From: Nitrososphaeria archaeon
Lineage (GTDB): Archaea; Thermoproteota; Nitrososphaeria; Geothermarchaeales; JDFR-13
Direction: 5' to 3'
Length of the DNA: 64,000 nucleotides
Assembly (NCBI GenBank): GCA_027078545.1
Contig: JALWXN010000004.1
Location: 448,001-512,000 of the forward strand
The notes beneath the pieces were generated by a model. That model worked only from the letters and a program-made list of their open reading frames with translations. It searched no databases and was not told where the DNA came from. Positions 1-64,000 of this stretch are shown one piece after another (positions within the stretch are counted from its first letter, which is position 1; each line of letters begins with the position of its first letter). The translations under genes were made by a program, and so were the position numbers.

Positions 1-2
1 GT

Positions 3-821
3 GTGAAGGCTGCATACTTCCCGTTCTGGACCTGGCTACCAGATGCCCATCCCGCAGCTCCGAGCCCCATATCCGCCCTCCTATCAGGCATAGTTATCAA
101 GGCTGGTATAGTGGGTCTCGCCAAGTTCGCCCTCCCCTTCATAGACCTGCTCGACGATGTCTTCTACCCAGCCCTAGTCATAGTCACTGTTGTTACTATA
201 ACTCTGGCCAATCTAATGGCACTTATGCAGAGTGATGTGAAGCGTCTATTGGCTTATAGTAGCATAGCCAACATTGGCTTCGTATTGATAGGCTATGTCT
301 CCGCCCTCTACGGAGCTGGTGTAGTGGGGCTGGCCGCAGCCTTCTCCCACGTCTTGAGCCACGCCCTGGGGAAGGGCCTGGCATTCCTGGCTGTGGGCGG
401 CATACTCTATGTGCTCCACTCTAGGGCGATAGTGGATCTGGAGGGGTTTGGGAAGAGGTATCCGGGCCTCTCGATAGCCCTCATGATCGCCCTACTAAGC
501 CTGAGTGGCCTACCGCCCCTCCCAGGCTTCTGGAGTAAGTGGCTCCTAATACTCTCCGCCTGGGAGGCTGGTGAGTACCTAATCGCCGGTGTAGGTGTGT
601 TCAACAGTGTTTTGGCGGCTATCTACTATCTATGGCTCTTCCAGAGGATATTCTTCTCCGAGCCGCGTGTGGAGAGCCGTGTAGAGGTGCCTGGCTACCT
701 ATTGACCTCCCTAACTATCCTGATCTTCATAATGGTGGCTATCGGGGTATATCCAGAGCTGATGTATAGCTATGCCTTCGAGGCTGCAAGGGCGTTGGCA
801 CCCCTCCTAGCAACGCCTTAA
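3..821 (+). CDS. Proton-translocating antiporter-like membrane subunit (NuoN/MrpD/MbhH family), 5'-truncated by window edge
   Basis: WLPDAHPAAPSPISALLSG, DVKRLLAYSSIAN and GLPPLPGFWSKW motifs; highly hydrophobic. Confidence 0.9.
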   Translation: MKAAYFPFWTWLPDAHPAAPSPISALLSGIVIKAGIVGLAKFALPFIDLLDDVFYPALVIVTVVTITLANLMALMQSDVKRLLAYSSIANIGFVLIGYVSALYGAGVVGLAAAFSHVLSHALGKGLAFLAVGGILYVLHSRAIVDLEGFGKRYPGLSIALMIALLSLSGLPPLPGFWSKWLLILSAWEAGEYLIAGVGVFNSVLAAIYYLWLFQRIFFSEPRVESRVEVPGYLLTSLTILIFIMVAIGVYPELMYSYAFEAARALAPLLATP

Positions 822-855
822 ATCCTCTCCACAACATTTTTTCCCTGGGGATCTG

Positions 856-1716
856 ATGCTGTGGAGTGGTGAGGCTAGGCACTACCTCCTCAACCAGGAG
901 GCTGGCTATGGAGTTCTCCAGGCGGTTGTGGAGAGCCTTGTGAATAGGTGTCTGGGGGAGAGGCTCTCAGAACCTATAGTTGTGACCCACTCTATAGAGG
1001 AGCCCATAAAAATCCTCGGCTTCTACAGCCCCGGGGTATATGGAGCCAATACATATAGACGCTTCACCGGTGGCCGGGAGTACCTGGGTGACGACCTCCT
1101 ATATATTGGGATACTACTCCCCGGGGGCATCGGCCTGAGAGAGGTTTACTCCCGCTTGGTGGAGATGCTCATGGATCTTGGGCTTAGGCCTGGTAAGGGC
1201 TGGATAGAGGGTGGAGGTGTCTATGGAGCCACCAGGTTTGGGGATGTGGGGCTGGCTGAGATCCTGGTGCCCAGGGGTATGGATATAGGGGGGCAGGTGC
1301 TGGATCTATTCACCCGTGTCTCGAGGCATGTCTATAGTGTGAGGGGGCTCGAGAAGTATAGGGGGTTGCAGTATAGGTCCCGGTCCTGGGTCGGGTACTC
1401 GGCTGGCGAGGGGGATATTGAGGAGGTTATAGGTGATAGGGAGGGGTTCTGGATGAGGCTTGTCCTCTATATGCATGAGATATATATTAGGGAGGCGAGG
1501 GTGGAGGGCTCCTTCTACGCGGCTCCCCCAGCAGCTCCATACAACATCATGGCCTTCCTGAGGGGTGCACATGTGGATGAGCTCATCTTCTACCAGGCCG
1601 AGCTCTCCTGGAGGAAGATGGAGTTCCTAGGCCTGGATATGGAGGAGGTGGTAGGCCTCCTTAGGAGGGCATATATATCCGCCGAGAAGTATATATCGAG
1701 TGTGGAGGAGGGTTAG
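856..1716 (+). CDS. Divergent lipoate-protein ligase A-like protein
   Basis: RRFTGG motif (LplA RRxTGG) and C-terminal IREARVEGSFY (cf. I..a.i.GDFF); otherwise divergent. Confidence 0.5.
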   Translation: MLWSGEARHYLLNQEAGYGVLQAVVESLVNRCLGERLSEPIVVTHSIEEPIKILGFYSPGVYGANTYRRFTGGREYLGDDLLYIGILLPGGIGLREVYSRLVEMLMDLGLRPGKGWIEGGGVYGATRFGDVGLAEILVPRGMDIGGQVLDLFTRVSRHVYSVRGLEKYRGLQYRSRSWVGYSAGEGDIEEVIGDREGFWMRLVLYMHEIYIREARVEGSFYAAPPAAPYNIMAFLRGAHVDELIFYQAELSWRKMEFLGLDMEEVVGLLRRAYISAEKYISSVEEG

Positions 1717-1756
1717 AGGGGTTTTATCACGGTAGTGGCTGGAAAATCCTTTTGGT

Positions 1757-2041
1757 ATGAGGGTGAAGGCGGTCTTCATACAGGAGTTTTATAGGGAGAT
1801 GGGTGGCCACTCAATGGATCTCGAGGTGCCTGACGGGATAACTGTCAGGGAGTTGATAGACTATATAGATAGGAGGGTGAAGCCCGGCTTCAAGGAGATG
1901 TTGATGGAGGGGGATAGCCTTAGATACCCCGTGGAGATAGCGGTGAATGGGAGGAGGATCGACTTCCTAGACGGGCTAGACACTGTTTTGAAGGATGGTG
2001 ATAGAGTGCTTTTTTCGCCGAGGGCTCTATTCGTATTATAG
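1757..2041 (+). CDS. MoaD/ThiS/SAMP beta-grasp protein lacking the C-terminal GG
   Basis: IAVNGRRIDFLDGLDTVLKDGDRV motif; ends FSPRALFVL. Confidence 0.8.
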   Translation: MRVKAVFIQEFYREMGGHSMDLEVPDGITVRELIDYIDRRVKPGFKEMLMEGDSLRYPVEIAVNGRRIDFLDGLDTVLKDGDRVLFSPRALFVL

Positions 2042-2050
2042 TGGATAGCG

Positions 2051-2335
2051 ATGCCCGTGGTCCGGGTGAAGACCCTAGGAAGCCTCTATACCCTGCTCGG
2101 TAGGATGGAGCATGAGGTGGAGGTTGGGGACGGGGCTGATGTATGGGCTGTGCTGGGGAAGCTTATGGAGATGTATCCAGTCCTTAGGAGGGAGATCCTA
2201 GACGAGGAGGGTAGGCTACGTGAGGATCACAGGGTACTCCTCAATGGGAGGGACATCACACACCTCAACGGTGTAAAAAGTAGGGTGGTGGATGGGGATC
2301 GTATCGCGATCATCCCGCCCGTTGGCGGCGGCTAG
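2051..2335 (+). CDS. moaD: MoaD/SAMP ubiquitin-like sulfur carrier
   Basis: VLLNGRDI...DGDRIAIIPPVGGG C-terminus. Confidence 0.9.
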   Translation: MPVVRVKTLGSLYTLLGRMEHEVEVGDGADVWAVLGKLMEMYPVLRREILDEEGRLREDHRVLLNGRDITHLNGVKSRVVDGDRIAIIPPVGGG

Positions 2336-4203
2336 GCGACGATACCCTTGAACTCATCTAGGCCCAGCCTCTCCAAGGTCTCTGGGAGTGGCTTCCCATC
2401 TACCCAGCCCCTGAGCCTATAGTACTCTGGTAGGTACTTCTCCAAGGCCTCCTTCGCCGTCTTACCCTTGGCTGGTCCGTCGGGCAGCGGCTCCTCCATC
2501 AGCCTCTTGGGTAGGCCGTCCCTATAGTTTATACCCTCCCTCACAGCGAATAGCCTCTCAGTATTGTATATCCTCTCACCGGTGATGAGCATCTCCTCTA
2601 CCGTGTAGTCCTCCCAGCCAGTGGCTGCCTTCATGACGCCTAGATAGTCCTCCGGCCCTGTGGAGAAGGTGTTGAACTTACATACAATCATGGAGTCGAT
2701 GTAGGCGAAGTAGTCCTGCTGGAGCTTGACGTACTCCACCTTCTTCATGTCTATGGAGAGTGGGTCGAACTTCTCGGGGACTCCTAGGACGTCGAAGCTC
2801 ACCGCGTATGCCCTTAGGTGGCAGCCTCCCCTGTTGCTGGTGGCGTATGCTAGGGCCATACTGTTTATACCCCTCGGGTCGTAGGCCGGCATCTCCATAC
2901 CCCTTACATGTACAGCTATGTCCGGGGCTCCGAAGTACTCCGCCAGCCTCTTGGCCCCCTCGGCAACGTAGTCGCCTATCCTGTTCCTATAGGCGGCCAT
3001 CCATATCAGGTTTAGGAGTGCCTCCTCATTACCCCATACCGGGTTGACGTCTCCCGCCAGCTCGATGAGCTCCTTCGCCTTATCCTCGGGGAGCTCACCC
3101 TTCTGGGCCTTCTCATAAAGCTCCATCAGGGTTGCAACGGTGGCGCCGAAGCTTATTGTGTCGAAGCCCATGTCGTTCATGAGGTAGTTGGCCTTTATCA
3201 GGGACTCCAGGTTGCCTATCATTGTGTCGGCGCCGCTGGCCCATATCGTCTCGTACTCGGGCCCCTCGCTGAGTGGTGTCCTGTAGGGACCCTCCTCCAC
3301 CTCGGAGACCCTGCTACACTGTATGGCGCATCCCCAGCAGCCCTTCCTAGCCTTCAGGTATACCTCTGCCAGCCTCTCACCACTGATGTCTGGGGCCTTC
3401 TCGAAGGTTCCTCTCTGCCAGTTCTTCGTCGGTAGGGCTCCATGCTCATTTATTATATTGACTAGGACGGAGGTCCCGAACTGATAGAGGCTCTGGCTGA
3501 TCGGGTGGTCCATAATCTTCTTGATCAGGGTCTTGGCCTCCTCGAAGAACCTCTTCTTGTCGTATAGCTCATTTGTCGGCTTCCTCTTCCCATATGCCCA
3601 TATAGCCTTTACACCCTTGGAGGCTATGACGGAGGCCAGGCCCGCGCGCCCGGCTGCCCTATACTTGTCGTTCATGACCGCGGCTATCCTACTCAGGTTC
3701 TCGGCGGCCGGGCCTACTGACAATATGCTGCCGACACTCTCATCGGTTATCCCTACCTCCTCCCTGATAACCTTCTCGGTGTGGAATACCCCCTTCCCCC
3801 AGAGCTTCTTCGCGTCGTGGAACTCCACCTCCCCGTCGACTATGCTTATCCATACGGGCTCGTCCGACTTCCCCTCTAGGACGACTCCGTCATAGCCCGC
3901 GAATCTGAGCCAGGGGCCGAACTGGCCTCCGCTGTTGGCGTCTCCAAGGATCCCGGTCAGGGGGCTCTTGGCGACTACGTGGTACCTACCGCTCTCTATA
4001 GATGCTGTCCCAACTATTGGGCCGGTGAGTATGTAGACCTTGTTCTCCGGGCCGAAGGGGTCTGCCCCCTTCGGTATCTCCTTGAGGGCTAGATATGCTC
4101 CGAGCCCCCTGCCGCCTATGAACTTCCTGATCACGCCGCCGTTGAGGACGTCGACCCTGGTCTTCATACTGCTTAGGTCTATCCTGAGGAGTTTGAACTC
4201 CAT
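2332..4203 (-). CDS. aor: Tungsten-containing aldehyde:ferredoxin oxidoreductase
   Basis: GGRGLG, KSPLTG, NSGG, AAGRAG, CWGCAIQC, EGPEYET, YDPRG and RGGCHL motifs. Confidence 0.95.
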   Translation of the reverse strand: MEFKLLRIDLSSMKTRVDVLNGGVIRKFIGGRGLGAYLALKEIPKGADPFGPENKVYILTGPIVGTASIESGRYHVVAKSPLTGILGDANSGGQFGPWLRFAGYDGVVLEGKSDEPVWISIVDGEVEFHDAKKLWGKGVFHTEKVIREEVGITDESVGSILSVGPAAENLSRIAAVMNDKYRAAGRAGLASVIASKGVKAIWAYGKRKPTNELYDKKRFFEEAKTLIKKIMDHPISQSLYQFGTSVLVNIINEHGALPTKNWQRGTFEKAPDISGERLAEVYLKARKGCWGCAIQCSRVSEVEEGPYRTPLSEGPEYETIWASGADTMIGNLESLIKANYLMNDMGFDTISFGATVATLMELYEKAQKGELPEDKAKELIELAGDVNPVWGNEEALLNLIWMAAYRNRIGDYVAEGAKRLAEYFGAPDIAVHVRGMEMPAYDPRGINSMALAYATSNRGGCHLRAYAVSFDVLGVPEKFDPLSIDMKKVEYVKLQQDYFAYIDSMIVCKFNTFSTGPEDYLGVMKAATGWEDYTVEEMLITGERIYNTERLFAVREGINYRDGLPKRLMEEPLPDGPAKGKTAKEALEKYLPEYYRLRGWVDGKPLPETLERLGLDEFKGIVA

Positions 4204-4367
4204 GGTACCACCCTTGAACTAATATCACTAGTAAATATCCCCAGTTGGAGATTTAAAGGGGTTTATGCCTAAGCATCATCTTAGGTGATATCCCCCACGC
4301 TATTCAACGGGGCCCAGCTAGAATAGACCCTGGAATAAATAGGCTACCCCCCTTAACTATTCTGGGG

Positions 4368-5123
4368 ATGGGGATGGAGTTCCGGATCGAGCTGGAGCTT
4401 GAGAAGGGGCTTGAGAATGTCTACCTAGTGGCTGGGCTACCCGGTATGGGGCTCTCAGGTAAGCAGGCTGTGGACCACCTGATAAAGGTGCTCGACGTTG
4501 AGAAGGTGAGCCGTATAGAGACCCCCTTCCTCAACCCTCCAGGGATAACCACTGTGAACGGTGTCGTGGAGGATATGCTTACAGAGGTCTTCAACTTCTT
4601 CCATGCGGAGAAGGATGGTAAGAACCTTATAATCTTTACCGGTGAGGTCCAGCCCATGAGCCCTGAGTGGCAGCACATAATGTCTAGGGCCGTGGTTGAG
4701 AGTGTTAAGGAGTTTGATGTGAAGGCTGTCTTCACCCTTGCAGCCACGCCTATAGAGAGCTATAAGTATGATGTCGATGTCTATGGTGTGGCCACCTCTA
4801 AACAGTTCCTCAGTGAGCTGGTGACGTATGGCGTTGTCCCTATGGCTGGGCAGGGCGCTATAAGTGGGATGAACGGCCTGATAATAGGCTATGCGAAGAT
4901 GTATGGGTTGAGGGGGGCCTCGCTACTGGCAGAGACCTATCTAAAGTCTGCCCAGGACTTTATAGCGCCCTATGCACTCCTTAGGATGCTCTCCAAGATC
5001 CTCAAGATAGATGTTGATCTGAAGGAGCTGGAGGAGAGGAGGCAGATGTTCCACCAGGAGTATCTGAGGCATCTACGCGAGGCGGAGAGGGAGGATAAGT
5101 CTGGGCTCGGCTACATATCCTAG
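4368..5123 (+). CDS. PAC2-family proteasome assembly chaperone
   Basis: GLPGMGLSGK N-terminus, ISGMNGLIIG, LLAET, C-terminal LGYIS. Confidence 0.85.
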   Translation: MGMEFRIELELEKGLENVYLVAGLPGMGLSGKQAVDHLIKVLDVEKVSRIETPFLNPPGITTVNGVVEDMLTEVFNFFHAEKDGKNLIIFTGEVQPMSPEWQHIMSRAVVESVKEFDVKAVFTLAATPIESYKYDVDVYGVATSKQFLSELVTYGVVPMAGQGAISGMNGLIIGYAKMYGLRGASLLAETYLKSAQDFIAPYALLRMLSKILKIDVDLKELEERRQMFHQEYLRHLREAEREDKSGLGYIS

Positions 5124-5127
5124 TTGG

Positions 5128-6075
5128 GTGGGCCCCATGCTGAGGGTAGGTGTACATACCTCGATATCGGGTGGTATTGATAAGAGTGTCGACCGTGCCT
5201 ATGAGCTTGGATGCACAGCTTTCCAGATCTTCACCAGGAATCCACGTGGATGGAAGGGTGCCCAGCTGAGGCCTGAGGAGGTCGCCCTCTACAGGGCTAA
5301 GGTTGAGAGGTATGGCTTCCTAGGATATAACGTGGCCCACATGCCCTACCTACCAAACCTCTCCTCACCTGACGAGGGGATCTACAGTAGGAGCCTAGAC
5401 GTGCTGATAGAGGAGGTTAGGCGGTGTGGGGAGCTGGGTATACCATACCTAGTCATCCACCTTGGTAGCCATATGGGGAAGGGGTTTGAGAAGGGTCTGG
5501 AGAAGCTTGTAGCCGCTGTCGAGACCGGGGTTACTAAGGTTCGCAACAGGGTGATGATCCTCCTGGAGAACATGGCTGGACAGAGGAATAACATGGGGAG
5601 CCTATTCGAGGATCTAGGCAGGCTCTACGAGAGGGTCTCCCACCTAGGAGACAGGGTAGGGATATGCTTCGACACTGCCCACGCGTTCTCCGCGGGCTAT
5701 GACCTATCAACCCCGGAGGGTGTGGATAAGGCTTTTGAGGAGTTCGACTCCCTAGTGGGTTGGAAGAATGTCTATGTGATACATCTCAACGATAGTAAGC
5801 ATCCCGTTGGGAGTGGGAGGGATCATCATGAGCATATAGGGCTGGGATACATTGGTGAGGAGGGATTCAGGGCTATCCTCTCGAAGCCCTATATAAGGTC
5901 GAAGCCCCTCATCCTCGAGACGCCTGTCGACGAGGTTAGGGGTGATGTGGGTAATATAGCTACTGTCTGGAGACTGGCTGGTGAGGAGCCTCCAAGGGAG
6001 ATTATCGAGAGATGGGTTAAGTATACTGAGAAGGATGTGGTCGATAGAAAAATAGTGGAGGAGTGGATCAGATAG
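5128..6075 (+). CDS. nfo: Endonuclease IV (likely start ATG 5137)
   Basis: HMPYLPNL, HLGSH, LENMAG, CFDTAH, HLNDSK, DHHEHIG, ILETP. Confidence 0.95.
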   Translation: MGPMLRVGVHTSISGGIDKSVDRAYELGCTAFQIFTRNPRGWKGAQLRPEEVALYRAKVERYGFLGYNVAHMPYLPNLSSPDEGIYSRSLDVLIEEVRRCGELGIPYLVIHLGSHMGKGFEKGLEKLVAAVETGVTKVRNRVMILLENMAGQRNNMGSLFEDLGRLYERVSHLGDRVGICFDTAHAFSAGYDLSTPEGVDKAFEEFDSLVGWKNVYVIHLNDSKHPVGSGRDHHEHIGLGYIGEEGFRAILSKPYIRSKPLILETPVDEVRGDVGNIATVWRLAGEEPPREIIERWVKYTEKDVVDRKIVEEWIR

Positions 6076-6408
<333 letters not shown>

Positions 6409-6480
6409 CTAGTTTCGCCCATAGGTTATATAAATAACTCTCTATATGGCTCTGGCCGTATGTAGTGTCCTATCCCTGGG

Positions 6481-6933
6481 CTATGGCACTACTTCGGGGG
6501 TTATGAACCACTCTATCCTCCATCCCCCCTCACTCTTCACCATCTTGGCTACCCCGGAGTATCTGAACCTGATTGGTGGCTCCTCCGTGCCGAGTAGGGC
6601 GGCGACAAGTCTTTCTAGGAAGGGGAGGTGGCCAACGATCATTAATGACCCCTCCTCCCTGTTCAGCCTCTCTGCCCAGGGCTTGGGGTCGTCCCTGGGG
6701 TTTAGCCCCTCGGCCTTCTCAACAGGTGATTCTAGATATTTAGCTAGTATCTCTGCGGTCTCCCTCGCCCTGGTCTTCCCACTATGGAGTATCTTCCCCG
6801 GCTTGGCTCCTATGGAGTAGAGGTATCTAGCGATCCTCTCTGTCTCCATCCTCCCCCTGTCGGTGAGCCTCCTCTCCGGGTCTAGGTCCTCTGGGTATGC
6901 CTCTCCATGCTGGACTAGGTATAGCTCCATCAC
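6481..6933 (-). CDS. sixA: Phosphohistidine phosphatase SixA
   Basis: LYLVQHGEA, RARETAEI, VGHLP motifs. Confidence 0.9.
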   Translation of the reverse strand: MMELYLVQHGEAYPEDLDPERRLTDRGRMETERIARYLYSIGAKPGKILHSGKTRARETAEILAKYLESPVEKAEGLNPRDDPKPWAERLNREEGSLMIVGHLPFLERLVAALLGTEEPPIRFRYSGVAKMVKSEGGWRIEWFITPEVVP

Positions 6934-7433
6934 TCCTCACCCAGTATATTACTGATCTTCTCCACGGCCTCTTCAAAGTTTCTGATGTCTCTCCCATACA
7001 TTAGGAAGTTTACCTCGCCAATCCTCCTCCTGATCTCCTCTATGTGGATATCCCTATCGTCTATGTATATGATCCTCTCTGGGGTTATCTCTACGCCCTG
7101 TCTCCCGAGGGTTTGGAGTAGCTTCTCGAGCATCAGGTCTTTACGCGGGGTGTCCTCGGCGGTTATGTAGTGGAATAGCCTGTCTATCCCGAAGGCTCTT
7201 AGAACCTCTACTGCCCTCTCTAGCCTGTTCCAGGATAGTGTGCTTGTGATGGCGCCTCTCCCTAGGGCCCACTCGACTAGGCGTACCATGTCCTGGTTAA
7301 GCCTTATCTCGACGCCATCTGCATCGACCACTATGCCTGGGCCTGTCCTCCTGAAGGGTGGTCTCAGGCTTGATATGTCGTGGTGGTCCCACATAGTCCT
7401 GTCGAGATCCATTAGGAGTAGCCATCTCCTCAT
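6930..7433 (-). CDS. Magnesium-dependent phosphatase-1 (HAD IIIC)
   Basis: DLDRTMW, SWN, YIDDR motifs. Confidence 0.85.
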   Translation of the reverse strand: MRRWLLLMDLDRTMWDHHDISSLRPPFRRTGPGIVVDADGVEIRLNQDMVRLVEWALGRGAITSTLSWNRLERAVEVLRAFGIDRLFHYITAEDTPRKDLMLEKLLQTLGRQGVEITPERIIYIDDRDIHIEEIRRRIGEVNFLMYGRDIRNFEEAVEKISNILGEE

Positions 7434-8173
7434 TCCCTTATCCTCCTATAGTAGAGTATGCTGCTTACTAGTAGGAATACTGTGGAGAATATGGTTAGGC
7501 TCACTATCTTCATGGGGTCTAGTACGCCCTGCTGGAGCACCTCCCTCATGAGGTCTGCACCGTGGCTGACGGGGTTGTAGAGGGCTAGTAGGTATATGGG
7601 TGTAGGGAGGTTTTTCAGGACGTCTATGGGGTAGAAGACGGTGCTGCTGAACATTAGTACGAAGTACATCAGCCCCCTTATCGATATATATGCGTCGAAG
7701 TTCCTCACAACTGTTGCTAGGAATATTGCCAGTGCGCTTATCCCCATCCCGAGCATGAATAGGACTGGTGGTATGTAGATGAGGAGCTCCGGCCTGGGCG
7801 TCGGGCTAAGGGCTATGGCTAGGCCTAGCATGGGGGCTGCGTAGATGAGGCCTCTTATCCCCCCAGCCAGGGGCCTCCCAATTATGATCTCCCACTCCTT
7901 GACTGGTAGGCTTAGTAGGTAGTGGTGGAGCATTCTCCTGATCTCCGCGGAGACCTCCCTGCCTATGGTGAATGCTGAGGCGAATAGGGCTAGTATGGCT
8001 ATCCCTGGTAGGACGAACTTGAAGTACTCGAGCCTCGTGACCATCCGGGAGAATACTATTGCGAGTATGAATAGGTCGGCTAGGTTCATGCTTATGAGGC
8101 CGGCCATCCACCAGCGGTACTTGAAGAAGTTCCTCACGTCCCTCTCGACTATTAGGTGGAGCTTCGTGTTCAT
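7430..8173 (-). CDS. ABC-2 type exporter permease
   Basis: Hydrophobic; FSSTVFYP and YNPVSHG; ATG at 8173 overlaps upstream stop (ATGA). Confidence 0.85.
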   Translation of the reverse strand: MNTKLHLIVERDVRNFFKYRWWMAGLISMNLADLFILAIVFSRMVTRLEYFKFVLPGIAILALFASAFTIGREVSAEIRRMLHHYLLSLPVKEWEIIIGRPLAGGIRGLIYAAPMLGLAIALSPTPRPELLIYIPPVLFMLGMGISALAIFLATVVRNFDAYISIRGLMYFVLMFSSTVFYPIDVLKNLPTPIYLLALYNPVSHGADLMREVLQQGVLDPMKIVSLTIFSTVFLLVSSILYYRRIRE

Positions 8174-8928
8174 GATGTCCAGCCCCCACCCTCCATCCTC
8201 TTCTCGTAGAGGTATATCCCTATGCTGGTCATGGAGACCATGAAGGCTAGGAGCATGACCATGGAGAAGGTTGGGTCTCCCTCGTATGGTAGGCCGAGTG
8301 CCCATCTAAACACTTCTGATGCGTGGGTCAACGGGTTTACCGCGGCTGCTGCTGAGTAGGCCTCGGGCATGAATTCGCGGGGGTAGAACACTGTGCTGAG
8401 CCGTATGACGAAGGCGTCTAGCGCTCCTAGGAGTATGTCTGTCTTCGCCCCGCTCTTCAGTAGGCTGACTATGGTTATGGCTAGGCCTGCCACTCCGAAG
8501 GATAGTAGTGCCAATCCTGCTACTGCGCTTATCAATGTATAGGGGTTCCTCACCCCTACGTAGAGGAGGGTTATGACTAGTGGGGGTGCAGTTGCTGCTA
8601 GGCTCCTCAGCCCCCCTCCTATAGCTCTCCCGATTATCAGTATGTTCCTATTTATGGGGAGGCTTAGTAGGTAGTCCACCACGCCGTGCTCGGCCTCCTC
8701 TGATATGTCTACCGCCACGAACATCGCTGCTGAGTATAGTGTCGCCACGTATATCCCGGCTGCGTAGTAGTTTATATAGCCCTCGAGGACGACTAGCTGG
8801 GAGATCGCTAGGCCGAATATCGCTATCTGTATCCCGAACCATAGCCAGCGTATGATGAGGAATAGTCTATACTCTATCAGGAGGCGGAAGTCCCTCTCCA
8901 CAACTAGGAGTAGGTGGCGCAGGATCAC
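8170..8928 (-). CDS. ABC-2 type exporter permease
   Basis: LSTVFYP and VNPLTHA; paralogous to the neighbouring permease. Confidence 0.85.
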   Translation of the reverse strand: MILRHLLLVVERDFRLLIEYRLFLIIRWLWFGIQIAIFGLAISQLVVLEGYINYYAAGIYVATLYSAAMFVAVDISEEAEHGVVDYLLSLPINRNILIIGRAIGGGLRSLAATAPPLVITLLYVGVRNPYTLISAVAGLALLSFGVAGLAITIVSLLKSGAKTDILLGALDAFVIRLSTVFYPREFMPEAYSAAAAVNPLTHASEVFRWALGLPYEGDPTFSMVMLLAFMVSMTSIGIYLYEKRMEGGGWTS

Positions 8929-9884
8929 TCCTCCTTCACCAGCTTCACGCCCGTATAGTGTAGGAAGACGTCGTCTAGGGTCGGCTCCCTCATATCGACC
9001 CTCTTGACCCTGTATCCGCTCTCCATGAGCATTGCCAGTATACGTGGCAGGACCTCCTCCACCCTGTTTAGATACATCCTTATCCTCTGGTTCATACGTC
9101 TAACCTCGACTATCTCCGGCTCCGCCTCTATCCTCCTGATTATCTCGTTGCTGGGGGGCCTGTCGAGATCTATCTCTAGGACGTCTCCACCGGGTATCGT
9201 GTCCTTGAGCTCCTGTGGCGTCCCGAGGGCGGCTATCCTCCCCCTATATATGATTCCAACCCTGTCTGAGAGGACGTCCGCCTCGTATAGCTCGTTCGTC
9301 GCCAGGATTATGGTTGATCCCTCGTCCCTCAGCTCCTTTATCATCTCCCATATCATGTGCTTGCCAGAGACGTCTATCTGGGCGGTGGGCTCGTCGAAGA
9401 TCGCTAGTCTGGGCCTCTGGATGAAGACCTTGGCTATCTCAACTCTCTTCCTCATCCCCCCGCTTAGCTCGAAGGCCCTCTTCCTCCTGGCCTCCCACAT
9501 GTCGAACCTGGTGAGGACCTCCTTCACAACGTTCCTAGCCTCGCTGCTTGAGTATCCACATACCCTTGCGTGCCAGTATAGGATCTCGTAGGGTGTGTGT
9601 ACCCAGTAGAGCTTTGGGTCTTGGAAGGCTATCCCGACCATCTGCCTTACACGGTCGGGATCCTTTCTTATATCGACTCCATATACATAGGCTGTGCCCT
9701 CGCTCGGCCTTAGGACGGTGGTTATCATGAGGAGTGTCGTCGACTTCCCAGCCCCGTTGGGGCCTAGGAAGCCGAATATCTCCCTATCATATATCTCTAG
9801 GTTTAGATGATCCACAGCTAGGAACTTACCATAATACTTTGTCAGGTTGACCAGTTTTACGGCTACACCCCCATTTATGCTCAT
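8925..9884 (-). CDS. ABC exporter ATP-binding protein (DrrA-like)
   Basis: GPNGAGKST, LSGGM, DEPT, EPTLDDVF. Confidence 0.92.
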   Translation of the reverse strand: MSINGGVAVKLVNLTKYYGKFLAVDHLNLEIYDREIFGFLGPNGAGKSTTLLMITTVLRPSEGTAYVYGVDIRKDPDRVRQMVGIAFQDPKLYWVHTPYEILYWHARVCGYSSSEARNVVKEVLTRFDMWEARRKRAFELSGGMRKRVEIAKVFIQRPRLAIFDEPTAQIDVSGKHMIWEMIKELRDEGSTIILATNELYEADVLSDRVGIIYRGRIAALGTPQELKDTIPGGDVLEIDLDRPPSNEIIRRIEAEPEIVEVRRMNQRIRMYLNRVEEVLPRILAMLMESGYRVKRVDMREPTLDDVFLHYTGVKLVKEE

Positions 9885-9944
9885 CCCTACCCGCCAAAGA
9901 AAATTGATGGGGGGTGGTGTAACTATATATAGTTCTCCCCATCA

Positions 9945-10460
9945 CTAGGTCAGCTCCCCCTTCACTGGGACGGGGTTGGATACGCAGTATACTCCGGGGC
10001 ATCTATACATGGCCTCGTCCAGTATCTCCTGGAGGACCTCCCTGGGGGCGCCCTCCGCCTCAACCTTGATCGTCACGCCTTCCGAGATCGGGTCGTCACC
10101 TAGGCCTAGTGGCCTACGCAGGTTTATCCTCGACTCGGCCCTTATCCGTAGCTTGGTCAGCCTGACACCCTTCTCCACGGCTATGCCTACATAGGTCTGG
10201 GCGAAGCATGCTATTAGGCCTGATAGGCAGTACTGTACCGGGTCTGGAGCGAGGCCTGACCCACCCATCTTTGTTGGGCTGTCCGCTATGAGTGTGGTCT
10301 CCCCCTTCTCATACTTGGCGTAGATCCTGAACTGTGGCTCGCCATCCCTGAATATCCACTCACCCTCCACCGCCTTGGTAACCCTCGGGTCGGCGGCGCC
10401 GCTCCCTATCTCCTCCACCAGCTTCTTGACGGCCTCTACATCCACGTTGTTGAGCCTCAT
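9945..10460 (-). CDS. OsmC/Ohr-like protein
   Basis: GGSGLAPDPVQY...LIAC and RCP motifs. Confidence 0.85.
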   Translation of the reverse strand: MRLNNVDVEAVKKLVEEIGSGAADPRVTKAVEGEWIFRDGEPQFRIYAKYEKGETTLIADSPTKMGGSGLAPDPVQYCLSGLIACFAQTYVGIAVEKGVRLTKLRIRAESRINLRRPLGLGDDPISEGVTIKVEAEGAPREVLQEILDEAMYRCPGVYCVSNPVPVKGELT

Positions 10461-10569
10461 GTTCTGATAAGGGATGCATGTAGATTCTAAACTAGGTATA
10501 TATCTACCCCCCGAGCTATAGGGCTATGGATAGGTGGGTAGTCTGTATAGTCCCGGGTGATCGATAGTT

Positions 10570-11667
10570 ATGTCGAGTCTAAAGGCTCTAGGTGAGGCCC
10601 TGAAGTTCTGCAATACATCTGTGGATCTGGGTAGGGTTAATCCTGTGGTTCGCTTCCTGGTATCGGCCAGGATATGTGTGGTCTTCATGACGATATATGC
10701 GGTCTCTATAGGTGGTCTCCTAGCGTATCTAGCTGGTTCCTTCGACCCACTCCTGTTTACGGTGATACTTATCCTATTCGTCCTCCTACACCTCGCGGAT
10801 AACCTCCTCAACGACCTGAGCGACTATGGCAAGGGTATTGATACCGCTGGATATGTAAGGGTCTCCTATGCTCCCCACCCCGTTATGCAGGGCCTCCTCT
10901 CGACGGGGGTGATCAAGGGCTATGTTGCGGCCTCACTCCTGGCATCTGCCCTACTAGCTCTCTACCTAGGTCTTACGAGGTCTCCACTCGTCCCAATATT
11001 GGCTGGGATAGGCGGCTTCATAATGCTTGGGTATAGCGGTATACCAATCGACCTTAAGAGGCTGGGCCTGGGTGAGGTCGGGGTATTCATAGTATGGGGC
11101 GTGGTGATGGCTGGAGGTACGTATACGGCTCTGACTGGTATGCCCCCAATCATCGAGGCGCTTGTATACACCCCCTATGGTATTGTGGTCTCCCTTGTCC
11201 TGATAGGTAAGCATCTCGATAAGTATGAGATGGATCGTGAGAAGGGTGTTAAGACCCTACCGGTCAGGCTGGGTATGGATAGGACACTCTTCATGGCTAG
11301 GGTGATGAGTATTTCCGCACCCCTCCTAGCCGCGGCCGGGATCTACCTATACACTGGTAATCCCCTGGCACTGCTGAGCCTACTTGCATACCCAGCCTCC
11401 TATACTGCGTATAGGGCCTTCACCCTGGGTAGGCCGAGGGAGAGGCTGGCTGAGTGGAGGATATGGCCCCTCTGGTTCGCGGCCTGGAGCTATCTCGCCC
11501 TCGACGCACTGGGGAGGTATATAGTGGCGAGCCTATTATCGATAGCCCTATACCTCTCAATGGGTGCACTGGCATCTGGCATATTGGCGGGGCTCACAGT
11601 CCTGATGGGGTATAAGGATCTTAAGGCGTCTAGGTGGTATATCGAGAGGTTCCTAAGTGGCTGGTGA
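10570..11667 (+). CDS. UbiA/MenA-family prenyltransferase
   Basis: NLLNDLSDY.KGID, GLGE and D...GVKTLPVRLG motifs. Confidence 0.85.
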   Translation: MSSLKALGEALKFCNTSVDLGRVNPVVRFLVSARICVVFMTIYAVSIGGLLAYLAGSFDPLLFTVILILFVLLHLADNLLNDLSDYGKGIDTAGYVRVSYAPHPVMQGLLSTGVIKGYVAASLLASALLALYLGLTRSPLVPILAGIGGFIMLGYSGIPIDLKRLGLGEVGVFIVWGVVMAGGTYTALTGMPPIIEALVYTPYGIVVSLVLIGKHLDKYEMDREKGVKTLPVRLGMDRTLFMARVMSISAPLLAAAGIYLYTGNPLALLSLLAYPASYTAYRAFTLGRPRERLAEWRIWPLWFAAWSYLALDALGRYIVASLLSIALYLSMGALASGILAGLTVLMGYKDLKASRWYIERFLSGW

Positions 11668-12293
11668 TGGGCTTCACAACCTATCTCCGCCAGAACCTGG
11701 GGGGCATCCTTCTATACATCTCCCTAGCTATACTCACGTGGAGGATACATGACTATCTACACCTCCTCCTGGGTATGGAGGTCGTGGGCTTCGAGTCGTA
11801 TATAGGGGCTGGGGATCCGATCCCATCTATACTCCCTTTGGTCTTCACAGCCATGGTGGCACTTGTGGGCGCCGTCCTGGTGGCTAGGGCGTCGGGTCTC
11901 CTAATGGTTGCGGGGTACTACCTCATACTCTTCAACTCAACGGTTAACCTACTAGTCCTGCCACGGTATCTAGTCCCCCTCGGTGGGCCCTATGGATTGG
12001 AGGCTCTGGCTAGGCTGGGCGTCTCACTCCCCCTTATCCCCCTATTGATCCTTGTCTCTAGGATGCCTAGGCTCGGCCTCAAGCCTAGCTGTGCATTCTG
12101 GCTCTCCGTATTGACCCTGGCTACGGTGGCTGGTGGCGTCTTCCTGGGCATCGCTACGTGGATCCTCTATGAGACGGGTTTCTGCGAACCGTTGGCAGGG
12201 ATGCTTAGCTGTGGCGTCGCCTTCGACATTGGGGCATTGTTGATACTCCCGCCAGCCACTCGGTGGGCCCTGGCCAGGTGGCTATCGGACTAG
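11634..12293 (+). CDS. Hypothetical membrane protein (true start probably ~11667)
   Basis: Multiple hydrophobic segments; overlaps upstream stop. Confidence 0.6.
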   Translation: MVYREVPKWLVMGFTTYLRQNLGGILLYISLAILTWRIHDYLHLLLGMEVVGFESYIGAGDPIPSILPLVFTAMVALVGAVLVARASGLLMVAGYYLILFNSTVNLLVLPRYLVPLGGPYGLEALARLGVSLPLIPLLILVSRMPRLGLKPSCAFWLSVLTLATVAGGVFLGIATWILYETGFCEPLAGMLSCGVAFDIGALLILPPATRWALARWLSD

Positions 12294-13033
12294 CGCCTCT
12301 TCTCTATAAACCGCTTCATAAGTTCCTGGGCCTCACTGGTGGCCATTAGCCTGGCCAGCTCCTCCTCTGCCTCGGGGTCTATCAACATGGCCTTATACCT
12401 ATTGACTATCCTCTTTATACTCCTAAGGGTCTCCAGGGGTATCCCCAGCGTCTCCCTAGCAATCTCCACCGCCCTGGCCACTGGGTCCTCGCTTATCTCG
12501 TCGATCAGCCCTATGGATAGTGCCTCCTCGCTCGTGAGCCTCCTACCGGTCAGGCTGAGGTAGATGCTCCTCCTAAGCCCTATGACGGATGGCCCGGCCG
12601 ATAGCATCAAGGGTGGTGAGAGGCCTATATATGCCTCTGGCACGGAGAATGTTGATCTCGGTGAGGCTACCACGCCGTCCATCAGGAGGAGTATCTCACA
12701 TCCAGCCCCGAATGCATAGCCGTCAACGGCTGCGAATATCGGTGTCTCGTAGCTGGCCACCGCCTCCAGTAGGGGCTTTATCAGGCCCATGACGATGTAT
12801 CGGGTGTCCCTGATGTCTCTGGCCTCGGCCATCATGTAGATATCGTCTCCAGCCGAGAATGCCCTCCCGCTCCCCGTCACGACTGCTGGGTACTTCCCAC
12901 TATACCTCCTAAGTATCCTTGTAAGCTCTATCCACATCTCCTCGTCCAATGCGTTGAGCTTCTCCGGCCTGTTGAGGGTTATCCTGAGCACCCCATCCTC
13001 GACACTGTGTAGGACCTTCCCGGTCATACACAT
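12290..13033 (-). CDS. Enoyl-CoA hydratase/isomerase
   Basis: TLNRPEKLNAL, AFSAGDD, GAGCE, PEA motifs. Confidence 0.9.
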   Translation of the reverse strand: MCMTGKVLHSVEDGVLRITLNRPEKLNALDEEMWIELTRILRRYSGKYPAVVTGSGRAFSAGDDIYMMAEARDIRDTRYIVMGLIKPLLEAVASYETPIFAAVDGYAFGAGCEILLLMDGVVASPRSTFSVPEAYIGLSPPLMLSAGPSVIGLRRSIYLSLTGRRLTSEEALSIGLIDEISEDPVARAVEIARETLGIPLETLRSIKRIVNRYKAMLIDPEAEEELARLMATSEAQELMKRFIEKRR

Positions 13034-13114
13034 ATATTCAGGAGCCAGCTGGGATAAGCTCTAGCCCCAGCGTTATAGCTACGGGGCCATATTATGGTGT
13101 AGGGGGTGTAGAGG

Positions 13115-13531
13115 GTGGCCAGGTTCCCCTCGATGGAGTGGGCCGAGGAGTTCTGCCGCGAGGTCAACGGATCGGAGGAGTATCGGCGGGCTGCGAAGGG
13201 ATGGGTATGGCCGATACTATTCATAGTCGAGGATATCCCCGAGGACGTCCTCCCTGAGGGGCCTAGGAGGCTAGGCCTATACGTGGATCTTGAGGATGGG
13301 GCCTGTAAAGGTGTCTCGCTGGTGGAGGATCCTGACTCTGTGGATGCTCCCTTCGTGATAGCGGCTCCGTATAGGGAGTGGGTAGAGCTTATCAGGGGTG
13401 GCCTAGACCCTATCAAGGCCCTAGTCACTAGGAGGCTCCGCCTCGTCAAGGGGAGCTTCTCCACCGTTCTTAGATATCCCAAGGCAGCTATCGAGCTTGT
13501 ACGCCTTGCCCAGGAGGTGGGTCTGGAGTGA
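13115..13531 (+). CDS. SCP2 sterol/lipid-binding domain protein
   Basis: FPSxEW N-terminus and GLDPIKAL...L.G motif. Confidence 0.8.
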   Translation: MARFPSMEWAEEFCREVNGSEEYRRAAKGWVWPILFIVEDIPEDVLPEGPRRLGLYVDLEDGACKGVSLVEDPDSVDAPFVIAAPYREWVELIRGGLDPIKALVTRRLRLVKGSFSTVLRYPKAAIELVRLAQEVGLE

Positions 13532-14589
13532 AGGCAGCAGTCCTCCATGGATATGGGGAGGAGCTAGTAATTGAGGAGGTAGATGTCCCTAGGCCCCGTG
13601 GGGAGGAGGTCTTGATAAGGGTTAGGGGTGCAGGGGTATGCCACAGCGACCTACACCTGATGGATGGGGAGTTTGGGGATGAGCTCCCAGCGACCTTTCC
13701 ACTTGTCCTTGGCCATGAGGTCTCAGGCGTTGTCGAGGAGGCTGGTGAGGCGGCCTCTCTCCAGGTGTCGCCGGGTGACGAGGTCCTTGTATACAGCTTC
13801 TACTGTATGGGTGAGGATAGATACTCGGTGAAGGGGCTGCACCAGATCTGTGGCCTTAGGACGCCGGCAGGGGTTGTAATGTTCAATGGGGGCTTCGCCG
13901 AGTATATGCTGGTCCCCAGCTATAGATATCTCGTCCGTGTCAACGGCATCAAGGATTTGGAGTCCGCGGCTATACTTGCTGATGCTGGGCTGACCGCCTA
14001 TAGGGCTGTTAAGAAGGCGGCTAGGTATCTCGACCCAGACGAGCCGATACTGATAGTCGGTCTTGGAGGGACCGGCCTATTTGGACTAGCAGTAGCTAGG
14101 CTCCTCCTCCCGAACCCCGTAGTGGCTGTGGATATTAATCCGAGGAAGGTTGAGCAGGCCGCCGAGATAGTTGGGCTTAGGGAGGGGATCGACCACCTTA
14201 TAGACGGGTCCAGCACCGATCCTAGGAGGGAGGTTCTGACCCTGCTAGACGGCTCGTCTCCCAAGGCTGTTATAGACTTCGTGGGGCTGGAGAAGACTAT
14301 TGAGGACTATCTACCCCTAGTGGCTCCTGAGGGGGTCTATGTACTGGTGGGCCTTGGGAGTAGGTATGGACCCCGGATACCTAGCCACCACATGATTATT
14401 AACGAGGTGACCCTCACGACGGTGCTCTACGGGAGCCTCCCCGACCTACATGAGCTTGCCTCCCTGGGCCTGAAGGGATTGATACCCTATTGGAGGATGA
14501 CTGAGAAGGTTGGGTTAGACGAGATTAACGAGGCCTTCAGAAGGCTTAGGGAGGGGAGGGCGATGAAGAGGCAGATAGTCGTCCCCTAG
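13528..14589 (+). CDS. Zn-dependent (MDR) alcohol dehydrogenase
   Basis: GVCHSD, GHE, DAGLTAY and GLGGTG motifs. Confidence 0.9.
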   Translation: MKAAVLHGYGEELVIEEVDVPRPRGEEVLIRVRGAGVCHSDLHLMDGEFGDELPATFPLVLGHEVSGVVEEAGEAASLQVSPGDEVLVYSFYCMGEDRYSVKGLHQICGLRTPAGVVMFNGGFAEYMLVPSYRYLVRVNGIKDLESAAILADAGLTAYRAVKKAARYLDPDEPILIVGLGGTGLFGLAVARLLLPNPVVAVDINPRKVEQAAEIVGLREGIDHLIDGSSTDPRREVLTLLDGSSPKAVIDFVGLEKTIEDYLPLVAPEGVYVLVGLGSRYGPRIPSHHMIINEVTLTTVLYGSLPDLHELASLGLKGLIPYWRMTEKVGLDEINEAFRRLREGRAMKRQIVVP

Positions 14590-14595
14590 CCCCTC

Positions 14596-15150
14596 CTACT
14601 CCTTCTCCGCCTCCCTATGTAGCTCGCCCAGTAGCTTGGAGACCTCCTCCATCTTGAGGGCCTTGCCCACAGCACCCTTGAACGTCTCGAGTATGACGTG
14701 CTCGATGAAGTGCTGGGTGTAGCAGTAGGGACATGGCTTTAGGCTCTTAGCAACGCTTATAAGCTCGTCCCTCCTCCTATCCACAAGCTTCTTAATAGCC
14801 TTGACGACCTCTGGGGACACCTCATCTATCAGGGGCTGGATAAGCTCAGATATGTCCTCTGGCTCCTCATATAGATAGACGTTCTTGGAAGGCGCGTAGT
14901 ACTTCAGTACGCCTCCCCTAACCTCCTCCACCTTGACCAGCCTGATCAGCCCACTATCCCTGAGGACCTTCAGGTGATACCTGATCGCGTTTATACTCTT
15001 GTTGATCCCCCTCCTCCTCAGCTCCTCCTGGATGTCCTGTACACTCATGGGTCTCTCGCTGAGCATGTCGAGGATAGCGACCCTCACGTGGTCTGAGAGG
15101 GCCTTCACCTCGTCCAGCCTGAATACGTGGGGTATACTCATCCTATGCAC
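14596..15150 (-). CDS. ArsR-type wHTH regulator with C-terminal CPYC/His motif (probable copper regulator)
   Basis: KALSDHVRVAIL...YHLKVL..SGLI; CPYCYTQHFIEH; divergent from copA. Confidence 0.8.
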   Translation of the reverse strand: MHRMSIPHVFRLDEVKALSDHVRVAILDMLSERPMSVQDIQEELRRRGINKSINAIRYHLKVLRDSGLIRLVKVEEVRGGVLKYYAPSKNVYLYEEPEDISELIQPLIDEVSPEVVKAIKKLVDRRRDELISVAKSLKPCPYCYTQHFIEHVILETFKGAVGKALKMEEVSKLLGELHREAEKE

Positions 15151-15188
15151 CTCGCCACTAAATCTGTGTCCCGTGAAAAAATTTATAT

Positions 15189-15214
15189 ACCACTACAAAC
15201 CTATTTGTAGTGGT
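15189..15214. promoter_or_regulatory. Operator: perfect 11-bp inverted repeat downstream of the copA TATA box
   Basis: ACCACTACAAA-CCTA-TTTGTAGTGGT directly after TTTATATA (15182-15189). Confidence 0.75.
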
Positions 15215-15223
15215 TGTCCAGAG

Positions 15224-17659
15224 ATGACGGAGAACCAGGAGCAGAGGACCAAGGTCCGTGAGAGGATCAAGATCATAGGTATGCACTGCGCAACCTGTGC
15301 AGTAACTATTGAGAAGACATCTAAGCAGCTCCCAGGGGTTGAGAATGTAAGTGTGAGCCTGGCCCAGGAGGAGGCCGTGGTTGAGTATGACCCCTATAGC
15401 GTCTCCCTGAAGGACTTGGTGAAGGCCGTCAGGAAGGTTGGCTACGACGTATATAAGGAGGAGGCTAGGCTGATAGTTGAGAACCTCTCCTCCCCGGACG
15501 ACGAGTCCCTGATCGAGAGTACACTATCTAGGATGCCCGGGGTGATAGACGTCAAGTCTTCCCACATATCCAAGGTTGTCTATGTAACGATAAACCCCTT
15601 CACCACGAGCTTCGAGGATGTTAAGGCGAAGCTGGAGGAGCTGGGCTATAGGGTGAAGGAGGTCGATACAAAGGCGGATGTGGAGGATATTGAGCGTAAG
15701 ATTATTGAGGAGGAGCTCAGGACCCTCAAGAGGCATGTCATCCTGAGCCTAGGCCTAGGCATCCCCCTAATGATCTACGTATTACTACCCGTCTTCGGGA
15801 TAGAGCAGCCGCTGAAGGAGTTCAGCGGTTGGATAGGCTTCCTGCTCAGTACACCTGTGGTCTTCATAGCTGGTAGGCGGTTCTATCTCGGGGCATATAG
15901 GGCACTTAGGAATGGCGTTGCGAATATGGATACCCTTGTAGCCCTTGGCACGGGGGCTGCATACGTCTTCAGCACAGCGGCCCTACTAGGCCTCGTCGAG
16001 GCTGAGGAGGTCTTCTTCGAGGCCGCAGCTGTGGTGATAGGCTTCATACTCCTTGGCAGATACCTAGAGGTCAAGATGAAGCTGAGGACTGGCGAGGCTG
16101 TCAGGAAGCTTATGGAGCTGCAGGCTGGTAAGGCCAGGGTTATCAGGGATGGGGAGGAGGTGGAGCTCCCCATTGATGAGGTGAGGGTTAAGGACGTAGT
16201 CGTTGTCAGGCCTGGGGAGAAGATCCCTGTAGATGGTATCATTGTGGAGGGCTCCGGATACGTGAATGAGTCCATGCTTACTGGGGAGAGTATACCCGTC
16301 TATAAGAAGGAGAGGGACCCCGTCTACGCGGGGACGATCCTGGAGAACGGCTATATAAAAGTTATAGCAACCCGGGTAGGTAGGGAGACCGTCCTATCCC
16401 AGATAATTAAGCTGGTTAGGTATGCTCAGTCGGCGAAGCCACCTATACAGAAGACGGTGGATAGGATATCAGGGATATTCACCTGGCTCGTGATCGGGAT
16501 AGCTATAACGACGTTCTCCATATGGTACTTCTACCTTGGCGTGGGACTCAGCAAGGCACTCCTATTCACGGCATCTGTACTACTCATCTCATGCCCATGT
16601 GCCCTCGGCCTCGCTGCCCCGACAGCAATCATAGTAGGTGTGGGAAAGGCCGCTGAGAAGGGTATCATCATAAGAAACATAGATGTCCTGGAGAAGGTGG
16701 ATGAGCTGACTGTCTTCGTATTCGACAAGACAGGTACCCTAACCATAGGTAAGCCCCAGGTGACGAGTATAAGGGCCTATAACGGATTCGAGGAGGAGTC
16801 TGTACTTAGGCTCGCAGCTATAGCAGAGAAGGGGAGTGAACATCCGATTGGAAAAGCCATTATAGAGGCCGCTGAGAAGCGTGGCCTCGAGCTGGGTGAG
16901 CCCGAGTCCTTCGACTACATCCCTGGACAGGGGATCTACGCTGTGATCGATGGCAAGACGGTGGTGGTTGGTAACGAGAAGCTGATGAAGGGATTCGAGA
17001 TCGATGTAGAGGCGTCTCAGGAGGACGTCTCGAGGCTTAGGGACGAGGGGATGACCGTTGTATATGTAGCCGTCGACGGCGTCCTAGCGGGAATCGTGGC
17101 GGTGGCTGATGTCTTGAAGGATGATAGTGTAGAGACTATTAACAGGCTTAGGGAGATGGGATACAGGATAGTCATGCTAACTGGTGACCATAGGAGGACG
17201 GCTGAAGCAATAGCCAGGAAGCTGGGTATAGACGAGGTCTACGCAGAGGTGAGCCCCGAGGATAAGGCGGATAAGGTAAGGGAACTTCAGAGGCGTGGTG
17301 AAAAGGTGGCCATGGTTGGTGATGGCGTAAATGATGCCCCCAGCCTTACACAGGCGGATGTAGGCTTCGCCATGGGTAGTGGGAGCGACATAGCTAAGGA
17401 GGCTGGAGACGTCATCATAGTGGGCAGCCGTATAATGGCTGTTGTACAGTCGATAAGGATAAGCAGGATGATCAAGAGGAAGATAAAGTTCAACCTCTTC
17501 TGGGCATTCATATACAACACGCTCTTGATACCAGTGGCCGCTGGAATACTATATCCACTAGGGATCATACTGCGCCCCGAGCACGCGGGCTTCGCCATGG
17601 CTATGAGCTCGATATCAGTGACTAGCAACAGCCTAAGGATGAATATTCCCGAGGAGTAG
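15224..17659 (+). CDS. copA: Cu(I)-translocating P1B-type ATPase
   Basis: GMHCATC, TGES, CPC, DKTGT, SEHP, GDGVND, YN and MAMSS motifs; start ATG 15224. Confidence 0.95.
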   Translation: MTENQEQRTKVRERIKIIGMHCATCAVTIEKTSKQLPGVENVSVSLAQEEAVVEYDPYSVSLKDLVKAVRKVGYDVYKEEARLIVENLSSPDDESLIESTLSRMPGVIDVKSSHISKVVYVTINPFTTSFEDVKAKLEELGYRVKEVDTKADVEDIERKIIEEELRTLKRHVILSLGLGIPLMIYVLLPVFGIEQPLKEFSGWIGFLLSTPVVFIAGRRFYLGAYRALRNGVANMDTLVALGTGAAYVFSTAALLGLVEAEEVFFEAAAVVIGFILLGRYLEVKMKLRTGEAVRKLMELQAGKARVIRDGEEVELPIDEVRVKDVVVVRPGEKIPVDGIIVEGSGYVNESMLTGESIPVYKKERDPVYAGTILENGYIKVIATRVGRETVLSQIIKLVRYAQSAKPPIQKTVDRISGIFTWLVIGIAITTFSIWYFYLGVGLSKALLFTASVLLISCPCALGLAAPTAIIVGVGKAAEKGIIIRNIDVLEKVDELTVFVFDKTGTLTIGKPQVTSIRAYNGFEEESVLRLAAIAEKGSEHPIGKAIIEAAEKRGLELGEPESFDYIPGQGIYAVIDGKTVVVGNEKLMKGFEIDVEASQEDVSRLRDEGMTVVYVAVDGVLAGIVAVADVLKDDSVETINRLREMGYRIVMLTGDHRRTAEAIARKLGIDEVYAEVSPEDKADKVRELQRRGEKVAMVGDGVNDAPSLTQADVGFAMGSGSDIAKEAGDVIIVGSRIMAVVQSIRISRMIKRKIKFNLFWAFIYNTLLIPVAAGILYPLGIILRPEHAGFAMAMSSISVTSNSLRMNIPEE

Positions 17660-17723
17660 GGCTAAGCACGACAAAAACATTTTTATCGGTTTAAATCTTT
17701 TTGTAGCCAGTTGAATATGTGAG

Positions 17724-18014
17724 GTGTTCAATATGCCTATCGACCCTGTCTGTGGGATGGAGGTAGAGCCTTCTACAGCAGCTGCGAAGACTGTCTACAA
17801 GGGTACGATCTACTACTTCTGTAGCCCAATGTGTAAGAAGGCCTTCGAGGAGAGGCCTGACTACTACCTTGAGCATGGTCCCCAGGGTATGCCAGGTATG
17901 GAGGGTCATGGTGGGCATGGCCATCATGGACAGCATGGCCATCATCATGGGCATCATGGGCATCACCATGAGGAGGAGCATAAGGGCGGCGGTGGCTGTG
18001 GCTGCTGCTCCTAG
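17724..18014 (+). CDS. YHS/TRASH metallochaperone with His-rich and Cys-rich tail (likely start ATG 17733)
   Basis: DPVCGMEV...YYFCSxxCK; (GHH)n tail; ends CGCCS. Confidence 0.85.
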   Translation: MFNMPIDPVCGMEVEPSTAAAKTVYKGTIYYFCSPMCKKAFEERPDYYLEHGPQGMPGMEGHGGHGHHGQHGHHHGHHGHHHEEEHKGGGGCGCCS

Positions 18015-18019
18015 GCTGG

Positions 18020-18763
18020 TCAGTAGCTCTCCTCTGGCCCTGGGTAGCGCCCGGTCAGTATGTCTCTAACCAGGCTCTCCACCCCCTTTCTACCAATCTC
18101 TATAAGGTCTACATACCTCTTCACAAACTTGGGTGTGAATCCTGGGTAGAGGCCTAGGAAGTCGTAGATTACTAGTATATGGCCGTCTACATTTGGGCCG
18201 GCGCCCACCCCGATGACTGGTATCTCGAGCTCCTCAGCTATCCTCCCAGCTATACCTGTCTCGACGAGCTCCAGCTTAACCATCTCAGCCCCTCTATACT
18301 CGGCCTCCCTAGCCATCTCCAGGAGCTTCGCACCCTCGTCGCCCCTCACGACTCTGGGTCTATCCATGTATTTCGGTGTGTAGCCTAGGTGTACTATGTA
18401 GGGTATCCCGGCCCTGGCAAGAGCATCCCAGGTTCTGGGCCAGTAACCCTCCACGACTACTCCGTAGCCCCCTTCCTCGACGACTCTTCTACTGTTCTCG
18501 ACGGCCCTCCCGGGCTCCTCATATGTCCCTATTGGTAGGTCGACGTATATGGGCTTATCCCTTATTACGCTCAGCACTGCCCTGAGGTGGTATAGAGAGT
18601 CCCCGAGCCTAGTGTCCCTAACACTTCCACGTTTAAACACCATCCCTAGGCTGTCGCCTATGACTATGAAGTCCACCTCATCGATATCCCTGACCATCTC
18701 CGCCGTGAAGGGGTCGTATAGGGAGAACCCTATCAATGGCCTCTTACCACTGGCTATAGGCAT
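18020..18763 (-). CDS. panB: Ketopantoate hydroxymethyltransferase (divergent)
   Basis: YD, GDSLGM, DLP, HLGYTP, IGVGAG..VDG.ILV.YD, PKFVK. Confidence 0.8.
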   Translation of the reverse strand: MPIASGKRPLIGFSLYDPFTAEMVRDIDEVDFIVIGDSLGMVFKRGSVRDTRLGDSLYHLRAVLSVIRDKPIYVDLPIGTYEEPGRAVENSRRVVEEGGYGVVVEGYWPRTWDALARAGIPYIVHLGYTPKYMDRPRVVRGDEGAKLLEMAREAEYRGAEMVKLELVETGIAGRIAEELEIPVIGVGAGPNVDGHILVIYDFLGLYPGFTPKFVKRYVDLIEIGRKGVESLVRDILTGRYPGPEESY

Positions 18764-18815
18764 CTCTATACACCGCCTATCCGGATTAAAATTGCATTAG
18801 GGGGATTATTTCCCT

Positions 18816-19910
18816 ATGCAGGATCTCTTGAGGTGGGACATCGCCTCGGGCATACTCACTCTCGCTGGTGTGTTGACGCTGATAAATGTTCCCAACCCCT
18901 TCGTCGGGTATGGCCTGATCATCCCCGCCATGATAATCTCCTCGCTACACCCAGTGAGGGGGAGGGGTGGCCTGATCTTCGCTGCTGTCCACCTCCTCGG
19001 GGCGGCTATACTTATCTATACGGCCTCGATGTTCGCGCTGGTCGTGGTTCTAAGCCTCGTATTCAGGTCTGCCACAGTCTTCCTCGTGAATAGGTATGGC
19101 GGCCTAGGCTTCCTGACAACCTCTCTACTGATAGTCCTTCTCGATACGCTCATCGCGCTCTCACTAGGCCTCGCCTATTTTGGTAGGGACGCTATAGACG
19201 TTGGACTGGATATCCATAGCGCCTTCCTCATACCCTTCACACACCTCATCTATAAGGGGCTTAGGGATGGGAAGAACAGCCTTGTATATATAGGCTCCAT
19301 ATCCATGGCTGGCTACTTCCTCGGGATCTCTTATTTCCCAGCCCTCCTACTTGTTGCGGCTTCACTAGTCGGCCTGGGGATCGGCTACTTCTCACAGATG
19401 GATAGGGCCTCCACAGTCCTGGCAACACTCCTAGTCATTGGGGGAGCCCTAGCCTCTACCCCTACGCTACTATATACTCTCCAGGTGGTGGCCTACCCCT
19501 TGCAGCCAGCCTCATGGACTGGTGAGCAGTGGATGAACCCCGGTGCGGAGGAGCCTTGTAAGGAGTTTGTTATGGATGGTGTCTGGGGCCCTGAGAGGCT
19601 ACGGATAGTAGATGGCTGCGTAACTGTCGAGGGTGTAGTGGTTAGCCATCCCAACACGGTGGAGGATGGGGATATAGTCTTCGATATAGAGCTTGACCCT
19701 GAGTATAGATACATGCTTAGCACCGGGTCATACGTATTGAGGAAGGGGTATATCCATGTAGAGATAGTCCCTCTGGATAGGGATGAGGTCTACGTCCCTA
19801 AGAAGGGTGAACGGGTAAGGATAACCGGTGCATGGGTAGTGGACACTGATCATGGGTCCTGGGCGGAGATACACCCTGCATGGAGGATAGAGGTCATCGA
19901 GGAGGCCTAG
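18816..19910 (+). CDS. Polytopic membrane protein with uncharacterised C-terminal soluble domain
   Basis: About 7-8 hydrophobic segments, then DGD...HVEIVP...WVVDTDHG.WAEIHP domain. Confidence 0.7.
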   Translation: MQDLLRWDIASGILTLAGVLTLINVPNPFVGYGLIIPAMIISSLHPVRGRGGLIFAAVHLLGAAILIYTASMFALVVVLSLVFRSATVFLVNRYGGLGFLTTSLLIVLLDTLIALSLGLAYFGRDAIDVGLDIHSAFLIPFTHLIYKGLRDGKNSLVYIGSISMAGYFLGISYFPALLLVAASLVGLGIGYFSQMDRASTVLATLLVIGGALASTPTLLYTLQVVAYPLQPASWTGEQWMNPGAEEPCKEFVMDGVWGPERLRIVDGCVTVEGVVVSHPNTVEDGDIVFDIELDPEYRYMLSTGSYVLRKGYIHVEIVPLDRDEVYVPKKGERVRITGAWVVDTDHGSWAEIHPAWRIEVIEEA

Positions 19911-19955
19911 CCTTATTTCCACCTACACAAAATATCTTTATCTGGTTGTCGGGAG

Positions 19956-20528
19956 ATGACTGACGACGCCGTGAGGCTTGTATTGGCAATCGTGTTGATC
20001 CTACTCATAGGCATATTCCTCATACCACTTTTGATGATGCTCTTCATGGGCTTCCAGTTCTCCATGCCCATGATGCAGGGCATGATGGGGGACGGTGCAC
20101 ATATGTTCGGGATGTTCATACCCTTCTGGTCCGTCTTCCTGATCCTATTGGTCCTCCTGGCCGGGGTGATATACCTCCTCTCGACGGATAGGGGGAGGGG
20201 CCTATATACTCGTGAGGGTGGAAGGGTGGTTGTAGAGCCCGTGGCTAGGGAGGAGGCTAGGGATGATGCTGTGGAGCGGGGTGATGAGGAGCCTGAGATA
20301 ATGAGGGTCTTGAAGCCTGATGAGCGCCGTGTAGTTGAGCTCCTGATCGAGAATGGGGGTGTGATGCTCCAGAAGGATCTCAGGTGGGAGCTGGGCATGA
20401 ATAGGGTGCAGATACATAGGATCCTTGAGAGGCTGGAGGAGCGTAACATCATTGTCAGACGGTCTGTAGGGAATACTAATGAGGTTCGCCTGGCGGACTG
20501 GTTGATGAAGCGTTACAAACGGGAGTAG
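19956..20528 (+). CDS. Membrane-anchored wHTH protein with Met-rich loop
   Basis: Two TM segments flanking MPMMQGMMGDGAHM; C-terminal L.PDERRVV...LQKDL...RILERLEER.II...GNTN. Confidence 0.8.
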   Translation: MTDDAVRLVLAIVLILLIGIFLIPLLMMLFMGFQFSMPMMQGMMGDGAHMFGMFIPFWSVFLILLVLLAGVIYLLSTDRGRGLYTREGGRVVVEPVAREEARDDAVERGDEEPEIMRVLKPDERRVVELLIENGGVMLQKDLRWELGMNRVQIHRILERLEERNIIVRRSVGNTNEVRLADWLMKRYKRE

Positions 20529-20572
20529 GGGGTCGTTACAGGCGTTACACGTAACTACTATATAACGTTTCA
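20511..20572. promoter_or_regulatory. Clustered CGTTACA direct and inverted repeats around a TATA box
   Basis: CGTTACA at 20511, 20534 and 20543; GTTAC-AC-GTAAC palindrome 20544-20555; TATATAA 20559-20565. Confidence 0.65.
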
Positions 20573-20599
20573 GCAGATGGACTACCCGGTGAAAGCGGT

Positions 20600-21028
20600 A
20601 TGAGGACTGGATACCTCGTGTTGATACTGGCTGGACTACTCGGACTGGGGATAGCGGCTGCCTACACTACGCAGCAGGTCTGGATGTGGTGGCCGATGCC
20701 TATGCAGATGGGCGTGCCTATGCAGGGCATGGGCGGTATGCCCGGTGGTATGCAGGGTGGCATGATGAACGGTATGCAGGGCGGTATGATGAATGGTATG
20801 CCTGGAGGGATGATGGGCGGCATGGGCCAGCCCATGGCTGGGGATCACGGTGGTATGATGGGTGGCATGAACGGCATGGGTGGAATGGGTGGTATGGGCC
20901 AGATGGATTGTGAGTCGATGATGGCTCAGCACCAGGCCATGATGGAGTCGATGATGGCTAATATGGAGCAGTGCATGTCGATGATGGAGAGCCACATGGC
21001 TGGCCATGGAGAGGGCGGGTCCCACTAG
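20600..21028 (+). CDS. Exported or membrane-anchored Met/Gly-rich low-complexity protein (putative Cu/Ag binding)
   Basis: N-terminal hydrophobic signal; repeated GGMMNGMQ units; C-terminal Cys/Met/His helix. Confidence 0.75.
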   Translation: MRTGYLVLILAGLLGLGIAAAYTTQQVWMWWPMPMQMGVPMQGMGGMPGGMQGGMMNGMQGGMMNGMPGGMMGGMGQPMAGDHGGMMGGMNGMGGMGGMGQMDCESMMAQHQAMMESMMANMEQCMSMMESHMAGHGEGGSH

Positions 21029-21075
21029 GGATACATCCCCTGACTCCTAGCCTCAATTTTTTATTTATATCGTCC

Positions 21076-21615
21076 TTATCTAGCTAGTCTGGCCCCGAAT
21101 CCTATGAGCCATACTAATACTGGGTAGACTATCATCCTCTCCATCCCGCCTCTGCCTAGGCCTAGATATGTGTCTGTGGCGAAGAGTATCAGGGCTATTA
21201 GGGATATTATCCCCATTACTCCCCATAGGATGGATATCGGCTTCTCGTCGAGCCTATAGCTGTAGAGAGCCGCCAGGCCTGAGAATAGGAAGGCTGTGAA
21301 GGCCGAGACGGCGTGTGGGAGGGGGTTGTCCATGGGGAATAGTCCGACCCCTACAGCCCCGGCACTGGATAGTCCTAGGAGTATGCTGAATAGCCTCCAC
21401 TCCTTGCTGAGTAGGTATGATGCCCATAGCCCAAGTAGGCCTAGGATTATCACTCCGATGTTGAATATCCACGCATTCTCTCCCACGCCCAGTGCGCTGA
21501 TCACGTCTTGTGAGACGCTGTAGCCAGGCCTGAGGAACTCCGCGGTCTTCCAGGTTAGGAGGAAGAGTGTAGAGCCTATTACCATGAGTATTCCAGCTCT
21601 TGATCTCTCATCCAT
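21076..21615 (-). CDS. DUF998-family membrane protein
   Basis: PGYS....ISALG, VGLFP, H...A, GGMER motifs. Confidence 0.75.
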   Translation of the reverse strand: MDERSRAGILMVIGSTLFLLTWKTAEFLRPGYSVSQDVISALGVGENAWIFNIGVIILGLLGLWASYLLSKEWRLFSILLGLSSAGAVGVGLFPMDNPLPHAVSAFTAFLFSGLAALYSYRLDEKPISILWGVMGIISLIALILFATDTYLGLGRGGMERMIVYPVLVWLIGFGARLAR

Positions 21616-21780
21616 GTCAGGCCATATACCACTTAAACCATTATTAAAGAAGATCTTTGGCTTACCCCCTCATCAGGTGTCGGCCGTCTATAATCCTCTG
21701 TTGGGTAAGGAATCCTACCAGTTAGGTAACTCTTAAATCTGACCCCGACAATTTTTTTGGTATATTACAGGGGTGTCTCT

Positions 21781-23130
21781 TTGAGCGGTGGTGGGGATTC
21801 TAGGAGGGAGTTTGTGAAGATTGCTGGTGCTGGTGTGGCTGGCCTGGCTGTGGGCTATGGTCTAGGCATGTTCTCCGCGCCCGGTCCTGCCGAGGAGCCT
21901 GTGGAGGAGCCTGTTGAGAAGCCGGTGGAGGGTCTTCCAGGGATTCCGGACGAGCCTCTCAAGATAGGGTATATCTACTTCATGACTGGTGCCCTGGGTA
22001 CTTATGGCACTAATGCGGCTGCTGCTATCGAGCTGGCTGTCGAGGAGATTAATGAGATGGGTGGGATACTGGGTAGGAGGATCGAGCTTACAAACGCTGA
22101 TGAGGCGGATAGGGAGCGTGTCCTAGACAATATTGCGAGGATGGTTCAGGACGAGGGTGCGGAGATAATTATTGGGCTGGATAGTAGTGGGGATGCGCTC
22201 AAGGCTATACCGCTGATCGAGGAGGAGCTCCAGGTCCCCCTGATAGTCACCCATGCGGCTACCCCGAAGCTCACGGAGTGTGGGAGGAGGAAGTATATCT
22301 TCAGGGTCAGTATGTATGAGGAGCCTATAGACATCCTGGGGGCTGAGATAGTTAAGCAGCTCTATGAGGGAGAGGTGACTAGGGTAGCCAATATAGGGCC
22401 TGACTATGCATATGGATACGACTCATGGACGATATTCTCTGGTAAGCTCCAGGAGCTCATGCCTGACCTAGAGTTCCTAGACCCTATCTATACACCGCTC
22501 TTCACAACAGACTTCGGCACGTATATCGACCAGATAAAGAATAGTGGGGCCGACCTACTCTTCTCCAGCCTATGGGGAGGTGACGCCGCCACCTTCTTCA
22601 AACAGGCTGTCGCGAAGGGGCTCTTCGACAGTGTGAAGGTCTATATGAATGCGATGCTGGGTGCTACGGATACCCTCGAGGCTATAGGCGATGAGAATGT
22701 CCCTGACGGTGTCGATGTATGGGGTAGTGGGCGTTACTGGTTCCTCTACCCGCCACACGACGTATATCCATTGAACAAGGAGTTTGTGGAGAAGTTCCTC
22801 GACAAGACTGGTAACTATCCACCGTACGTGGCGGCAACTAGCTATGTTGCTGTCTACGCCGTGAAGGCGGCTATAGAGAGGGCATACCTATCCCTAGAGA
22901 AGTGGCCAGAGGTCGATGACTTTGTGGAGGCTCTCGAGGGCTTAACCGTCCCTGGACCGATGGGGCCTGTATACATAAGGCCTGAGGATCACCAGGGGCT
23001 CTACGACGTGTATTGGGGCCGTCTCCGCAGGGGTGGGCCTGAATACCCGATACCTATACTGGACGACCTCGTGGTGGTCCCACCCGCCAAGGTGGTTCCG
23101 AAGCCCTTCGAGACTATGGTGAGCTGTTGA
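21781..23130 (+). CDS. Branched-chain amino acid-type ABC substrate-binding protein, Tat signal
   Basis: SRREFVK twin-arginine signal; EEINEMGGILGRRIE; DYAYG; start approximate (TTG). Confidence 0.85.
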   Translation: MSGGGDSRREFVKIAGAGVAGLAVGYGLGMFSAPGPAEEPVEEPVEKPVEGLPGIPDEPLKIGYIYFMTGALGTYGTNAAAAIELAVEEINEMGGILGRRIELTNADEADRERVLDNIARMVQDEGAEIIIGLDSSGDALKAIPLIEEELQVPLIVTHAATPKLTECGRRKYIFRVSMYEEPIDILGAEIVKQLYEGEVTRVANIGPDYAYGYDSWTIFSGKLQELMPDLEFLDPIYTPLFTTDFGTYIDQIKNSGADLLFSSLWGGDAATFFKQAVAKGLFDSVKVYMNAMLGATDTLEAIGDENVPDGVDVWGSGRYWFLYPPHDVYPLNKEFVEKFLDKTGNYPPYVAATSYVAVYAVKAAIERAYLSLEKWPEVDDFVEALEGLTVPGPMGPVYIRPEDHQGLYDVYWGRLRRGGPEYPIPILDDLVVVPPAKVVPKPFETMVSC

Positions 23131-23185
23131 TCACCCATAACCCCACAACTTTTTATAATGTGCTCTATGTAGATGGGGTGGGTAG

Positions 23186-24073
23186 ATGGATATAAGCCTT
23201 ATAGTGGTGCAGGCCTTCAACGCATTGTTCTATGCCTCCATCCTATTCCTAATATCCTCTGGGCTAAGCCTGATCTATGGGATTATGAGGATCCTGAACC
23301 TTAGCCATGGAGCCCTATACATGGTGGGTGCATATGTAACCTATACAGTCGTCATACTCTGGCTTGGTCTAGACTGGTTCTCAATGATCCTGGGATACCT
23401 AGCCTCTATACTGGTCGTCGGCGGCCTGGGAATCTTGGTCGAGAGGATCCTCCTCAAGCCACTCTATGGGAAGAGTCATGACCTCCAGCTCCTACTGACC
23501 TTCGCCCTGATCCTAATACTTGATGACGTGGTTAAGATGATATGGGGGCCTGAGTATAGGGCCTTCCCAAAGCTCCCCGGATTCTCTATTCCTGTGGGCG
23601 ACTTCCAGGTCCCGATATACTTCATATTCACAGTACTACTAGGCTTCTCTGTGGCTATAGTTCTACACCTATTCTTCACACGTACCACGGTGGGTAAGAT
23701 GATCCGGGCGATGACCTATAGCCCGGAGGTAGCCTCGGCCCTAGGGATAAATACCGATAGGCTCTTCGCCCTTTCATTCGGCTTGGGAGCGGCGTTGGCC
23801 GGCTTGGCTGGGGGTGTAGCCGTCCCCCTCTATACAGCGTCTCCAGGCATGGGTACGGAGGTAATCGTCCTGAGCTTCGCGGTCATAGTCATCGGGGGTA
23901 TGGGTAGTATCAAGGGTGCCCTCCTAGGCTCATTGATAGTTGGCTTCAGCAGGGTCTTCATGGTCATGCTGTTCCCGGTCATGGAGATCGCCCTCATCTA
24001 CATCATAATGGCGCTAATCCTCCTCGTCAAGCCTACTGGACTATTCGGGATGGAGATGAGGGAGAGGAGATGA
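23186..24073 (+). CDS. livH: Branched-chain amino acid ABC permease
   Basis: GLSLIYG...NLSHG, GGMGS, KPTGLFG. Confidence 0.88.
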   Translation: MDISLIVVQAFNALFYASILFLISSGLSLIYGIMRILNLSHGALYMVGAYVTYTVVILWLGLDWFSMILGYLASILVVGGLGILVERILLKPLYGKSHDLQLLLTFALILILDDVVKMIWGPEYRAFPKLPGFSIPVGDFQVPIYFIFTVLLGFSVAIVLHLFFTRTTVGKMIRAMTYSPEVASALGINTDRLFALSFGLGAALAGLAGGVAVPLYTASPGMGTEVIVLSFAVIVIGGMGSIKGALLGSLIVGFSRVFMVMLFPVMEIALIYIIMALILLVKPTGLFGMEMRERR

Positions 24074-24987
24074 GGAGGGATGCGGAGCTATACTCGTTGA
24101 TACTCCTCCTAGGTGTACTGGCTGTCGCACCACTCTTCTCCACCCAGTATACTGTGAGGCTTCTAACCGTCGGCCTCCTATATGGACTCGCCGCGGTTGG
24201 GTTCAACCTCCTATATGGCTACACAGGGCTCCTCAGCTTTGGCCACGCGATGTTCTGGAGCGCGGGTGCCTATGGACTATCAATCGGTCTTGTCAGGCTA
24301 GGCCTCGACCCTCTCCAGAGTATAGGCCTTGCCTTCCTACTAACCCTCGTAGTGGCTCTGGCCACGGGATATCTGAGCCTGAGGCATACCGAGATATACT
24401 TCGCGATGCTCACCCTAGCCTTCGCCCAGCTCATCTACGCCTTAATAATAAAGCTGAGGGACGTTACAGGTGGGGATGAGGGTATCTATGGTATACCCCG
24501 CCCCATGGGGCTGGGCGAGTATTACTACCTAGTCCTGGCCATAGTCGCCTCCCTAGTCCTACTCGCCTGGTGGATAGTCAGGACGCCCCTGGGCCTCGGG
24601 TTCCAGGCGGTGCGGGACAACTCGTCCAGGGCTGCGTCTGTGGGCCTAGACGTCTCGAGGGTTAGGCTGGTGAGCTATGTGATTAGTGCCCTATACCTAT
24701 CCGTGGCCGGGATGCTATATGCACCTCTGAATAGGGCGATCACACCTGATATCGCCTTCTGGACCTTCAGCGCCATTATAGTGATTATGACGATCATAGG
24801 TGGTGTGAGGAGGGTTGCAGGGGCCTTCATAGGCGGCCTGATATTCATATTCATCAATATCAATGCTATGAGGTTTACCGAGTTCTGGCAGCTCATCCTT
24901 GGACTTATACTCGCGATACTCGTCTACCTAGCCCCTGAGGGGGTCTCGGGTATCGTCGAGAAGGTGGTGAGACGTGTCAGGGGCTGA
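24070..24987 (+). CDS. livM: Branched-chain amino acid ABC permease
   Basis: GYTGLLSFGH, YFAMLTLAF, TGGDEG. Confidence 0.88.
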   Translation: MRRDAELYSLILLLGVLAVAPLFSTQYTVRLLTVGLLYGLAAVGFNLLYGYTGLLSFGHAMFWSAGAYGLSIGLVRLGLDPLQSIGLAFLLTLVVALATGYLSLRHTEIYFAMLTLAFAQLIYALIIKLRDVTGGDEGIYGIPRPMGLGEYYYLVLAIVASLVLLAWWIVRTPLGLGFQAVRDNSSRAASVGLDVSRVRLVSYVISALYLSVAGMLYAPLNRAITPDIAFWTFSAIIVIMTIIGGVRRVAGAFIGGLIFIFININAMRFTEFWQLILGLILAILVYLAPEGVSGIVEKVVRRVRG

Positions 24988-25756
24988 AGAGGTATTGGTT
25001 GCTGAGGATCTCCATAAATGGTTCGGTAAGCTCCACGCCGTTGATGGGGTTTCCTTCAGGCTTAGGAGGGGTGAGGTCCTATCCATCGTGGGTCCCAACG
25101 GCGCGGGTAAGACGACTCTTCTCAACCTGATAAGCGGGGTTGTGAAGCCCGATGCTGGTAGGGTCTTCCTTAGGAGGAGTGGTGAGCTGGTCGATATCAC
25201 TGGGAGGCCTCCCCATGAGGTGACTAGGCTTGGCCTCGGGAGATCATTTCAAATACCAAACATATTTGATGGGCTGACGGTGGAGGAGAATATATTAATA
25301 TCCCTCCTCACAAGGACGGGTAGGACAGGGGTCGTGAGGAGGGGCTATAGGGACTTCCCAGAGCTTGAGGAGGAGCTTAGCGAGATTATAGAGACCTTCG
25401 GCCTGGGGGAGGTTCGTGGGAGGCTCGGCTCCGAGCTCAGCCATGGGATGAGGAAGAAGCTGGATATAGCCGTATCCTTCGCGTTGAGGCCGATGGTCCT
25501 CCTCCTTGATGAGCCTACCTCCGGCCTGACACAGGGGGAGAAGAGGGATATGGTTGGCCTCATAAAGGGGCTTAGGGGTGGGGAGTACTCATTCATCATA
25601 GTTGAGCATGACCTGGATGTTGTGAGGGAGGTCTCGGACAGCCTAATAGTGATGCATGAGGGCCGTGTACTGGCTCATGACGAGCCGGAGAAGGTTCTAC
25701 AGATGTCCGAGGTCATATCCGCATATCTAGGGGGTTATCATGAGGCTATACGCTAG
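24974..25756 (+). CDS. livG: Branched-chain amino acid ABC ATPase
   Basis: GPNGAGKTT, RSFQ, LLDEP, VEHD, AYLG. Confidence 0.88.
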   Translation: MSGAEEVLVAEDLHKWFGKLHAVDGVSFRLRRGEVLSIVGPNGAGKTTLLNLISGVVKPDAGRVFLRRSGELVDITGRPPHEVTRLGLGRSFQIPNIFDGLTVEENILISLLTRTGRTGVVRRGYRDFPELEEELSEIIETFGLGEVRGRLGSELSHGMRKKLDIAVSFALRPMVLLLDEPTSGLTQGEKRDMVGLIKGLRGGEYSFIIVEHDLDVVREVSDSLIVMHEGRVLAHDEPEKVLQMSEVISAYLGGYHEAIR

Positions 25757-26450
25757 GGATCTAGAGGTATGGATAGGTGGGGTAAAGGTATTGTCAGGGG
25801 TCTCCCTAGACGTCTCCGAGGGTGAGGTCGTGGGCCTAATAGGTAGGAACGGGGCGGGCAAGACGACGACCCTACATACATTGATGGGGCTGGTCAGGCC
25901 CAGGTCGGGCAAGGTATACCTGGAGAGGGACGGTGTAGAGCTTGAGGTGACTGGTAGTAAGCCGTATAGGATAGCAGGGATGGGTGTCTCCCTAGTCCCA
26001 CAGGGTAGGTACATCTTCCCAGACCTCACCGTGATGGAGAATCTAGAGGTTGCCTATGGAGGTAGGGTCCCAGAAGGCCTCCTCAATGAGGTGTTCCAAT
26101 ACTTCCCGGAGCTTGGACGTATACGGGATCGTCTGGGTATACACCTGAGCGGTGGGGAGCAGCAGATGCTCGCTATAGCCAGGGCCCTTGTGAGGAGGCC
26201 CAGGATAATATTGATGGATGAGCCGCTGGAGGGCCTCGCACCTAAGATAGTGGCCAGCCTCAGGGAGGTCATCAAGAGGCTGAGGGGTGAGGGGATAGGC
26301 ATCCTCATGACTGAGGCTGGGAACATCAAGCGTGTAAGGGATCTCGTGGATAGGGTATATGGTATCGACAGGGGTGAGATAGTATTCTCAGGCGGGATAG
26401 AGGATATGCTTAGGGACGAGGCTGTACGTAGACGTATATGGGGGGTATAA
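25740..26450 (+). CDS. livF: Branched-chain amino acid ABC ATPase
   Basis: GRNGAGKTT, LSGGEQQML, DEP.EGLAP. Confidence 0.88.
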   Translation: MRLYARDLEVWIGGVKVLSGVSLDVSEGEVVGLIGRNGAGKTTTLHTLMGLVRPRSGKVYLERDGVELEVTGSKPYRIAGMGVSLVPQGRYIFPDLTVMENLEVAYGGRVPEGLLNEVFQYFPELGRIRDRLGIHLSGGEQQMLAIARALVRRPRIILMDEPLEGLAPKIVASLREVIKRLRGEGIGILMTEAGNIKRVRDLVDRVYGIDRGEIVFSGGIEDMLRDEAVRRRIWGV

Positions 26451-26476
26451 AAAAGAGGGGTGGGGGTGCCTACCAA

Positions 26477-26647
26477 CTAGTCCTTGATAGCCTTCTTAAC
26501 CTGCTCTACAAGCTCCGGCGGGATCTCCTCCATCCCATGGTCATGCTTGGCATGCTCAGCTATCTTCTCCATCAGCTCCTCGACGGTTGGTGCTTCGGCC
26601 TCCCAGCCACAATCCATGCCTAGGTCTCTACAGGCGAACTTGGGCAT
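26477..26647 (-). CDS. DUF1059-family small metal-binding protein (56 aa, absent from the ORF track)
   Basis: Manual translation MPKFACRDLGMDCGWEAEAPTVEELMEKIAEHAKHDHGMEEIPPELVEQVKKAIKD*. Confidence 0.85.
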   Translation of the reverse strand: MPKFACRDLGMDCGWEAEAPTVEELMEKIAEHAKHDHGMEEIPPELVEQVKKAIKD

Positions 26648-26722
26648 AGTACATCGACAATTGATTTCTAACCGGTACTAATAAATTTGTATCGATATAG
26701 CCCAGCACTCATAGGTGATGAC

Positions 26723-27748
26723 CTATCCACTATACATCTTCTCGAGTAGTTCTATCCCCCTCTCTATGCTGGTGTCTCTGCTGATGACTATGCTTATCAG
26801 CCTCGCTATTGCAGGGGCTGCAGTCAGGCCTGGGCTGTCTATACCGTATAGGATTATATCCCTCCCTACTCTCCGTATTACGTAGTCATCCCTCGGCATG
26901 TTTATCGGTCTCACCCCCTTGTCTATAGATATTGGCTCTGGCCTCTCCCGTAGGAGGGGTTGGAACCTATGGTATATCCTCCTGGCCTCCGTCTCTGGGT
27001 CTGGATCTTCGTCGAGCCATGCGAAGCCTGGGCCCATTATGCTGTAGCCCCTATGGGGGATTATGGCGCCCCCCTTGGTATACTTCTTTCCCAGGCTCGG
27101 GAGTGGGGCTATAATGTTCTCGGTCTCGAGGTCTATCCTGAGCATGACCCCTAGGCTCAGCCTATGCCTAGGTGGGTCGTCCCCTATCATCCTCCCTATC
27201 CTGTAGCTCTCCGGCCCGGCGGCGTAGATATGTATGGCTTCTCCACATCCCAGGTGCTCCTCCCCCATCCTTATCTGGGCCCCACTCTCCCTCGCCTCCC
27301 TAGCCAGCTGGCCAAGTAGTTCCCTGGGCTCGACTACTCCGTAGCCCTCCACGACTATCGCCTTCTCAAAGATCGGGTTTAGGGACGGCTCGATCCTATG
27401 GGGCTGCCTAATTATCTCCGCATCGATACTATTCCTCCTCAGTATCCAGGCTATCGCCCTGGCCTCCGCCCCGCCTATCAATCCCCTATAGGGGATGAGT
27501 AGTCTTGTCCACCTGGGCTCTACCCAGTCTATCTCCTCTCTATAGATGTGGTGTCCTATCCTCATCAGCCTGGTCTTTAGGCTGTTGAAGGGTGTCTGTA
27601 TCCTGTGTAGGACCCCCGCGTTGTGGCCTGATGCCCCGCATCCCAGCTCCCTACACTTCTCATAGAGTGTCACTCCGTATCCCATTCCCGCCATTGTATA
27701 GGCTGTGAATAGCCCTACCACTCCCCCGCCGACTACATGTATCTCCAA
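26723..27748 (-). CDS. FAD-dependent oxidoreductase (GlpA/L-2-hydroxyglutarate oxidase-like)
   Basis: GGGVVG, ASGHNAGVLH, GVRP, GIDSPGLTAAPAIA. Confidence 0.8.
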   Translation of the reverse strand: MEIHVVGGGVVGLFTAYTMAGMGYGVTLYEKCRELGCGASGHNAGVLHRIQTPFNSLKTRLMRIGHHIYREEIDWVEPRWTRLLIPYRGLIGGAEARAIAWILRRNSIDAEIIRQPHRIEPSLNPIFEKAIVVEGYGVVEPRELLGQLAREARESGAQIRMGEEHLGCGEAIHIYAAGPESYRIGRMIGDDPPRHRLSLGVMLRIDLETENIIAPLPSLGKKYTKGGAIIPHRGYSIMGPGFAWLDEDPDPETEARRIYHRFQPLLRERPEPISIDKGVRPINMPRDDYVIRRVGRDIILYGIDSPGLTAAPAIARLISIVISRDTSIERGIELLEKMYSG

Positions 27749-27773
27749 CTCCCCGGCACCCTAGGGGTAAATA

Positions 27774-29039
27774 TTGTCTAGCCGTGATATGATATGTGTG
27801 GAGCCGGGCCTATGTATTCTGGACATAGGTACATCCTCGGTGAAGGCGTGGATCGATGGCGAGGTCAGGATAGTTAGGCTTGTGCAGCTGGATAGTGGTG
27901 TCCTCGACCCAGGGCCTATAGACTCCTTGATAGACCTGATCGATAGGCGTGGATACAGGGTTGTGGTGACCGGGCAGAGGGCGTCGGCCATGGGCTGGGG
28001 TGATGAGGGGCGTAGCCCCATCTATACCTGGAGATCAGGCCTTGGTAGGGAGGTGCTTAGGGAGGTATATGCAACGGGTGATCCGCTGGCCAGCCTATTC
28101 CTCAGACCCGCGTCGTCAGGGCCTAGGCTCAAGCTCCTCCTAGACATGGGGTATAGGTACGTCGGTGGTGTGGAGACCTATATCTCATGGAGGCTCGACG
28201 GGAGATACGTGGTGGACTATGCCTATGCCCATACCTATGGCTTGTTAGACCCATTCTCAAGGACCTATGTGGAGCATCTCCTCAACACCCTAGGTATAGA
28301 TGGTGATAGGCTGCCCCAGCCAGTGGATAGCTACGAGGAGGGTGGTAGGCTCGTCCTACAGATACCTGATCAGTCGGCGGCCTACTATGGGGAGGATCCC
28401 ACACTATCCTCTGCCAAGCTGACCCTGGGTACAGGGTGCTTCGCCGGGATATATACTGGTGACTCCCCCCTGGGCGATCTTGAGAAGGGGATTGTGCCGA
28501 TGATGCTGGATGGACTCGGTGGCTTCATGGCCGAGGCCTATCTATCCAGCTGGGGCGACCTCCTCGACGAGTACCTGGCTAGGAAGGGACTTGGATATGA
28601 TTATCTAGAGGATTTGGATCTCGGGAGGCGTGTATTCAGGGTGCCTAGCAAGATATTGTCTGGGAGCATGCCATCAGGGGGAGCTGGTGATGATGACCCC
28701 GATATAGTTGATCTGGTCCACGCCTTGGTGGCGGGGGCGGGCTATGTCGCCCGGCTCATCCATGGTGTGAAGAGTTTCGAACGGATATACCTGGGTGGTG
28801 GAGGGGCGTTGTCAAGGGTTGTTAGGCAGGGACTGGCCGATATACTTGGGCTGGAGGTGGTTGTTAGGGGTAGTCCGAGGCTATCAACGATCCATGGAGC
28901 CTATGCATATCTACTCAAGAGGCGTGGCGATGACCCTGTCGGGTATATAGAGGGGGCTAGGCCTGTCGAGGAGGTCTTGACCCCTAAGAGAGACCTCTCA
29001 TGGATGGTCGACGCCTTCGGTGGGAGGCTAGGGTCTTAG
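27774..29039 (+). CDS. FGGY-family (glycerol kinase-like) carbohydrate kinase, divergent
   Basis: LDIGTSSVK, TGQR, PDQSAA, KLTLGTGCF, GGG. Confidence 0.75.
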   Translation: MSSRDMICVEPGLCILDIGTSSVKAWIDGEVRIVRLVQLDSGVLDPGPIDSLIDLIDRRGYRVVVTGQRASAMGWGDEGRSPIYTWRSGLGREVLREVYATGDPLASLFLRPASSGPRLKLLLDMGYRYVGGVETYISWRLDGRYVVDYAYAHTYGLLDPFSRTYVEHLLNTLGIDGDRLPQPVDSYEEGGRLVLQIPDQSAAYYGEDPTLSSAKLTLGTGCFAGIYTGDSPLGDLEKGIVPMMLDGLGGFMAEAYLSSWGDLLDEYLARKGLGYDYLEDLDLGRRVFRVPSKILSGSMPSGGAGDDDPDIVDLVHALVAGAGYVARLIHGVKSFERIYLGGGGALSRVVRQGLADILGLEVVVRGSPRLSTIHGAYAYLLKRRGDDPVGYIEGARPVEEVLTPKRDLSWMVDAFGGRLGS

Positions 29040-30374
29040 TAGGCCGTCAGGATCCAGTGCTGTGGCTACCCTCTCTACTGCCTCTACCCAGCCGTCATAC
29101 TCCAACTCGAGATATGGCTTCCTAACCATGCCCACTCCGTGGTGGTGGGATATCCCTCCATATCTTGCTGCCAGTGTTACCGCTCTCCTCCACATGTGGT
29201 GGTAGATATCTCCCAGCCTATCCCTCTCGATCAGGACTGTGAAGTATATTCCACAGCCCGCCGGGTGTATATGCCCGATATGTGCGGATACCCCAATCAC
29301 ACCATCCATTTCTAGGAGCGCCTCCCTCATCCCCCTGTAGAGCTTTGTGGCTCCGCTCCATAGTGGGGAGAACTCCATAGTCTCCACGGCTATCCCGGCT
29401 CTGTATAGCCTCTTGAGGTGGGCCATATATCTATACCTCTCCTCGAACCATCTCTCTACACCCTCTATCTCACTGGCCCTGCCGACTAGCCTCTCCAGTG
29501 CCTCGGCCCTAGCCTCTACATAATCCTCCATCTCTGCTGGGCCGTGGATCTCGTAGATTAGGGCGGCCCCATCCACGCCAAAGGTTACCTGTGTCTCCAC
29601 CTCGTCCAGAAGGCGTATCATGTCTGGCCTAGCCCTGTAGTGGGCTATCCTCCTAAGCCTCTCCACACCCTCCTCGAAGCTCTGTAGGAGTAGTCCTCTC
29701 CGGATACGTGTCTCGGGTGCTGGATAGGCCTGGAGATATGCCTTTGTGACTATGCCTATCAAGCCCTCCGATGATGTGAAGAGCCTCTCGGGGGGTAGGG
29801 GGAGGTTCCTCCTAGGGCTGGGCCCTATCCTTACATGGCCTACGGCGGGGATTACGGCCTCTAGACCAAGTAGGATGTCCTCGACTCCTCCATAGCCGGA
29901 GGAGTACATCCCGATGCCGCCCATTGCTATCAGGCCTCCCACCGTGGCAACTGATATTGACTGGGGTATCAAACCTGTTGTCCATCCCCTCCTGTTTAGC
30001 CAGTCCTCCAGCTCCCCAATTATGGCTCCAGCACCTACAGCGACTATCCCGCTCTCCTCGTCGTGCCACTCTATGCTGCATAGTCTCGAGAGGTCTATAA
30101 CAATCCTCTTTCTAGGCATGTATCTACCGACCACGTTTGAGCCTCCCGCATATATCGCTACGCCGAGCCCCTCCTCCCTGGCTATCCTGAGTATCCCCAT
30201 TATCTCCTCCTCGTCACCCGGTATGGCCACGATGAATCCGTCGTCCACCTCCTCATCCAGCTCGCTATGGATCCGGGTGACTATATAGTCCCTGGTGTAG
30301 GGTAGGATGTCTGGCCACCCGGTTATGACGTAGTCGTCGCCTAGGAGCTTCCTAAGCTTATCAGCGGGTCTCAC
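29028..30374 (-). CDS. FAD-binding oxidoreductase, alkyl-DHAP synthase/GlcD-like
   Basis: GGS, PQS...ATVGGLI, G..S.GYG, SEG..GIVT, ISHHHGVG. Confidence 0.8.
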   Translation of the reverse strand: MRPADKLRKLLGDDYVITGWPDILPYTRDYIVTRIHSELDEEVDDGFIVAIPGDEEEIMGILRIAREEGLGVAIYAGGSNVVGRYMPRKRIVIDLSRLCSIEWHDEESGIVAVGAGAIIGELEDWLNRRGWTTGLIPQSISVATVGGLIAMGGIGMYSSGYGGVEDILLGLEAVIPAVGHVRIGPSPRRNLPLPPERLFTSSEGLIGIVTKAYLQAYPAPETRIRRGLLLQSFEEGVERLRRIAHYRARPDMIRLLDEVETQVTFGVDGAALIYEIHGPAEMEDYVEARAEALERLVGRASEIEGVERWFEERYRYMAHLKRLYRAGIAVETMEFSPLWSGATKLYRGMREALLEMDGVIGVSAHIGHIHPAGCGIYFTVLIERDRLGDIYHHMWRRAVTLAARYGGISHHHGVGMVRKPYLELEYDGWVEAVERVATALDPDGLLRP

Positions 30375-31131
30375 CGAGATACACCTCCAGCGGGGTGTAT
30401 GCCTCTAGCCCCATACTCCTCATCCTTATGGCGGCTCTCCCACACTGTGTCAATATTGGTATATCTGTACCGGGCCTAGGGATCATTCTAAGTAGCTTCG
30501 GGGCTATGAGGTCTAGCCCACCGCTCCCCATGCACCTCTCCAGTATCCCCTTCTCCCGTCCGAAGACCCTTCTAAACCTCTCGATATACCCCCTATCCAA
30601 TTTGCAGGGTAGGTGTAGAATGTATCTCCCTATAGGGATCTTGATGTCGAGCTTCTCGAGGAGCTCTATGGTGTATGGCCCGGTATGGACGTCTATATCC
30701 TCGCTGTAGCCAGCTGGGAGTCTATACCTCTCCATCCAGCCATAGGAGACCGCCCTATACATGCTCCACGTATCTATTATCTCCAGCCTCATACCGGGTA
30801 GGACGGCCTCCCCAGCCTCGGGGCTAGGCATGTATATGGCCTCTTTCTCCATCCTCCTGGTTCTCGCGTCTCCCAGCCTACGCCTAGCGATCCTTATTAT
30901 GCTTGGGAGGTCGTTCTTCACTGGGCATGCCTCTCTACACCTATCGCATAGGCTGCAGTATCCACTGGCTAGGAGGAACTCCTCCCCACCCTTCACGAGC
31001 CCCCTGTATAGTGCCCTTGCTATATTCACTGGCCTGCTGGGTGTATACCTCGTGCCTAGGTAGACTGGGCAGCTGGGTGTACATGCCCCGGGGCAGAGGA
31101 GGCACTGTAGGAGTATCTCCTCGATATCCAT
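30361..31131 (-). CDS. Fe-S oxidoreductase subunit (GlpC/GlcF-like)
   Basis: CLLCPGACTPSCP and CSLCDRCREACP motifs; HLPC. Confidence 0.75.
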   Translation of the reverse strand: MDIEEILLQCLLCPGACTPSCPVYLGTRYTPSRPVNIARALYRGLVKGGEEFLLASGYCSLCDRCREACPVKNDLPSIIRIARRRLGDARTRRMEKEAIYMPSPEAGEAVLPGMRLEIIDTWSMYRAVSYGWMERYRLPAGYSEDIDVHTGPYTIELLEKLDIKIPIGRYILHLPCKLDRGYIERFRRVFGREKGILERCMGSGGLDLIAPKLLRMIPRPGTDIPILTQCGRAAIRMRSMGLEAYTPLEVYLGETR

Positions 31132-31198
31132 GGGAAGTATATCACGTCTACCTGGATATATCGGGTAAATATTTAGGGCCTCCCGGAATACTGGTTAC

Positions 31199-32746
31199 AT
31201 GGAGGCTCCTGAGAAGATACTTGTGGTGGAGTTTGGTAGCCAGTATAGCCACCTCATCGTGAAGCGTATCAGGCAGATGGGTGTCTATGCTGAGCTGATA
31301 TATCCTGAGGAGATTGGGGAGCGGCTGGGGCCAGAGGTGAGGGGTGTAGTCTTATCAGGGGGCCCCATGAGTGTATACGACCCCGGTAGCCCTAGGATTA
31401 GTAGGGATGACCTACTTAGTCTTGGCGTCCCAGTCCTCGGTATATGCTATGGACATCAGCTGGTAGCCCACCTGATGGGCGGGACGGTGGAGAGGAGTGA
31501 TGCTGGTGAGTATGGTGGTGTAGAGCTCACCTTGGTGGGTAGGCATAGGCTTGTCGAGGGTGTGCCCGACAAATCCGTTGTCTGGATGAGCCATAGGGAT
31601 GTGGTGGTCGAGCCGCCCCCAGGCTTCAGGAACCTAGGCTCTACTAGGTATGACAAGTACTCTATACTCGTCTCGGATGAGTATAGGATCTATACGACAC
31701 AGTTCCACCCGGAGGTGGTTCATACCGAGTATGGCGAGAGGATACTGAGGAACTTTGTATATGGGATCTGTGGCTGCAGGGGTGGCTACGACCCCTTCGA
31801 CATTGTGACCAAGTATATAGAGGAGAATAGGTGGCGTAGCGGGGAGAAAACTCTGGTGGCTGTGAGTGGGGGTGTCGACTCCACCGTCACTGCCTTTATC
31901 CTGAGGGAGATATTCGGGGATAACCTCCACCTAGTCTTCCTAGAGACGGGGTTCAACAGGGTTGGGGAGTCAGAGTTCGTCTCCCGGTTCTTCCCTGAGA
32001 GGGGGTTTAGATACGTCCATATAGTCGATGTTAGGCGGCGCTTCCTAGATGCGTTGAGGGGTGTGGCTGATCCGAGGGAGAAGAGGAGCGTCTTCAGTAG
32101 GCTTTACTTCGAGGTCTTGAATGAGGTTGTCTCTAGGCTTGAGGATAGGTATGGCTCCTTCCGATATCTTGGCCAGGGGACTCTATACCCGGATGTAGTC
32201 GAGACTGGGAGGACGAGTAGATACACAGATATGATTAAGGGGCATCACAACGTTCTGCACAGCGAGCTCTCCAGGCTTGAGCCCCTCGAGCCCCTTAGAT
32301 ATCTCTATAAGGATGAGGTTAGGGCCGTGGCTAGGAGGCTGGGTATTCCTAGGGAGGTCTATATGAAGCACCCCTTCCCGGGGCCCGGCTACCTGGTTAG
32401 GATCATCGGGCCGGTTGATGAGGAGAGGCTTGAGATTGTTAAGAAGGCCGACGCGATAGTTGTGGAGGAGCTCCGGAGATCTGGGCTCTACGAGGAGGTT
32501 TGGCAGGGCTTCGCCGCCCTCCTAGGGGTTAAGACCGTGGGTGTGAAGGGGGATACACGTAGCTATGAATATGCAGTGGCGATAAGGATCGTCCAGAGTG
32601 AGGATGGGATGACCGCGAGGCATTATGAGGCTCCGCATAGCCTCTTGGACAGGATTGCCCGGAGGATCCTTGACGAGGTGGATGGTGTGAATAGGGTCTT
32701 CTACGACCTCAGCGATAAGCCGCCAGCCACTATCGAGTATGAATAG
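31199..32746 (+). CDS. guaA: GMP synthase (fused glutaminase-synthetase)
   Basis: FGSQY, GICYG, QFHPE, SGGVDS, QGTLYPD, HPFPGPG, KPPATIE. Confidence 0.95.
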   Translation: MEAPEKILVVEFGSQYSHLIVKRIRQMGVYAELIYPEEIGERLGPEVRGVVLSGGPMSVYDPGSPRISRDDLLSLGVPVLGICYGHQLVAHLMGGTVERSDAGEYGGVELTLVGRHRLVEGVPDKSVVWMSHRDVVVEPPPGFRNLGSTRYDKYSILVSDEYRIYTTQFHPEVVHTEYGERILRNFVYGICGCRGGYDPFDIVTKYIEENRWRSGEKTLVAVSGGVDSTVTAFILREIFGDNLHLVFLETGFNRVGESEFVSRFFPERGFRYVHIVDVRRRFLDALRGVADPREKRSVFSRLYFEVLNEVVSRLEDRYGSFRYLGQGTLYPDVVETGRTSRYTDMIKGHHNVLHSELSRLEPLEPLRYLYKDEVRAVARRLGIPREVYMKHPFPGPGYLVRIIGPVDEERLEIVKKADAIVVEELRRSGLYEEVWQGFAALLGVKTVGVKGDTRSYEYAVAIRIVQSEDGMTARHYEAPHSLLDRIARRILDEVDGVNRVFYDLSDKPPATIEYE

Positions 32747-33797
32747 CGGTCTCCACGATCCTATCCCTGAGGCCTAGGAAGAGGTCTAGGTTCTCATCCC
32801 TATGTATCCTCGCCTTCCCAATCAAGACGCCGCTCACAAGTATAATAGCCTCCATACCCTCCCCCACAGATATCTTTAGGCTATACCTAGTCCTACCAAG
32901 TACTCTGTAACCCAGGTTCTCAGCCGTCTCGCTAAGCCTGTCTAGGCTCAGCCCAGCCACCACCTTGTTCACTATGTATATGGCCGAGCCGTCCCTTGAG
33001 CAGCTCATCTCTGCCTCGGGTATGGATACCTCTACTGGCTCTCCCCTAGGCCTATCCCCACATACTGGGCATGTCTCCACCCTCTCTATATCGATCTTCT
33101 CGAAGCTCATCTGCCTCAGGTCTATGTATAGGAGCTTCCCCGCTAGGCTGGGCCTCTTCCCGGTTATTATTTCAACCGCCTGCTCCACCTCGAGGGCAGC
33201 CACCAACGTGGTTATGCTTGGATGTACACCTACGGTGGCGCATCTAGGTGCATCCTCATCACTGTATACTGGGTAGAAGCATTCGAGGCAGGGTGTCTCC
33301 CTGGGTATGATAGTGGTGATGTTACCGTACATCTCAATCCCCCCGGCGAAGACGTAGGGCTTCCCGAGCTTGACGGCGGCCCTATTGACTATATGCCTAG
33401 CCGCCATGCTGTCGAGGCCGTCAACCACTACATCTGCCTGCCCAACAATCTCCTCAGCATTACCTTGGTGTATAGGCTCGGGGTAGCTAACGGTCTCTAG
33501 CCAGGGGTTGAGCTCCCTAAGCCTCTCCTCAGCCGCCTCCACCTTCGGCACATCGACGTCTGACAACCTATACAGAGGCTCCCTATGGAGATCGGTGGCG
33601 GACACGACATCCCTATCCACTAGGACGAGTCTACCAACACCCATAGAGGCGAGAAGCATAGCCGCGGGGCTACCCAGACCACCAAGACCAATAACCGCCA
33701 CCGTCGATCGGGACAGCCTCTCCTGGCCCTCAAGCCCAATATCCTCAAGAACTATCTGACGGGAATACCTCTCAAGCCAGCCAACATCCATTACCAC
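32730..33797 (-). CDS. MoeB/ThiF/UbaA E1-like adenylyltransferase
   Basis: RYSRQ, GLGGLG, D.D.V...DLHR, CLEC and CPVC motifs. Confidence 0.9.
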   Translation of the reverse strand: MVMDVGWLERYSRQIVLEDIGLEGQERLSRSTVAVIGLGGLGSPAAMLLASMGVGRLVLVDRDVVSATDLHREPLYRLSDVDVPKVEAAEERLRELNPWLETVSYPEPIHQGNAEEIVGQADVVVDGLDSMAARHIVNRAAVKLGKPYVFAGGIEMYGNITTIIPRETPCLECFYPVYSDEDAPRCATVGVHPSITTLVAALEVEQAVEIITGKRPSLAGKLLYIDLRQMSFEKIDIERVETCPVCGDRPRGEPVEVSIPEAEMSCSRDGSAIYIVNKVVAGLSLDRLSETAENLGYRVLGRTRYSLKISVGEGMEAIILVSGVLIGKARIHRDENLDLFLGLRDRIVETAIHTR

Positions 33798-33855
33798 ATA
33801 ACCATATCAACAGCCAGAGTCATTAAAGCAATACACCACCCAAGTACTCCGACAC

Positions 33856-35762
33856 CAACAAACCCTTCCTAGTCTGGTTCTAACGGGACCCGGAGTTCCA
33901 AGAGCTGATACGAGACAAGATAGTTCTTTCAACCCTTCCTAGTCTGGTTCTAACCTAAGCGCTACATATGGCTAGACTACGACACCAAGAGCGAAGCTTT
34001 CAACCCTTCCTAGTCTGGTTCTAACTCAAAATCCTTATGCAATACCCAGTCTCTATACCGCCAACTGCTTTCAACCCTTCCTAGTCTGGTTCTAACTATA
34101 TGGCTAGGCGTGATCCTCATACTCGTATACATACTTTCAACCCTTCCTAGTCTGGTTCTAACACTGCTTCTCGGCAGCCTAGGGAGGTTGATGATGCTGT
34201 TGCTTTCAACCCTTCCTAGTCTGGTTCTAACCTTTTCACTCGTGAATGATGTGATCAGGAAGGAACTGACTTTCAACCCTTCCTAGTCTGGTTCTAACGA
34301 CTATGAGGTATTACTAGGACTCTACGTGGGCAACGAGTTCCTTTCAACCCTTCCTAGTCTGGTTCTAACGTTTCAGGCTCTGCGAAGTCGATCATGGTGA
34401 ATGCGGTCTGCTTTCAACCCTTCCTAGTCTGGTTCTAACTTAACTATGTCGGGATTCCTGACATAGCGTGAAGACTGAATCTTTCAACCCTTCCTAGTCT
34501 GGTTCTAACAATCGAGTGGAATCTCAAATGTCGATGTGAGATTCGTCCTTTCAACCCTTCCTAGTCTGGTTCTAACCAGTTTCGACGACTCCCGCCCAGC
34601 TGGGTGCAGATACATATGTACTTTCAACCCTTCCTAGTCTGGTTCTAACCTGAGGGCGGACTTGTCTAGGGGGAATTGGGCTGGATATCTTCTTTCAACC
34701 CTTCCTAGTCTGGTTCTAACACCTCTGGGGCGAGAACCGGGACTATAGACACTACCCCCCTTTCAACCCTTCCTAGTCTGGTTCTAACATTAAACCGCCG
34801 TAAAAGTGATAATGCAATGGGAATAGCCTCCTTTCAACCCTTCCTAGTCTGGTTCTAACGAGATAGAGATTACAGCGAGGCATATAGAGTATATTCTGCA
34901 CCTTTCAACCCTTCCTAGTCTGGTTCTAACAAATGTAAGGACAGTGGGCACTACTATCTTTACTTCGATAACTTTCAACCCTTCCTAGTCTGGTTCTAAC
35001 TATACTGATGTGAACTATCATAGACAGTACGGTAGCTTCCTTTCAACCCTTCCTAGTCTGGTTCTAACACAGACACATAGACAGTACAGGCGTGATTACT
35101 CTTGTCGTTCTTTCAACCCTTCCTAGTCTGGTTCTAACCCTTGGATCACTACTTCGGTAAGTGTCAATGCATCTTGGGCTTTCAACCCTTCCTAGTCTGG
35201 TTCTAACTATTCCAAGAGTCTAACATCATGATATATGTTTTCGATCTTTCAACCCTTCCTAGTCTGGTTCTAACACGCTTGAGGATTTCTTCGAGCTTTA
35301 TTTCAAGCACGAGATCTTTCAACCCTTCCTAGTCTGGTTCTAACATTATGAGAAGTTCATGTCGCAACTGAGGAAGTTATACGATCTTTCAACCCTTCCT
35401 AGTCTGGTTCTAACCTATGTTCATCTTCGTATCGCTCACCATTGCTATCCTAATTCTTTCAACCCTTCCTAGTCTGGTTCTAACTACGGGGTGAATGTGG
35501 AGGCCGCCATGAAGGAGTTTCTCTCTTTCAACCCTTCCTAGTCTGGTTCTAACCCCCCAAGGCGTCAATAGCGCTCCCGCCACACCCAAGACTTTCAACC
35601 CTTCCTAGTCTGGTTCTAACTGTATAGTCACGATTCGTGTTGATGATGAGACGCTTAGGATTATGACTTTCAACCCTTCCTAGTCTGGTTCTAACACCCT
35701 CATTGAGATTGTAGCACTCCTATCAGGGATCGACTTTCAACCCTTCCTAGTCTGGTTCTAAC
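33856..35762 (-). CRISPR. CRISPR array 1: 28 repeats, 27 spacers (about 37-46 nt); repeat GTTAGAACCAGACTAGGAAGGGTTGAAAG (29 nt, minus strand)
   Basis: Identical repeats; degenerate trailer repeat at the left end; AT-rich leader at the right; GAAAG 3' end gives orientation. Confidence 0.98.
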
Positions 35763-35900
35763 CCGTGGGTTTTCTTCTGTTTCTATATAGGTATTTCTTG
35801 TGTTTCTCTTATTTAAGTTTTATGTGTGTCAAACCTCTGATCCTGCAGGGGGTTTATAAAGATGTGACGCAAAAAAGTATATAAACCCTTATAAAGGGGG
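35763..35900 (-). promoter_or_regulatory. CRISPR leader 1
   Basis: AT-rich; highly similar to 49935-50070; TATA-like elements. Confidence 0.85.
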
Positions 35901-35920
35901 TTAGGTGGGGAATCAGTTTG

Positions 35921-36532
35921 CTACTTTATTTTTCCGTCTATTATCTCTAGGGTTGTGTCTGCTATTCTGCGTATCTCTTCTCTGTGGCTTGCTATGATTA
36001 GTGTCTTCTCCCTATAGTTTTCCCTTAGGTGGTTTAGGAGTTTCTCCCTGTATCTCCTGTCTAGGTGGTTTAGGGGCTCGTCGAGGACTAGTATCTCCGG
36101 CTCTACTGCTAGGCCTCTCAGGATCGATACTAGTTTCTGGTATCCTGCCGAGAGGTTCTCGGCTGGTTCTTCTAGGATGTCTTCCAGCCCGAATATCCTG
36201 GCTATCTCAACTGCTCTTTCGAGGCTCTCCCCCCTTATCCTTAGTCCGTAGGCTATGTTCTCATATACACTCCTCCTGAGGATTACTGGCTTGTCATGGA
36301 TGTATACCGGCTTCTCCACATCTTCACGGTAGATGTCCCTGCCTCTGACTAGTATCCTACCGCTGAGAGGTGGTAATAGTCCTGATAACGCCTTGCATAG
36401 CGTGGTCTTCCCACTCCCGTTCTCACCCATCACAAGGGTTATCCCCCTCCCTATCTCCAGGTCTATCTCCCTTAGTATGGGTCTCCCGTTGTAGCCCAGC
36501 GATACCCTCACGAGCCGGATCATCTCCTCCAC
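35921..36532 (-). CDS. tupC: Tungstate ABC transporter ATPase
   Basis: GENGSGKTT, LDEP; operon with tupAB. Confidence 0.8.
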   Translation of the reverse strand: MEEMIRLVRVSLGYNGRPILREIDLEIGRGITLVMGENGSGKTTLCKALSGLLPPLSGRILVRGRDIYREDVEKPVYIHDKPVILRRSVYENIAYGLRIRGESLERAVEIARIFGLEDILEEPAENLSAGYQKLVSILRGLAVEPEILVLDEPLNHLDRRYREKLLNHLRENYREKTLIIASHREEIRRIADTTLEIIDGKIK

Positions 36533-37164
36533 CCCAGTAGCCTGATGATCGCTACGAGGACGAGGTCTATGAGGAGTAGGATGAGGCCTAGGCTTATCGC
36601 TAGGTCGAAGCGGCCCCTATGTATCTCCAGTGCAATCGCTGTTGTGAAGACCCTTGTGTATCCAGCTATGTTCCCCCCGAGCATGAGGGCTATACCCAGC
36701 TCACCCACTGCCCGCTGGAAGCCTATGACTATGGAGCCTATTATCCCCTCCCTATTCTCCTCCACTAGGAGCTCCACCACCTCCCTACCCCCCGCCCCAA
36801 AGGTCTTAGCCATCTCTATTAGCTCGCCCCGCTCCTTTGAGACCACCTCATATATCATGGAGGATATTAGGGGTGTGACTAGGACCGCCTGCCCAATTAT
36901 CATCGCCTCGGGGGTGTAGAGTAGGCGTAGTATGCCTAGTGGGCCTGACCTTGAGAGGAGTAGGTAGAGGAGTAGGCCTATAAGGACTGTTGGGAACCCC
37001 ATCAGGGTGTTCATGATTGATATGTATCCCCTTGAGAGCCTCCCACCCCTGTATACGGCGTAGATCGTGGCTGGTATGGACCATGTAGATGCCAGTAGGG
37101 CTGCGGATAGTGAGACGTATAGGCTCCTAAATGTTATCTCGACTATCTCTCCCGGTAGGCTCAA
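36520..37164 (-). CDS. tupB: Tungstate ABC transporter permease
   Basis: MGFPTVLIGL, SRSGPLG, GGNI.G.TRV.TTAI. Confidence 0.88.
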   Translation of the reverse strand: MSLPGEIVEITFRSLYVSLSAALLASTWSIPATIYAVYRGGRLSRGYISIMNTLMGFPTVLIGLLLYLLLSRSGPLGILRLLYTPEAMIIGQAVLVTPLISSMIYEVVSKERGELIEMAKTFGAGGREVVELLVEENREGIIGSIVIGFQRAVGELGIALMLGGNIAGYTRVFTTAIALEIHRGRFDLAISLGLILLLIDLVLVAIIRLLGWRR

Positions 37165-38033
37165 CCCCGATCGCCCGCCAGCTCCTCCCAGGTATCTCTG
37201 AGGCTACCCGTGTATTCAGAGGTCTTATAGAAGATCTTCGACCCAGCCTCTGAGTTGAAGGTCTCTATAAGTATGTCTATATTCTCGACTATGTAGTTGT
37301 AGAACCTCCTGGCCTCGTCGCCAGCCCCCTCCACCAGGTATATGCTGTAGATGTTTATCAGCTCCGTGCCACCCTCATATAGCTTCTCCAGTGCTATCCT
37401 CCCCTCCTTCCTATATATGACGTAGGTTCCTATGTCGCTCAGGGTGTATCCGCCCATCTCGTCCGTGATTAGGAGGGTCTGCCCCATGCCTGAGCCGCTC
37501 TCGATGTACCAGTCGCCACTGGGCTCTATCCCTGCCAGCCTCCATAGCTCAAGCTCCTTCACATGTGTCCCGCTATTGTCCCCCCTGCTTATGAATATGG
37601 CTCTGCCCTCCAGCCCGGCTTGGTAGATCCTCCTGAACGCCTCTATAGGCGTCTCCGCACTGGATATGTTTGCAGGGTCGTCTGGGGGGCCCACTATCAC
37701 GAAGTAGTTGTACATGATTATCCTACCCTCCCTCAGGACGCCCTTCTCGATATACTCCTTCTCCAGGCTGGGGGCGTGGGCGAAGACCACCTCTCCATCG
37801 CCCCGTGCAGCGGCCTCCAGGGCTGCACCGCTCCCTAGGGAGACGATCTTGACTATGCTGCCTGGGTATAGGGATTCGTATCCCTCCCGGGCCATGTCTA
37901 GGAAGCCTGTGGCATAGAGGGATGTGGTGGTTACTACCACGACCTCTGACCCGGGCCTGTATATCCATGTGTAGATGGATGCCACGAGTAGGAGGGCAGC
38001 AGCTATGACTAGTATCCATCTATATAGTGGCAT
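37161..38033 (-). CDS. tupA: Tungstate ABC substrate-binding protein
   Basis: TTTS, GSG.AL, SRGDNSGTH.KE, GSGMG. Confidence 0.9.
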   Translation of the reverse strand: MPLYRWILVIAAALLLVASIYTWIYRPGSEVVVVTTTSLYATGFLDMAREGYESLYPGSIVKIVSLGSGAALEAAARGDGEVVFAHAPSLEKEYIEKGVLREGRIIMYNYFVIVGPPDDPANISSAETPIEAFRRIYQAGLEGRAIFISRGDNSGTHVKELELWRLAGIEPSGDWYIESGSGMGQTLLITDEMGGYTLSDIGTYVIYRKEGRIALEKLYEGGTELINIYSIYLVEGAGDEARRFYNYIVENIDILIETFNSEAGSKIFYKTSEYTGSLRDTWEELAGDRG

Positions 38034-38119
38034 CCCGGACCACTACTAGAGATATTCCCTGCCCGGCGTAATATCACCTGTTTATAGATGGAGTGGGAGA
38101 CACACTTATATGGTCATAG

Positions 38120-39454
38120 ATGCTGAGGGCTAGGATAGATGGGGCTGGGTATAGGGATAGGCCAGTGCTTAGGGATCTCGAGCTAGATGTTGATGGGGAG
38201 AGGGTATTGATAGCTGGTGCCTCGGGCTCCGGTAAGACCACCCTCTTCCTAGCCGTGACGGGTGTCCTAAGCCATCTCCTAGACGGCTATGTGGATGGGG
38301 AGGTGGATATCTCCGGCTACGACCCACTGGAGCATGGCTTGGAGGGGGTGGCTGAGAGGATAGGCATCGTACTCCAGGACCCTGAGAGGCAGCTCGCCAT
38401 GCCAGTGGTTAGGGATGAGGTTCTCTTCACCCTGGAGAACCTTGGCTTAGAGCCTGATGAGGAGTATGTCGAGGATCTCCTGGCCCGCTTCGGACTAGCC
38501 GCGTTGGGGGATAGGCATGTGGAGGAGCTCTCGGGGGGTGAGAAGAGGAGGCTCACTATGCTTACCGCGGTCGCCCATAGCCCCGACACCATCCTGCTCG
38601 ACGAGCCCACAGCCTCGCTCGACCCCTGGGGTATTAGGGATGTCCGTAGATTTGTTGAGGGGCTGGATGAGGCGGTTATTATTGAGCATAAGGCCGGCTA
38701 CTTCACCGACCTGGTGGATCGGATATATGTGCTGCGGGGTGGGAGGCTTGTCGAGGCCCATCCGGAGGAGCTTGAGGGGATGGGTGTCGATACGGCTCCC
38801 CGTAGGAGGCTCCCACCTATAGAGCCTGTTAGGCGTGGCCCGGCGTTGGAGGCGAGGGATCTAGTTGTTGGGTATGACGAGCCTGTGCTGGAGGGTTTAG
38901 ACCTAGTGGTGGAGCGTGGGGAGGCGGTCGCCATAGTCGGGCCTAACGGGTCTGGGAAGTCCACCCTCCTCAAGACGATAGCCGGTTTCATCGAGCCGCT
39001 GGATGGGCGGATTAGGCTATATACAGAGCCGCTCTACCTCCCCCAGGAGCCCGACATATTCTTCCTCCACCCCACTGTTAGGGACGAGATCCTGAGCGTC
39101 TCTGGTGAGGAGGCCCTCAGCCTCTTCCCTAGGGAGCTACACCCGATGCCTCCATACCTCCTGAGCCATGGGGAGAGGAGGCGTCTCCTCCACCTATTGG
39201 CTAGGCTCTATGGGCATGGCCTCCTACTACTGGACGAGCCCACTACTGGCCTGGACCTGGAGAACTATCTATCCATAGCGACGGATCTAGTTGGGATGAA
39301 GCGGGGTGGTAGGGCATTATTGATAGCTACCCATGACCCGAGGCTTGTGCTTGACGTCTGTGACAGGGCATACATCATCGGTGATGGGCTTAGAGAGGTT
39401 GGTAGCGAGGAGGCTGCTGAGTATCTCCTCGAGCCGGTGATGGGTATTGCATAG
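38120..39454 (+). CDS. ECF transporter double ATPase
   Basis: Two Walker A/B sets; LQDPERQ. Confidence 0.85.
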   Translation: MLRARIDGAGYRDRPVLRDLELDVDGERVLIAGASGSGKTTLFLAVTGVLSHLLDGYVDGEVDISGYDPLEHGLEGVAERIGIVLQDPERQLAMPVVRDEVLFTLENLGLEPDEEYVEDLLARFGLAALGDRHVEELSGGEKRRLTMLTAVAHSPDTILLDEPTASLDPWGIRDVRRFVEGLDEAVIIEHKAGYFTDLVDRIYVLRGGRLVEAHPEELEGMGVDTAPRRRLPPIEPVRRGPALEARDLVVGYDEPVLEGLDLVVERGEAVAIVGPNGSGKSTLLKTIAGFIEPLDGRIRLYTEPLYLPQEPDIFFLHPTVRDEILSVSGEEALSLFPRELHPMPPYLLSHGERRRLLHLLARLYGHGLLLLDEPTTGLDLENYLSIATDLVGMKRGGRALLIATHDPRLVLDVCDRAYIIGDGLREVGSEEAAEYLLEPVMGIA

Positions 39455-40169
39455 GCCTAGGCCCTCAACCCTCTTCATATACGCCTTGGGCATAACCCTC
39501 GCGGCCTTCATACTTAGGGATCCCGTCCCCCTAGCCTTCTTGGCTATTCCCCACTTCATCCTAGGACTCCTCCTTGGCTATAGGAGGTTCAAGATATTAA
39601 TACTCATCTTCCTCCTCGGGATGACAGGCCTATACCTCAACGTGGTGGCTGTCCACTCTGGCCCAAGCCTAGAGAGGTTCCTAGCCAGCCTATTTAGCCC
39701 CGAGGTCATAATCGGCTTCCTATCAATAGCCTTTAGGCTTATGGCAATCACGGGGGCAACAATGATATTCCTATCCCTTGTGGAGCCCTACCCAGCTGTG
39801 AAGTCGCTGGAGGAGGATCTCTACCTGCCCAAGGGCGTTGCCTTCTCGATATACTATGCCCTACGCCTCCTACCACTTATCCAGCGGCTCGCCAGGGATA
39901 TATCCAACGTGAGGCGGATGAGGGGGGCCAGGCCATATATAGCCACGCCCGGTGACTTCATAGGCTTCCTCAGGCCACTCCTATCAATACTTGTTGAGCG
40001 GGCCCTATGGACGGGTATAGCGGCTGAGCTCCGGGGCTTCGCCCGGCGTAGGCCTAGGAGGCGTGGCTATAGGCCGGGCCCAATGGATATCCTGGTACTC
40101 ACACTACTGGTTGTAGAGGTCTTGATAGCCCTCCAGCTGCCCCCGGATCTCACCCTCCAGCCCTTATAA
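39447..40169 (+). CDS. ECF transporter T component
   Basis: Hydrophobic; R.RG and ELRGF motifs. Confidence 0.8.
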   Translation: MHRPRPSTLFIYALGITLAAFILRDPVPLAFLAIPHFILGLLLGYRRFKILILIFLLGMTGLYLNVVAVHSGPSLERFLASLFSPEVIIGFLSIAFRLMAITGATMIFLSLVEPYPAVKSLEEDLYLPKGVAFSIYYALRLLPLIQRLARDISNVRRMRGARPYIATPGDFIGFLRPLLSILVERALWTGIAAELRGFARRRPRRRGYRPGPMDILVLTLLVVEVLIALQLPPDLTLQPL

Positions 40170-40237
40170 CCCTTGAGGTATAGCTTGAAAAGATTCTCGG
40201 GCCTTGGCTACATAAAATATTAATAAAGGGTTATAGC

Positions 40238-40798
40238 GTGGACAGGGGATATACAGGAATGGCCATGAATAGGGGTGGCTCCTGGAGATATACGGCTGTA
40301 GACTTCGCACTCCTCGGCGTGGTCGCCGTAATAATGGGGATCATATTCACATTCGCATGGTCTGTCTACGAGGCGGTGAAGACGATCGGGGGTCCCATAG
40401 CGGCTAGGCTATTCACCTATGGACTATGGTTCATCGGCGCACCATTGGCAGCCACGCTTATCAGGAAGCCACTAGCCGCATTCCTCGGAGAGACGCTGGG
40501 AGCCCTCCTTGAGGCACTACTCCCAACCCCGGGTGCCTTCACAAACCTCATCTATGGTGCTGTCCAGGGAGCCCTGAGTGAGCTGGCCTACCTATTGACT
40601 GGCTATAGGAGGTTCGACCCCTTGATAGGGGCTGTGGCAGGAGCCCTAGCCGGGCCGGGAGCAATAGTGCTCGACGCCATCCTATTCGAGTCGATAGCTA
40701 CTCCCGAGGTCATGACACTCTGGTTTATAGCCGCCACTCTGAGCGGTGCTATCTACGGCTTCCTCGCCTCCTCAGCCGCCAGCATATTCAAGAGATAG
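40238..40798 (+). CDS. ECF S component, YkoE-like (thiamine/HMP)
   Basis: YGLWF...IRKP.AA.LGE, QGA..EL motifs. Confidence 0.75.
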   Translation: MDRGYTGMAMNRGGSWRYTAVDFALLGVVAVIMGIIFTFAWSVYEAVKTIGGPIAARLFTYGLWFIGAPLAATLIRKPLAAFLGETLGALLEALLPTPGAFTNLIYGAVQGALSELAYLLTGYRRFDPLIGAVAGALAGPGAIVLDAILFESIATPEVMTLWFIAATLSGAIYGFLASSAASIFKR

Positions 40799-40817
40799 GG
40801 GGATAGTTTCTATATTG

Positions 40818-41912
40818 ATGCTGGATAGGAGGCGCTTCCTGAAGCTGGTTGGGGCCGGGGCCATACTGGCTGGCTTGGGCTACGTAGCCCTTAGGATGGC
40901 TACGAGGCCTGAGTACGGCGAGGTCGAGGCAGAGTATGAGCTTGTTGACCTGGCCACCGACCTGACTATACCCTGGGCAGTTAGGATGGTGGGGGAGGGA
41001 CTACTCGTCACCGAGAGGCCTGGTAGGCTGGTCTATATCGAGGATGGGTCTCCCAGGCTTATCCATAGCTTCGACGTAGCAGCTGTAGGGGAGGCTGGCC
41101 TACTGGGGCTGGAGCTAGACCCCGACTTCGAGGCAAATAGAAGGATCTATCTATACATGAGTGTGTATAGGGATGGGGAGATAGTGAACCGTGTGGTTAG
41201 GGCCAGGATTGACCCTGACTTTAGGGGCCTCTCAAGTATCGAGACGATCCTCGACGGTATACCAGGCGCGAATATCCATGACGGGGGGAGGATCAGGCTG
41301 GGGCCAGACGGCTATCTATATGTAACCACTGGTGACGCCAACATACCGAGCCTGGCGCAGGATCCGGAGAGCCTTGCAGGTAAGATACTCCGGATAGGGC
41401 TTGACGGGGAGCCGCATCCCGACAACCCCTTTGGTAACGAGGTATATAGCTTGGGGCATAGGAATCCACAGGGCCTCGACTGGCACCCAGTTACTGGGGA
41501 GCTGTACAGCAGTGAGCACGGCCCAATAGGGCATGACGAGATAAATAGAATAGTTCCCGGTGGAAACTATGGCTGGCCGATATACGCTGGCTACAGCAGG
41601 GACGAGAGATACATATCACCAGTATTCGAGACCGGGGACAAGACGATAGCGCCTAGCGGAGCGTCATTCATAGATGGCCGCATACTAGGCCTCGACGGCT
41701 ACGTCTTCGGAGTGGCATGTCTAAGGGGTTCACAGGTATTCATCTATGATCTAGACAATGGCGCAACATATAGTATCCTCTCAGGAACATTGGGGAGGCT
41801 GAGGGAGCTGATACCCCACGAAGATGGATTCATCGTAGCCACAAGCAATAGGGATGGGAGGGGATCTCCTAGGGAGGGGGACGACAGGATTGTCCTGGTT
41901 AAGATGGGTTAG
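40818..41912 (+). CDS. PQQ-dependent soluble aldose sugar dehydrogenase, Tat signal
   Basis: DRRRFLK, PW, TERPG, HDGGR, GHRNPQG, EHGP, NYGWP, GRLR. Confidence 0.9.
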   Translation: MLDRRRFLKLVGAGAILAGLGYVALRMATRPEYGEVEAEYELVDLATDLTIPWAVRMVGEGLLVTERPGRLVYIEDGSPRLIHSFDVAAVGEAGLLGLELDPDFEANRRIYLYMSVYRDGEIVNRVVRARIDPDFRGLSSIETILDGIPGANIHDGGRIRLGPDGYLYVTTGDANIPSLAQDPESLAGKILRIGLDGEPHPDNPFGNEVYSLGHRNPQGLDWHPVTGELYSSEHGPIGHDEINRIVPGGNYGWPIYAGYSRDERYISPVFETGDKTIAPSGASFIDGRILGLDGYVFGVACLRGSQVFIYDLDNGATYSILSGTLGRLRELIPHEDGFIVATSNRDGRGSPREGDDRIVLVKMG

Positions 41913-42043
41913 CATTCTCTAAAACAAGGTGTATCAATAAAAATAAGACCTGTGACACACTTAATTTATAAACTATATGTTCGGATTAGCGTAGCCCCAA
42001 TATATACTATACACTAATCATTGTACGATGTAGGATTTTAGGT

Positions 42044-44473
42044 GTGAAGCGGGTAATAATTCTCCCGGTGTTTATTATAATCGTACTTCTCGGACTTGGC
42101 CCAGTGCAGGGTGCCAGTACCTACCAGGTACCCACCGATTTTCCTGACATATATACAGCGATCAATAGTGTTCCACCAGGCTCTGTGATCGAGGTTAGTG
42201 GTGTCCAGCTGATAACTATGCCTGTAGTGGTCTTCAAGGATCTGAAGATCGTAGGCGGTGTCTATATACCCATCGATGGTTATGAGGTGTTCTACGACCC
42301 TATCTTTGTCGTCTCTGGGGCAAATCTCACCATGGTTGGGGTGCGGATCATCGATGACGATGTTGTTGATCCGTATAAACTGGTGGGTATCCATGTGATG
42401 AGTGGAAGGCTGGAGCTGATACAGTCGAACATAACGTTGCCGATTACAGATATCCTCTTCCCGGGTGGTGGCCGGGGTTCCTCTATCTTTGCCAACACGG
42501 GTATATTCGCCACGGGAGGGACAACCAATGTGTACTCTTCATTTATCAAGGCCGAGATTGCCGTTATGATAGGTTCTACACCGAGCCCGCCCAGCGATCC
42601 TATCAAAGTATTCCCCATAGGGGAGGAGAGAGTGGAGCCTGGTAAGGGGAAGCAGTATACTGAGATAATCATATCTCCGACCAGGGAGATATCTATTCCG
42701 GGAGAGGCTAGAAAGGAGGAGGTGGTTAGGACTGCTGTAGCTTGGCTCGAGTCTAGTCGAGTGGCTGCTCAGCCAATGCCACAATTCCCGACCCCCTCAC
42801 AAGTCTCACTTAATAACCCGATACATGTCAATGTATACGGCAGTCTATTCGTGGCAGACGTAGGTTACTACATCTCCTCTACCCTAGAGTCCCCAGTGTT
42901 GAAGTCCCAATCCAATCTAATGTTGGCCGAGATGGGTGTCTATGCAGCCTTCTCACCCTTTGCTCCATATGACATACCGATTACTTCTCTGTTAATCGAG
43001 GTGATTAGGGACAGGATATACTCGTGGAGTGGCGGCGGGGGGATAGCGTTCACATATCCAGGTATCTCCTCGGTTGTTGCTGGTGCGAATATGTATGTGA
43101 GGTTCGCTGGTGTGGAGGCCTCTGGACAGGGCTTCGGACATCTAATGGTTGTCGGTATAAGGCTGGGTAGAATCGGTGGAGCGACCAACTTCTACTACTA
43201 TATTGACGGAGGGAACTATCAGCTGAGCAACTCTCCATTCTTCTTGGGAGCCCAGACCAGATACACATTGTCACCACTATACATCGTCCTGAATAACCTG
43301 GACGTGGTTAACGAGGGTGATACAGAGTGGTCAAACAAGTTTGCATGGATCATTACAGATCGCTCATCGTTGGGTCTCGATATGTATGTAAGGAACGTGG
43401 TCGAGGAGGGATATATAGAGGGGATACGTCTCGACACAAGGGACTACATCAAATATCTCAGGGTATTTGGGCTTGGCTATTTCCACTGGGAGCGGAGTGG
43501 ACCGGGGCTTGTGATGAATGTTCTTCTCGGCTGGGCCAATAATCCGTTGGGCTCGGATCCGAAGAGTTTTCTAGAGATGATTTCTGAACCTGTCGAGGGC
43601 GAGGGTTTGAATGAGTTGATATCTTATTTGGCTGAGCGTGACGACGTAGTCTTCCTCTACAGTATCCTATGGTCTATATGGCTAAACTCGTTTGATGAGA
43701 GGAATGGCCTCGGTGTATCGCTTATAGAGACAGTGTATGTACAGAGTACGGAGTCTATACTCAGGAATGCATGGATAAATAGTATATGGACGCTGGAGAC
43801 ACTAGTCCTTAGCCAGTACACGGATACACCTATCCAGGGTGCATCTGTGTTATATACACATGCAGGGATGTTAAAGTCCTCAGGCGTTACTGGTCCTGCC
43901 GGAAGCTATACCTCCACATTTATACACCGGGTAGACAGGTCGTCATACATACCTCTCAACATCTTCAGCATCCAGAGCAGCTTCATCTCACCATTAAGGG
44001 TTGATGCCAAGTTCCAGGGAGCCTCGGCCGGGACATGGTACATACCCTATGTTGGAGACGATATAACACTGCCAAACTGGTTCGGCAGGATAGTTCTCCG
44101 CCTACCGGTACTGGCTGTAAGGGTACTGGGCTTCAGCCACGACATGGGCACCACATACCTGGAGATCCTTGGATATAAGGGTGGATTCGCAGGTTTCTAC
44201 AGCTATACACCTGATGAACTCGGGGATATAAGGGGGGAGGAGCCACAGCAGCAGGGCCAGGTAAGCCCTGCATCCGGTTTTTGGAACCAGACTAGAACTG
44301 GCTACCGCTACTATGACCTGAGGATAATCAAGGTGGCCTATTCACCTTCATATATTAGGATCGATGCCATGATACTTTACGAGGGCTTTTGGCAACCCAC
44401 GGTGATATATATCAACACTATTGAGAGACTTGTCTGGAGCCCAGGACCAGTAGACTTCAGAGGATGGTACTAA
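42044..44473 (+). CDS. Large secreted beta-rich protein (809 aa)
   Basis: Signal peptide; VPTDFPDIYTAIN resembles the N-cap of parallel beta-helix proteins; T-rich terminator follows. Confidence 0.7.
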   Translation: MKRVIILPVFIIIVLLGLGPVQGASTYQVPTDFPDIYTAINSVPPGSVIEVSGVQLITMPVVVFKDLKIVGGVYIPIDGYEVFYDPIFVVSGANLTMVGVRIIDDDVVDPYKLVGIHVMSGRLELIQSNITLPITDILFPGGGRGSSIFANTGIFATGGTTNVYSSFIKAEIAVMIGSTPSPPSDPIKVFPIGEERVEPGKGKQYTEIIISPTREISIPGEARKEEVVRTAVAWLESSRVAAQPMPQFPTPSQVSLNNPIHVNVYGSLFVADVGYYISSTLESPVLKSQSNLMLAEMGVYAAFSPFAPYDIPITSLLIEVIRDRIYSWSGGGGIAFTYPGISSVVAGANMYVRFAGVEASGQGFGHLMVVGIRLGRIGGATNFYYYIDGGNYQLSNSPFFLGAQTRYTLSPLYIVLNNLDVVNEGDTEWSNKFAWIITDRSSLGLDMYVRNVVEEGYIEGIRLDTRDYIKYLRVFGLGYFHWERSGPGLVMNVLLGWANNPLGSDPKSFLEMISEPVEGEGLNELISYLAERDDVVFLYSILWSIWLNSFDERNGLGVSLIETVYVQSTESILRNAWINSIWTLETLVLSQYTDTPIQGASVLYTHAGMLKSSGVTGPAGSYTSTFIHRVDRSSYIPLNIFSIQSSFISPLRVDAKFQGASAGTWYIPYVGDDITLPNWFGRIVLRLPVLAVRVLGFSHDMGTTYLEILGYKGGFAGFYSYTPDELGDIRGEEPQQQGQVSPASGFWNQTRTGYRYYDLRIIKVAYSPSYIRIDAMILYEGFWQPTVIYINTIERLVWSPGPVDFRGWY

Positions 44474-44714
44474 CCCCTGTTTCACCTCTTTTTATTATCT
44501 TTTCAGATCATCGGGTTTGAATCCATTATGCGTGTCTACGTCACTAGATAACAACAACTTTGTTCAAATTAGAAGGTAACGATCTAGGTGTGGGACGTCT
44601 CACAAGTAAGTGTTTCTATTAATTCTACGGCCAAGCCTTAGATTACCATAATTCGATGTTAATCATGCCTCTTTAGACTCTGATTGAGATTGTGGATCAA
44701 GGTGCGCTACGTTA

Positions 44715-44823
44715 TGGAGCCGGGGCCGGGATTTGAACCCGGGTGGAGCAGGTGTCCGCCGGTCATCCCTGGCTTGGTCTCTACACCTGCAGCCTGCCGC
44801 CTAGACCACTCGGCCACCCCGGC
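44715..44823 (-). tRNA. tRNA-Cys(GCA) with 33-nt intron at 37/38 (44754-44786); CCA encoded
   Basis: Cloverleaf with GCCGGGG/CCCCGGC acceptor stem, U73 discriminator, GCAGG/CCTGC anticodon stem, TTCAAAT loop; CUGC/GCGG central helix with ACA bulge. Confidence 0.92.
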
Positions 44824-44882
44824 CCCAGTATATGATTATTCTTTCTCGCCCTCCTTTTAAGCTGGTCTAGACGGTTCTTGGA

Positions 44883-45716
44883 TTGGGTATTTATATTGTA
44901 TCAGGTCTCCAACCAAGTTGTGTCGGGCGTGGGTGTATAGCTGTGGAGCTAGTGACGATGATCCTCCTGGGCCTCTTCGGCCTGGGGGTCTCGATACTCT
45001 CGGCTGTGACTGGTATCGGTGGCGGGGGGTTCTACACTCCGGTGCTACACTTCGTCCTCGGGCTTGAGATTAGGAATGCCCTGGCCGTCTCCAGTGCGGG
45101 TATACTGGTTGGGAGTGGCCTCGCCTCGATAGTCTATCTCAGGAGGGGAGTAGCTAGACTGGGCATAGCCCTACCGATACTCGCCGGCCAGCTAATCACC
45201 TCAGCCATAAGTACTTATCTCACGGTCATTGTACCCAAGACCGTGATATACATCGTCCTGGCCAGCGTACTCCTCTACAACGCCCACCGGATACTGGGTG
45301 ATAGGAAGGTGGGGCGCGGAGGATCCAGGGAGCCATCCATCGCCGAGCTGATCCTTATCGGGCTTGTCACCGGCCTGATAGCGCCTTTGGCCGGTATAGG
45401 GGGAGGGATAATCATCGTTCCTAGCCTAGTAGCGCTATACGGTGTCGATAGCAAGGTGGCCACGGCCTCCTCACTCCTCGTCATAGCCCCATCATACATC
45501 CTCGTAACCTCGATGCACATATGGCTGGGCAACATGCTCCCAGAATACGCAGCACCACTCGTCGCAGGGATCCTGATAGGAAGCCTGATAGGCACAATGG
45601 TACACAAGAGAAGCGGGAGCAGGGAGATAAGGCTGCTAGTCGGACTAATAGCACTAGCCTTCGGAATATACACGTTATACAAGCTAGGTGAGCTGTTAAT
45701 CTTGCTCAACACATAG
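44883..45716 (+). CDS. TauE/SafE sulfite exporter family (true start probably ~44943)
   Basis: Duplicated GIGGG..P motifs; ATASSL. Confidence 0.85.
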   Translation: MGIYIVSGLQPSCVGRGCIAVELVTMILLGLFGLGVSILSAVTGIGGGGFYTPVLHFVLGLEIRNALAVSSAGILVGSGLASIVYLRRGVARLGIALPILAGQLITSAISTYLTVIVPKTVIYIVLASVLLYNAHRILGDRKVGRGGSREPSIAELILIGLVTGLIAPLAGIGGGIIIVPSLVALYGVDSKVATASSLLVIAPSYILVTSMHIWLGNMLPEYAAPLVAGILIGSLIGTMVHKRSGSREIRLLVGLIALAFGIYTLYKLGELLILLNT

Positions 45717-45784
45717 ACGTGGGGGATATGTGAAAGTAAGTTTAATTATTTCCTTGTCAAAATAGTTTGACTGGTGAGTAACTG

Positions 45785-46201
45785 GTGGGGATGGATAGGA
45801 TCCAGAGATATGCAGATGAATGGCTTCCGGAGGAGATTCGGGTCATACTGAAGGCGCTGGGTAACGAGACTAGAATGGCTATAATAAGTTTCCTCTATGA
45901 GGAGGAGCCAACCACGTTTGTTGAGATTGTGAAGGGGTTGGGTCTGAAGAGTAACAAGCTCTCCTACCACCTTAGGATTCTTAGTCAGGCCGGCCTAATA
46001 GACAGGTACTATACTAGGGAGGGTGGCAGGGAAAGGATAACATATACATTGTCAGACCTGGGTAGGCATGTATATGAGTCGGCTCCAGTCATATTCATCC
46101 CCCGTGAAGCACTTGTTCGGGAAGTAATAGACCGGAAAGCTAAGGACATGATCAACATGTCTATGACGACTATGCAGATAATGGACAAGTTGCCACGGTG
46201 A
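45785..46201 (+). CDS. ArsR-type wHTH transcriptional regulator
   Basis: KALGNETRMAII...LSYHLRILSQAGLI...YTLSDLG. Confidence 0.85.
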   Translation: MGMDRIQRYADEWLPEEIRVILKALGNETRMAIISFLYEEEPTTFVEIVKGLGLKSNKLSYHLRILSQAGLIDRYYTREGGRERITYTLSDLGRHVYESAPVIFIPREALVREVIDRKAKDMINMSMTTMQIMDKLPR

Positions 46202-46211
46202 GACTCTAGCA

Positions 46212-46577
46212 ATGACGGATGAGTATCACGTGTTCCTAGAAAGGCTTATTCAGCATCTCAGGACGCTAAGGACCAGGGATGACATAGAACTAGACGATGT
46301 TCTCAGGCTTTCGGAGATTGATAAAGAGGCTGTAAGATGGTCAAAGGAGAGAAGGATCCTTAACCTATATATTTTCGCCAGAATATCGTTGTCTACCCGG
46401 TTGGTACCATATCTTATCTTTAATACAGACCCGCCCAAGGACCTTATCAGAGAGATACTTGGTAGTCTGGAGAAACTGGTAGAAGCCATTAGAGACGAGG
46501 ATATGGATTTAGTAGTGGAGGCTCTACTCGATTTTATCACGATAGTGCCGTTCAAACTGGAGGGGTCAGAGACATAG
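46212..46577 (+). CDS. Hypothetical helical protein
   Basis: Open frame 10 nt after the upstream stop; plausible codon usage. Confidence 0.6.
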   Translation: MTDEYHVFLERLIQHLRTLRTRDDIELDDVLRLSEIDKEAVRWSKERRILNLYIFARISLSTRLVPYLIFNTDPPKDLIREILGSLEKLVEAIRDEDMDLVVEALLDFITIVPFKLEGSET

Positions 46578-46642
46578 TGCGCTCCCCCGGCTCAGAACCC
46601 AAAATATAACAAGATATGCACACAATCTAAGATTATCGGGAC

Positions 46643-47206
46643 ATGTCCTCAAAACCTAAGAGGAAGAAGCCGTATAAAGCATTGATAGATAGGTATAAGA
46701 GGTCTATAGAAGTTGTTATCCTCGGTCCTTATAGAAGAATAGATTTATTGGAGGCCCTAAGGGACACGCTGATTGAGAGGGGATTTAAAAAGGTTTTTCT
46801 AGCTAAGGATCTTGATCCAAGAGAGGTCATAGGCGAAGATATAGATGCTCTGAGCGAGGACGAAATAAACAGGATGATGAGTGAATACGTCCTTAAAAAT
46901 AGTGACTTTAGGGTCTTTGTCATCGCCTCACCGCCTGAGATAAACATAGGTGTCTATAGCGAGCTTGAGATCTATGTGAATAGTAGATACTTCGACCGTC
47001 ACGCATGTATAGTCCTAATTGAGAGCTCCCTATATGATGAGAGGAGACAGACACTCAGACTAGGGTCCTCACTCCCAGCTGGGTTGCTTAAGATACGGGA
47101 TCTCCCTATTGAACCATATAAGGATGAGGGTGAATTCGAGAAGGCTGTGATGGGCAGGCTAATAAAATTTATCCATGCAAAGCTTTCGTCACAAGAGGAA
47201 GATTAG
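46643..47206 (+). CDS. Nucleoside deoxyribosyltransferase/TIR-like Rossmannoid protein
   Basis: VVILGPY...L...GF...FLAKD...SD..VFVI...GVYSELE pattern. Confidence 0.5.
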   Translation: MSSKPKRKKPYKALIDRYKRSIEVVILGPYRRIDLLEALRDTLIERGFKKVFLAKDLDPREVIGEDIDALSEDEINRMMSEYVLKNSDFRVFVIASPPEINIGVYSELEIYVNSRYFDRHACIVLIESSLYDERRQTLRLGSSLPAGLLKIRDLPIEPYKDEGEFEKAVMGRLIKFIHAKLSSQEED

Positions 47207-47433
47207 TGCTTCGGATACATAACATGGCCTTAAGGATATGGATAAAATGGAATTGTTACGTTGGTTACTGGGTTTAGAGGCTAGCCAACCATGAGGAACT
47301 ACACCATCGAGTGTGATAGAGGTCCCACCCACATTATATAATTCTTCTTGCAGATCGATTTGTGATTAAAAAATAAATACACTAGCTACGCCAATTACTC
47401 CCTATAGATGGGTTTAACAAACTATATGGTGTA

Positions 47434-47685
47434 TTGGATTTGAGTGAAAAACGTGCCGTGATGCTTAGCAAGGAAACTCTGGAGGCCCTCGGGAGGATCA
47501 AGATGGAGAGGGGGTTCGCCAGCCTTGATGAGGTGGTGAGGTGGCTCATCGCTAGGGAGAGGAGGCTTAGACTGCTGGAGGTCTTGGAGGAGGCCTGGAA
47601 TGAGAAGCCCTCAGAGGATGAGTTGGAGAGGCTGGTCGAGACCGTTGGGATGCTAAGGAGGAGTGGAAAGTGGTTGACAAGGTAG
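47434..47685 (+). CDS. vapB: VapB-type antitoxin (RHH-like)
   Basis: AVMLSKETLEAL..IK...SLDEVVRWLI; overlaps the PIN gene. Confidence 0.7.
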   Translation: MDLSEKRAVMLSKETLEALGRIKMERGFASLDEVVRWLIARERRLRLLEVLEEAWNEKPSEDELERLVETVGMLRRSGKWLTR

Positions 47686-48085
47686 TGGTGGATACCTCCT
47701 TCCTAATAGAGCTCCTAGACAGGGGTAGGAGGGAGCTGGTTGAATATATCGTTGATAAGGAGGTTCTGATACCCTTAGTCGTACTCTACGAATATCTCTA
47801 TGGATATAGGTCATTGGTAGGGATGTGTCGAGGAGGGAGAGGATATTGGAAGGTCTGGGAACCATAGTATGGATGGATCAGAACATACTACTGAAGCTGA
47901 TAGATGTGAGGTATAGAGCTGAGAAGGAGGGCCAAAAGATCCCGAAGGCAGACCTGGTAATAATTGCTACTGCATCGACACACCAGGCACCGATACTCAC
48001 GCTTGACAAGGCACACTTCACCAGACACAGTATTGCAGATGTACAGGTAATCATCCCTGATCAAAACCAAAGATTTATGCGCTAG
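47670..48085 (+). pseudogene. vapC: VapC PIN-domain toxin interrupted by a frameshift near 47811
   Basis: VVDTSFLI and LYEYLYG in one frame; DLVIIATA...ILTLD..HF in another. Confidence 0.8.
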
Positions 48086-48219
48086 GCGATTATGCGGTAA
48101 TACCGGGGCTAAAATTCCTACTTATGGGTGGCCTAAGGAGATGCTGTGTGTGAGGGTTGCCCGAAGAAGTGGGGATAGCCTCATACTAGCCCATTCCAAA
48201 TTTTTGTGGCGGTAGCTCC

Positions 48220-49235
48220 TCTTGGGCAGGGCTGCATATGTAGGGGTTGGATGCAATACATATGCATTAGCCCCCCAAGATTCAAGCCATACATATTCAA
48301 TTATCCCCCCATATCCGCCTGTCCAATGTCTACATATGACCATATCCCCCTCCAAGACATATTCTACCGCCCCCTCCCATAACTCTCACATATTACTCTA
48401 TCCCCTCTTCCCAGGCTAGTGTTGATAGAAGCGTCATGGAGGAGGGTTAAGGAGGGGTCTCTATATATTTGTGGGATAGAAGAGCCCCCTTATCCCTCTC
48501 GGGGAGGTATAGGAATATGTAGTCCCGCCATAGGGACATATTCTCATGGCCCCTCGGAGCTCTGGACATGGTGGAGACATTTAGAAGGTCCTGAATATTT
48601 ATCCCTTTTAAGGATCGGTTCTCCAAGCCGTTACAGTTATTGATAGATGGTTTATAACAGTTCCCTAGAGGGAGGGGTAAGCTATTATACGGGCTATGGC
48701 TCGTTTAGGGCTGACAATGGATAGATGAATACGTGGTGTACAGCCGAACATATATTTTTACATCCCCCTCCAAGACCCAGATCCTCAGCAAGCTCCACAA
48801 ACCTGCATGTGGGATCTGTGGAGATGAATGTGTAGGGCTGGGCAGGGGCTGTCTGGGACGCTTCACAACCCCCACGAACCATCATCGACAACCCAGCCCA
48901 GACGTGTGGAGGGGGGAGGGGGTGGAGATGAGGAGGTGTCGGGAACGCTAAACTCTCCACAAAGCCATGTTGAGTATTTGTGGAGCGGGTTCGGAAATGT
49001 GGGGGATAATGTCATATGTATATCGCTCCATAGACTAGGGCTAGATAGAGTGATAGAGTATAGCTAGGCAGAGTCATAGGACACAGGTAGATAGAGCCAT
49101 AGGGACAACCCAGCAACCACACCATAATATGTGTTGTCCTGTGTTGTTGTATTTGTTTGTGTGTTTGTGTGTTGTGTTTTTGTTCTGGCTTATATGGTTT
49201 TGATGTGTGTATGTGTGGTTTGTGTTGTTGTTTGG
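48220..49235. repeat. Non-coding locus with iterated ACATAT-N7/8-CCCC motifs, two 31-bp palindromes and a GT-rich tract
   Basis: Copies at 48258, 48291, 48332, 48357, 48388, 48536 and 48748 (+), and 48501-48520 and 49001-49019 (-); palindromes at 48793-48823 and 48955-48985. Confidence 0.7.
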
Positions 49236-49355
49236 CGTCGCTATCTATAGCTGATCAACGGGGCTTGTAGGCTATGCTGATCTCATCTCCTCCCATGCAT
49301 CATAGCCATGTATCCTCATGACTAGGCCAATGTCTCGTCAATAGACACTTCATAA

Positions 49356-49625
49356 GGGATCGGCTATAGCTGGACCGGCGATACTCCACTCTTCCCACCT
49401 GTTCCTGGGCTTGGTTATGACCCGTTCCACGAGTTGGAGACGGTGTTCCACAGTGTTGCTCCATATGTCAGGTATGTGTATGGGGAGGTGTATCACCTGA
49501 GGGGGCTGAACAGGAGGTATGTCGAGACTGCTCTAGGCGTCCCTGTTGGCTACGACCCAGCCCTCGACACGGCTCTGGGGAGGAGGTTTGAGCGTCTCAT
49601 GAGGCTATACGGCTTGGATGGTGGA
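49356..49625 (+). pseudogene. Orphan coding fragment abutting CRISPR array 2
   Basis: Host-like open frame PPVPGLGYDPFHELETVFHSVAPYVRYVYGEVYHLRG... running into the trailer repeat; no convincing 5' part. Confidence 0.45.
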
Positions 49626-49934
49626 CTTTCAACCCTTCCTAGTCTGGTTCTAACCAGAGCCGTATATTGAAGACGAGCTCCGTAATCTTTGACTAGACTT
49701 TCAACCCTTCCTAGTCTGGTTTTAACTCTACCTCACTGAGCTCCACCGTGTCACCGACTGACAGGTCTTTCAACCCTTCCTAGTCTGGTTTTAACCAGGG
49801 AGGTGGTGGAGTAGTGGCGATTGAGGATCTTGTTAGCTTTCAACCCTTCCTAGTCTGGTTTTAACGGGCTCTATATCTGGACTTCTCATCGATGGATGTT
49901 GCGTTCTTTCAACCCTTCCTAGTCTGGTTTTAAC
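49626..49934 (-). CRISPR. CRISPR array 2: 5 repeats, 4 spacers; same repeat family as array 1
   Basis: Distal repeat identical to array 1; the four leader-proximal repeats carry GGTTTTAAC instead of GGTTCTAAC. Confidence 0.97.
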
Positions 49935-50070
49935 ACAGGATTTTCATTTGTTTCTATATAGATGTTTTTAGTGTTTCTCTTATTTAAGTTTTGTGTGTGT
50001 CATATCGCTGAAGTTGAGGGGGGTTTATAAAGATGTGACGCAGAAAAGTATATAAACCTTTATAAAGGGG
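49935..50070 (-). promoter_or_regulatory. CRISPR leader 2
   Basis: Homologous to leader 1, e.g. GTGTTTCTCTTATTTAAGTTTT and GGGGGTTTATAAAGATGTGACGCA. Confidence 0.85.
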
Positions 50071-50114
50071 GTCTTGCTTCTTGGTGATCTTCCCTTCTTT
50101 TGCTATTCTTTGTC

Positions 50115-50768
50115 TCAGGATTTGTTGATGATTTCTAGTGCGATTTGATATATTTCTAGGTATACTTCTCCTAGGTTGGTAAGTCGGTATCCTCCTCCTC
50201 TTCCGGGTAGTTTTATGACTAGTCCTTGATCCTTGAGCTTCTTAGCGGTTGATCTGTTTTTGCTAGTTCCCTTTTTCTTTATGTTGTCTAGCTCGTCTCG
50301 GTATTTGACTATCCAGGTTGGGGACATGTTTTTTATGGGGTTGAAGATAGGTACTTCGACGTGTCTCGACACGTTCTCGCTATATACAAATATTTTGGCG
50401 ACTCTGGGATCCATCTGTCCGTATAGGGTGAGTATGGATACTTGGCTCCTAGTCCCTCCGGAGAGTAGGAGGACTATGGGGCCTTTATACTTATCATCGT
50501 TGTTCCAGGTTGCCTCTATCAGTTTCTTTATGGATGGGTATACGTCGGCGTCGTCGATATCGACTATTTTATACCTATATTGGTTAAAGGCCTGTTCTAT
50601 AGCGTCCTCCGTCTCCCTAACCTTTTGTAGCAGCCCCTCGTCCCTATCCTCACCTGTCTCTGGGCGTACAAATATTATCCTGTCTTCCTCTGTAAGGCTT
50701 ATTTCCTTGAACTTTGCAAGGACATTTGTAATGTTGAACCCGATGCTCACGATGTATATCGTCATCAA
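50115..50768 (-). CDS. csa3: Csa3-like CARF-wHTH transcriptional regulator
   Basis: IVSIGFN, DRIIFVRP, LSGGTR (cf. SGGMR); C-terminal L.DQGLV...YRLTNLG wing; adjacent to a CRISPR leader. Confidence 0.8.
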   Translation of the reverse strand: MMTIYIVSIGFNITNVLAKFKEISLTEEDRIIFVRPETGEDRDEGLLQKVRETEDAIEQAFNQYRYKIVDIDDADVYPSIKKLIEATWNNDDKYKGPIVLLLSGGTRSQVSILTLYGQMDPRVAKIFVYSENVSRHVEVPIFNPIKNMSPTWIVKYRDELDNIKKKGTSKNRSTAKKLKDQGLVIKLPGRGGGYRLTNLGEVYLEIYQIALEIINKS

Positions 50769-50810
50769 TCAGATGTCTTGTGTGGTGATGCTTATAACTT
50801 TGTTGTTCCT

Positions 50811-50828
50811 TGTCGAGCCTTCTCGACA
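50811..50828. promoter_or_regulatory. Inverted repeat in the csa3/ABC divergent promoter
   Basis: TGTCGAG-CCTT-CTCGACA; TGTCGAGCCT recurs at 50887. Confidence 0.5.
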
Positions 50829-50883
50829 TGGATTTCCCCATGTTTTCGTGTGTGGTGTCTAGGCTGGTTGACAGAATCTATAT

Positions 50884-51792
50884 ATGTGTCGAGCCTCTCC
50901 CTGCTTCCCTGGGATGATCCGGACGTATGGGCTTGGTAAGAGGTTTGATGGTGTCTGGGGTGTCCGTGGACTGAGCATAACGGTTGAGCCCGGCTCGGTC
51001 ACGATGCTCCTAGGCCCCAACGGTAGTGGTAAGACTACTACTGTCCGCCTCCTCGCCACGGTCTATAGGCCTAGTGAGGGTGACGCCGAGGTCATGGGTC
51101 TACGCCTTACGAGGGACTACCGGAGGATCCGTAGATTAGTGTCCTATCTCCCACAGGAGGTGAGCCTATACAACATGTGGACCCCGATGGACGCGGTAAA
51201 GTGGGTCCTGGTGGCGAGGGGCTACTCCAGGGGCGTGGCGTCATCCATAGCTAGGGATTGGATGGAGAGGCTTGGCATCTGGGAATATAGGGATAGGAAG
51301 GGATGGGCATTGAGCGGTGGGATGAAGAGGCGTGTCCTCCTAGCGATGGCCCTGGCTCCGGAGTCTGAGGTGGTCTTCCTCGACGAGCCGACCACGGGTA
51401 TAGACCTCTCGGCGAGGGTCGATATATGGAGGGTTATCAGGGAGGAGGCACGTGGTGGGAGGACGATCCTACTCACTACCCATGACATGATGGAGGGTGA
51501 GGCATTGGCTGATAAGGTTGTACTCCTCCATAGGGGCCGTGTCCTTGTGGAGGCTCCTCTCAAGACACTTCTAGACGAGTTCCCCTACAGGTATAAGGTG
51601 ATCCTCCATAGCATGCCCAACGGTGTAGATGCACCGGTAATACCGGTGGGGGATAGGTACATGCTCCTCGTGAGGAGTAGGGAGGAGGCATTGGAGATCC
51701 TTTCCCAAGCAGGTGGTGTGGGCGAGGTGTCTAAAACAGGTCTGGCCGAGTACTACCTCTACCTCTCGGGTGGTAGTGATGGGGAGGCTTAA
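50884..51792 (+). CDS. ABC exporter ATP-binding protein (start uncertain)
   Basis: GPNGSGKTT, LSGGMKRR, LDEPTTG, TTH. Confidence 0.9.
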   Translation: MCRASPCFPGMIRTYGLGKRFDGVWGVRGLSITVEPGSVTMLLGPNGSGKTTTVRLLATVYRPSEGDAEVMGLRLTRDYRRIRRLVSYLPQEVSLYNMWTPMDAVKWVLVARGYSRGVASSIARDWMERLGIWEYRDRKGWALSGGMKRRVLLAMALAPESEVVFLDEPTTGIDLSARVDIWRVIREEARGGRTILLTTHDMMEGEALADKVVLLHRGRVLVEAPLKTLLDEFPYRYKVILHSMPNGVDAPVIPVGDRYMLLVRSREEALEILSQAGGVGEVSKTGLAEYYLYLSGGSDGEA

Positions 51793-52501
51793 CAGTGTCC
51801 TGGGCTACGCCTATCTCTCGATGCTATGGATCATCAGGGAGCCTATATGGCTCCTCAACGGCTTCGTATGGATCGTCGGCTTCTTCATGATCTTCCACTT
51901 CTGGGGCGGCTCCGAGGCGCTCATCAACTATACAGTGGTCATCATAACGGCTGGATACTGGAGCATGGGGCTTAACGTAGGTGGCCAGGAGTATGGCTGG
52001 AACAAGATAACGAGGCTGGAGGAGTACTACATAGCGAGCCCCGTATCCTTCGGCGACTACTTCATTGGGATCACGATGGGTATGACCGCCACCTCACTAA
52101 TATACTCCCTCCCAGTCTTCCTCATAGCCCATCAGCTAGGGGTGCTACACCTGATGCCCCTCGTAATCCTCCTAGGTGCCTACCTAGTATTTGTCGGGAC
52201 AGCCACCTCGGTAGTGATCATCTCCAGGGTTAAGAACCCGATGAACATCTCCGCCTTGACCAACACTGTAAGCACGGTCCTCTCACTGGTCCCGCCTCTA
52301 TACTACCCAGCAACAGCCCTTCCCAAGCCCCTAGACGCATTGTCGTCGCTCCTCCCACATGTAGCCGCCACTGAGTATGTGAGGAGTATCGTGGGTATAG
52401 GCTCTGCACTACCACCGCTCCACAACCTCTTGATAATGGCTGGCTGGGGATTGGGGCTACTCATCCTTATCCATCGATATGTTACCTGGGGCTGGGAGTA
52501 G
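51779..52501 (+). CDS. ABC-2 type permease
   Basis: Hydrophobic; IASPVS, PPLYYP; ATG 51779. Confidence 0.8.
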   Translation: MGRLNSVLGYAYLSMLWIIREPIWLLNGFVWIVGFFMIFHFWGGSEALINYTVVIITAGYWSMGLNVGGQEYGWNKITRLEEYYIASPVSFGDYFIGITMGMTATSLIYSLPVFLIAHQLGVLHLMPLVILLGAYLVFVGTATSVVIISRVKNPMNISALTNTVSTVLSLVPPLYYPATALPKPLDALSSLLPHVAATEYVRSIVGIGSALPPLHNLLIMAGWGLGLLILIHRYVTWGWE

Positions 52502-52585
52502 ATATCCGGTAAACCATTGTTTACCCATTGTTTACAGGGCTGTGTGGCTTGAACGGGATATAACTGCGTAGCGGATAAATGTTAC

Positions 52586-52656
52586 GAGGGGGATGATGAG
52601 AGAGGCCCTCAGGGACTCCTGATGACCGGATCCCACGGGGGCTCGTCAGACCCTCC
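52586..52656 (+). ncRNA. Candidate box C/D guide sRNA
   Basis: GAGGG...CCCTC terminal stem, box C ATGATGA (52593), C' TGATGA (52620), D-like CAGA (52647); TATA-like GATATAA about 25 nt upstream; intergenic. Confidence 0.55.
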
Positions 52657-52661
52657 ACAGG

Positions 52662-53750
52662 CTATAGAAGCTCCAGGAGCTCCCTACCCTTATCAGAAAT
52701 TATCCTGAGGGGTATCCATGAGATCCCCGTCCCCAACAGCTCCTCATAGAGCGCCTCATAGGCAGCCCTCTCAACCCTCCAGAATAGGAGGCTGGCCATG
52801 TAGAGACTCTTATCAATATCTCTGTATAGCTGGGCATATACGGATTCCACTAGTCTATCCATGATCTCGTAGGCGTTGCCCATACGTCTAGGCCTATGCC
52901 TCCTTAATATGTACTCGAAGCTGTTGAGTAGTGACGCGACATCCCTAAGTATCTCCTCCACATCCCTCCTAGGTATCGGCTCTCTATAGGGCTCCCCCAT
53001 ATAATCGGTTAGGAAGAGCTGTTTACCCATGCGTATGTACTGGCCCAGATGTATATCTCCATGTAGAAACCCGTAGTGCTTCATCGCTGTTGGTAGCCTC
53101 TTCCTCCTGAGGGCATCATGTAGATCCCTAAGGAGCTGTGGGGCCCCCCTTATACCTAGCCCCTCAAGCTGGTAGGCCCTCACTAACAACCTGTTACGCC
53201 AATCATCAACCAGGTATTCGGGATCAGATATTGCTATTCGGCGCATCTCCATCAGTATCGAGTCGGCCTCCATAAGGGTGTCTAATGCACTGTTCAGTAG
53301 CATCGAAACCTTCCCCCACTCCTCGGATGAAACTAGCCCGTCTATAACCGTGTCCAGCCTCTCACCAGGTAGATACTCAGTCAAGACCGCTACCTCGAAG
53401 TTCCCGTAGTTACCACTCTCCACCAAGTACCTCCCCAATGGCTTGGGTGAGATGCCAATCCTCCCCAATATTCTGAGTAGGGGCTCTTCATAGACTCCTT
53501 TGGGGACGAGTCTCCTAATAGTCAGTAGCTTATCACCCAGCCTGTAATGTACTGATTCGCAGCCTCTACCCATAGGCTTGGCCCCGGGTAGGAACCTATC
53601 TACAATGGCCTTTATAGCGTCTTCCCCAGGGACTAGATATTCCGTCTCGTGGATCCTTATCACCCTGTGGCTAAACCCTATTCCACTTATTTCCCCCAGC
53701 TCCGCTACGTCATAGATCTCTGGTGAATAGTCTATGAATGGACACCTCAT
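52662..53750 (-). CDS. Maltokinase-like (APH/Pep2 superfamily) kinase
   Basis: HGDIHLGQ, TDYMGEP, RDVASLLNSFEY, AYEALYE. Confidence 0.75.
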   Translation of the reverse strand: MRCPFIDYSPEIYDVAELGEISGIGFSHRVIRIHETEYLVPGEDAIKAIVDRFLPGAKPMGRGCESVHYRLGDKLLTIRRLVPKGVYEEPLLRILGRIGISPKPLGRYLVESGNYGNFEVAVLTEYLPGERLDTVIDGLVSSEEWGKVSMLLNSALDTLMEADSILMEMRRIAISDPEYLVDDWRNRLLVRAYQLEGLGIRGAPQLLRDLHDALRRKRLPTAMKHYGFLHGDIHLGQYIRMGKQLFLTDYMGEPYREPIPRRDVEEILRDVASLLNSFEYILRRHRPRRMGNAYEIMDRLVESVYAQLYRDIDKSLYMASLLFWRVERAAYEALYEELLGTGISWIPLRIISDKGRELLELL

Positions 53751-53839
53751 CCCCAGACATTTTTAATGAGGAGGGATATGCTAAATCACGTTTTCCGTAA
53801 ATATCGGGTTCAAATATTCTGCGAAACATATTTTTACAT

Positions 53840-55306
53840 ATGTTTAGGAGGCTTGTGGCCCTCCCCCTAGTCCTCCTGCTCCTCCTATCGCCGGTGGCCG
53901 CCTTCTTCATAAACGTTCCTCCCGACCAGGAGACCATTGGCCTAAACTTCGACGACGCTGGGAATGACCTCGAGTTCTTCGGAGCCAATGACGCGGTAAC
54001 AGTTGTTGGCTATGCCATGCTTAACGGTACGTATAGGGTCGGCTATGTAGGCCTCTTCAACAACGGTGTAGCCAAGTTCCACAGGTATTTCGAGGTGCCT
54101 GGCCAGCTCACCAGCGGCTTCTACGACGTCGAGGTCTATAACTTCAACGTTACGATGCCGGCTATAGGGGCTGCCGTGGGATGGGTAGAGTTCAACGTGA
54201 ATGATACCAGGCCGATCTTCATCTCGTATGACGATAGTGGGACACTTCTCTGTAGCATAGTGATGAGGTTCTCGGTAGGTGGTCAGAACCAGTCATGGTT
54301 CGAGGGACTCGCCCTGGTGAATAGCTCAGGAATATACACGGCCTATGCAGTTGGGACGGTGGATGGAAAGGGCCTGATAGCGGCGATTACCCAGACCACC
54401 CTGCTTAGCTGTAGGGTTGAGTGGGTACGTGTGATCCTCCCGCCGACCGGCTATAACTCCATGACCCTGGTGGATATAGAGGAGATAAATGGCTCCGGCT
54501 CGTTCCTGGCCTTAGCCGAGCTTAGGTCTGGACAGTCAGTAGACATGGGTATTGTTAGGATATCGTCCTCCGGCCTGCCAACAGACATAACGATCCTCAA
54601 CAGCGCCACGGATATCGAGCCTGGCGACATGTATGTCAATTCCACTAGGCATGTGATAATAGTTGGGTCGCAGCAGAACGTGGCGGATCCAAACATGGTG
54701 CTCGTCGTGCTAGACCCGACACTGTCCCCGGCCTGCTCCCTAGAGGTTGATATAGATATCTTTGACAGGGCTACCGGGGTAGAGCAGGATGGATATGGAA
54801 ATATACATGTCTCGGGCTACTATGAGGGGCCAGGAAATCTAGGGGTCGCCTATAGGGGGGTCTTCTTCCCCGACTGTAGGCCTATCCAGTTCAATGGATA
54901 TCTCACGACTACGTCACGCTTCATGGATGTGGAGCCATATGTAAACAAGACTGGGACGCCCCACTACGGCTCGGTGGTGTACTTCACTGGCTGGGTTAGC
55001 AGCGGCTTCCCCAACGACTTTCCACAGATAAACTATGACTATCGCCCGATGAACATCTCAGTCTCGACCTATAGTCTGACTAGATATGGTGTCCCAACTG
55101 ACTATTCACGGGGAGTACTCAACCCGTTGAACCCTGCTATCAATACACCGGTGAACCAGGATATACTCTTGATGCGTGTATCGAGTAGCCTACCCATCAT
55201 TCCCGAGGCCCCGACCCCAATACTGTTCCTGGCTGTGGCTGCCGCGGCTGTAATCCTGTTTAGGAGGGCTAGGTGGGCGGCGTCTCGAGGCTCACGGGTC
55301 CCGTAG
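53840..55306 (+). CDS. Secreted surface protein with PIIPE-TM-basic C-terminus
   Basis: Signal peptide; beta-propeller-like repeats; many N-x-S/T sequons; LPIIPEAPTPILFLAVAAAAVILFRRAR. Confidence 0.75.
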   Translation: MFRRLVALPLVLLLLLSPVAAFFINVPPDQETIGLNFDDAGNDLEFFGANDAVTVVGYAMLNGTYRVGYVGLFNNGVAKFHRYFEVPGQLTSGFYDVEVYNFNVTMPAIGAAVGWVEFNVNDTRPIFISYDDSGTLLCSIVMRFSVGGQNQSWFEGLALVNSSGIYTAYAVGTVDGKGLIAAITQTTLLSCRVEWVRVILPPTGYNSMTLVDIEEINGSGSFLALAELRSGQSVDMGIVRISSSGLPTDITILNSATDIEPGDMYVNSTRHVIIVGSQQNVADPNMVLVVLDPTLSPACSLEVDIDIFDRATGVEQDGYGNIHVSGYYEGPGNLGVAYRGVFFPDCRPIQFNGYLTTTSRFMDVEPYVNKTGTPHYGSVVYFTGWVSSGFPNDFPQINYDYRPMNISVSTYSLTRYGVPTDYSRGVLNPLNPAINTPVNQDILLMRVSSSLPIIPEAPTPILFLAVAAAAVILFRRARWAASRGSRVP

Positions 55307-56885
55307 CTGACATGTCTCCCCCGAGGGCTGCGGAGATGTTCCTAAGCATCTCCGGGCCCCACTCCTTTTTCTCAGCCGCTTCGTAGGCCTCCTTCACCCC
55401 GAGTATCCTAGCCGTCGAGAAGAATAGCTTCTTGGCCCTCAGTAGGAGCTCCTCACCCTCCATCGGCCTAGCCAGCTGGATAAGGGTCTCCTTGGCCTCC
55501 TCGGCAAGCCTCTTATCAACCAGCCTGACTATGCCCACCGCCTCCTCCAGCTCGGGTAGGAGCCTCTCTATCCCCCTCTTCCTATATAGGGCCTCCAGCC
55601 AGTCGAGGATATGTATATTCGTGGATCCCTCCCATATCGTGGTGACCAGAGCCTCCCGGTGGAGACGCTCCACTATATGCTCCCTCAGGAAGCCCCGGCC
55701 CCCTAGGAGCTCCATAGCCTCCCCAGTGATCTCGACGGCCTCCCTGGCTACGTAGCCCTTTGCGAGGTGGTTATAGACCCTGGCATGGATATACTCCGGG
55801 CTGTATGGAGGCTTCTCATTGGCTACCCGTCTCCACAGCTCCACAGCCCTGTGGGTAAGGGCTAGTGCTATGAAGCTCCTGGCGTCCAGCCTACCCAGGT
55901 CGGACCTGTAGATAGGCTGTTCGATCAATAGCCTGCCGAAGACCCTCCTCCGGCTGGCGAAGGCCAACGCCTCTAGGAGGCTCCTCCTAGCCAGGCCCAC
56001 AGCACCAGCCGAGTTTGCTAGCCTAGAGATCATCAGGTTCTCCAGGGCGTAGTATATTCCTAGATCCTCCCTACCGACAGGCTCGGCATAGCTATCCTCC
56101 AGCATCACCTCCCCGGTAGGCACGACCAGGGTGCCGAGCTTCTCCTTAAGCCTTACGACGCGGTAGTTTGGCTCGCCATCATGTGTACGGGGGAGGTAGT
56201 AGAGGCCCAGGCCACGGACACCCTCCTCACCACCCTCCCTCCTAGCCAGGACCAGGGCATGGTCAGCCAGCCCCACGTTACTCGTGAAGAACTTGTAGCC
56301 GGTTATCCTCACACCATTACCTGCTCTACGGGCTAGGCTCTCTATCCTGGCCAGGTCGCTACCGGCCTCCACCTCGGTGAACCATGTCCCGCCATACTCA
56401 ACCCCCTCTAGCCCCGCTAAGGCCCTATACTCCCTCGTCATGCCGGGCATATACTTCTTCAGGGCGAACGCCGTCTGGGCAGTGACGGTCAATATACACT
56501 CGTAGCCGGCGTCGCCTATCAGGTATAGCTGTGCCATATGCCCATGCCAGTCACCATCCTCAGTAGCTCTTGAGATACATCTAAACCTCTTAACCGTCTC
56601 CTCAAGTGTTTGGAGAAGCTCATCGGGAAGGTAGACCCTCCACTGGGGCCTACCCATCACATCCCAGTGGACGAGGCGAGGACCACCCATAGCCTCCACA
56701 GTCCTCACAGCGTCGAGAATACCCGTGTTGCAATACCCTGAAAACCTGCTAAGCCCCTCCCTAGGGACGCCCCACCTACTGAGCACTGCGTCCAGCCCAG
56801 GGTCAAGCCCAAAAGTCTCGAGGCCCTCCAGGAGACTATACCAACCCCCCAAGACAGACCCCAAGACAAGGAATAGCAGATACAC
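55269..56885 (-). CDS. Acyl-CoA dehydrogenase, AidB-like
   Basis: TE..AGSD, GYKFFTS, RLKEKLG...PTGEV, MELLGG.G, IWEGSTNI. Confidence 0.9.
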   Translation of the reverse strand: MYLLFLVLGSVLGGWYSLLEGLETFGLDPGLDAVLSRWGVPREGLSRFSGYCNTGILDAVRTVEAMGGPRLVHWDVMGRPQWRVYLPDELLQTLEETVKRFRCISRATEDGDWHGHMAQLYLIGDAGYECILTVTAQTAFALKKYMPGMTREYRALAGLEGVEYGGTWFTEVEAGSDLARIESLARRAGNGVRITGYKFFTSNVGLADHALVLARREGGEEGVRGLGLYYLPRTHDGEPNYRVVRLKEKLGTLVVPTGEVMLEDSYAEPVGREDLGIYYALENLMISRLANSAGAVGLARRSLLEALAFASRRRVFGRLLIEQPIYRSDLGRLDARSFIALALTHRAVELWRRVANEKPPYSPEYIHARVYNHLAKGYVAREAVEITGEAMELLGGRGFLREHIVERLHREALVTTIWEGSTNIHILDWLEALYRKRGIERLLPELEEAVGIVRLVDKRLAEEAKETLIQLARPMEGEELLLRAKKLFFSTARILGVKEAYEAAEKKEWGPEMLRNISAALGGDMSATGPVSLETPPT

Positions 56886-56950
56886 ACACTTAACTGGGGA
56901 GAGGCTGTGGACAGCCTATATCGTCGGTAAGCAGGAATAGTTTCTATGGA

Positions 56951-58621
56951 ATGGGGGATGGACACGTCAGGAAGGTCTACATAGCCACATGGGGAGACTT
57001 CCACAGGTGGGATAAGGTAATCTACGAGTACAATAATAGGAAGAAGGAGGCTAAAGACTCACTCGCCATAGTCGCAGAGGTTGAAAAAGCCGGGAAAGGA
57101 AAGAATATCAATGATAATAAGTTTAGTATTCTCATATTTCTGCCCGAGAGCCTCGTAGCAACTATTCGTAAGCCTCCCAGAGAGCCGGAAGACGTGTCCT
57201 ATGCGATAGAGAGTCTAAAATCCGAGTGTAGATACTTCATATACCACGAACTAGGAGTTACGAGTGATGATGATCTGGCTATAAGGGTCATACCTAGTAA
57301 AGGGCTCTTCATAGCTAATAGCTCGCCATGCTCCTCAAAAATTTGGTTTGATACGCACATGGCTGACGCCAAACACATTATGTATAAGCACCTCATGGAC
57401 CATATTATCCGGGAGATTAGGCTCCTCAGGGAAGAAGCTGATAATGGTGGCAAGAGGGGAGGTTCAAAGCCTAGGCTCGAAGTCATCCTAGACCTGACAC
57501 ACTCTATTAATTACTTCTCGGCCTTGGCTCATGAGAATGTGATGAAGCTGATGGGGCTCCTTGAGATAGTGAAGAATCTCCTAGGCATAGATACTGTTCT
57601 CAAGGTAATAAACGCCGACCCCTATATTCCCGGGATGAAGAAGCAGAACCTCACTGTAAACCCCCTCTACACTGTCGATAAGGCAGGAGGGGGTAGGAAG
57701 TCCTACATCATAAATCCCTACCTACCCTTCATACATTCCACGAAAGGTGATAGGCTCAACGATAAGAGGCCATACTCATTCAAAGGGGGTAGTGACCTGG
57801 CTCGGAAGCTCAGCCCCTATTTGAAGAAATATGTCGAGGAACGCGTAGAGTATGTCGAGTTCCTGTCTAAGGCCTACTACTTGAACGCCCCCTTGGCATT
57901 GATGGCTACACCTCTAGACATCATGGAGCGTGGGATAGGAGAGATTATAGACATAGTGTTGGATACATACTACAACAAGGCAACAGAGGCATGTAAGGGC
58001 GGTGACACAGAGGATGACCGAGAGGGGCGACGATGCAAGGAACGCGCACCAGAGGCATATAGGGACGGTGACATCCTCGTGATTAAGCGGCACTTGATCC
58101 TGACCGACTCATTCCACGACATAGTCTCCATCTATGGATTCGCCAGACTACTGAACATGAGTGGAAGAGTCAACAAGTGTAGGCCTACTATGAGTGAGTT
58201 AGCCAACTTCTCCAATGCACTCTATCATAACAATGTCCAGAGTAGGATGATCGTGGATAATGAGATAGGATCCATAGCCAACAACATATGTAGATACGTT
58301 ATTCGTAGGGTTAAGTCGGGGGAGGGGCCTAGACGTATAAAGAAGGGGCTGGTGGACGTATTCGGGGAGACGATGGGCATACAGTATGCCATGAGCGATA
58401 AGAAGAAAAGTACAAGGAACTTCGTGGCTCATGCTGGGTTGGCCAAGGAGGTTGTATGTATAGATTTGGAGGTTGGTAATCGGCTAGTCTCGATGATTAA
58501 TAAGAATCTTGAGGATGGGAGTGAAGAGTGTAGGGGGATACAAGAGATAATTGGTAGGACAAGGCTATGGTATAACAAGGATTGGAGGTCTCTACTGAGG
58601 AGCCATATGGCTGTTGTGTAG
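56951..58621 (+). CDS. csx1: Csx1-family CARF-HEPN cOA-activated ribonuclease
   Basis: IATWGD...W..V.Y, LPESL, DLTHSINY (DxTHG-like), NADP, HEPN RNFVAHAGL. Confidence 0.88.
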   Translation: MGDGHVRKVYIATWGDFHRWDKVIYEYNNRKKEAKDSLAIVAEVEKAGKGKNINDNKFSILIFLPESLVATIRKPPREPEDVSYAIESLKSECRYFIYHELGVTSDDDLAIRVIPSKGLFIANSSPCSSKIWFDTHMADAKHIMYKHLMDHIIREIRLLREEADNGGKRGGSKPRLEVILDLTHSINYFSALAHENVMKLMGLLEIVKNLLGIDTVLKVINADPYIPGMKKQNLTVNPLYTVDKAGGGRKSYIINPYLPFIHSTKGDRLNDKRPYSFKGGSDLARKLSPYLKKYVEERVEYVEFLSKAYYLNAPLALMATPLDIMERGIGEIIDIVLDTYYNKATEACKGGDTEDDREGRRCKERAPEAYRDGDILVIKRHLILTDSFHDIVSIYGFARLLNMSGRVNKCRPTMSELANFSNALYHNNVQSRMIVDNEIGSIANNICRYVIRRVKSGEGPRRIKKGLVDVFGETMGIQYAMSDKKKSTRNFVAHAGLAKEVVCIDLEVGNRLVSMINKNLEDGSEECRGIQEIIGRTRLWYNKDWRSLLRSHMAVV

Positions 58622-58739
58622 TGGCGTAACACCTCCGTTTCCCAGAAGTATATATCACGATTTTTAGAAAAGTTGGAAATCCAAAAATCGGATTTTCCAA
58701 TAGATTTATATAGCATCCGCCTGATGTTGATTAGCAAGG

Positions 58740-60155
58740 GTGGTGTCTAGGCTGAGTAGGATATTCTTTCTCCCACTGCTCCTGGTCTTGCTCTTGCCTC
58801 TCGTCGGTGGTCTCCCCCAGTATCACTGGGCTAGTGTTACTGAGATTGGTGGTGTGGATATCCTTTGGAGGGATGCAGCGGTATGGGGTGACGCGGCTGC
58901 CCTTGGTGGGAGCTTTGCCGAGTATCCCCTCGTAGGCTTCATGAACATGACGAATTCTGGTTTCTGGTTATCCAGGATAGATACTGAGGGTGTCGCCTCG
59001 GCTGTGGAGCTCGTAGCTATAGCTGGTGACCTATATATAGCGGTGGGTGGCTGGGTCTTCGACCAGACAGGCTTGAAGAGGCCCTACGTAGCATTGATGA
59101 ACATGTCCGGGGAGCTGGTCGACTCAGAGGCCCCGCTCAACATTACTTTTGAGGATGGTGGGGTGACGGATCTCCTCCTGGGTCTGGATGGGAACCTCTA
59201 TGTCTTGGGCTATGCATTCGTTCCAGGCTCTGGCTATACACCCTTCTACTCGAGGTATAACCTAACCAGCCTCTCGATCGACTTCACCATGACCTACCCG
59301 GGTATGGGTAGGAGTACGAGGATGGCCTGGACAGATGCCTCGGCACTACTGGTCTCGAATAGGGATGGGGACATATTCCTCCTCGAGGTCGGGATCATCG
59401 ATGGGGTGCCGATCCAGTTTACACGGCTCTCTGGCGATGCCTTCGGACCAGAGATCTATGGCTACGACATCGCCTATGAGAACTGGACTATACTCCTGGC
59501 CGGTAGGACATCTGGGGGCTCAATGATGCTGGTCATGGAGTATCCGGGCTACAACCCCCTATGGCTAGGTAGCCAGACACTGGTCAACATGACTGGCGCC
59601 GAGTTCGACGGGCTTGGATACATGTATTTCATAGGTAGTGGTAGGGCCTTGATGGGTCAGAACACTAGTGGAGCCATTATATACCGCTTCAACCAGACCC
59701 CCACAGGTGGAGTGTTGCTAGACTACTGGCTGGTGGACAGCCCAGCTGAGGACGTGGTGACCGGCTCGGATATTGATGACCAGATCGTGGTGGCGGGCTA
59801 TGGGGACAGCTTCAGCCAGCCTGGTAAGGACGGATTATCCTTCCTCTATACCCACCAGCTAATGGACATCACCTTCCCAGCATGTCAAAACATTGGCACG
59901 ATAGATGTGGAGAGATATGCGAGGAGCCTCAACAGCTTCGCCGAGGAGCTCGAGGTTATACGTGAGGGTCCTGGGAGCAGCCCGGGTAGGCCGGAGCCAC
60001 TGGCCCTCACGGCATCAATGTTCGAGGAGAGCTTCACATGCATCGGCTATGACCCCAACAACCCGCCGATCATACCGGAGTATACACCCCTCCTCCTAGT
60101 AGCCGCCGCGGCTGGTGGGATAATCCTATACAGGGTGCTGAGGAGATACGCCTGA
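58740..60155 (+). CDS. Secreted surface protein with PIIPE-TM-basic C-terminus
   Basis: Signal peptide; propeller-like DGNLYVLG repeats; sequons; PPIIPEYTPLLLVAAAAGGIILYRVLRR. Confidence 0.75.
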   Translation: MVSRLSRIFFLPLLLVLLLPLVGGLPQYHWASVTEIGGVDILWRDAAVWGDAAALGGSFAEYPLVGFMNMTNSGFWLSRIDTEGVASAVELVAIAGDLYIAVGGWVFDQTGLKRPYVALMNMSGELVDSEAPLNITFEDGGVTDLLLGLDGNLYVLGYAFVPGSGYTPFYSRYNLTSLSIDFTMTYPGMGRSTRMAWTDASALLVSNRDGDIFLLEVGIIDGVPIQFTRLSGDAFGPEIYGYDIAYENWTILLAGRTSGGSMMLVMEYPGYNPLWLGSQTLVNMTGAEFDGLGYMYFIGSGRALMGQNTSGAIIYRFNQTPTGGVLLDYWLVDSPAEDVVTGSDIDDQIVVAGYGDSFSQPGKDGLSFLYTHQLMDITFPACQNIGTIDVERYARSLNSFAEELEVIREGPGSSPGRPEPLALTASMFEESFTCIGYDPNNPPIIPEYTPLLLVAAAAGGIILYRVLRRYA

Positions 60156-60215
60156 CCACCGATCCCTGGGACGGTAGGAGTAAAATCTGGGTGGATACTA
60201 TACTAGGATATTGAT

Positions 60216-61064
60216 ATGGACCGCGGCCTCGATAAGATCTATAGGCTTCTATGGCCGATGAGGCCTGGGGACAGTGGTGCCATTGAACGGTTCCACCGCC
60301 TAACCATGGAGTTCACTAGGCTGATAAGTAGCTGTGAACCGCTGAAGAGGCTGGGGGAGAGGGGTGTAGTCAGGATCCTCGAGCTGGGTAGTGGTACGGG
60401 GATAGCGGGTGTAGCCCTCTCCAAGGCGCTTCACGGCATGGGTATAGGTGTAGATATAGACTTCACAGATATCAGGGAGGGGGATCTCGATGCTGTTGAG
60501 GAGTGGCTCGAGACAGTGGGGCTCAGAGGGATAAGGCATAGGAGATACGTCCTAGACTCACGCAGCATACCTAAGAAGCTAGGCGGGGAGGAGTATGACC
60601 TAGTCCTATTCTTCGGCTCCCCACTACCCCATCTAGACGTGTTCGAGTATATCCTCACCGTCGCCGGGATTAGCCAGGTACTCAGGAGAGACGGGGTGTA
60701 CATGGTGGAGCAGTACAACCTGGGCTGGGAACTGCTGAGGAGGCGTGGGTTCCAGGAGATACTCCTGGAGAATAGGCTCGGCGAGGGGGAGGCGCTGATC
60801 TCTATCTACACAGGCTACGACGAGTATAGGGGTGTCCAGGAGAGGAGCTACTACAGGATACCAGGTATGGAGTATATAGGCAGGATGAGGTCTAGGCTAT
60901 GGGACATAGCCTCGATAATAGGTATCAACTGGATATTCTTCAGGAACGTGGAGATCAGGAGCTTCAGGGACATCCGGGAGGCCAGGGCGATAATCTCATG
61001 GGATACTAGGAAGGAGAAGCCAGGCTGGGAAGAACTATACAACACCCTCCCCAGCCAGGAATAG
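60216..61064 (+). CDS. Class I SAM-dependent methyltransferase
   Basis: ILELGSGTG, YDLV, L..DG motifs. Confidence 0.85.
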   Translation: MDRGLDKIYRLLWPMRPGDSGAIERFHRLTMEFTRLISSCEPLKRLGERGVVRILELGSGTGIAGVALSKALHGMGIGVDIDFTDIREGDLDAVEEWLETVGLRGIRHRRYVLDSRSIPKKLGGEEYDLVLFFGSPLPHLDVFEYILTVAGISQVLRRDGVYMVEQYNLGWELLRRRGFQEILLENRLGEGEALISIYTGYDEYRGVQERSYYRIPGMEYIGRMRSRLWDIASIIGINWIFFRNVEIRSFRDIREARAIISWDTRKEKPGWEELYNTLPSQE

Positions 61065-61178
61065 CCAGGCAACGAACCAACGGAGACATATACACCCCCA
61101 ACCAACAGGCACCAGCCATAGACCCAGTAAAAAACTTAAAGCCTTAAATAGGGAATATAGTATCAACAGGTATGGAGT

Positions 61179-61271
61179 AGCCGGGTGGCGCAGCCAGGCA
61201 GCGCGCCGGGCTCATATCAAGCTCCGGGGGATACCCGGAGGTCGGTGGTTCAAATCCACCCCCGGCTACCA
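61179..61271 (+). tRNA. Initiator tRNA-Met(CAT) with 16-nt intron at 37/38 (61217-61232); CCA encoded
   Basis: A1:U72 pair; three G:C pairs in anticodon stem CCGGG/CCCGG; CTCATA^A loop; TTCAAAT; TATA at 61144. Confidence 0.92.
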
Positions 61272-61472
61272 TTTCTCCTCCTGGGTTTTGACGTGTCTAT
61301 TAACAATGTGGATAGGCTCCTCTACTAAGGGAAAATTGTTAAAAATAGAGGTTCTAGAAAGCGTAGATTTAACAATAATCTGGCTAGGCAGGGGGTCTAG
61401 ATAAGCCTAGGGGGATGGAGCATTGCCACTCCACATGGGGTTGACCGCAAACATGTCTATACTCAGCAGTCC

Positions 61473-62144
61473 TCAGGATCCGTTGAGCTTATCTAGTTCA
61501 AGGGTTTTCCAGAGTATCCTATCCACCTCCTCCACATCCACCCAGCTAAGATTGGTGAACCTAGCCACTATCAAGTACATGAAGGAGAAGATGGCGTGGC
61601 GCCCCGCATCTATGACGACCTCCTCAGAGCTTGACACCTCCCTAAGCCTCTCCAGGAGAGCCTCCCTCTTCTCCTCCACCTCCCTATCAACGGCCTCCAT
61701 ATCCTTGGGGTATAGGGCGAATATCACTTCCACTTGGTTCCAACCCTTCTCCTCCCTGTAGAGGACCAGCCTAGACACTCCCTTCTTCGGGGGTAGCTCT
61801 AGTAAGAGCTCAAGACTATATCTTAGGGGGTCAACAGATATGCTAAGCAGCCTTGGGATCCTATCTTCAAAGCCGAGGTCTCTAAATATATTTTTAGCCC
61901 ATCTCTCATACATCTCCTCGGCCAGGACAAACATCGCACCGAACGACTCAGCCCTACCAGACCTAAGTATCCTAGCCACCAACCCCTCTCTATCCCCAAT
62001 ATCATGGACATAGCCCTGCATCGCCCTAATCACATTAACAGCAAGCCTCAAAACCTGCTCCATACTAATATCCATATCATTGCTGAGCCTCAGCAACTCT
62101 CTCCAAACATCCATAGGAATCTGGTTCAGCCTACGCTCCACCAC
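61473..62144 (-). CDS. Hypothetical protein with RHH-like N-terminus
   Basis: IPMDVWRELLRLSNDMDISMEQVLRLAV; likely GTG start at 62144. Confidence 0.55.
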   Translation of the reverse strand: MVERRLNQIPMDVWRELLRLSNDMDISMEQVLRLAVNVIRAMQGYVHDIGDREGLVARILRSGRAESFGAMFVLAEEMYERWAKNIFRDLGFEDRIPRLLSISVDPLRYSLELLLELPPKKGVSRLVLYREEKGWNQVEVIFALYPKDMEAVDREVEEKREALLERLREVSSSEEVVIDAGRHAIFSFMYLIVARFTNLSWVDVEEVDRILWKTLELDKLNGS

Positions 62145-62244
62145 AGAAACCCAGGGAAAAACAGACAGCCAGAAATACATAAACAAAAACTTACCACATC
62201 TAAAACCCCTCTGGATACAAACATACCACCAATAAACACCCACC

Positions 62245-63522
62245 AAAACAAACCCTCATAGGTATGCTGGAACTCCTTCATCACTAGGCTTGCTAGATAC
62301 TCTGCCACTGTGTTTCAAACCCTCGTAGGTATGCTGGAACCAGTGCATTCCTGATGAGGTCGAGGAATGTCCTAGAGTTTCAAACCCTCGTAGGTATGCT
62401 GGAACGAGACCGACGAAGCCGTGTAGCGGGTGGAGACCCGCGTTTCAAACCCTCGTAGGTATGCTGGAACCCTGTCCAGAGTTCCCAGTATACGTTACTA
62501 TCCACTAGTTTCAAACCCTCGTAGGTATGCTGGAACTAAGGGTTAAGAAGATGCCAGTGGAGGAGGGCGGTCGTTTCAAACCCTCGTAGGTATGCTGGAA
62601 CCCACACCGCCACCACCACCGCCACCCAAGACGGGCTGTTTCAAACCCTCGTAGGTATGCTGGAACTGTCCTTGTCCTCTTGGGGGTGGTTGAAGTGACG
62701 ACTTGTTTCAAACCCTCGTAGGTATGCTGGAACACTCATTCCTGTCTCCCTCCAGGATTTCGACCGGTGGTTTCAAACCCTCGTAGGTATGCTGGAACGT
62801 CCTTGTTTTTGTCCTTGGGGGTGGTTGAAGTGTCGTGTTTCAAACCCTCGTAGGTATGCTGGAACCTAGAGCCGACCAGAACCTACAGAAAATCAGAGCC
62901 GCGTTTCAAACCCTCGTAGGTATGCTGGAACACTCATTCCTGTCTCCCTCCAGGATTTCGACCGGTGGTTTCAAACCCTCGTAGGTATGCTGGAACCCGA
63001 AGTAACCATCCCCTAGCCACCACAGATAGCTGAAGTTTCAAACCCTCGTAGGTATGCTGGAACTTTTTCAGACAAAATGGTGTTTTTGTCGGGTTTTTAG
63101 TTTCAAACCCTCGTAGGTATGCTGGAACGTGATAGCCATGACCAACGCCGACGTATTCGACGTCTCGTTTCAAACCCTCGTAGGTATGCTGGAACACGCA
63201 CTGTTAAGATTATATGTACGCAGTGCATTCTGTTTCAAACCCTCGTAGGTATGCTGGAACGTGATTCCATGGTGAAGCCTATTCACGACGACATAGTTTC
63301 AAACCCTCGTAGGTATGCTGGAACTCCGTGGGCCCGCCACCCTCCCTGGGCGGGCGGCTTGTTTCAAACCCTCGTAGGTATGCTGGAACGCGTCGTTCAC
63401 GCTGAACCTGGTGGACTGAGGTGAGAAGTTTCAAACCCTCGTAGGTATGCTGGAACCCTTGTTGATGATTTCCAGTCTTCTCAGTATGGAGTCGTTTCAA
63501 ACCCTCGTAGGTATGCTGGAAC
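62245..63522 (-). CRISPR. CRISPR array 3: 20 repeats, 19 spacers (35-38 nt); repeat GTTCCAGCATACCTACGAGGGTTTGAAAC (29 nt, minus strand)
   Basis: Identical repeats; degenerate trailer at left; AT-rich leader at right; GAAAC 3' end. Confidence 0.98.
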
Positions 63523-63660
63523 CCGTGGTTTGTATAATATTTATTTGGTTTTCTTAGTTTTTAAGTTGTTTTTTAAGGATTGGGTGGCGACCACTAAGCT
63601 CAGCAGGAGGAGTATATAAAGCCGGTCACTAGGAGGGTTATGGATATCATTTACCTCATA
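63523..63660 (-). promoter_or_regulatory. CRISPR leader 3
   Basis: AT-rich; begins CCGTGG like leader 1; GTATATAAA element. Confidence 0.7.
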
Positions 63661-63790
63661 TGAGTATAGGATAATATTGTTTCTTTCTTTGTTTTCCATT
63701 TATTATTTCTCCTCTATCATTGTTATGTTTGCCTATGAATGAACGTGGATATACTGTAAGTAGTCCCTATCGTTATGGGGTGGTTAAGCT

Positions 63791-64000
63791 GTGATCGAGT
63801 CTCTAAGGATGATTGGTCTCTGGAACTTCTCCCGTTCTGGATATAAGACCCCTAGAGAACTAGTTATCAAAGGGAGAATCGAAGACCTAGACAAATTTAT
63901 AACCAGTAGGGTCCAGGGGGTGAAGAATAGGCAGATTATAGTCCTCATACTTGACCCGGCCAACCAGACGTTAAGAGTCGTTCCACGAGAGGTATCTAGG
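63791..64000 (+). CDS. 5' part of a gene cut by the window edge, possibly Cas8b/TM1802-like
   Basis: GGGGTGG RBS, then an open frame MIESLRMIGLW...IIVLILDP...LRVVPREVSR to the end of the window. Confidence 0.45.
   Translation, partial: MIESLRMIGLWNFSRSGYKTPRELVIKGRIEDLDKFITSRVQGVKNRQIIVLILDPANQTLRVVPREVSR

Follow-up and report, generated by a model that had tools for sequence, protein, structure and literature searches.

An array of asymmetric bipartite motifs on the trailer side of a CRISPR array in a Nitrososphaeria archaeon: putative sites for a DNA-binding protein

CRISPR arrays and rRNA aside, no stretch without an ORF on the main contig (C4) of this Nitrososphaeria genome (G000) is longer than the one examined here. 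The stretch lies within the 64,000-nt piece of DNA analysed here (the window) and extends over 1,540 bp, from the vapC stop (48085) to the first repeat of CRISPR array 2 (49626). A sequence-only reading had called this gap exceptional, and the contig-wide comparison bore this out. The final 270 bp of the gap proved to be a gene relic, which leaves about 1.3 kb free of genes. The following features enclose it.

47434-48085, plus strand: vapB and vapC, split over two frames; left border
49356-49625, plus strand: radical-SAM C-terminal relic (residues 208-290), cut off by the first CRISPR repeat
49626-49934, minus strand: CRISPR array 2, five repeats
49935-50075: leader of CRISPR array 2, about 140 bp, on the far side of the array beside csa3
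50115-50768, minus strand: csa3

Assembled contigs of DNA runs confirmed the assembly over 47464-49047 and 49018-49653, with flat depth per contig. A Pfam search (E<=0.1) of eight frames across 48125-49254 returned no family except one DUF4400 row (E=0.086, 12.8 bits vs a cut-off of 27), and no ORF at the locus was conserved between G000 and the congener assembly G003. An intact paralogue of the radical-SAM gene was located on contig C1; in the comparison with it, only residues 208-290 matched significantly, and these map to 49383-49622. The question of whether the region is a decayed gene or insertion sequence received a split answer: neither was found in 48086-49355, and 49356-49625 is the radical-SAM relic, which the earlier reading had overlooked. 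The motif stretch is non-coding and contains no known RNA. A Shine-Dalgarno plus start codon arrangement, prompted by the overlap of one site, at C4:153112, with a start codon, was also considered and rejected, because the ATGs on the minus strand of the array run straight into stops or short unconserved frames.

The stretch carries nine copies of a motif, ACATAT-N7-10-CCCC (motif A), read in the sequence within 48258-49019. Each site is asymmetric and bipartite: a (T)ACATAT box is followed 7-10 bp on by a run of 4-6 C, and the two centres lie about 13 bp apart. Spacers were 7-8 nt long, and 10 nt only at 48748 and 48501-48520. The seven plus-strand copies and the two strong minus-strand copies (2-3 in all on that strand) were present as first reported. 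Two weak copies had also been proposed. The one at 48224 has the ACATAT box followed by CCC; the one near 48454 reads ACAAAT in this genome and is therefore no copy.

48224-48241, minus strand: weak copy, ACATAT-N9-CCC (CCC only), paired in inverted orientation with copy 1
48258-48276, plus strand: copy 1, ACATAT-gcattag-CCCCCC
48291-48310, plus strand: copy 2, ACATAT-tcaattat-CCCCCC; same sequence in G003
48332-48350, plus strand: copy 3, ACATAT-gaccatat-CCCCC; cores kept in G003, 4/8 spacer bases different
48357-48374, plus strand: copy 4, ACATAT-tctaccg-CCCCC
48388-48405, plus strand: copy 5, ACATAT-tactctat-CCCC
48501-48520, minus strand: opposite-strand copy, 10-nt spacer
48536-48553, plus strand: copy 6; first box ACATGT in G003
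48748-48768, plus strand: copy 7, 10-nt spacer; within the part that G003 lacks
49001-49019, minus strand: copy 90% like copy 3 over 20 nt

Copies 1-5 are arranged head to tail at intervals of 33, 41, 25 and 31 bp. This spacing is irregular, with only three of the four intervals near whole helical turns. Copies 3 and 7 have the same tail, ATCCCCCTCCAAGAC, and the short exact repeats reported earlier (ATCCCCCTCCAAGAC, GCCATAGGGACA and GACAACCCAGC, each twice) were all found. The remainder of the gene-free stretch holds a second repeated element and several low-complexity features, and the motif A copies at 48748 and 49001 bracket the two inverted repeats B1 and B2.

48793-48823: inverted repeat B1, CTCCACA-N17-TGTGGAG
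48908-48927, plus strand: G-run (ggaggggggagggggtggag) between B1 and B2
48955-48985: inverted repeat B2, CTCCACAAA-N13-TTTGTGGAG, with 7-nt arms at 17-nt spacing as in B1
49040-49103, plus strand: 23-nt tandem unit, 2.8 copies
49105-49245, plus strand: low-complexity tract rich in G+T; GC 0.37-0.38, AT skew as low as -0.95

The clustering of motif A is far beyond chance. The pattern ACATAT-N6-9-CCCC had nine matches in the window (eight sites, of which one, at 20088, is unrelated), against an expectation of 1.61 +/- 1.56, and nine was reached in 0/100 shuffles. Genome-wide distribution, the check proposed in the sequence-only reading, gave the same picture: 7 of the 33 matches on both strands of the 1.24-Mb genome fell in C4:496258-497019, which corresponds to window positions 48258-49019. 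Among 401 genomes of the class, two motif copies 5-30 bp apart occurred only in G000 and G003, both times at this locus, and a backward control pattern occurred in none. The window and genome counts and the class survey thus confirmed a locus-specific array of oriented bipartite motifs, resembling protein sites, beside CRISPR array 2.

Searches of other collections returned no counterpart. In metagenome contigs, a triple-motif pattern hit 60 loci, none BLAST-similar to this one; the matching units there vary little or not at all (each locus has 1-6 distinct 18-mers), whereas the spacers here are all different. A motif pair in viral contigs hit eight loci, all unrelated high-GC operator-like or perfect tandem repeats, and a conserved 24-mer of the locus had 0 matches there. 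Plasmid and phage collections, searched in distant mode, gave no match to the locus.

Which part of the motif is likely to matter? Over the nine copies both boxes are invariant, an invariance partly built into the definition since the motif was defined after the copies had been seen, and the spacer and the 17 positions past the C-run are near random. Likeness between copies never reaches past about 20 nt. Short repeats were in excess over 48086-49355 (47 vs 19.8 +/- 7.7 at k=9), and the excess disappeared once motif A and the GT tract were masked (11 vs about 10.6 expected), indicating that the feature is motif A and not general scrambling.

The comparison with relatives gave a second view of the boxes. 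A block of 478 bp (48219-48696) is shared with a 3.6-kb contig of G003 (G003:C6) at 86.9-87.4% identity, and with no other genome among 31 relatives and the 17 genomes of the order; a 26-nt match in G011 (E=0.001) was trivial. Between G000 and G003, changes affected 3/70 core positions, 11/56 spacer positions and 46/352 other positions (Fisher's test, p=0.009 for core vs spacer and p=0.02 for core vs all others), and only 12 of 477 circular shifts matched the conservation of the cores. The C-run half of the weak copy at 48224-48241 is not conserved in G003. The identity of the whole block (87.4%) compares with 79% at fourfold sites overall (59-96% per gene) and 88.5% in the intergenic sequence 47207-47433. 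By these identities the block overall is kept no better than neutral sites nearby, so that the constraint rests on the 70 core positions in one genome pair. In addition, G003:C6 may come from a closer relative and have been binned wrongly, in which case the comparison covers less evolutionary time than 'congener' implies. As judged by these sequence comparisons, the two boxes behave as the functional part of motif A.

The same data bear on the view that the array is a functionless remnant, in which a locally duplicated short unit decays without selection and the shared boxes are chance leftovers. The identity to G003 equal to that of neutral sites fits this view, as do the broken genes around the locus (the frameshifted vapC and the truncated radical-SAM gene). 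Exact 12- to 15-nt duplicates and the junction-like GCCATAGGGACA followed by ACCCAGC suggest template switching, and three different right-hand continuations mark a rearrangement hot spot. However, uniform decay does not spare 10 positions in nine copies with 8 near-random positions between them; nor does it fit with cores that changed less than spacers between the genomes or with copy likeness confined to about 20 nt. We therefore consider a remnant unlikely.

The setting of the array is a mobile, rearranging, low-GC segment. Its GC content is 0.44-0.49, against 0.53-0.58 around it, and it carries, in order, a gene for a wHTH protein (45785-46201), one for an orphan protein of 121 aa (46212-46577) and a deoxyribosyltransferase-like gene, then what is left of toxin-antitoxin genes, the motif array and CRISPR. 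The wHTH gene is free-standing and Csa3-like, and with csa3 it flanks the motif locus. A recorded contig of 29.7 kb encodes a protein 93% identical to the 121-aa one. The flanking genes are 91.5% identical to those of G003:C6 and were not found in the other three congener assemblies (84-89% complete), and the segment is far more alike between the two otherwise distant assemblies than core genes are. G003 carries its own tRNA-TauE locus at 65% identity and has no DNA match to the orc1 region, which G002 matches at 89%. In the place of vapC, G003 has a different, likewise broken, antitoxin-like gene, and the left edge of the shared block (48219) is the point at which the toxin-antitoxin cassette diverges between the genomes. 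G003 lacks the right part of the locus from beyond 48696, and a contig of run X2 departs from it beyond 48833. Synteny in relatives was confirmed for the block 48219-48696, in G003, and failed for the right part, which differs in all three relatives seen. Such variability is not as expected of an indispensable element.

Could these be the ends of a non-autonomous mobile element, with several transposase or recombinase sites per end as in Tn7 or Mu ends or arm-type integrase sites? The coincidence of the left block edge with the divergence point is suggestive, and five co-oriented sites stand on one side with inverted copies beyond. Moreover, the copies at 48748 (plus) and 49019 (minus), each with a CTCCACAAA box 15-24 nt on, bracket a 272-bp unit in the manner of composite inverted ends. 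An insertion sequence or MITE would be expected in several copies with inverted ends and a target duplication, but BLAST found the locus in single copy in the genome, and the sequence at 48748 and 49019 shows no target-site duplication. The neighbours include neither a transposase nor an integrase gene, and the phage, plasmid and viral collections lacked a match. Mobile-element ends are thus highly improbable.

The orientation of CRISPR array 2 was clear from its leader. A leader shared with 35764-35920 lies, in both arrays, on the side away from the trailer. Because the leader is at the other end, the motif array is on the leader-distal (trailer) side of CRISPR array 2 and is not a CRISPR leader. 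This trailer-side position had been overlooked in the sequence-only reading. In G003 the right end of the block directly abuts the terminal CRISPR repeat, which raises the idea that the block is the old end of the CRISPR array in decay, its repeats and spacers having degenerated. A 19/29 match to the repeat at 48398-48426 (plus strand, in the orientation of the array), with a 16/29 match 58 nt before, is a weak lead, since 18 such matches occur genome-wide. Matches of 14-16/29 are at background (20 per 1,540 nt), the motif period of 25-41 bp differs from the 69-72 bp of the array, and motif tails resembled the repeat no better than they did shuffled repeats (288/2000 as good). A decayed CRISPR end is hardly credible on these counts. 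The 206 spacers of the genome, compared with the genome itself, had only 16-nt chance matches outside the arrays, none at this locus.

The same junction in G003 would also suit an RNA, for there the block directly follows the last repeat along the direction of pre-crRNA transcription. An ncRNA gene could yield a minus-strand transcript with five GGGG-N8-AUAUGU units, or a plus-strand RNA with CCCCUCC units, which are anti-Shine-Dalgarno-like and resemble the 16S tail, as the 16S rRNA ends in GGATCACCTCC; such an RNA would serve as a sponge or arise by read-through from the CRISPR array. Folding of the block's minus strand is somewhat better than that of shuffles (z = -2.6, 0/100 as good), and the C-rich left half can pair with the G-rich right half. 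On the other hand, the plus strand reached only z = -1.6, and there was no Rfam match at gathering score, with only an 18.7-bit chance snoRNA at E<=5. Double changes occurred in only 3/135 consensus pairs, in an alignment whose two sequences cannot test structure. No terminator was found in 47900-49700 with a consensus for bacterial intrinsic terminators. Motif A occurs on both strands, which favours recognition as duplex DNA over an RNA motif. An RNA role is, in our judgement, quite unlikely.

A non-canonical replication origin was the first possibility named in the sequence-only reading, and in one form, a secondary chromosomal origin captured with an extrachromosomal element, it has points to recommend it: the non-coding stretch is long, carries direct as well as inverted repeats, of two kinds, together with a G-run, and lies in foreign-looking DNA. 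Capture of extrachromosomal elements is, in the published accounts drawn on here, the proposed route to extra origins in Crenarchaeota, and WhiP-type origins are known in Desulfurococcales (PMC3607249, PMC4010727). At the locus itself, however, we found no ORB boxes, initiator gene, AT-rich core or skew switch. Cdc6_C matched only C4:150150-151355 and 283545-284747, and a scan of the neighbours over 35.9-62.2 kb of the window, for families other than whiP, found no initiator-like family. The inverted cluster GAAAC-N3-GGGG / GTTTC-N3-5-GAAAC occurs only at C4:151.5 kb and not in C4:496-497.6 kb, so the earlier statement that this is no canonical ORB array and has no adjacent orc1/cdc6 gene stood in both the pattern and the Cdc6_C searches. 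The minimum GC in 60-nt windows was 0.367, in the GT tract, and 0.383 at 48590-48649. Cumulative GC skew and the keto/amino curve, the test proposed at the outset, ran straight through C4:496 kb, skew being a poor guide in multi-origin archaea; they turn at about 160-213 kb and again at about 740-830 kb of C4. The canonical origin lies beside orc1, 345 kb from the array. That the flanking genes were not found in the other congener assemblies, and that the architecture differs between relatives, also speaks against an origin. The array does not look like the main origin of the chromosome, and a secondary origin is very unlikely. A centromere-like or nucleoid-organising site had been suggested as well, and no parA/segA-like gene was found among the scanned neighbours.

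Taken together, we favour a DNA-level array of at least nine putative sites for one sequence-specific protein, probably imported with a mobile defence-island segment (probability roughly 0.45). Both boxes would be contacted by one protein with two DNA-reading parts or by an asymmetric protein pair. The five head-to-tail sites (48258-48405) might load a co-oriented row of protein, which the opposite-facing sites at 48224, 48501 and 49001 could close into a complex, and the two CTCCACA-N17-TGTGGAG palindromes may serve a second, dimeric factor. Its most likely role would be that of a cis-acting handle, akin to an iteron or a partition site, which arrived with foreign DNA and would now either stand alone, its partner gene missing, or depend on one of the island's two small putative DNA-binding proteins. 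Of the weight given to this protein-docking interpretation, about one half goes to a foreign cis-site that is orphaned or eroding, about one quarter to an insulator or roadblock where vapBC transcription and CRISPR transcription converge, and about one quarter to a regulatory or titration site for the wHTH or the 121-aa protein.

The island wHTH itself was examined as a binder of motif A and set aside: its promoter carries a different palindrome, GTCAAA-N4-TTTGAC, plus GGGGGATATGT without spacer, and no link to motif A was found.

We also entertain, with small expectation, a working cis-element of an undescribed kind: a nucleoprotein block or handle at the leader-distal CRISPR end, built of asymmetric bipartite, putatively protein-bound sites. 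It would perhaps delimit the pre-crRNA unit against converging genes, or form an initiator-distant origin or segregation site travelling with the defence island.

Several known systems resemble the array in part. Plasmid iterons are near-identical over 17-22 bp and lie next to a rep or par gene, and the plasmid repeat centromere parC of R1 has two sets of five repeats. As in these, the sites here are co-oriented, head to tail and a few helical turns apart, with extra inverted copies, and they are non-coding and in DNA that moves between genomes. Unlike iterons, the five direct and four further copies share the two boxes only (10-11 nt), their spacing is irregular, and scans of the neighbours (Pfam, NCBIfam, PADLOC) found no rep, parA/parB or segA/segB near the array. 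The ToxI of type III toxin-antitoxin systems consists of near-identical units at a fixed period on one strand, beside a toxN-type gene. It shares with motif A the tandem short units in a defence neighbourhood, but motif A units are neither near-identical, fixed-period nor one-stranded, and no toxN-type gene lies beside them.

The ORB and mini-ORB sites of Orc1/Cdc6 are, like motif A, asymmetric and bipartite, with a box and a G/C-run about 13 bp off in both orientations. The ORBs of this genome read GTTTCAnnTGAAAC-N3-GGGG. In contrast, the motif A box has an unrelated sequence, box and G-run follow each other in the opposite order on the G-rich strand, and the array lacks an adjacent orc1/cdc6 gene and an AT-rich core.

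Two further systems were compared by description and not by sequence, to the extent of the accounts drawn on. In Sulfolobus, ucm is the 11-bp single box of the nucleoid-associated protein UBP, with 329 ChIP-seq peaks chromosome-wide (PMC12141716). Both ucm and motif A are short, specific and enriched intergenically, and UBP is described as small and abundant, with a part to play at origins and elsewhere; motif A differs in being bipartite and at one locus. Csa3a sites, also of Sulfolobus, are described as imperfect palindromes on the leader side and in cas promoters, one or two per promoter (PMC5587795). They are repeated sites beside CRISPR, and motif A is flanked by csa3 and a Csa3-like wHTH gene; unlike the Csa3a sites so described, motif A forms nine asymmetric sites, which lie on the trailer side.

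If the boxes are protein-bound, ACATAT-N8-CCCC would add a new code of DNA recognition, from an uncultured crenarchaeon of hydrothermal vents, and would illustrate how a cis-acting site can travel along with CRISPR and defence genes. If the array is just an eroding relic, it would still show one end of a CRISPR array to be a hot spot of recombination. To our knowledge, hardly any such mobile cis-sites have been described from Archaea, for which the mapping of partition sites, of plasmid origins and of transcription boundaries is poor. The practical value is a cheap, well-defined 160-bp five-site probe for pull-down.

The repeated element CTCCACA-N17-TGTGGAG had been overlooked in the sequence-only reading. 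An HTH_20/DUF7347 protein was considered as its binder, since the G008 gene has a similar palindrome upstream, and was rejected because the palindrome of the G000 orthologue differs. Two of the three occurrences of the element in the genome lie at this locus, with 0.01 expected per window, and the third falls within a coding region.

We examined the array at 48224-49019, which consists of copies of a two-box unit, ACATAT-N7-10-CCCC (motif A). The copies listed by the sequence-only reading were present, except the weak copy reported near 48454, where the source assembly (G000) has no motif A.

48258-48768, + strand, seven copies of motif A
48224-48241, - strand, weak copy of motif A
48501-48520, - strand, strong copy of motif A
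49001-49019, - strand, strong copy of motif A

When nine copies were aligned on their boxes, ACATAT (preceded by T in most) and CCCC(C) were common to all; the spacer of 7-10 nt showed a single tendency, TAT at its end, and the 17 positions beyond the C-run were near-random. The strict pattern matched nine times in the window (1.6 expected; 0 of 100 shuffles reached nine) and 33 times genome-wide, with seven of the 33 matches inside 760 bp at the array locus. Among 401 genomes sampled from the class, motif pairs 5-30 bp apart were found in two, G000 and its congener G003, at the array locus both times; a reversed control pattern gave no pairs in the same 401 genomes. Short repeats were in excess in 48086-49355 (k=9, 47 versus 19.8 ± 7.7, a value reached by 2 of 400 background windows). 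Masking motif A and the GT tract lowered the count to 11 (about 10.6 expected), indicating that 48086-49355 is not a general patchwork. Every copy retains both boxes, the spacers vary freely, copies face both ways, and all are confined to a single locus; this pattern points to duplex-DNA recognition by one sequence-specific protein. We read the array as a DNA-level array of putative binding sites, at a probability of about 0.45, slightly short of even odds.

CRISPR arrays and rRNA genes aside, no other part of the main contig runs as long without an ORF as this locus does. The assembly measures 1.24 Mb (52% GC, 11 contigs, 92% complete), and the window corresponds to C4:448001-512000 in it.

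47434-48085, vapB and frameshifted vapC, left border of the array locus
49356-49625, radical-SAM C-terminal relic, the last 270 bp before CRISPR array 2, ending at its terminal repeat
49626-49934, CRISPR array 2, five repeats, right border of the array locus
49935-50075, leader of CRISPR array 2, on the far side of array 2, followed by csa3
Contig C1, 83263-84159 (7264-8160 of comparison stretch L006), - strand, intact radical-SAM paralogue

The array 2 leader is near-identical to that of array 1 (35764-35920) and to the leaders of three more arrays in the genome; since it lies on the far side of array 2, the motif A array is on the trailer (oldest-spacer) side. The radical-SAM relic corresponds to residues 208-290 and is 42% identical to the intact paralogue; no trace was left of the N-terminal 200 residues, a loss of the N-terminal two thirds. 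Among public data sets, the one that best covered the locus was a hydrothermal-vent metagenome. Unitigs from a public run span 47464-49047 and 49018-49653, indicating that the locus junctions are not assembly artefacts.

Other readings of the locus were weighed. Eight frames across 48125-49254 matched no protein family at E<=0.1 save one DUF4400 row (E=0.086, 12.8 bits, cut-off 27), and no reading frame was kept between genomes: in the longest common frame, where DNA identity is 88%, 8 of 41 residues differed before register was lost. These results ruled out a protein-coding locus. A known RNA was likewise rejected, with no match among known RNA families; the + strand folded unremarkably (z = -1.6), and the - strand did slightly better than shuffled sequence (z = -2.6). 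A decayed CRISPR end was rejected because the period is wrong, the motif tails resemble the repeat no better than they resemble shuffled repeats, and the one 19-of-29 repeat-like match at the locus is commonplace (18 such in the genome). The locus also failed as a multi-copy mobile element, and searches of phage, plasmid, viral and metagenome collections found nothing similar. A non-canonical replication origin was among the readings proposed from the sequence; a canonical one did not hold, because the ORB boxes of the genome (GTTTCAnnTGAAAC-N3-GGGG, inverted) lie at 151.4-151.7 kb of contig C4, upstream of orc1, with none near the array, the locus has no AT-rich core, and cumulative GC skew on C4 runs straight through 496 kb (minimum near 160-213 kb, maximum near 830 kb). 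The probable oriC1 is C4:151400-151680.

Contig C4, 150150-151355, - strand, orc1, with inverted ORB boxes in the 320-bp region upstream

Only one other genome, G003, had the locus, on a 3.6-kb contig (C6) with the order TauE (3' part), wHTH, 121-aa, 187-aa, vapB, an antitoxin-like gene (different from its G000 counterpart and likewise broken), the stretch matching 48219-48696 (the block) and a terminal CRISPR repeat. Flanking genes were 91.5% identical and the block 87%. In the other three congeners (84-89% complete), a DNA-level search did not find even the flanking genes. Outside the segment, G003 is distant from G000: its own tRNA-TauE locus, on another contig, is 65% identical, and the orc1 region, which has an 89% match in congener G002, has no DNA match in G003. 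Therefore, either the segment was transferred between lineages or C6 is a mis-binned piece of a closer relative. Four-fold-site identity between G000 45369-47696 and the G003 contig (stretch L005) was 59% for TauE, 96% for wHTH, 76% for 121-aa, 90% for 187-aa and 77% for vapB, and the 68 bp ahead of the wHTH gene were identical; judged from these alignments, divergence across the segment is mosaic.

The block is 87.4% identical; 4-fold sites overall reach 79% and a nearby intergenic stretch 88.5%, indicating that the block as a whole is not under constraint. Between G000 and G003, changes affected 3 of 70 core, 11 of 56 spacer and 46 of 352 other positions (core versus spacer, Fisher's test, p=0.009; result matched by 12 of 477 circular shifts); in copy 3, four of eight spacer bases were changed and both boxes were intact. 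The boxes thus appear modestly constrained in the single genome pair compared.

The right-hand part carries a second element, CTCCACA-N17-TGTGGAG, in two copies with the same arm spacing; two of its three genome occurrences are at the array locus (0.01 expected per window) and the third is within a coding region. Motif A copies, one at 48748 (+) and one at 49019 (-), flank the pair at 15-24 nt; together they make up a 272-bp unit that is roughly symmetric and has a G-run at its centre.

48793-48823, inverted repeat, first copy
48955-48985, inverted repeat, second copy
Right of the 272-bp unit, tandem repeat, 2.8 copies of a 23-nt unit
49105-49245, right of the 272-bp unit, G+T-rich tract of 140 bp

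There was no counterpart of 48697-49355 in G003, and a contig from run X2 (a second study) aligns over 48733-48833 (13 letters different, two gaps) before passing into other sequence. The right-hand part therefore differs in all three. The inverted-repeat pair was absent from the sequence-only list. A CTCCACA...TGTGGAG palindrome with a third CTCCACA box also occurs in a different genus of the family (G008:C1:1123417-1123455, L102), within the promoter region (86 bp) of an HTH_20/DUF7347 gene; a second species, G012, retains it, and it is a likely operator.

The segment carrying the array is mobile and of low GC. It contains a free-standing Csa3-like wHTH gene, an orphan 121-aa protein (one homologous cluster among 5.8 billion proteins), a putative nucleoside-deoxyribosyltransferase-like protein and toxin-antitoxin debris, which suggests that the array arrived with foreign DNA. 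In the proposed mechanism, one protein would read two boxes ~13 bp apart; the five co-oriented sites could seat a directional row of protein, and the facing sites and two palindromes may complete a larger complex. Most likely, the array would act in cis as a handle, like iterons or partition sites, imported with foreign DNA and today either orphaned or served by a small putative DNA-binding protein of the island. It would work like iterons and repeat centromeres but differs from them: its copies agree in the two boxes, not over a whole near-identical repeat, and it has no partner gene nearby. ORBs share its two-part geometry but differ in sequence, polarity and context. In layout, the Sulfolobus ucm/UBP system is a dispersed, single-box one (PMC12141716). 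Csa3a sites are leader-side palindromes (PMC5587795), whereas the motif A array is trailer-side. The most attractive functional alternative is a roadblock that separates the vapBC and CRISPR transcription units, which converge. The array is real and unique, yet it occurs in two assemblies only, in an eroding region, and as putative binding sites.

Several further features were observed. The wHTH, 121-aa and 187-aa genes form a three-gene module (45717-47206), seen only in G000 and on the G003 contig; the 187-aa protein leads, on features only, to nucleoside deoxyribosyltransferase-like retron effectors, and the module is a candidate defence module. A perfect palindrome, GTCAAA-ATAG-TTTGAC (45755-45775), lies between a TATA-like box and the wHTH start and is a likely auto-operator; just upstream, GGGGGATATGT contains both motif A boxes without a spacer. 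The vapC (PIN domain) occupies two overlapping frames at 47670-48085 downstream of an intact vapB. Cumulative GC skew of C4 is V-shaped, unusually clean for a crenarchaeon, and the turning points of the keto/amino curve lie at 194 kb and 744 kb. At 44718-44823 (- strand; found by Rfam, not by ARAGORN) and 61179-61271 (+ strand; anticodon undetermined per ARAGORN) there are two tRNA genes, 90-106 nt long and probably intron-bearing. Every other CRISPR array ends ~100-150 bp or less from a gene. On the strand that gives the repeat as CTTTCAAC, the trailer flanks of these arrays are rich in C+A; relative to array 2, the G+T-rich tract is polarised the other way.

33800-33868 and 62200-62245, trailer flanks of other arrays in the window
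Contig C4, 522600-522907, 547900-548208 and 793027-793130, trailer flanks of other arrays

In array 2, the repeat at the terminal, oldest position (49626-49654) has the variant seen in array 1, GGTTCTAAC, and the four younger ones have GGTTTTAAC.
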